Shown: positions 1 to 64,000 of the stretch, piece by piece
How positions within the stretch are numbered: the first letter of the stretch is position 1
Layout of the letters: each line of letters begins with the position of its first letter
Assembly: GCF_001194135.2 (NCBI RefSeq)
Contig: NC_068990.1
Coordinates: forward strand, 87,615,086-87,679,085
DNA from: Octopus bimaculoides
Lineage: Eukaryota
Length of the DNA: 64,000 nucleotides
Direction: 5' to 3'
The notes under the pieces: generated by a model
The model's database searches: none
Told to the model about the DNA's origin: nothing
Seen by the model: only the letters and a program-made list of their open reading frames with translations
Position numbers and translations under genes: made by a program

Positions 1-13945: not shown

Positions 13946-14424
13946 CACACACATACATACATACAGACGCGCGCGCGTATATAAATATATACACGCATCA
14001 AGATAAAGGTAAGAAACCTAAAATAACACATCGTTCCAACTTAAAATTCTCAAGAGCACAAATCAAAATCCTTTGGAAAGGTTTAAAAATTTCCGCCACA
14101 CCACAGTATCCTAATGCCAATGAAATGCGGAATGATATCTCTAATCATTCGAGAAAATTAAGATTAGCGGAAGAACATTTCGAAGAAGAAATCACTGATC
14201 AATCCAATGTGCAAAATAAGAGTCATTACAACCGAACAAAAGAGAGAAAGAAAACACATGACAAATATTTTGTGAGTTTATATTCATCTCCCCTTGCAAT
14301 GAACTTCCACTTTCATAACTGCAGCTCAGTACTAGTCGTACAGAATGGAGAACTATATATGAGCTATGTATGTATGTATGTATCTCTCTCCCTCTCTTTC
14401 TCTCTGTATGCATATACATATATA

Positions 14425-14482
<58 letters not shown>

Positions 14483-14996
14483 CATATATATANNNNNNNN
14501 NNNNNNNNNNNNNNNNNNNNNNNNNNNNNNNNNNNNNNNNNNNNNNNNNNNNNNNNNNNNNNNNNNNNNNNNNNNNNNNNNNNNNNNNNNNNNNNNNNNN
14601 NNNNNNNNNNNNNNNNNNNNNNNNNNNNNNNNNNNNNNNNNNNNNNNNNNNNNNNNNNNNNNNNNNNNNNNNNNNNNNNNNNNNNNNNNNNNNNNNNNNN
14701 NNNNNNNNNNNNNNNNNNNNNNNNNNNNNNNNNNNNNNNNNNNNNNNNNNNNNNNNNNNNNNNNNNNNNNNNNNNNNNNNNNNNNNNNNNNNNNNNNNNN
14801 NNNNNNNNNNNNNNNNNNNNNNNNNNNNNNNNNNNNNNNNNNNNNNNNNNNNNNNNNNNNNNNNNNNNNNNNNNNNNNNNNNNNNNNNNNNNNNNNNNNN
14901 NNNNNNNNNNNNNNNNNNNNNNNNNNNNNNNNNNNNNNNNNNNNNNNNNNNNNNNNNNNNNNNNNNNNNNNNNNNNNNNNNNNNNNNNNNNNNNNN

Positions 14997-15051
<55 letters not shown>

Positions 15052-15480
15052 TTTTTGTATATTTAAATACTGTTTGGTCTGGCTAGAAAATAACGCAGTA
15101 AAGAAGAGATTACTGAAATAATAATCTGTTATAGCAATCAGAAACAGCGTCACTTCTAGCACGTTCAAGTGTTTATCAATAAATCCTATAATACAGTGAT
15201 AATATTACCTGAAACAATGTATCATATTGTGTGAAAACGTCTACCATTAACACCAGCTAAATATAAAGAGAGCGGACAGAGCAACATAGACAAGAAACCA
15301 AATTGTTTTACATAGAACTGTAACCTGCCGCCGCCAGTTTCATGTATTGATATAGTTTAGAAGGGTCATTTACTAATAAATCAACACACGTTGACTGAAG
15401 TTCACTTCTTAATTGATTTAATGAAGTATTTTGTTAGAAATCTTTAACATTTTCTAAAAGTTACTTGCAACACATGTGGA

Positions 15481-15531
<51 letters not shown>

Positions 15532-15559
15532 GCGTGCGTGCATGTGTCTTATTCTTCAC

Positions 15560-15690
15560 TTGTTTCGATCATTGGACTGTAGTCTTACTGAGCAACGTCC
15601 CCAAGGGTGCAGTCGAATAGATCGATTGCCTAGGTACTGATTTTATCAGTTATTTTGCTGAAACGCTGAGTTACGGGTACAAACACGAGC
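15560..15690 (-). mobile_element. SINE family A, 3' half, highly diverged
   Basis: TTGTTTCGATCATTGGACTG...CTGAAACGCTGAGTTACGG resembles the other copies. Confidence 0.5.
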
Positions 15691-15868
15691 ACAAAGGTAC
15701 ATATACGTAAATATCCATAAATATAGATAGATAGATAGATAGATAGGTTTCTTTATTAGCCACACAGGNNNNNNNNNNNNNNNNNNNNNNNNNNNNNNNN
15801 NNNNNNNNNNNNNNNNNNNNNNNNNNNNNNNNNNNNNNNNNNNNNNNNNNNNNNNNNNNNNNNNNNNN

Positions 15869-15909
<41 letters not shown>

Positions 15910-16714
15910 CAAATATACGTATACATAGATGCATATATGGAATTGGAAATTTCCAAAAAGATCAGTGGCATTCTTTTTGAAAACACAGTTAATCTCTGAA
16001 GAGAACAATGATTAAATGAAGAACCAACATCTCTTCGACGCTGGGAAAGGAACGCTGCCTAGTTTAGTAGGTACGAAAAAGAACTTCAAGCATAAAATAA
16101 TGCTAATTCATTTCTAAGGAAAATTAAAGCAGCCCAGTTTTATTCACAAACATCAACAATTAAAAATTTCATCCACCAAAGGTTTTCAAAAAATAAGTCC
16201 AATTTCAGGTTCCTCAGTCAACAAAATGGTAGGGAAGTATTACTAACTGATAACATTTTTCTTCAGTAGAATAATAAAAAATAAATATTTTTAACACTTT
16301 TGTGTAAACACTTATTATATTACTTATTTATATTTCTCTTTTCTAACTGTCATATGACATATTCAATGGAGAAATGCTTTTATGAGCCCTCTTGCGCGCC
16401 TGCCACTTGAGAGTAATACGTGAACGTTGACCAGTCATGTTGTACAGTAACAGATAGCGTTCTGAGCCACATTTCTACTGCAAGAGAAACTATATTTATA
16501 ACACCGGTCAGGATAGACATAATTCCTGACAGGACACGTTACATTAAACACTTCTGAAAATTTATTGTGGAACCGGTCTAGAGTATTCCTTATTATACTA
16601 AAATATAAAGAAAGTCTAATTAAACTTATTATATTATTGGAAATCAAGCTTCTTAACCACACAGCTACGCCTACACATTATATTTGTAATCAGGATATAT
16701 CATAATGTTATACA

Positions 16715-16813
16715 GTGTTCTGAGTTCAATCCAACTGTGTGGCACCATGGGCTAGTGTCTTCTACTACTGCCCTAGAATACCTTCTGAATAGATTTGGTA
16801 GGCTCTTCATCTA

Positions 16814-16861
<48 letters not shown>

Positions 16862-17030
16862 TCTACCTGTTTAGATTGATAGATAGATAGATAGACAGTG
16901 TCTTTATATATATGTCTTCACTTCACCACTGCTTGACAGTTGGTGTTGGTTTGTTTACGTCTCCATATCTTAACGATTTGTCAAAAGCAACTGATAGAAT
17001 AAGTAACAGGTTTTAAAACATAAGTATCAA
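16715..17030 (+). mobile_element. SINE family A, diverged full-length copy
   Basis: Head remnant GTGTCTTCTACTA...GATTTGGTAG, internal (CTGT)n(CTAT)n, and 3' half CCACTGCTTGACA...GATAGAATAAGTA. Confidence 0.65.
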
Positions 17031-17229
17031 ATCCAGGACTTATTCTTTGTAAGCCTAGTACTTATTATATCGGGGTTTTTTGACGATCTGCTAAGTTACG
17101 GGAACGTAAACACAGCAGCAATGATTTTCAAGCGATTTTGTGCGGGGGCGGTCAAACACACACACACACACACACATATGTGTGTGTGTTTTACTGCCCC
17201 CACCCAAAATCGCTTGACAACCGATACTG

Positions 17230-17232
<3 letters not shown>
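17030..17232 (-). mobile_element. SINE family A 3' half with fold-back duplication
   Basis: CCAGGACTTATTCTTTGTAAGCCTAGTACTTATT followed by inverted arms around (CA)n/(TG)n. Confidence 0.8.
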
Positions 17233-17263
<31 letters not shown>

Positions 17264-17573
17264 NNNNNNNNNNNNNNNNNNNNNNNNNNNNNNNNNNNNN
17301 NNNNNNNNNNNNNNNNNNNNNNNNNNNNNNNNNNNNNNNNNNNNNNNNNNNNNNNNNNNNNNNNNNNNNNNNNNNNNNNNNNNNNNNNNNNNNNNNNNNN
17401 NNNNNNNNNNNNNNNNNNNNNNNNNNNNNNNNNNNNNNNNNNNNNNNNNNNNNNNNNNNNNNNNNNNNNNNNNNNNNNNNNNNNNNNNNNNNNNNNNNNN
17501 NNNNNNNNNNNNNNNNNNNNNNNNNNNNNNNNNNNNNNNNNNNNNNNNNNNNNNGATAGATAGATAGATAGAG

Positions 17574-17622
<49 letters not shown>

Positions 17623-17633
17623 TGCACACACAC

Positions 17634-17709
<76 letters not shown>

Positions 17710-18182
17710 TTATATATGTATATATCCATATATATATATATAATATATTATATAATATATATATGAATGTATATGCATCTCATTAAAACTATGATTTAAA
17801 TATGTTAAATCACACCCACATGCAGATATGTCACACGTACTCACACGAGCGAGCTCGGCTCCACGCCCACACAACATTGCACCTACGCGTATTGGTTAGA
17901 ATGACTTGTGTGCTTGTATGTATGTGTGCACGCACGTATTGTGAATGATTCTGTTGTCATGTGACAAAAGTAGTTATCCATTCAGTATAGTTATCATTCA
18001 CATGAATTCATTGCTGTTCGTTGTAAAGAGAGTTGGATTGAGCGAAAGAGTTAAAGAAGCATAGAAAGGGTGATAGAGTGAAGTAATTCTTGCACGGAGG
18101 AATGTATCTGTGAATGTGACTATGTCGATGCACATGTATTGGTTCCTAGTATTACCCATCTATCTATCTATCTATCTATCTA

Positions 18183-18215
<33 letters not shown>

Positions 18216-19182
18216 TTATATATGTGTATATATACATCGAGAGAGAGAGAGAGAGGGGGTAGATAGATGGATGAATGGTTAAACGGACGAAATGACGGAC
18301 GGATGAACGGACAGAATAGATGAACGTATATATNNNNNNNNNNNNNNNNNNNNNNNNNNNNNNNNNNNNNNNNNNNNNNNNNNNNNNNNNNNNNNNNNNN
18401 NNNNNNNNNNNNNNNNNNNNNNNNNNNNNNNNNNNNNNNNNNNNNNNNNNNNNNNNNNNNNNNNNNNNNNNNNNNNNNNNNNNNNNNNNNNNNNNNNNNN
18501 NNNNNNNNNNNNNNNNNNNNNNNNNNNNNNNNNNNNNNNNNNNNNNNNNNNNNNNNNNNNNNNNNNNNNNNNNNNNNNNNNNNNNNNNNNNNNNNNNNNN
18601 NNNNNNNNNNNNNNNNNNNNNNNNNNNNNNNNNNNNNNNNNNNNNNNNNNNNNNNNNNNNNNNNNNNNNNNNNNNNNNNNNNNNNNNNNNNNNNNNNNNN
18701 NNNNNNNNNNNNNNNNNNNNNNNNNNNNNNNNNNNNNNNNNNNNNNNNNNNNNNNNNNNNNNNNNNNNNNNNNNNNNNNNNNNNNNNNNNNNNNNNNNNN
18801 NNNNNNNNNNNNNNNNNNNNNNNNNNNNNNNNNNNNNNNNNNNNNNNNNNNNNNNNNNNNNNNNNNNNNNNNNNNNNNNNNNNNNNNNNNNNNNNNNNNN
18901 NNNNNNNNNNNNNNNNNNNNNNNNNNNNNNNNNNNNNNNNNNNNNNNNNNNNNNNNNNNNNNNNNNNNNNNNNNNNNNNNNNNNNNNNNNNNNNNNNNNN
19001 NNNNNNNNNNNNNNNNNNNNNNNNNNNNNNNNNNNNNNNNNNNNNNNNNNNNNNNNNNNNNNNNNNNNNNNNNNNNNNNNAGACAGACAAATATTAAAAA
19101 GATTAACGGATTTATAGCTTCATTTACAATCCAATCAGACATATCTCCTTCCGAATAGTTCCTTCCACTCTCATTTCTTTAC

Positions 19183-19400
19183 TGCCCACAACGGGCTACA
19201 CAGAGGGGACAAACAAGCACAGACAAACGGATTAAGTCGATTATACCGACCCCAGTGCGTAACTGGTACTTATTTAATCGACCCCGAAAGGATGAAAGGC
19301 AAAGTCGACCTAGGCGGAATTTGAACTCAGAACGTAAAGACAGACGAAATACTGCTCAGCATTTCGCCCGGCGTGCTAACGTTTCTGCCAACTCACCGCC
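19183..19400 (-). mobile_element. SINE family B, well preserved
   Basis: ACTGGTACTTATTTAATCGACCCCGAAAGGATGAAAGGCAAAGTCGACC...TTTGAACTCAGAACG. Its tail variant is shared with 47130-47195. Confidence 0.9.
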
Positions 19401-19629
19401 CTGTTCCTTCCACTCTTATTACACCGTTCCCCGTGGGTTTCTCACCACCATCTCCAGTTTTGGAATGCTCCTTAGAACGCTTTTTTATTGATAGGATGCA
19501 GCTCTTCTGAAATCAGAGACCGTTTAGAGTTTATTTCAAATTCGTTAATGGCCATTGACGGCAATGGCCATGCCTGGAGGTTAGCATAACTGGGAGACGA
19601 TCGTTATCTGGTGTTATCTCAATGTATCA

Positions 19630-20190
19630 TTTATAAGAAGTGAAGCTCGAATATGAACACCGTCGTGACGTCGAATCCAACTTTTGTATATCGAAGCCTG
19701 CCCCGCACAAACGCTACGGAGTTTAAAAAGTAAAACAGTTTATGAACCGTTTGACCACGTAGAAAAAATTTAATGAACGGGGCCTTTCCAATCCGGACAA
19801 ACCAATCAACAGCATCTTTACGTTTGAGCAACACAGACGTGCCTTTTTTGGTTGTGCGAACGACTGACATATTTTCCAACATTATAGCCGTACCTCACAT
19901 TTCTTTCCAGAAACATTTCATAACATTCTAATGGTCTAACTGCTCTTGACTGATAGGAATCGTTTCTCTTTTCATTCATCTGTAAGCAGAGACAGCAAAG
20001 GTTTTGCGGCAACACGATGCATCTTTAATTTTTCTTCTAAAATCACATTGTATAAATTTTAATAAAATCTACTTCTTCGGAAAATTTACACACTGTCTGG
20101 TGGCCATTTAAACAGCTCACAGCGTTCATTTTTGATATCTATTGTAGCGACATCAGTGGATGCGCTTCCCGTTTTCAAATGCTAGCACCA
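19630..20190 (-). mobile_element. Mariner transposase relic
   Basis: Minus-strand fragments ILEEKLKMHRVAAKPLLSLLTDE*KEKR, YGYNVGK and RGQTVHKLFY follow mariner transposase motif order. Multiple stops and frameshifts. Confidence 0.7.
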
Positions 20191-20432
20191 GACATGACCC
20201 TCCGTGGGGCTGTTACAACATTAGAAAGTCTCCGTTAAAGTTATCCCTAAATTAAAACAGAATTTCACTAAACAAGTCGGTCTTCCAAACTATAACTTGC
20301 TTGATGCGAGAACACAGTCAAAACTCTTGTGAGAACTCTCTGGTGGAGACTGCCTCGACTAAAAACATCAACCTCTACAATGGCAGTAAGTGCTCTTTCT
20401 TCAAGCAGTCAACACTAAACGTATATATATAT

Positions 20433-20477
<45 letters not shown>

Positions 20478-21731
20478 NNNNNNNNNNNNNNNNNNNNNNN
20501 NNNNNNNNNNNNNNNNNNNNNNNNNNNNNNNNNNNNNNNNNNNNNNNNNNNNNNNNNNNNNNNNNNNNNNNNNNNNNNNNNNNNNNNNNNNNNNNNNNNN
20601 NNNNNNNNNNNNNNNNNNNNNNNNNNNNNNNNNNNNNNNNNNNNNNNNNNNNNNNNNNNNNNNNNNNNNNNNNNNNNNNNNNNNNNNNNNNNNNNNNNNN
20701 NNNNNNNNNNNNNNNNNNNNNNNNNNNNNNNNNNNNNNNNNNNNNNNNNNNNNNNNNNNNNNNNNNNNNNNNNNNNNNNNNNNNNNNNNNNNNNNNNNNN
20801 NNNNNNNNNNNNNNNNNNNNNNNNNNNNNNNNNNNNNNNNNNNNNNNNNNNNNNNNNNNNNNNNNNNNNNNNNNNNNNNNNNNNNNNNNNNNNNNNNNNN
20901 NNNNNNNNNNNNNNNNNNNNNNNNNNNNNNNNNNNNNNNNNNNNNNNNNNNNNNNNNNNNNNNNNNNNNNNNNNNNNNNNNNNNNNNNNNNNNNNNNNNN
21001 NNNNNNNNNNNNNNNNNNNNNNNNNNNNNNNNNNNNNNNNNNNNNNNNNNNNNNNNNNNNNNNNNNNNNNNNNNNNNNNNNNNNNNNNNNNNNNNNNNNN
21101 NNNNNNNNNNATATATATATATATATATATATATATACCAGAATGCTATATACACAAATTAATTCCGGTTGCTAAACTTCAATTAGATCTCTTTTGAGTT
21201 GGATGTATATTTTGGGAATTGTATTGTTTTGAATTTTGTATTTAGAAAGATAGAAATATAATTTTCCCATCAACGTTCTCCACACACACACCCACCCACC
21301 CACACGCTCATACACATACATACACACACACACCGTCACCGTGTGTCTGTATTGATGACTTCACATGGAAAATTTTTCAAAATGAAATACTTCGTAAATT
21401 TTGTTTTCTATTCATACGTTTGACCGACTGAGCTGTTACTGATTCTTGTAAAGAGGAACCCTATATATGGTCAAAGCTATTATTATTTTTTTAAAGTATA
21501 TATATACATGTGTGTGTGTGTTTACATTGATTGTTGAATTTTGCGTGAGAACTCAAATCAAGCATAAAAATGTAGATGAGTGATCATGAGTGCGTAAAAA
21601 TTTGACGGCAAATGTAATTCCAGCAGGAAAACAATAATATATGTAACCCAGATATGTTTATTAAAGAATTAAATTCCTGGCATTACAACAACAACAAAAC
21701 TAGTTTGCATCTGCCTGAGTTTTTCTTGTTT

Positions 21732-21772
<41 letters not shown>

Positions 21773-22599
21773 CGTAATCAGAGGAGGAGAGGCATTGGCC
21801 ATGACTGTTTCGGGATTGCCAACATTCAGGGAAGGAAACGGGTTCGTTTTTCTAAGACAGACAGCCTAGCGTGTATGTTTACGATAAAGTGGATTTTGCC
21901 AAATGCATTCATGGGTGAAATTGCGGTTTTGTATTAGATGGTGGATTATATCTGACAACCAACAACAAAGGCAGGCTTCCAAACAGATTTAACTGACCCG
22001 AGGTAACGATAGAACCCAGTTGCCTTTGGTTCTATATGGAATCGAAACCGATACCAAGTAATTGTGTCAAAAACTTCCTAACCATAAAACTACAATTGTT
22101 AGATAATTATTTGATTTTTATTTTGAGATGTTCAAATTATTATTGATACCGTTTTCAATTTTATACAGCATATATTCTATTATAAATTTCAAAATACTTG
22201 TATGTTGACAGTTTCTATAGCTCCTTCTAATTGACTATTTAGTTTAAAAAAGGGACCGAGATGTCTAGCTGAGTACATAGATTTAAGTTCCTAGCCTTGA
22301 GAAATATATTGCTACGGCATGACTTAATCTCCTTGTCTATCTATACGAACATATCTCAGACAATTGCAACCCGGTTGTTGTCATGTACCGTCTATGGTAC
22401 ATCTTCATAGTACTTCACATCTATTTCCTTACATGTCGAAATGTCGGTATATTTTCCACTGGTTATATTCATCATGATCCTCATAGTTACCTACTGAGAA
22501 TTGTATGAAATGTATTCTATTCATTAAGGACATAACTGCATTTGCTTTCGGTGTCTTTTTTTATTTGTCCACCTAAAAGAAATTATTTCATGATGATAA

Positions 22600-22840
22600 T
22601 CGTTTAGATGGTGTTTTTAACTCAGAACGCACAGTCAGAATAGTTACCACAACGCACACCATCCGACGCTCTAACGATTCTGCAAATCCACTGCTTTCGG
22701 TTGGTGCTTCATTTATCGATTCTGAAAGAATGAAAGGCACAGTTGACCTCGGCGGAATTTTAAACTAGAGAGCGTAGAACCTGGACAGACGCAGAAAAGG
22801 TATTTAATTCGAGACTGTAACGCTTCTGTCATTTAGCTGT
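22600..22840 (-). mobile_element. Two adjacent degraded SINE family B fragments
   Basis: AACTCAGAACG...CTAACGATTCTGC, then ATTTATCGA..GAAAGAATGAAAGGC..GTTGACCTCGGCGGAATTT. Confidence 0.6.
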
Positions 22841-24482
22841 CTTAGTATAGCTACTAGCAAGAACATGTAAGAGGATATACTTGGACTTATCAAAGACTGG
22901 GCGGTCAGAAATGATGCCGACAGTTATCTCATTGGACAAATTGTGTTGTCTGCACCCGAGAGCAGCTGCTTGTTTCATGATTTAGATTTTATAGTTATTT
23001 GCGGCTGGGTGGTCTTGATCTCATGAAACATAAGTCAGCCTATTCATTCCCGCCTTTATCTCAGAATCAAAAGCTCTCAACTAAATGTTAAAGTTTGATT
23101 TTAGCTTTTATTCCGGCATACTTCCTCTCTGTTGAGTCTTGCTAAATACAAACCATAAAATGTTTTATCTCTCTACTTTTGATTTAGTTTATTTTGAAAC
23201 TCCATTGTTACTTTTTGTTATATTATTTTAACAGTTTCATTTGTTTTCTCATTTTCTTATTTTTCTCCTGTATAATTCGGATCTACTTTGTACTTTAATG
23301 TTACCATAAATAATGAGACAGTTTCCTTTAGGGTAATGTATGTTTCTTTATTACACTCATCAGTTCTCTTTACTCACTTCTAAACAGTAATTAGTCTCTG
23401 TTGTTACTATTTGCAAGCAGGTATATCCTATCGTCTTTGTGGAGACTTGTGCATTTTCCGTTCTCTGAGTTATGTTGTGGTGTTTATATTATTTGGCTTG
23501 GAGTATGTGATCTTTTTTCTCTGATCCGTAGTTTATTTTATTTTCACTGCGTATTCTTTCCCTGAAATGCTCTACTTTATTTTATCTTATTTCATTTATT
23601 TATAAGAGGAATCTTATTATTTCTTAGTGTCCTTACATTCGCCAGTGTGCTTACATTTATATTTATAAATAGGTAGGTTTTGTTCATAGAGCTTGCGTGG
23701 GTTGGATAAAGCATTGATGCACATAACAATGTAATATAATCCACCCAATGCTCGTTTCTTTTTTTATTGGTTTAACGTTTTGTTCAATATTACATTTTTG
23801 ATAACTCTTTACTTATTGGCCACAAGGGCTGCGAAAATATCTAGAACCATATATAGACAACGTGTAAACAATTTAGAACCATATATAGTCAAAGAAAACG
23901 CGTAAACAATAAAAACCAATAACAATTAGCAAAAACATTTTACCAAATTCCCCAGTGGGTGGGGGAAGTACCATCAAGGGTCTACCAAGGAACCCCATAG
24001 ATCTCGATTCACTTTACTCACCAGGAGTACCATGTCAAGTACCCCTCTCTCCTCCTTACTCCTCAGCCTACAGGCACCAACTAAGAGTAGGCCCACTCAC
24101 TCGGACCAACCTCGTCACATTCACCCACCTTTTAGCAAATTTACTGGTGGTGGTGGGGTGGGGGAAGCACATACTCATCAACCTTCACCTTCCTTTCAAA
24201 TGAAATTTAAAGAAGTCGATGAGGACTTGGTCGAAGAGGAACGCAACTGTCTTCAGTCATTTCAGTCTCATCTACCAAACAATCGTTTTTGCCATAGCCA
24301 CCAAATACAAATAAACCGCCTGTCCTTCTTAACCAAAGGAAGTTGACTGAGTTTTGTTCTTACAATTCAGCTAATGACTTCTTTGTCCCATAGTTGTGAA
24401 CATCCAAGCCAAAGGCGAGATTAAAGAATGACTACCAATATTTGATATAGTAAACATATACACACACATATGCATTTATACG

Positions 24483-24534
<52 letters not shown>

Positions 24535-26065
24535 TACGTGTGTGTATGTGTGTCTACTATACACACACATAAATAAATTCTTTGTGAAAGACTTGCGACT
24601 CTAAACGCTACCAAAATAAGGATGAAGGATTATTCCTTTGAACTGTCGTGCTTTGAAAAAAAAGCAATTCTAAAAATGTATTACACAACATCGGAATAGA
24701 TAATAATCCCTTTGCAGAGGAGCATAAAATTTGCGATTGAGTGGCATCCTGTGTCGGAGAATATTTTTTCTCATCTACTTAATGGCATGAATACGGAAAG
24801 TCTCACCAAATTGAGAGATCAAAGAAGAGTAAGAGAACGGTGGAGAGAAAACGAGAAATGAACGCTGGGAGAAAGGAGGAGGAGGTAGAAAGAGAACGGA
24901 GATATTGTAAAGTAATTCAGTTTCCAAATATACAATTTCGTCTTTCTGGTAATTTCAGTGGGTTTGTTTCAGTAATTCTATTTTCAAACTTTAGTAATTG
25001 TATAATTGTATAAACGAGCAATGCAGGATCTAGAAGATTTACAGCATCTCCAATCAACATCATCGTGAACAACAGTTATCAATGAAAATAATGGTGATAA
25101 TAATATAACATCAGCAACAACTATCGAAATACTGAAAAAACAAGCAGCGTTAAGATGAAAGAGAAAGTAATCCAGTCATTAACTAAATAAAAGCGCCAAC
25201 GGATCAAACGAACGGCTAAGCATTAGTTTCGTCTAAAGATTTACACAATTATTATCAAACCAGACAGAGATTAATTAAATCCAACGAACGTACTTTGAAA
25301 TACGAAAGCAGATACACCTTAGAATAATAAACATTATCAACAACGAGTTGGCCCGTTGCTGAAGCTCACATTTCATTTTGTTTGTTGTTGGTGTTGTTTT
25401 TATTGCTAATGTATGTATTGGTTAAAAACATCACTGTATTTAAAGAAAAATAACATCGATCCCGAGAGATGCTTCACCAACCTCCTTACGCTATAACTTC
25501 CTAAATAAAAGATACTGCACACTCTCTCTCTCCCCCTCTCTCTCTCCCTCTCTCCCCCTCTCNNNNNNNNNNNNNNNNNNNNNNNNNNNNNNNNNNNNNN
25601 NNNNNNNNNNNNNNNNNNNNNNNNNNNNNNNNNNNNNNNNNNNNNNNNNNNNNNNNNNNNNNNNNNNNNNNNNNNNNNNNNNNNNNNNNNNNNNNNNNNN
25701 NNNNNNNNNNNNNNNNNNNNNNNNNNNNNNNNNNNNNNNNNNNNNGTAAGTGTACTGTAGGGAAATTTGGATATGTATTAATGGGGATTTTTACACTGAA
25801 AATATCCAGATGTATGATCTTTCTCGGAATTAGAGGATTTGAAAGAATTTACTAAAAACCTTAAATAAACACACTAATTTCCCGATGTTTGAGTTTAGAA
25901 CATCACTTTAATTTTATTACTCAAAAATTATTTTGTCTGGCGAACGGAGAAGATTTTTCCAACTATTTTCCTGAGCCATAGCTACCAAACGAAACGATGG
26001 ATTGATGGAGTGATGGATTGTGTCAATCGTATACAAAAGTAAAGAACTCTTCTATCTATCTATCT

Positions 26066-26092
26066 ATTATCATTATCATTATTATTATTATT

Positions 26093-26155
<63 letters not shown>

Positions 26156-26166
26156 ATTGCTATTAT
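26066..26166. repeat. (TAT)n(TGT)n microsatellite
   Basis: Seen directly. Confidence 0.98.
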
Positions 26167-26645
26167 TTCAAGATTGAAGTTACTCTTCAAGAAAGTAAAG
26201 AAACAAGAAGACCGCGAGAGTGATTAGTAAATAAAGAGATTGAGTCCGTTTATTAAAATGAAAATTAATCGAATGAACAATATTTCGCTACTCCGTGTGT
26301 CTGTGTCTTTTACAAGGTCAAAATATAAATTGAAATGAAATTCTGAAATTCAAAGATAGGAAAAGCTGAAACATTCAAATTTTAAACTTGAATAACTGCG
26401 ATTCTTTCCAAGTAAAACGACGTCATCAATCTTCGGTCTTTTACAAAAGGTAGCAAAAAGAAGGAAACAAAGAAAGAAAAGGACGAAAAAGAAAGAATAG
26501 GATTGGGGAAAAAGAATTATCGAGTTAAAAAGTTTAGTATGCATATGGTGGAATTCACCTGACATTTTATTAATTCCTCATTTTCATTTTAATAAACAGA
26601 GTCAATCTCTATTTATTACCAATAGCAGTCGCGCTCTTCTTCTTG

Positions 26646-26679
<34 letters not shown>

Positions 26680-26690
<11 letters not shown>

Positions 26691-26970
26691 TGAGTGAGAG
26701 CGCAGTGCATGCCATCATAATGACACCGAGGTAAAATATACGAAGCCCAGTATACTCATTGTGACTACCCGTCTGATAAGGGTACACTAGGCACGTGCAT
26801 CACAGCCATATGTGCTTGACATGATGATCTCATATAATGATAAACAGCGCATGGCCTTGCAGGTGAGACCCAGTTAGAACTTTCGTCAGGTCGAGTAGCC
26901 CATCCCGCTCAAAAGGTCCATGAATAAGGGTTGTTTATGGACGTTGAATGAAACACCCATGTTTCCAGGG
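26680..26970 (-). mobile_element. Retroposon 3' end with (TAA)n tail
   Basis: GC-richer interspersed sequence that abuts (TAT)n at about 26651-26687, which reads as a (TAA)n tail on the minus strand. Resembles a recalled octopus repeat. Confidence 0.45.
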
Positions 26971-27206
26971 GGATATACTTTTCCAGATCAAAGATACATT
27001 GTAACCACGGAGAATTTATTTATATATTCATTTGTTCATTTTTTGTTATTTTCTTATTGTAAGTAAACTGAATATTTAAAATAATGAATTAAGTAAGCTA
27101 TTCGATATTTTCATCAAATTAAACATATTTATAAGTTCTATCCAGTTAATTTTAATCAAACACTACACCCAGATTATGAGGATAATATTTCGACATTAAT
27201 CTAGAT

Positions 27207-27556
27207 CAGTGGTTCTTAGTTAGTGTCCATATGGCCCCTTAGGGTCCGTATAAGATTTTCGGGGTCAATGCAACAAAATAGTAAATTGGGGATCAACAAT
27301 AGTATTTCAAAGGTCCCTAAAAATAAATTGCTTTAGATGTATGTACTTGTATGTATTGCAAAGAACAGGTTTGTTTCACTAACATTTTACATAGCACAAC
27401 CTACACACGTTAATGCGTGAAAAACAAAATACGAATTTTGAAAGAAGATTCTATAAAGCTAATTTTTAAACATTGAAACGGCTATGGGGGGTCTACCAAA
27501 ATTAAACAGTAATCAAACGGGCCCATAGATAAAAAAAAAATCGATGAAATTCCCTG
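27207..27556. mobile_element. hAT (Charlie/Buster-like) MITE relic
   Basis: Starts CAGTGGTTCT and ends ...AATTCCCTG. Flanked by 8-bp near-direct repeats ATCTAGAT (27199-27206) and ATCTACAT (27557-27564), which fit the nTCTAGAn hAT target preference. Confidence 0.65.
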
Positions 27557-40690: not shown

Positions 40691-41859
40691 CACCACCAAA
40701 ATTATTAATAAACACAGACTGAAAAACTTCACACACCATAAAATCTGGAAATGCAAATATAACTGTATCCAAAAATGAAAAAAACACAAAGGGGCAAATA
40801 TGCAACGCCGGGTACCTTTGCCAGTTGAAATCTCTAAGCGTATGTTTGTTTATATGTATTCTTTTTTTTTTTTTGCATAAACACTCGTATACATATACTA
40901 ATATAGACACGCGCCAGTACACAAGTTCGAAAATACATTTACACACATACGATGACTAACTCACTGGCATACACTCTACACTCGCTGACAAACGCATGAG
41001 ATCACATTGATACACAGGAACACAAATATAATTGTAACACACACAACTACGCACGCGCGTATAAGATTGTTTTATAGCCTTCAGCAGGATTTGATCGCCA
41101 ATCGTGAATGTCACGAAGCCTTCCGTAAGAATGATTTCTTAATAACCCGCCAAGGTTACAAAAGCGAAGAAAAGAGAGCGGAATCTCAGCGATAGCGTTT
41201 ATAATGGTGGTGGTGGTGGTGGTGGTTGTGGTGGTGGTGGTGTATTTGCTGTTGCTTTTGGTGGTAGTTGCTTTGGAAGAGTTTATCAGATTTTTTCTTT
41301 TTTTTTTAATTAGAATTTGTTAACTTTTATTATAAGTAGAGTTTTGAAGTGAAGGTGTGTGGTCAAGTGGTCAAGTGGTTAGAGTGTTCGGTTCCATATC
41401 ATAAGGACCCTAGTTCGTATTTCTGGCCGGATGATGTGTTGCTTCATTAAGCAAACTAATGTAATGTGTACCAGCGGACGACTGGTGCACCTCTTCTTCT
41501 ATCGATCTGTCGTATCCTGGGTGTTTTGGTGGTTCACGGGTTGCCCAGTCGAGTATCTATGCCTGCTAAGAAAGCATATGAGCTTAAAGCAATTAGGGGA
41601 AAACTTGATAAATATTACAAAGTCATTCACACTTGCGATCTATGGCTGACTGTACACACAGAGCATCGAATATATTTCAAATGTGTAATTTATATTGGTT
41701 TTCCTTAGGATTCTCGACTCTTGGTGCAGTCGCAAAAGACGCTGTCGTAACACCAGGCGGCGTGTCTTGAGCATTTCGAAACCTGGCAAAGTCCATCTTT
41801 TGCCAGGTTTGATTTTAACTGATTTCTGTTCAATAAAAGAAAGAAACCAGAGCAGAATC

Positions 41860-42160
41860 GTTCCCCCACCGCTAGTTCTGAACTGGTACTTTACTCATCG
41901 ACATCGAAAAGTTTGAAACGTAAAATTAACCTCGGCGTGATTTGAACTCCGGACGAATGCCACAAGGCATTTCGTCCGACGCTTTAGCAGCCTTGACAAT
42001 TCGCTGCCAAGTTCTTTGTTAGAAAGAGAATTGACAGATTAGTGAGTACATCAGTCAGACTGCTTTACAGGAATAAACCATGTCCCTGAGTTCTCAGTTC
42101 AAATCTTTCTCATGTCGACTTTCACATTCATTCTTTAAAGGTCAATGTAATCGACTGTTC
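41860..42160. mobile_element. Head-to-head degraded SINE family B pair
   Basis: Minus copy at about 41860-42010 (ACTGGTACTT...TTTGAACTC) and plus copy at about 42060-42160 (GTTCTCAGTTCAAAT...GTCGACTTT). Confidence 0.55.
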
Positions 42161-42767
42161 TCTTCGCCCATTCGCATACCCTTACATACATCAGTGAAAA
42201 TGACCAGTTTTTGATATATTTTTCATTAGCAAAACCAAGAATCAGATTCCATTTATCTGTTTTAGTACAGAAGATATATATGCATAAATGGATACGTATG
42301 TATAGATATGTATCTGTACGTACTTTATATATATATNNNNNNNNNNNNNNNNNNNNNNNNNNNNNNNNNNNNNNNNNNNNNNNNNNNNNNNNNNNNNNNN
42401 NNNNNNNNNNNNNNNNNNNNNNNNNNNNNNNNNNNNNNNNNNNNNNNNNNNNNNNNNNNNNNNNNNNNNNNNNNNNNNNNNNNNNNNNNNNNNNNNNNNN
42501 NNNNNNNNNNNNNNNNNNNNNNNNNNNNNNNNNNNNNNNNNNNNNNNNNNNNNNNNNNNNNNNNNNNNNNNNNNNNNNNNNNNNNNNNNNNNNNNNNNNN
42601 NNNNNNNNNNNNNNNNNNNNNNNNNNNNNNNNNNNNNNNNNNNNNNNNNNNNNNNNNNNNNNNNNNNNNNNNNNNNNNNNNNNNNNNNNNNNNNNNNNNN
42701 NNNNCTAGAAATGTAATGAAAGTTCCATTAATTAAAGTGTATATATGTGTGTGTATATATAAATATG

Positions 42768-42837
<70 letters not shown>

Positions 42838-42838
42838 C
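42768..42838. repeat. (TAG)n microsatellite
   Basis: Seen directly. Confidence 0.99.
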
Positions 42839-43921
42839 ATTACTTATATAGTTGGCACTTATTGTCTCGTGTTATTCATTGAGGTCGTTTTATCCCAGTT
42901 CAAATCGTGTCCGGTTGACTTCTCCAGTGTTGGTAAAAAGAAAAGTAACCATAATATACTGTTATTGATTTACCTGTTTTCAGTGTCCTACCTAACATGT
43001 TCAACCATATGTCAATATTTATTTCAATCATAAACTACAGATTTCCCTAATTATGAAGGTAAAGGCCTAATCAGTTACATTGAATTCGCTATGTCAGACA
43101 CTCACCTGTACGCCTATATATATATATATATATATATATNNNNNNNNNNNNNNNNNNNNNNNNNNNNNNNNNNNNNNNNNNNNNNNNNNNNNNNNNNNNN
43201 NNNNNNNNNNNNNNNNNNNNNNNNNNNNNNNNNNNNNNNNNNNNNNNNNNNNNNNNNNNNNNNNNNNNNNNNNNNNNNNNNNNNNNNNNNNNNNNNNNNN
43301 NNNNNNNNNNNNNNNNNNNNNNNNNNNNNNNNNNNNNNNNNNNNNNNNNNNNNNNNNNNNNNNNNNNNNNNNNNNNNNNNNNNNNNNNNNNNNNNNNNNN
43401 NNNNNNNNNNNNNNNNNNNNNNNNNNNNNNNNNNNNNNNNNNNNNNNNNNNNNNNNNNNNNNNNNNNNNNNNNNNNNNNNNNNNNNNNNNNNNNNNNNNN
43501 NNNNNNNNNNNNNNNNNNNNNNNNNNNNNNNNNNNNNNNNNNNNNNNNNNNNNNNNNNNNNNNNNNNNNNNNNNNNNNNNNNNNNNNNNNNNNNNNNNNN
43601 NNNNNNNNNNNNNNNNNNNNNNNNNNNNNNNNNNNNNNNNNNNNNNNNNNNNNNNNNNNNNNNNNNNNNNNNNNNNNNNNNNNNNNNNNNNNNNNNNNNN
43701 NNNNNNNNNNNNNNNNNNNNNNNNNNNNNNNNNNNNNNNNNNNNNNNNNNNNNNNNNNNNNNNNNNNNNNNNNNNNNNNNNNNNNNNNNNNNNNNNNNNN
43801 NNNNNNNNNNNNNNNNNNNNNNNNNNNNNNNNNNNNNNNNNNNNNNNNNNNNNNNNNNNNNNNNNNNNNNNNNNNNNNNNNNNNNNNNNNNNNNNNNNNN
43901 NNNNNNNNNNNNNNNNNNNNN

Positions 43922-43965
<44 letters not shown>

Positions 43966-44149
43966 AATAAAGAGAAACAAAGACTGAAAATATCCAGACG
44001 ACGAACATTCATGTGTAAATATACAGATATTTATATATTAACAAAGCGGATTTACAAAGAGTACGAAGACACAGAACAATGAAGGCAGAAGGCATGATAT
44101 TACAGGTCCGACAACTGTTTCTGGGGGCTTGTAGTTACGTACAAATGTT

Positions 44150-45040
44150 GGCAGATATAGTTCCCAAAAGTCAAGGATATGCAACCATTAGTGGATGCAT
44201 ATAAACATTAGATATATCCGGCCTCTGACTTTGGCGTGGAGAGATACGTATCTAACCCGATATTTGATATCTCCTCTTCTGAGGAAGTATTCGATAAGGC
44301 ATCCCTCTACTATACAAAAACGCCCTGGCTAACAGTGGTTTCAAACAGAAGAAAGACTTACTCCCCAATAAATAAAAATACGAAACCTAAAAATAGACCA
44401 AGGAAGATTATATGGTTCACTTCTCATCCTTTCTCTTTGAAAATTAAGACTAATGTAGGTAGCAAATTCCTAGTTTTAATAGAAGAGCATTTCCCTGATA
44501 GCCATATATATATAGGATAATTTTTTAATGAATATTCAGAAAAAGTGTCATACTGTTGTCCCAACAGGAAAGATATTTCCACTTGCACATTACCAGGCAC
44601 CCACTCCATGTTTAACTGTAGAAACCCCCAAACCTTGCCCACTTGAACAGGTGTCCATGATTAGCTTATTAGCTTATAAAGTTTGAGTCACTGCAGCGTT
44701 CCAAATAATGAAACTCAAAAGAAAAGTATATTAGCATATGCTAATGTGATTTTAAAAGAAGATATGCTAACCACCAGTCTTCTTTATAACACATGGATAA
44801 GTAGAACGACACGAAGTTAGCAAGCCATATCTGGGACGGGAAGGCCAATAATATACCACTCACTATCAAAAGGAGTATCATAGAACGATCCATGCCATAC
44901 GTTAATGGATCAAAGAGATGCAAACTTTATTTAGCCGAAAGATGATTTATTCTTTTTTTACATCTAAGAACTTTACGAACCTACTGACTTCTAGATCTGA
45001 GATGTTCATTAAATGTAAATATCTGGACAAGTTTCTTTCA
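44150..45040 (+). mobile_element. Penelope-like element relic (RT thumb, Cys-rich linker, GIY-YIG endonuclease)
   Basis: ISSSEEVFDKA..., KNRPRKIIWFTSHPFSLKIKTNVGSKFL, NCRNPKPCPL, DFKRRYANHQSS, TKLASHIWD...IKRSIIERSMPYVNGSKRCKL and RSEMFIKC occur in the expected order, with frameshifts. Confidence 0.85.
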
Positions 45041-45519
45041 TTGAACTGCAAAAAACCATTCTCTCAGGATTAACATGCTATTTCACTAACTTTATCTTTT
45101 CACTATTGAATTAATTACAACAATAATTTTAATACCGATTCTAAAAAGCCAAGGACGTAACTCTTAATTCCTTTATTCCATATTTCTATCTTCCCGTTCT
45201 ACTTTTTTTTCCTTTTACCTTTTCTCTCTCATTCTTTCTCGTTCTTTCCCGCTTTTTTCTTAAAATGCAGCCATATTGTATTCTAGAGTTTGGTGGTTGC
45301 TTGGAAATGCTCGGCTTGCTATGCAAACTTGTTCGAACATCGTATTTTCAGAGGCATGAAACTAATAGTAGCCAGAATGATATTAATCTCTCACTGGATG
45401 GAGTATTTTATTTGTTGATCCCACCAATAACAGAACAATATGTGTATATATATGTGTAAGTGTGTGTGTATTCATGTATGTGTATATGTATGTGTATATG
45501 TATGTACATATGCTTTTAT

Positions 45520-45680
45520 ATGCAAAAACCTTCCACAGTTTCCACTTGCTAAATTCATTCACAAAGCATTAGTTGATCCAGGGTTACAGTAGAACAGATT
45601 TTCTCAAGGTGCACCTTGAATTCGAAACCACGTGGTTGCAGAGTGAGCTTCTTACCTGCCGGCGCCGAGCAATACCACTC
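45520..45680 (-). mobile_element. SINE family A head, diverged
   Basis: AAATTCATTCACAAAGC...CGAAACCACGTGGTTGC...CTTCTTACC. Confidence 0.5.
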
Positions 45681-45933
45681 AATTGATATTTCACTGAGAT
45701 GGTATTCAACTGAAACGCTAACACTCAGGAGTTGTCGTCAGCAGACTGTGCAAGATCAGATTCCTACCTCACTCTATTCTATATTTAATCTTAATTAATG
45801 AAAATTACTTTACTTACCATGTCAGATATGTTAGCGTGCTTTCTTAATTTGTATGAATGACAACATCAATCAGCTGATATGATTGGGGAGCGTTCAGTGA
45901 ATGTCAAAGTGACAAATTACAGAACACGTGATC

Positions 45934-45965
<32 letters not shown>

Positions 45966-46269
45966 AACTAATATCTGAATTCTAAAACGAATTGCTTAAT
46001 TTATTCCTTTTATTTGTCTTTTTGGATTTCTTAATTGACTAATGAACCAATTAACTAATTGTTATTCATTGATATTTAAATAATGGATCAACAAAACCAA
46101 AATAATGTATAATAACCACATTGACATTTAAAGTAAATCAAGAAACACTTGTTCGAAAATAGAGTTTATAAAATTCGATAATGAAACAGAATTTCTATAT
46201 TACTGATTCCTTCTACTAGAGCTTCTGCTTGCTCCGTTGCACTTCTTTTATTACAACTGTTTCTCAAGG

Positions 46270-46440
46270 TGATGAGCTAACAGCACTTCGTCCGGCTCTT
46301 TGCGTTCTGAGTTCAAATTCAGCCAAGGTCGACTCCGCCTTTCTTCCTTTTGAGGGTCGATGAAATAAGTATCAGTCAAGTATTGGGGTCGATGCCCCTT
46401 TCCCTCAAAATTGCTCGCTTTGTGCTATAATTTGAAACCT
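46270..46440 (+). mobile_element. SINE family B
   Basis: GCGTTCTGAGTTCAAATT...GGTCGACT..GCCTTTC..CCTTT.GAGGGTCGAT.AAATAAGTA. Confidence 0.8.
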
Positions 46441-46724
46441 TTATTATCATACAACTGCTTCTGCAATTGTTGCTGTTACTACTGTTGTTGTTGCTGCTAT
46501 AAAAAGCCACATTACAACACACCACTTCTCAACTGCTATCACTGCACCACACCACCTCATCACTGCCACCTTAATATCACAACACCATCATTGTTGCAAC
46601 ATCACCACCACTTCTCTAAATTATGAAGTATACATTAGTAGAGCCCGCTCATCTCCAAGTTATACATACAATATCTGTATTTGAACTCAGCATCGTCGGC
46701 TAACGAAAAACTTGTTAACATTAG

Positions 46725-46940
46725 TTTCAAATTTTGTTACAAAGCCAGAAATTTCAGGGAAGGGATAAAGCTGATTACACCAACCCAGTACTCAACTGGT
46801 ACTTATTTTACCGACCCCGAACGGATGAAAGGCAAGGTCGACCTCGGCGGAATTTGAATCCAGAATAGGGAAGATGGGCGAAATGCCACTAAGGTTTTTG
46901 CCTGGCGTGCTAACGATTCTGCTAGCTCGTGGCCTTGCAG
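46725..46940 (-). mobile_element. SINE family B
   Basis: CTGGTACTTATTT.ACCGACCCCGAACGGATGAAAGGCAAGGTCGACCTCGGCGGAATTTGAA...CTAACGATTCTGC. Confidence 0.85.
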
Positions 46941-46967
46941 CTTTTTAATATTACAGCACTGTTGTAA

Positions 46968-47198
46968 TGGCTGTGAGCTGGCAGACACGTTAGCACGCCG
47001 GGCGAAATGCTTAGCGGTATTTCGACTGCCGTTACGTTCTGAGTTCAAATTCTGCCGAAGTCGACTTTGCTTTTCATCTTTTTGAGGTCGATTAAATAAG
47101 TACCAGTTATGCACTTGGGTCGATGTAATCGACTTAATCCCTTTGTCTGTCCTTGTTTCTCCCCTCTATGTTTAGCCCCCTGTAGGCTATAAAGACAT
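46968..47198 (+). mobile_element. SINE family B, well preserved
   Basis: GAGCTGGCAGA..CGTTAGCACGCCGGGCGAAATGCTTAGCGGTATTTCG...AAGTACCAGTTA.GCACT.GGTCGATGTAATCGACTTAATCCC. Confidence 0.9.
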
Positions 47199-47220
47199 AA
47201 ATATTAGAGTACTATTGTAA

Positions 47221-47375
47221 AGCGGCGAGCTGGCAGAATCGTTAGCACGCCGGACAAAATGGTTTGTAGCATTTCGCCCGTCTTTACGTTCTCAGTTCAA
47301 ATTCCGCCGAAGTCAAGTTTAGCATTTATCCCGTTCGGGATCGATAGAATATGTAGTAGTTGAGCTCTACATTCA
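47221..47375 (+). mobile_element. SINE family B, 3'-truncated, tandem to the previous copy
   Basis: GCGGCGAGCTGGCAGAATCGTTAGCACGCCGG...GTTCAAATTCCGCCGA. Confidence 0.85.
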
Positions 47376-49671
47376 CTTTCGTATGCTTTTTTTTTTTTTT
47401 TTTTTTAAAGGCTGGATGAAATTTAAATATGTTGATGCTCTTTCTAACAGTATTTATGAAGGCAGGAAGGTAACGAGAAGTGAAGTTGGTCATTGGGTCA
47501 TGTAACACACTTGAGTGCTTTAGGCGGTCGATGCATCGGTAGAGTGTCATGGCACCTTTGTATGCAATAACCTCATAGTGTAACGTATCACCCTTAGTGT
47601 GACATGTTACACTGGGATATATATGTTGGCACACATCTATTCAGGCACACATCTTTTCAAGCACGACATACACGCGCTCATACACTTGCATGTACCACAC
47701 ATGCAAGCATGGGTATTCCATTTGATACACACACACAAGCGCACACATACACAGATTTATTGAAATACACAAAAGCGCAAATACTGAGAGCTACACTCCT
47801 GAACATACTTATGCGAAACACAAGCGCATATAAACATGCGTACAGTCACGTGTACGCATACAAAACAAGCATGCACTACATGGAAAGGTACACATGCACA
47901 TACCGGAAAATAAACACATAATAATAAATTATGCCATACTTACATGAATATTTTAGAGGACACACACGAAGAAAAACAGAAAAAATAGCAAAATTTATTA
48001 GTTTTCTTGAGTTTTATTTACAAAATATTAGAATATAAACAAACAGCTTGTGAAATTAAATCAATTAATACAGATGATAAATCTCCTGGCTTCTTCGACG
48101 TTTTTCTTCTCTTTTTCCGAACGTTTGGTAATTTAAGTTATGAGAAAGATATCTTTTTAATTACTTGAGAGAGCAAAAAGAAAGGAGTCTTTCAGTGATC
48201 TGTCTCAAAAAAACAAAAAAAAAAGTAGGTGTTAGACAAAATTTAATGATTACACTACGTTTGCTAATCTAGTTATTAAAACAAGCGTTTTTTTTTTTTA
48301 TTATTATTCTTTCAACTGCATGAAATGTTTCACTGTAATTTATTCCTAAAACTTGTTAACTTAGCTTCACAAAATGCCTTATTTTCTTATTAAAGGTCAA
48401 TGCCACAGAAAAAGGTCAAATTTGGTTAGGAAAAAGTTTAATATATCACATTTCATCAAAATAAGATAAGAAACAGTTATATTAATTAAATGATTAATAT
48501 TTTAAGTCTTGTTAGTTGACGATATATGACTTCTACACAGTGACAGCTTTGTCCTTATTACAATGATTGTATTGAAAGTATATCCGTGCAACCAATACTT
48601 TAAACACTCGCTTGGATTTCTAACTTAACTGTTTTTACTGACACGGCAATATTGTTATAACAATTATAACTATAACGAAAAAGGAGATATTGTTCACATA
48701 AAGCAAGGAGATCAAATAAACGTAGTTTCACATTTCACTATTTTACAACTGTCTAGTTTTCTTTTAAATCCTTAAAAATTATTAAAGGTTTTTAAAGTTT
48801 TTGAATGTTTCGTTCTTATGAATGTTTGACAGTCATTTCGTTTCAGTTTCATGCTTCCTTTTTTGTCTTTCATTTCCCTGCCGCATGTCATTATATTATA
48901 GCAGACATTATTTTCGTAATCCCTGTAGCTTTTTCACTTTGTAATATTATCTCAGAAACACTATACAGTGACGAATAAATCGAGATCTTCGTTTAAAGTA
49001 ATGTTCTACCTTTTAATGCATTCATTTTTATTGCTTTAACCTATAATAAAGTTTTGTTCCACGACATATAATTCAATTATTATATTAACTACCTACAAAT
49101 TCTTATAAAACCAAAATTTATTAAGCTTCGAATATCATGTAAACATAACTAATTTTACATAACTTGTTTTTCAAACAACTCTAATTCATCTGATAATTTA
49201 TTTACATTTTCAATAATTACTGCAGATTCTATAATCTTCAACAGCTGCTTATTCAAAATTCTACTCCTTCCCTTTCTCTTTATTTCTTTAATCTAATTTA
49301 TTTTCTAACTTCCACACGTTTTCTTAAAATTTTATGGTATGTCTTGTATTTAACTCTTTATACGTCGAAGCTAGTGAAACGTTTCTTTAGTACACTTTCT
49401 TATCCGAAATTGCAAACATTTTCTATCGCTACTTTAACTTAATCCACTTTTTGGTATATTTTAATCATTTATATTCTAGCTTATATTCCAATGTATTCCT
49501 TTTCACATATTTTTTAAAACTTTATATCATATTATATTTATTTTGTGTTTTTATTTTTCAAGTATTTATTCATTTATTTATTCATTTATTTACCTATTTA
49601 TTCATTTATTTATTTCTTTTGATTTCCACTGTTTCAGTATATAGATCATTGCTCTCAATAAGAAATTGTGA

Positions 49672-49890
49672 TACTGGTTTCAAATTTGGCACAAGTCCAA
49701 TAATTTCAGGGCAGGGGGCTAGTCGACTACATCGACCCTAGTATTCAACTGGTACTTATTTTAATCGACCCCGAAAGGATAAAGGATAATGTTGACCTCG
49801 GTGGAATTTGAACTCAGAACGTAAAGACGGACGAAATACCGCTAAGCATTTTGTCCGGTGTGCTAACGATTCTGCCAGCTCGCTGCCTTA
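49672..49890 (-). mobile_element. SINE family B
   Basis: AACTGGTACTTATTTTAATCGACCCCGAAAGGAT...TTTGAACTCAGAACG...CTAACGATTCTGCCAGCTCGC. Confidence 0.9.
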
Positions 49891-50639
49891 AGACCTTGTA
49901 ATATTAATATGACGCAATCCTGTAAACGAATATGTTTATTTTATGGCATGCATGCTTTATATACATCTCTTTGCACATCATTATCTCGCCTTATAGTCTT
50001 CTCTGTGCAGATCTTACCAAGTAAGTAAAATGATTCTTTGTACGACAATAAAGACACACATTCCGTCCTGATATTGTAATTTTCACGTCATCGTTAATAC
50101 AAGAGTATATAAACATACATACGCACATACGTATATGTACACGCATATACAAATACGCGCATCCATGTGTATGTGTGTTTTGAATGTAACATATTCCATC
50201 GGATCTAATCTGAAGCATAATACACAGACTGCTGTTTAATTAGCTAACTTCAATAAGTTAAGATATGTAGAGCTGTCACATCAGTCGTTTCTGATAAAAG
50301 TGAGGTAGAGTTAAACGTCTCAGAAAAATAGCATCGAACACATGTAACGAAAATGTATATAACGCTGGGACAGGCCTTGTTTCTTCAAACCGAAATCACA
50401 TGGTTTTCTTCATTAACCAGCCTCAATAAATGATGTCTCGATAATAATTGCACGATACTACATCGCAAGAAGAACGTGTGTTTTGATTGGCCACCATTTC
50501 AAACGAAATAAACGATAAATTCATTTCGATTTGTTGATCTCTTTGTTGTGGTAAAAGTAACCCCAGAGAACTCAACTGTGTGATAAAAAAAAAGCAGCTT
50601 TTATCATAGGATTTAGACATGTATGTGTTAAACAAAGTA

Positions 50640-51002
50640 CGAGGTGCGTTCAAAAAGTATCCGATATTATTTTTTCCCGCCAACACTAATGCCGCGTGGG
50701 CAAAATCCTTTGGGCTGGAGGTGACGCCACCCTTTCTGCGCATGCGTGAAACTTTTCGCGAAAGGCCGCTTCGACTCGCGGCTATAACGCCTACAGTACA
50801 GAAGTGTAATGCGTGCTCGTCAGAATTCTGTTTTCCGTAAGATGAGAGAACGCATCGAGCAGAGACCATAAACCCATGTCTCATCACCAGTGATGATTAT
50901 CTTCATGAAGTCTGGGTCACCTCCCAACCAAAGGATTTTTGCCCGCGGTGCATTAGTTTTGGTGCTTAAAAATAAAGTCGAATACTTTTTGAACGCACCT
51001 TG
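50640..51002 (+). mobile_element. Non-autonomous mariner element (MITE), 363 bp, with TA target-site duplication
   Basis: Ends TA|CGAGGTGCGTTCAAAAAGTAT ... ATACTTTTTGAACGCACCTTG|TA. Imperfect inverted repeats extend about 85 bp. Internal ATG-RERIEQR on the plus strand and PDFMKIIITGDETWVYG on the minus strand. Confidence 0.9.
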
Positions 51003-51646
51003 TATATTCCAACCGATGTCTGCTTTTTTACTCTGTTTCTTTCTAATCCCTAGTTCACCACTTCCTGTTTCCGTTCCGACTATTGATCACTTATTTTTCA
51101 GCTCGTTTAGCCAGCACACGTATCTTTCTCTTCTCCATTGTTTGCTCAACAACATCGTCTGGCACTTAACGCGCCTTTTCTTTCTCTCGGATCGCTCCAG
51201 TTGCTTTATTGTTTTCTGTTGTTTCGTTTTATTTTATTTTATCAAATAAAAAATCTTGTTTTATTTAATTTTATCGTAAATAAATATATTTTGTTTTCTT
51301 TTCTATTCTCTAGCTTCAACAATATATCCGTTTCCTGTTTTGTTGCTAAGATTCGACTCAATTTTTTCCTTATTTCTTTCCGACATGCCTTCAATGCATC
51401 TTTCTCACAACCGTATCCAGTGGTTGTTGATAGCTTTAAGGTACGTTCAAGTGTCGAAACGGTTTTAATTCGGAGTGAGACAGTTTATGATTGTTTAATT
51501 TTGGCTTATTTTTCTCTTCTGTAATTATCATCATGCGCTTTTATAGTTTGTATCCTTTGCTTTTATTTTCGATTGACCACGAACACAGACATATTGTCAA
51601 ATATGTTTTGTTTTATACATACATACATACATACATACATACATAC

Positions 51647-51990
51647 AGGCTTCTCAAAACCAGAAAGGAGAAAGCTGATTCAAAGACTACAGATCTAATC
51701 CATCACTGGAACTATAAAAATCTGTTAAACTTTCCAGAAGTTTATCATTTAAATATACATGAGCATGTCTAGATATGCAACTATATGCATGAGATTGTAC
51801 ACATAAAACAAAACATACAAATCTGCACATAGACATACATGCATACATACATACATACATACATACATACATACATACAAAAATACGCTGTTGATGTTGA
51901 AATTCCAATGAAGGAGCCTTAGATCAAGGTTAGAAACCGGCTCTTACTCTATTGACAAGAAATCTTGAAATAAAACTGAACAAAGGCATA
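51647..51990 (+). mobile_element. 5'-truncated copy of the same RLE-LINE 3' end, inserted in (TACA)n
   Basis: Aligns by eye to about 38558-38905 (GGCTTCTCAAAA...AAATAAAACTGAACAA). Flanked by (TACA)n on both sides. Confidence 0.85.
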
Positions 51991-52019
51991 CATACGTACA
52001 TACATATATATAGTTGGTG

Positions 52020-52308
52020 AATTTGATTCTCGGACTGAGCTGTGTGTCATGTTCTCGAGCATGACGCTTTATTTCGCGTTGCTCCAGTTCACTCAGTTAT
52101 AGAAATGAGTTTCGACGTCACTGGTGCCAAGCTGTTTCTGGCTTTGCCTTTCCTTTTGATAACATCGGTGGCGTGGAGAATGGAGACTGGTATGCATAGG
52201 CGACTGCTACTCTTCCATAAACAACCTTGCTCGGACTTGAACCCAGGAGGGGAACTTTCTAGATACAATCACATGGTCATTCAAGACCGACGGGGACCTT
52301 TACCCTTT

Positions 52309-52310
<2 letters not shown>
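52020..52310 (+). mobile_element. SINE family C-related copy, third tail type
   Basis: CTCGAGCATGACGCTTTATTTCGCGTTGCTCCAGTTCACTCAG matches the central domain of 59780-59830 in reverse. Confidence 0.6.
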
Positions 52311-52348
<38 letters not shown>

Positions 52349-52680
52349 ATGATATGATAATATATGATATGATATAGGGAATACGTATATATGGCATTAT
52401 ATCATTAACAAAATATATAGAAATAACAAAAATATAACAACCTAAGCAAAACTACTCCTAAATAATTCTTTGCTTTTGTCCCAAAACTTCACTGTTTCAT
52501 GCAATAACGTTTTACGCAAACGGGTGAACATACTGAAACGGTAATACGCAACATACAATCACACACATGAGTACACTACCGTATATGGACACGTATAAGC
52601 GTAAATAAATTTGAAAGCTACATTTTGAAATAAATATTGTTATCTGAAAACTTGAATGTTATTTTTTATCCATTTCTACA

Positions 52681-52904
52681 GTCCGATATCTTTATACATG
52701 TTTCGCTTTTATCAAAGAGCAATGTCCTTTTCGGGATGTGATCGTTCGGCAGAATAGAGATGCATCGTAGATTTACTTAAGGAAATATTCATTTCAGTGT
52801 ATTCCGGCGTCTATCGTGACGTTTCCAGTAATACTAGTTGACATATAGTAGACACATGCAGGAAGGACATGAACCAAACTTTCAGCCCTTTAGGGCGAAA
52901 ATCA
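52681..52904 (+). repeat. 224-bp direct repeat, copy 1
   Basis: Identical to 54278-54501 except 3 substitutions, by visual comparison. Confidence 0.95.
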
Positions 52905-53749
52905 AGATTTTGTTTAACTGGCATGACCCATTAAAATCTACCCATTCAGATTGTACTCATTATAATTTCATAATATCCTTTAGCCCTAGTTATTCGGCGA
53001 CTTTTCAAATCTAATAATCTAACAGTATTCTCTCTCAGTTCCATAAAACCCCCAACAGGATGACTTCTAAACCTACTGTTTTTACGTATACATTTTCTCA
53101 AATTGCCTCACTAACATAAAAAAAAACGTGATTTTACAAAAAATGCTTTTTACATCCATCCTTCTGGACATCATACGAACTATAAGAATTATCTGCACGA
53201 ACATTAATTGGTACGATTGTAACTAATTGATTTCTTGACTGTTTTCAATATATGTGTTTGTGTATGTATATATTTATTCATACTTCATAGTTCTTTTGAT
53301 CTACTCGTTCATGTTGTGTTCGTTAGGTTTTCATTTGAATAATTTCCCCTAAAGATAATTACTTAGCTAATTGCTAAAGCTAGTATCCTATAATCATCCG
53401 TTCTACACAGACTCGGCACTATAAAGAATTCCTCTTGATCCAGTTTCTATGTACACAAGTTCTTTTTCTCCAACATTACGTTACCTGATGCTGTTTTTAA
53501 TTAAGTTTATTAATATTTTCAACTGAAGCGTAACTTTTTCATTTATCATTTTAATTTTCATTCTGTGCTGTGCAACGCACTGGAACGTCCTTGGATGGCT
53601 TCATTAATTTATTAATTTTTCTATAGGAATATGTTGCTAACCCTTCATTTCTATATTTCTGGAGAAATGGACGCTGTGAGTGATCTTTAGGGTCACTTAT
53701 CACAGCGCAATATATTCAGTTTAGAGAAATAGGCAGAAAGGGAGAAGAG

Positions 53750-53880
53750 TCGGCCGCAATATTTAACTAGTACCAGTTTATCGACTCTGTAAGGGCAAAA
53801 GGCAAAGATGACCCCGGTTGGACTTGAAATCGAACAGTGCAAAACATCCTATCTTACTGCATAACGACGCTGTCAACCGT
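53750..53880 (-). mobile_element. SINE family B, highly diverged
   Basis: TTTATCGACTC...AAAAGGCAAAG.TGACC.CGG...CTTGAA. Confidence 0.45.
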
Positions 53881-54277
53881 CAGTCTACTTTTAAACTGTT
53901 TTGATTGCTAAGATTTTAGTTCTGTTAATCATTTTCATAGAACTAGTAAACACAATCATATAGCTGCTTCTAGCTTACCTTTCCTCATTCTTGTTCATTT
54001 ATTACTTTGGTGAAAAAAATCATTTGCTACAAGCTACGTTGATTTAAACGAGTGACTTCCTTGTTACAAACATGAAGGAATTTGTAATTATTCTTAAATC
54101 ATAATTACATTTATAATGCATTTTGTAAAGTATTCATAATTTTCCTTACTTTTGTTGTTATTCTTTGTCTAGCCTTTCTTATTTCATTTACAATTAACGT
54201 AAATTCCTGTTTGCTTCGCATTATTTGTAATGTTACAAATTACATATATCTACTATAACATCGCAAGATCTTTCTGA

Positions 54278-54501
54278 GTCCGATATCTTTATACATGTTT
54301 CGTTTTTATCAAAGAGCAATGTCCTTTTCAGGATGGGATCGTTCGGCAGAATAGAGATGCATCGTAGATTTACTTAAGGAAATATTCATTTCAGTGTATT
54401 CCGGCGTCTATCGTGACGTTTCCAGTAATACTAGTTGACATATAGTAGACACATGCAGGAAGGACATGAACCAAACTTTCAGCCCTTTAGGGCGAAAATC
54501 A
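54278..54501 (+). repeat. 224-bp direct repeat, copy 2
   Basis: Offset 1597 bp from copy 1. Confidence 0.95.
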
Positions 54502-55559
54502 TTATAGCGACTAGTATGTACCACCCTGTACTCAATTTTTTATACGTCTTCTTAACCTTAGCACCAACCAATACAAACGTTATAAGAAACTCAAGCAGGA
54601 TTGTATTATCTGCTCATAATCTTTAAGAACCTATTTATTCAAGAATAATTACAGAAAAAAAATCGAACCTGTCTATAATTGAACATCTTTTCTATAAGAT
54701 ATATTTTATTATAAGGAAGCTCTGAAGGCCAATGAATTTACGGAAAAGCTGACCACTTCCCGAAAATAAAGTACGTAAATGGAAACTACACTATTTTTAG
54801 ACCTTACACATAAACACAAACTCGATAACTCGGACAGCCAAATACATGTACGTACACAGCCCACCCCTCACGTAATATGTATATACATGTGTCTGCGTGT
54901 GTATACATTTATACATAATATACGCATATAGCTAGATATACATATGTACATATATGATTCATGCATAGACATATTAATATATAAACATATACGCATACAC
55001 TTATATCATATGCACAAGCGTGTATGCATATATATGCCCTCATGCATATGTGTATGTATGTAAGCCACAAATGATGTTAATAGCTTGTTTTTGGTGGGGG
55101 GAGTTCTCTCAAAAACACATGTACCCCGGGCTTGGATATGTTAACACTTGCCTCTGTAGAACTCGATGTTCATTACGAAACTCTTAAGTCTATTTTAAAT
55201 AGTTTTTCTGATCCATTTACAAATTGTATCTATAACGTGCGTATTATTCAGTCTTTCTTTTTTTTTTTTTGCTCCAATTCTTAGCCAAATCTTTTTTTGC
55301 CCCATATCTCTATGATATTTACCCACTCAAACAAGTGCACCAAATTATTGGTGTAAATGTGAATTTATAATAAAGAGAGAAGAGCAGTAGGTTTCGAAGC
55401 AGCTATCGCTATATACTCTCTTTCTCGCTGTTTCTGACAGTGATGTTCACATTTTCAGTGCAGCTAACCCCAGTGATTATAGATGATCTAAAAAAAAATT
55501 TTTTAATCCGAAATATCTTTACCAGAACTATTATATTTGCACTTGATATAAGTTTTGAT

Positions 55560-55990
55560 AGGAATATTCTGCCTACATTCTTTGTGTTATATTTTCAATA
55601 GCAGAGGTCTTGTTTATATTTATCACAGAGTAATCTTTTCTTGAGATGGAATTTATCTAGCTTTAACAATGACATCATGCCGATGACATTTTGAGGCAAC
55701 TGCTGGAGAAGACAATATAAGCGATATTTGAAATTGTATCTTCGGTAGTTTAAGGGCTTCACTGTCTGGTGTGTTCTTTAGATATTTAACAGCTATTTCC
55801 TACCCTTGGATTGCAAAAGCGTAATCTTCAAGGTGTGACGTGATGTAACGGTCTAAGAGAGACTACATTTCATGCTAATATTATTCTCCTCCTCAGCTTT
55901 ACTGGAAACATCTATGCATAACATTTTTGTGATATACAGAATGTTTCACTTCCAAATCTTTCCTAAGATACATAAGGTACATTAGTGCTG
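55560..55990 (-). mobile_element. Degraded RLE-LINE C-terminal (zinc-knuckle region) relic
   Basis: Minus-strand fragments LDRYITSHLEDYAFAIQG*EIAVKYL, SSSCLKMSS and RHDVIVK resemble the AIQEQ...CCHC...RHD region of R4-like elements. Confidence 0.6.
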
Positions 55991-56059
55991 CACTTCTGCG
56001 TTCACACGGGATGTCATCAAGTGAAGATTTCTTGAGGTTTGGTGCATTTAATTTTTCTG

Positions 56060-56088
56060 CCAGGAACGTTTCAGCACCCCTCGTATAA
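56060..56088 (-). mobile_element. Solo mariner-type terminal inverted repeat fragment
   Basis: Minus strand reads TATACGAGGGGTGCTGAAACGTTCCTGGC, a mariner-like TA+CGAGGG end. No partner end was found. Confidence 0.35.
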
Positions 56089-56974
56089 ATTAACGTGATT
56101 TAAGCTTAAAACCTAAAGCGCTATGAACTAAATACCAGGGGTGCAATTTATCCGACGATGCCTCAAGGATTCTGTTGGCTCTCTGCCTTACATCCGTGAC
56201 ATACCTCATTCAAACTATACCGTTATCATGAACTATTTTGTATAATCTTTTCTCTTTAATTATTTTTTATATGAATTCTTGTAATACTTAGAAATATTTA
56301 TCACATAGCATTATTTATGAATCCATGAAATATTGGAAGGGAAATATCTCTTTTGTTTTATATCGACAATATTTCTTCGTTCGAATATCTAGGACGGAAA
56401 TGTCGCTTCCTACAATGTTGGCTGATCTGAATAATATCAATATTATCTTCAATTAGGTTGCGTGGGATGGTTATTATTCAACGACGTGATTGGCCTCCCA
56501 ATATGTGTAGGAGTACACATAAATGTGTGTTTATGTGTGAGTATTTGTGTGTCACTGTATGTGTGAGACTACGTGTGAACGTGTTTATGTGTCTTATCTA
56601 AATGTGTATGTGTTTTAGGCGTGTGTGGTGCAATAGAAAACCCAAGACTTTGTGTAAACAACACACTGTGATGGCGGTTAAAAAGATAAGATAAAAGAAA
56701 CATGAACAGAGATTCGCTTCTATTGTCAACCGTGACGCTCAACCGCATATTACGGATATCTCCCACTTTTTAACTTTTTTTATTGTAATTTTTGCTGCTT
56801 TTTAAAGTCCGGGTGTTTGTGTTCGTAAGGAGAATGTCTGATGTTTGTGGCGATAAATACAACCGTGGAAAAGTGTAAGTAGATATAGAGAATATAGAGA
56901 TTAAAGTCATAGGAAGTAAAAAGAGAAACTAAAAACGCATTGTAAGAAAAATTCCTTAAGAATATATATACCTA

Positions 56975-57860
56975 CGGATTAGTGTTGGGACAACCGCATT
57001 CGTGGATTTTGGAAACACTCGACAATTGTGGAGTAGCTGAGAACGTGTGTGCACTCATTAAGAACAGCATACCTAGTTGGAAAACACGTCTTTCTTGTGG
57101 CAGCCAGCACTTAGCCGAGGTTACAATCAAAAGAGGTATCTTCCACGGAGACTCTTGTTCACCTTTCTTAGTTGTTGTAGCCTTGATCCCACTTTCTGTA
57201 GTCCTACGCGGAGGAAGAATGTACCTCGTTTCAACCACCTTCTCTTCATGGACGATTTAAAACTGTTCGCAAAAACAGATCCTGAAATGGAGAGGTTGGT
57301 TGACACTGTGCAGATGTGCAGCAAGGATATAGGGATGGAATTCGGTATCTCAAAGTGTGTGGTGCTCACTTTGAAAAGGAGGAAAAGAGCTGATTGTAGG
57401 GGCATCGAATTGCCGAACGGAGAGTGAATGGAAGACCCAGATGATGATGGGCACAAGTTCCTTGGGATCTTGGAGTTGGACAATATCTTGCACAGAAAAA
57501 TGAAAAACAAAGTCATCACTGCATATTTGAAGCGCCTCAAACTTCTCTTGAAACCAAAACTCAACACAAGGAACCTTCTGACTGCCATCAACATATGGAC
57601 TGTTGCTGCAGCCCGCTGTAGTGCACCCATCCTGAAATGGCCACTAGCGGAGATTAACCAACTCGATCGCACCACCCCAAAAGCAATGGCAGTGCATGGT
57701 ACCCTCCAGCCTATAGCCAATGTACACAGTCTCTACATGAAGAGGGGTAAAGGTGGACGTGGGCTGATTAGCGTATGGAAGTGCATCAACAATGAAAGAA
57801 AAAAACATGGCAGAATATTTGCTACAGTACAGACCTGCTAATGCAGAAGGATTTACCAAA
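56975..57860 (+). mobile_element. R4/Dong-clade non-LTR retrotransposon reverse transcriptase relic
   Basis: Three consecutive frames give PHSWI..., RGIFHGDSCSP, NHLLFMDDLKLF, DIGMEFGISKC, KFLGILE, LDRTTPK and SLYMKRGKGGRGL. One frameshift near 57220 and a stop at 57425. These are RT and thumb motifs typical of R4/Dong RLE-type LINEs. Confidence 0.9.
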
Positions 57861-57901
57861 AATGGACTTTTCCAACAGTTTAATCTGTTGTGCGAATATG
57901 A

Positions 57902-57933
<32 letters not shown>

Positions 57934-59694
57934 CAATAATAATAATAATAGTGGTAGTGATGAGAATTATTATTTATAAAATGCTGATATGTATTTGATA
58001 GTCATAAGAATAAGTTTAATTTTTTCGAAAAATAAACACTTTTGTGATTCGTTTAATTACTACATGCAATCGCATGCACACACTCACACCCACACCCACA
58101 TTTACTAGTGTGAGTGTGTATAAATGCATATATGTGTGTGTTTATCTGGGTATATTTGTGTATTTATTTGGGTATGCGTGTGTTTGTGTGGATATGTGTA
58201 TCTAGGTATGTGTGTTCCAATATTTCCGAATAGATGTTAATTATTTGCACTGAGATGAAAGTAAAATAAACAACAACAAAAGTGACGGATTGAATTGTCA
58301 TAACATGTGTGTGTGTGTGTGTGTGTGTGTGATTGTGTGCGTGTGTATGTGTGCTTCCATTCCATTATTCATGGAATTCACCATTTGTTATCCATAAAAT
58401 GCAGCTACAATATGGAAATGAGTGTCTCATATGCTGTATAAATATATTAATAACCATTAACGTTTGTTAGCTACAAACGACAGTCGTAGCTGTGTTTTTC
58501 ATGAATACTTTATCCAAGCAATTTTCTCATTTCATGTCTCGTTCAAGGGTAATAGAGACATCGTGTTGATTTTGATATCGTCAAGGAGAATCTCTGAAAG
58601 TGCGTAGGTGAGGAGACTGGCTAGTGGCGGAGACGGTAATGGTTCGGAGAAGGGAGGAGGGAAGTTTTGCATCAGAAAGAGTTAATTCAATGAAGAGGAA
58701 AAGAGAGAATGAAGAAGAGGACTGATAAAAGGATGAGAACAAAGAAACAAAGGAGAGTAAGGGGAAATAGTGTAAGGTTTATGGTGTTTGTTGACCAGTG
58801 TTGAATATGGCCTCGACCTAGAGTATCATAAAGAATAATACTGTTTGTGCTGTAACCATCTGTGGTTGATCAATACGATACGTTGCTGTTTAGACTTTAC
58901 AGCATCATGAAAGGCGATGACAACTATTTCTATATAGAGAGTAACCCTGCCTTCCAGCTTGAAACAACAACCAAATATCCCTTATATCACACGTTCCATT
59001 CTTCAAAAAGGTAAGGAAATAATAATGTATCTGTTATATAAAATTAACAAAATAGCCAAGGCCGGAATTCATTGGATTATAGACCTACTTAATTAAGCCT
59101 TTCTCGGGTTAAACAGCACTAACAACACTAACAACAACGACAATTGATATTGATACTGTGATTAGTTGAGTACTAGAAATAACAGCTAAATCTCCCAAGA
59201 TTTATGTTATGATAAAAATAAAGAACAGACCGGTCATAGTTGGAATGGCTTCCATCAGTGTTAATCTAGGGCCAAACACCTCAAACTACCTCTATTACAG
59301 AATATTCAATATGGATGGTAATGGACCAAATATCATTCTGAGTGTCTGATTATATACGAAAGAGCGGTCTCAAGAAATGTAATTGCCAATATTAGTGAAG
59401 TACATATTCAGTGTAACGTCAGATTAAACGCAATGATCAGTATTACAAAGGCATATTGTAATACTGATCGTTGTAATACTGTAATACTGGCCGTGGCTTC
59501 AAAAATAGAATACATTGCGGCCAAAACAACAATGATATTGAGAAGCAGAGAAGAAACAACGAAAGCAGAATATTGCAAGATATGATCGTCCTTGTAATTT
59601 AAATGTTCGTTCCAGTGTTTCCAAGCAAGCTACTTACCACACAGCCACTCCTACATATATAAAATAATAAATAAATACGCCCTTTTTAAAGCCT

Positions 59695-59930
59695 AGCCAG
59701 GCTCATGGGCCCGGTTTCCCGGTTTCAAGGGCGTATGTGTTCCCCAGATGGACGGGACGCCAGTCCATCGGAGCGTTACTCATGTTTGCCAGCTGAGTGG
59801 ACTGGAGCAACGTGAAATGAAGTGTTTTGCTGAAAAACACAACGCGTCACCCCGTCCAGGAATCGAAACCACAATCTTACGACCATGGTGCTGACACCCT
59901 AACCACTAAGTCACGCGCCTCCACACGCCT
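59695..59930 (-). mobile_element. SINE family C, alternative tail
   Basis: Shares GACT(G)GAGCAACGTGAAAT.AAGTGT.TTGCT...GGAATCGAAAC...CCCTAACCACTAA with 33930-34060, but the tail differs. Confidence 0.85.
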
Positions 59931-62320
59931 ATCNNNNNNNNNNNNNNNNNNNNNNNNNNNNNNNNNNNNNNNNNNNNNNNNNNNNNNNNNNNNNNNNNNN
60001 NNNNNNNNNNNNNNNNNNNNNNNNNNNNNNNNNNNNNNNNNNNNNNNNNNNNNNNNNNNNNNNNNNNNNNNNNNNNNNNNNNNNNNNNNNNNNNNNNNNN
60101 NNNNNNNNNNNNNNNNNNNNNNNNNNNNNNNNNNNNNNNNNNNNNNNNNNNNNNNNNNNNNNNNNNNNNNNNNNNNNNNNNNNNNNNNNNNNNNNNNNNN
60201 NNNNNNNNNNNNNNNNNNNNNNNNNNNNNNNNNNNNNNNNNNNNNNNNNNNNNNCAGATAGGGTGATAAATTGAATATTCATTCAATTTAAAACCAAATG
60301 GCTTAGTATATAAAAAAAAATCTAAAAATTCAGAAAAAATTGTACTACACGTGTATAAGGTATGTCCACCTAGTGGTAATCCCTTATACACGTGTGTATA
60401 TATATATATAGATAGATAGATAGATAGATATGTATGTATGTATGTATGTATGTATCTAAACATGTGTGTATACATATATTTCTGTGAGTGAGTGTATGAG
60501 TGGGGGGGGGTACGTGTGCGTGTGTGCGCGTGCGCATGTACAGGCATCATCTTGGTGGATGATTTATCGTCTTTGGAGTTTGGATCATCTTTTGAAGATA
60601 ATCATAATTGGTGACTTTAGCGTGGTGTAATTTCATTCCCTGTTTAGTAAGGTAGGATATTCAAGCATTTTTCCGTGGTTCATAGCAGCAGATTACGGAA
60701 CCATTTACTTACGACGGCGGCAAATCTAGTATTTCTCGTTTTGCATTTTGTCGTCATGCTTATTGTCTTTCACTTTCCATTGTGTTAAGACACGGATGTT
60801 GCCTTTCTTTTGTATGTCTTCTGGAATGTGCAAGTATATGTCATTGAGTCTTTCACTAGTAGCGCTGGTACAATTTTTCAGTTTGTTTATCTTTGATAAC
60901 AGCTGGTTTATAGAATATGTTTGTTTCGACATAACGGGAATGTTATTGTTGTAGTGTGGTTGTATAAGTTTATAATTGTGTATTTGTATGTTCCTCGGTG
61001 TGTTGTTGTTTAATGATTGTATGATGGTTTTTTGTGCCGTAGTAGCTAACTTTCGTATTGTTTTTGCTGAATAATGTGTGATATTTGTTCTTTTGGAAAG
61101 TGTTTGCTGATCACTGCTAGGATACAACGTGCTACATTTGCGGTTAGGTTTAGAGTGGGTTGACTCAGATTGTGTTTGTTTTTCTGTTTTCTTTTTCTCT
61201 GTTCGTTTGAGACGCCTAAGGGATATATAGCGTTTTTTTTTCTCTCTTTTAATCAACTTGCTTTTACAGCTTCATTGTAGAATGATGCCGCTTGAATAAA
61301 TATTTTTTTGTAGACAAAATTGTTGATAATATTCACATTAATATTAATACTCACTGTTTCAAAAGTTTGTATATAAACTTAAATGCAATATCATCACCTT
61401 CATACACACACGTAGAAAGGAGCTTTTATAATGCTTTTCTACTTGCCATTGTGTGTGTGNNNNNNNNNNNNNNNNNNNNNNNNNNNNNNNNNNNNNNNNN
61501 NNNNNNNNNNNNNNNNNNNNNNNNNNNNNNNNNNNNNNNNNNNNNNNNNNNNNNNNNNNNNNNNNNNNNNNNNNNNNNNNNNNNNNNNNNNNNNNNNNNN
61601 NNNNNNNNNNNNNNNNNNNNNNNNNNNNNNNNNNNNNNNNNNNNNNNNNNNNNNNNNNNNNNNNNNNNNNNNNNNNNNNNNNNNNNNNNNNNNNNNNNNN
61701 NNNNNNNNNNNNNNNNNNNNNNNNNNNNNNNNNNNNNNNNNNNNNNNNNNNNNNNNNNNNNNNNNNNNNNNNNNNNNNNNNNNNNNNNNNNNNNNNNNNN
61801 NNNNNNNNNNNNNNNNNNNNNNNNNNNNNNNNNNNNNNNNNNNNNNNNNNNNNNNNNNNNNNNNNNNNNNNNNNNNNNNNNNNNNNNNNNNNNNNNNNNN
61901 NNNNNNNNNNNNNNNNNNNNNNNNNNNNNNNNNNNNNNNNNNNNNNNNNNNNNNNNNNNNNNNNNNNNNNNNNNNNNNNNNNNNNNNNNNNNNNNNNNNN
62001 NNNNNNNNNNNNNNNNNNNNNNNNNNNNNNNNNNNNNNNNNNNNNNNNNNNNNNNNNNNNNNNNNNNNNNNNNNNNNNNNNNNNNNNNNNNNNNNNNNNN
62101 NNNNNNNNNNNNNNNNNNNNNNNNNNNNNNNNNNNNNNNNNNNNNNNNNNNNNNNNNNNNNNNNNNNNNNNNNNNNNNNNNNNNNNNNNNNNNNNNNNNN
62201 NNNNNNNNNNNNNNNNNNNNNNNNNNNNNNNNNNNNNNNNNNNNNNNNNNNNNNNNNNNNNNNNNNNNNNNNNNNNNNNNNNNNNNNNNNNNNNNNNNNN
62301 NNNNNNNNNNNNNNNNNNNN

Positions 62321-62525
62321 AACGAAGGAGGGGGTGACGATGAAGGGAGAGGGAGGAGAGAAGAAGGTGGGTAGGAGTGGAGAGGAAGTACGTGTCAGAG
62401 CAAGAGAGGAGGAGAGGTGGGTGGAAGCGAAGAGAGGAAGTAGGTATGAGAGGAAGAGAGGAGAGAGGAAGAGAGGAGAGAGGAAGAGAGGAGAGCGGAA
62501 GGGAGTTAGATAAAGAGGGGAGGGG
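62321..62525. repeat. Polypurine tract with 3 copies of AGGAAGAGAGGAGAG
   Basis: Seen directly; lies between the last gap and the 3' end of the zinc-finger gene. Confidence 0.85.
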
Positions 62526-62599
62526 AGTTAAGCCCATGTGTATGTATGTATGTGGGGAGGGGCTTGATGTGCGCATAGTCAAATAAATACCTGAAGCAA

Positions 62600-62605
62600 T
62601 TTATT
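62600..62605 (-). promoter_or_regulatory. Candidate polyadenylation signal for the zinc-finger ORF
   Basis: AATAAA on the minus strand about 115 nt after the stop, followed by a GT/T-rich stretch (GGTATTTATTTG). Confidence 0.5.
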
Positions 62606-62718
62606 AAATAACCAAATTGCGTGGCATTGTGCCAAAGCTAGAAACTCTTACCATATTACTCATTTACATATCAAAATCACCTCTCCGTCATAAATCCTTT
62701 GTTAATCTCCTAGTTCCA

Positions 62719-63999
62719 TCAAACTTTACAAGCCACAAGGAATATTTCCATCTCAGTCAACTCTAGAATGCACCAAGATGGAAATATTTCATGAAGCCAA
62801 CTGGTTCCAACTGGTAAGAACATATCTAAGTTACAATGAAGGAATTTAAAAAATTTTTGCAAACTGTGTAGTTGTTCTGAGAGTATCTGTTGATTGAATC
62901 CTTTCTGTTCACAGAGGATGCTGATCAGAGCAGAGAGATTACTTCCAATAACTTTCCCCCAAAAAAAATTACCAAAATCTTCATCTTTTGATAATGTAAG
63001 CAGAAAGTCTCGGATATATCCGGAACGGCTCACTACAGTTTTGCACTGCACACCTCCATTTTGAAACTGAGAACATTCAAATGCATTTATTACTGCCTCC
63101 ATGAAAAATTTGTCAGGTGTTAAAATGATACTTTCAGAAGTTTGTCTAATATATTTAGAGATGTTAGACTCTACAGAGATATTGTGGACCTGAGTAAGAT
63201 GCCATTTCATATGGAACTGTATTGAATGACACAAGGGACATATGCGGCAGCCATACTTCATTTCAGTTTTGTTATAACTGCTCATATCACAATAGAATTT
63301 CTGCTTCCATTTGGGTAATTCTGAATGGGAGTTGCTCAGGTGTGTCTTAATTTGATGAAAAATTGCTTCACAGTAAGGTACAGGACACTTTACTAAACAG
63401 TCTGACTCTGAGAGAATCGTTCTTGATCTTTCTTCAGTTTCAAAACTTTTGCTTGGCGTTTTTTGCGTGCTTGGAGTAGAATATGGTGTTATCAACAGAG
63501 TTTCATTAGTTCTTTCATATCCATTCTGTGAATCAGAGAAATCCAAATCCGTGCCTTCATTTTTAATTGCTGATAGGGATTTAAGTTCATTTTCATCAAA
63601 TAACTGTTTAGAATTATTTAACAATCCGTTAGAAGTTTTTGGATCTGGAGAAGATATTCTTTGAAACTTTGACCTAAAGTGACTATGTTTGGAAGAATTG
63701 GCAGTTAATCCATAAATGCCTTTGTTATTATCTGTTTCTGTTTTCAAATCTAAAATCAAATGTTGATTCATGTTCAAATCTTGTTGCTTAGAAGATTGAG
63801 AATAGTAATAATCAGTTGAGGAGTCCAATATGTATGTATGGGAATCTAATGAATCTAAGCAGCTAGAAAACGTCATCTGCTTCACAATTTCACTATCCAA
63901 ATCAATTTTATAGAAGTTGGAATTTAGATGAAAGTCTTGTTCATATAATGTAATAGCATTTCTCGGGAGTGTCTTGTATGTTACAATTATGTCATCCTT
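62719..63999 (-). CDS. Partial CDS (5' end outside window, or large terminal exon): S/T/N-rich N-terminal region, two atypical C2H2-like zinc fingers and a helical C-terminal domain
   Basis: The 393-aa ORF-track entry continues without a stop to the window edge (I translated 33 more codons: KDDIIVTYKTLPRNAITLYEQDFHLNSNFYKID), giving 426 aa. It has no simple repeats or frameshifts. Motifs CPVPYC-x9-H-x4-H (63325-63387) and CPLC-x9-H-x4-H (63184-63240). TGA at 62719-62721, AATAAA about 115 nt downstream. Confidence 0.8.
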   Translation of the reverse strand, partial: KDDIIVTYKTLPRNAITLYEQDFHLNSNFYKIDLDSEIVKQMTFSSCLDSLDSHTYILDSSTDYYYSQSSKQQDLNMNQHLILDLKTETDNNKGIYGLTANSSKHSHFRSKFQRISSPDPKTSNGLLNNSKQLFDENELKSLSAIKNEGTDLDFSDSQNGYERTNETLLITPYSTPSTQKTPSKSFETEERSRTILSESDCLVKCPVPYCEAIFHQIKTHLSNSHSELPKWKQKFYCDMSSYNKTEMKYGCRICPLCHSIQFHMKWHLTQVHNISVESNISKYIRQTSESIILTPDKFFMEAVINAFECSQFQNGGVQCKTVVSRSGYIRDFLLTLSKDEDFGNFFWGKVIGSNLSALISILCEQKGFNQQILSEQLHSLQKFFKFLHCNLDMFLPVGTSWLHEIFPSWCILELTEMEIFLVACKV

Positions 64000-64000
64000 A

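What the first reader, a model, noticed from the sequence alone, without database searches (positions are those of the whole stretch)
62719..63999. Intact gene candidate that may be a domesticated tyrosine-recombinase (Crypton-like) element lacking its catalytic domain
Seen: at least 426 uninterrupted codons in a window where every recognisable TE is shattered, ending in a stop plus AATAAA. The C-terminal part (about 62836-63108) reads AVINAFECSQFQNGGVQCKTVVSRSGYIRDFLL...ILSEQLHSLQKFFKFL. Established: tyrosine recombinases have a four-helix core-binding (SAM-like) domain ending in an SLxxFFxFL-like helix, and Crypton-derived host genes exist in animals (KCTD1, ZMYM, QRICH1). Inference: the order short C2H2-like fingers, then F..(W)..xGG helix, then SL..FF.FL helix matches my recollection of animal recombinase-bearing element proteins. 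No R-H-R-Y catalytic domain follows, so this could be a cephalopod DNA-binding protein co-opted from such an element.
Basis: partly seen in the sequence, partly recalled or inferred. Interest (0 to 1): 0.75.

Follow-up and report, generated by a model that had tools for sequence, protein, structure and literature searches.

The report
Octopus gene from recombinase-transposon DNA-binding half
The open reading frame is a real, conserved, single-exon octopus gene whose two zinc fingers and four-helix tail most likely come from the DNA-binding front half of a tyrosine-recombinase mobile element that lost its cutting domain. This makes it an animal parallel to the plant ALOG regulators.

Summary
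Window 62722-63999 (minus strand) is 426 open codons plus TGA, expected about 3e-9 times by chance; the next N-free open frame is 201 codons. It is the 3' 72% of a 592-597 aa single-exon gene. That gene is intact and syntenic in Octopus vulgaris (90% aa) and intact in a third octopod-like assembly (80%). dN/dS is about 0.42. An exhaustive HMMER search found only two further relatives. One is a 681-aa protein colinear to the last residue (31% identity), with dN/dS 0.11 over the helical domain. The other, P0006, is an 801-aa protein that shares the zinc-finger pair, including the HS[DE]LPKWK motif (pairwise E 6e-11; hhalign E 3.6e-12). P0006 continues into a tyrosine-recombinase catalytic domain, supported only below curated thresholds (Pfam E 6e-5; hhalign to XerD E 7e-5). 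The helical region aligns over its whole length to the XerD core-binding domain at modest significance (P 0.015; 1 of 200 shuffles reach it). Pooled with the element proteins it improves to P 0.0015 (0 of 300). Pfam, PDB sequence search and two low-confidence AlphaFold models gave nothing. No catalytic remnant lies downstream. The 'Crypton' label is not established, because no DUF3504 was found. Transcription was not testable.

The parts
62722..63999 (-). Partial coding sequence: the last 426 of about 592 codons of a single-exon gene. The first 166 codons lie beyond the window edge.
   Evidence: 90% aa identity to O. vulgaris P0001 (592 aa) and 80% to P0002 (597 aa), both on uninterrupted genomic ORFs.
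63325..63387 (-). Zinc finger 1, CPVPYC-x9-H-x4-H (C-x4-C-x9-H-x4-H), a short-spaced C2H2-like finger.
   Evidence: Cys/His ligands invariant across octopus, P0003, P0006 and P0007. Coordinates.
63298..63324 (-). Linker motif SELPKWKQK directly after finger 1. Apart from the cephalopod-type proteins, only the recombinase protein P0006 has it (SDLPKWKHK).
63184..63249 (-). Zinc finger 2, CRICPLC-x9-H-x4-H.
62830..63117 (-). Four predicted helices (about 96 aa): candidate core-binding (SAM-like) domain of a tyrosine recombinase. Helix A runs to FQNGG, helix B is KTVVSRSGYIRDFLLTL, and helix D is LSEQLHSLQKFFKFLH.
   Evidence: Helices appear in both low-confidence AF2 models. hhalign to XerD residues 6-89: P 0.015, 1 of 200 shuffles reach it. 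Pooled with the element proteins: P 0.0015, 0 of 300. Lowest dN/dS of the protein.
62722..62829 (-). C-terminal tail LDMFLPVG...ILELTEMEIFLVACKV, conserved to the last residue in the distant homologue P0003. It aligns loosely to the XerD interdomain linker and the first catalytic-domain helix (LSEAQVERLL).
   Evidence: colinear to the end. (low-threshold hhalign extension, low confidence).
62719..62721 (-). Stop codon TGA, at the same position in all homologues.
62537..62718 (-). Conserved 3' flank or UTR, with AATAAA at 62600-62605.
60549..61454 (.). Downstream block colinear with O. vulgaris at 91% identity. It is the synteny anchor, not part of the gene.

Best explanation
This is the 3' part of a lineage-restricted, apparently single-copy, single-coding-exon host gene of about 592 aa. 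The protein has an orphan N-terminal region and a low-complexity middle. After these come two short-spaced CCHH zinc fingers and a C-terminal four-helix domain. The finger-plus-helix module most likely descends from the DNA-binding front half of the recombinase of an animal tyrosine-recombinase mobile element: accessory fingers followed by the core-binding domain. The reading frame ends about where the catalytic domain would begin. The protein therefore cannot cut or rejoin DNA, and is inferred to act as a sequence-specific DNA-binding protein. The most likely role is a transcription or chromatin regulator; a less likely one is a repressor that occupies the ends of related elements. Shown here: the intact ORF, conservation, synteny, purifying selection, homology of the finger pair to a recombinase-type protein, and absence of a catalytic domain. 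Inferred: that the helices are a core-binding domain, that the gene came from the element rather than the reverse, DNA binding, and the biological role.
For: The ORF is real and conserved. The CDS is uninterrupted in O. vulgaris chromosome OX597823.1 and in a third species. Similarity continues colinearly past the stop, and a second block lies downstream. No second copy was found in the 64-kb window or in 22 kb of O. vulgaris. dN/dS is 0.42-0.43 in three pairwise comparisons, and synonymous changes are significantly over-represented (Fisher P 1.5e-3 to 4e-7). A deep homologue, P0003, is colinear to the last residue at 31% identity. Against P0027 it gives dN/dS 0.37 overall and 0.11 in the helical domain. 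The exhaustive HMMER search over 1.84 billion representatives found only P0003 and P0006 as full-stretch relatives. The finger pair matches P0006: BLASTP E 6e-11 at 33% identity over 78 aa, tblastn to the window E 5e-10, hhalign E 3.6e-12 at 97.6% probability. P0006 and P0007 carry a recombinase catalytic domain: Pfam PF00589 E 6e-5 for P0006, P0006 versus P0007 E 9e-14, and hhalign to an 80-sequence XerD profile E 6.8e-5 with the conserved Arg box and second Arg aligned (the K, H and Y correspondences were read by eye). Motif order and spacing agree: 60 aa from GG to L..L..F..FL in octopus, against 57 and 63 in the element proteins. The helical region aligns to the XerD core-binding domain over 82 columns in the expected register: P 0.015, 1 of 200 shuffles reach it, and it scores above all 38 natural-sequence decoys for P0001 and P0002. 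The pooled alignment gives P 0.0015, 0 of 300 shuffles, z 6.2. Against the full XerD profile, the best hit falls in the core-binding part rather than the larger catalytic part. There is a precedent for recruiting exactly this domain: ALOG (PMC3537659).
Against: The helical region gives no Pfam hit at E<=10 and no PDB sequence hit, even as a profile. Direct hhalign of the octopus helices against the element helices is not significant (P 0.13). P0003 on its own shows no signal against XerD (score 9.0). MAFFT places the first two element helices inconsistently. Both AF2 models are low confidence (mean pLDDT 29 and 47), so the Foldseek search is uninformative. A classical multi-finger C2H2 protein (P0004) also scored E 4e-9 by summing three repeats, so part of the finger similarity is generic. 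The recombinase identity of P0006 and P0007 rests on sub-threshold scores. Single-copy status was checked only in the loci fetched. There is no expression evidence, because the Logan contigs look genomic.
Confidence: 0.65

Rival explanations
1. It is a lineage-specific zinc-finger gene whose helical tail is unrelated to recombinases. The similarity to P0006 is limited to the finger pair and reflects domain shuffling, or capture of a host finger module by a mobile element.
For: Only the finger pair is significant on its own. The helices are not significant against the element proteins, and Pfam, PDB and Foldseek gave nothing. P0003 alone gives no XerD signal.
Against: The helical region aligns end to end with the XerD core-binding domain at P about 0.01, and the score improves when the element proteins are pooled in. 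Motif order and spacing after the fingers are the same as in three recombinase-type proteins. A core-binding domain is a universal part of XerC/D-type recombinases (PMC3537659), so descent from the element is the simpler direction.
Confidence: 0.22
2. It is still part of a mobile element: a truncated or non-autonomous tyrosine-recombinase element copy whose ORF happens to be intact.
For: Its nearest non-cephalopod relatives are element-type proteins. One of them, P0007, is multicopy at 98-99% identity on different contigs. The coding sequence has no introns.
Against: It sits at an orthologous position with colinear flanks in two species. No extra copy was found in 86 kb examined. The exhaustive search found only one protein cluster for each of the two lineages. 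Purifying selection acts in two deep lineages, and the stop position is conserved. No flanking terminal repeats were seen among the repeats listed, although simple repeats dominated that list. A conserved polypyrimidine-AG acceptor lies about 45 nt upstream of the ATG, suggesting a spliced 5' UTR.
Confidence: 0.06
3. It is not a functional gene: a recently dead pseudogene or a chance-preserved frame.
For: No expression data. Nucleotide identity in the CDS (92.6%) is close to that of the flank (91.4%). dN/dS in the finger segment reaches 0.8-1.0 in two pairs.
Against: The frame is intact in at least five assemblies from two lineages that share only 31% identity. Chance expectation is about 3e-9. 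dN/dS is significantly below 1.
Confidence: 0.04

Closest known systems
[quoted passage not shown]
   Same: A host protein that keeps only the four-helix N-terminal DNA-binding domain of a tyrosine recombinase, without the catalytic domain and flanked by low-complexity sequence. The link to XerD is detectable only by profile methods at weak E-values. Related element copies occur in marine invertebrates.
   Different: ALOG has a zinc ribbon (HxxxC...CxC) inserted between helices 2 and 3. Here there is no such insert, and two CCHH fingers lie upstream of the bundle instead. There is no Pfam ALOG hit. This case is in an animal (octopus) lineage, and the element relatives examined show no reverse transcriptase.
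Crypton-derived DUF3504 genes of animals (KCTD1, KIAA1958, ZMYM2/3/4, QRICH1, WOC; Kojima & Jurka 2011, PMC3212892)
   Same: Host genes derived from tyrosine-recombinase elements, conserved and under selection, with recombination activity lost.
   Different: Those genes retain the catalytic-domain relic (DUF3504). This gene retains the opposite half and has no DUF3504. Its element relatives also give no DUF3504 hit; P0006 weakly hits PF00589 instead.
Uncharacterised animal tyrosine-recombinase element proteins P0006 (801 aa), P0007 (998 aa) and the degraded copies on L006
   Same: The same module order: two CPxxxC-x9-H-x4-H fingers, then F..W/F...(P)[DN]GG, then L..L..F..FL. P0006 also shares the HS[DE]LPKWK linker.
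   Different: They continue into a catalytic domain with the Arg box, an HKT motif, a second Arg and a final H...Y. P0007 is multicopy. The second octopus finger has C-x2-C rather than C-x4-C.
XerD/XerC core-binding domain (Pfam Phage_int_SAM families)
   Same: About 90 aa in four helices. The G-[LV]-x-x-[KN]-T-[VL] ... RD motif is in helix B and L..L..F..FL in helix D, and spacing to the linker is similar.
   Different: No Pfam-level match. Only 15-18% identity. No catalytic partner domain in the same protein.

Membership tests
Tyrosine-recombinase core-binding (SAM-like) domain | Match to curated sequence models (Pfam Phage_int_SAM_*) | tested here: not met
   No Pfam family at E<=10 for the whole protein or for the isolated helical region. 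The same is true of P0003, P0006 and P0007.
Tyrosine-recombinase core-binding (SAM-like) domain | Profile-profile similarity to a bona fide core-binding domain over the whole domain | tested here: inconclusive
   hhalign against the XerD profile (residues 1-112) aligns 82 columns at P 0.015, and 1 of 200 shuffles reach that score. Pooled with the element proteins: P 0.0015, 0 of 300. P0001 and P0002 score above all 38 natural decoys, but P0003 alone does not. The direction is positive; the strength is modest.
Tyrosine-recombinase core-binding (SAM-like) domain | Four-helix bundle fold | tested here: inconclusive
   Four long helices are predicted in both AF2 runs, but pLDDT is below 60. Foldseek against the PDB gave a best E of 2.3, which is meaningless.
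Tyrosine-recombinase core-binding (SAM-like) domain | Lies directly N-terminal to a recombinase catalytic domain | tested here: not met
   A stop codon follows the tail, and no catalytic-like sequence lies downstream in the window, L002, L001, L004 or L088. The feature is met in the relatives P0006 and P0007.
Crypton-derived (DUF3504) host genes | DUF3504, a recombinase catalytic-domain relic | tested here: not met
   No DUF3504 hit in the octopus protein or in P0006 and P0007. The definition is from PMC3212892 and PMC13465315.
Crypton-type element (for the relatives) | DNA element that encodes a tyrosine recombinase and no reverse transcriptase | tested here: inconclusive
   Three P0007 copies share about 7.4 kb plus upstream tandem repeats, and no RT or other Pfam domain was found near the recombinase ORF. 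The element ends were not defined.
ALOG domain | Zinc ribbon insert (HxxxC, CxC) between helices 2 and 3, and a Pfam ALOG match | tested here: not met
   The sequence between helices B and C (SKDEDFGNFFWGK) has no Cys or His ligands. No Pfam hit. The feature is as defined in PMC3537659.
Classical C2H2 zinc finger | C-x2-4-C-x12-H-x3-5-H spacing, and a Pfam zf-C2H2 match | tested here: not met
   The spacing here is C-x4-C-x9-H-x4-H and C-x2-C-x9-H-x4-H. No zf-C2H2 hit. It is a short-spaced variant. Weak similarity to the C2H2 protein P0004.
Domesticated transposon-derived gene | Orthologous, syntenic and single-copy | tested here: met
   The flanks are colinear with O. vulgaris. There is no paralogue in the window or in L002. 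The exhaustive search found one cluster per lineage. Whole-genome copy number was not checked.
Domesticated transposon-derived gene | Purifying selection on an intact ORF | tested here: met
   dN/dS is 0.42-0.43 in octopods and 0.37 in the second lineage. It is lowest in the helical domain, at 0.24-0.36 and 0.11 respectively.
Domesticated transposon-derived gene | Transcribed and translated | not testable with these tools
   No RNA data are held. The Logan contigs carrying the homologues look genomic.

The most novel reading that the evidence does not exclude
An old cephalopod gene family arose when the DNA-binding half of a tyrosine-recombinase transposon (accessory zinc fingers plus core-binding domain) was cut off from its catalytic half and kept as a sequence-specific regulator. 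This would be the first animal counterpart of the plant ALOG story, and the mirror image of the DUF3504 domestications, which kept the other half.
Probability: 0.4. Interest if true: 0.7.

Novelty: new variant of a known kind. Interest (0 to 1): 0.55.

Why it matters
Host recruitment of transposon DNA-binding domains is a recurring source of new regulators. For tyrosine-recombinase elements, the animal cases described in the papers I searched keep the dead catalytic domain (DUF3504). [quoted passage not shown] A conserved octopus gene that keeps the fingers plus the core-binding half would add a second, independent route by which this element class feeds host regulation. It would also supply a candidate lineage-specific DNA-binding protein in cephalopods. 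The claim is directly testable by expression profiling, DNA-binding assays and a solved or confident predicted structure.

Tried and rejected
- Pfam on the whole protein and on the isolated helical region: nothing.
- PDB sequence search with the single protein, the element pair profile and the pooled helical profile: nothing.
- AlphaFold2 on the full-length protein (3 sequences, pLDDT 29) and on the C-terminal 225 aa (6 sequences, pLDDT 47). Both were too poor, and Foldseek against the PDB gave only noise.
- The word-indexed protein searches with P0006 and with the P0006+P0007 profile returned almost nothing. The metagenome scan gave one locus, L006. The viral scan gave none. A deep element-family profile therefore could not be built.
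- Direct hhalign of the octopus helices against the element helices was not significant.
- MAFFT placement of P0007's first two helices was unstable, so P0007 was left out of the structure alignment.
- The inverted-repeat scan around the O. vulgaris gene was swamped by simple palindromic repeats and did not address element termini.
- Run accessions were not found in the paper library, so the source organisms of P0002, P0003, P0006 and P0007 remain unnamed.
- Other long ORFs in the window were checked and are N-gap artefacts or low-complexity sequence with no family hits.
- Rejected: membership in the DUF3504, ALOG or classical C2H2 families, and the idea that a catalytic exon lies downstream.

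Full report
**Observation.** On the minus strand, window 63999 down to 62722 reads as 426 sense codons, followed by TGA at 62719-62721. From the window's base composition, a stop is expected at 7.1% of codons. A 426-codon open frame anywhere in the window is therefore expected about 3e-9 times. The next longest N-free open frame is 201 codons. All the longer 'ORFs' listed mechanically run through the 17 N gaps. The frame is open to the window edge. AATAAA lies at 62600-62605 on the same strand.

**A conserved gene.** The word-indexed protein search returned two proteins. P0001 is an Octopus vulgaris hypothetical protein of 592 aa, 90% identical over the full 426 residues. P0002 is a 597-aa protein from a Logan assembly, 80% identical. 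Both are encoded by uninterrupted genomic ORFs, so the window holds the last 72% of a single-coding-exon gene.

Nucleotide similarity to the O. vulgaris chromosome runs from the window edge through the stop to 62537 at 92.6% identity. It resumes in a second colinear block (window 61454-60549, O. vulgaris L002 20512-21411) at 91.4%. The AATAAA and its surroundings are conserved in all three species. A polypyrimidine tract plus AG lies about 45 nt upstream of the ATG and is conserved in the two species where the 5' end is available. This suggests a spliced 5' UTR, which is an inference. tblastn found no second copy in the window or in 22 kb of O. vulgaris.

Nei-Gojobori dN/dS is 0.42-0.43 for all three pairs, and synonymous changes are significantly over-represented (Fisher P 1.5e-3 to 4e-7). 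The last 160 residues are the most constrained, at 0.24-0.36.

**Relatives beyond the orthologues.** A profile of the three orthologues was scored by HMMER against all 1.84 billion representatives. Only five proteins passed E 0.001.

- P0003 (681 aa, E 4e-28) matches from just upstream of the first finger to the very last residue. It is 31% identical over 246 aa and ends ...LVSCKV where octopus ends ...LVACKV. Its cluster has nine near-identical members and one at about 93% identity (P0027). P0003 against P0027 gives dN/dS 0.37 overall, 0.51 in the N-terminal part, 0.29 over the fingers and 0.11 over the helical tail. There is no nucleotide similarity to the octopus loci. The architecture with its stop position is therefore old and constrained. 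I could not name the source organism.
- P0006 (801 aa, E 5e-4) shares the finger pair. P0001 369-443 aligns to P0006 179-256 at 33% identity, pairwise E 6e-11, including HSELPKWKQK against HSDLPKWKHK. tblastn of P0006 to the window gives E 5e-10. hhalign of the five cephalopod-type sequences against P0006+P0007 gives E 3.6e-12 at 97.6% probability.
- The other two hits are a classical multi-finger C2H2 protein that scores by summing three repeats, and a low-complexity protein. Part of the finger similarity is therefore generic. P0006 remains the best single-stretch match, and apart from the cephalopod-type proteins it is the only one with the linker motif.

**What P0006 is.** After its fingers, P0006 reads LISDFAEHLQVPDGG..., then 63 residues, then GTLANYVSSVKLLLSFL. 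It continues with YIRDHLLL..NGRRAGDLINMTMLEF..HKT...LVRGEV...LCHSAATSDRHY. P0007 (998 aa) was found with P0006 as query. It has the same order, including IFSRFETWLRGPDGG, then 57 residues, then TLKAYLGALHRFYAFL. Its C-terminal half aligns with that of P0006 at E 9e-14.

P0006 hits Pfam Phage_integrase at E 6e-5, which is 23 bits against a curated cut-off of 27. I built an XerD profile from E. coli XerD plus 79 genomes. The P0006+P0007 pair aligns to its catalytic domain at E 6.8e-5 and 63% probability, with the Arg box and the second Arg in register. The lysine and final His/Tyr correspondences are my reading of the sequences. P0007 exists as 98-99% identical copies on different large contigs of one assembly. 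These copies share about 7.4 kb plus upstream tandem repeats, and no reverse transcriptase lies in or next to the shared part. A metagenome contig, L006, carries degraded copies with a finger, FQDWMFSPDGGLKNDK and ANRSGVLANMTMEEF. These are therefore tyrosine-recombinase element proteins, on sub-threshold but mutually consistent evidence. Neither hits DUF3504.

**Is the octopus tail the core-binding domain?** In octopus the fingers are followed by FFMEAVINAFECSQFQNGG, then 60 residues, then LHSLQKFFKFL. This is the same order and spacing as in the element proteins. Both AlphaFold runs predict four long helices there but are low confidence, and Foldseek was uninformative. Pfam and PDB sequence searches found nothing. 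Direct hhalign of the octopus helices against the element helices is not significant (P 0.13).

Against the XerD core-binding profile, the cephalopod helical alignment aligns over 82 columns (query 15-103, XerD 6-89). GGVQCKTV..YIRDFL pairs with GLSENTL..YRRDL, and LSEQLHSLQKFFKFL pairs with ARLLSAVRRLFQYL. The P value is 0.015. One of 200 column shuffles reaches that score (z 3.3), and the reversed alignment scores at background. Against the full-length XerD profile, the best hit is again the core-binding part, not the larger catalytic part.

The element helices alone give P 0.001 over the last helix (0 of 300 shuffles). The pooled cephalopod-plus-element alignment gives 83 columns at P 0.0015 (0 of 300 shuffles, z 6.2). 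As single sequences, P0001, P0002 and P0007 score above all 38 natural-sequence decoys. P0006 ties the best decoy, and P0003 shows no signal. At a permissive threshold the alignment runs on to the end, pairing ILELTEREI..FLVACK with XerD's LSEAQVERLLQAP, the first helix of the catalytic domain. If this is right, the frame stops just inside the old catalytic domain. That step is low confidence. I take the core-binding identity as probable but not proven.

**No catalytic half.** tblastn with the catalytic parts of P0006 and P0007 finds nothing better than E 0.48 in the window (62 kb downstream of the gene, minus N gaps), in O. vulgaris L002 or in the other contigs. The conserved terminal residues and stop position argue that this is the true C-terminus.

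**Mechanism.**
- Shown: a conserved, constrained protein with two CCHH fingers and a helical tail, and no recombinase catalytic residues.
- Established knowledge (PMC3537659): the N-terminal helical domain of XerC/D-type recombinases inserts into the major groove of the core site, and accessory DNA-binding domains are often fused N-terminally.
- Inference: the octopus protein binds DNA through the fingers plus the bundle and cannot recombine. Constraint is strongest on the bundle and the architecture is old, which favours a host regulatory role (transcription or chromatin). Competitive occupation of the ends of related elements is the main alternative role.

**Comparison with known systems.** This gene keeps the other half. 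[quoted passage not shown] Decayed copies of those elements occur in molluscs and other marine animals (PMC3537659). The octopus domain lacks the ALOG zinc ribbon and gives no ALOG hit, so it is not an ALOG domain. It would be an independent, analogous recruitment. I found no description of such a gene in animals in the held library. That is absence within the library, not proof of novelty.

**Verdict.** The ORF is a real, conserved gene (about 0.9). Its finger-plus-helix module derives from a tyrosine-recombinase element and has lost the catalytic half (about 0.65). The 'Crypton' label is unsupported. Expression and DNA binding are untested.

Noticed in passing
window 61460-62320 (N gap), compared with L002 11968-20512: Between the gene's 3' flank and the next syntenic block, O. 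vulgaris has about 8.5 kb. Much of this is tandem or palindromic repeats, with units also similar to window 54875-55062. The window has only about 1.1 kb there, of which 861 bases are N. The assembly gap probably hides a collapsed repeat array.
   Followed up: partly
window 62440-62560 (minus strand): A CT-rich low-complexity run (CTCTCCTCTCTTCCT repeated) and a (CATA)n-like tract lie directly after the poly(A) signal region. The third-species contig L001 ends in (CA)n at the same place.
   Followed up: no
L005 10644-11187, and the matching parts of L089 and L090: The multicopy recombinase ORF (P0007 family) contains 135-nt (45-aa) in-frame tandem repeats between the fingers and the helical domain. 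Copy number varies, giving proteins of 991, 998, 1036 and 1043 aa. Arrays of several-hundred-bp tandem repeats lie upstream of the ORF, some of them inverted.
   Followed up: partly
L006 1-3392 (JGI metagenome contig Ga0209366_1016215): The contig holds at least two degraded, rearranged copies of the same finger-plus-recombinase family. One has the helical domain internally deleted, so that the PDGG helix abuts the catalytic Arg box.
   Followed up: partly
P0003 residues 1-260, against window 63931-63999: The distant homologue has four or five copies of a motif of about 45 aa (RKHLxFNxDxTxIDKSPxPST...L[FL]xxD). Octopus has one weakly similar copy (FKDDIIVTYKTLPRNAITLYEQDF), which lies at the window edge.
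   Followed up: partly
window 57000-57750: A local GC rise to 0.45-0.46 against a background of about 0.35 coincides with a 201-codon open frame on the minus strand (57130-57732). The frame has no significant Pfam match.
   Followed up: partly
L090 12224-14146: A LINE-like pair lies a few kb downstream of one P0007 copy but outside the region shared between copies: an RVT_1 domain and an endonuclease/exonuclease/phosphatase domain. It is an unrelated neighbour, not part of the recombinase element.
   Followed up: no
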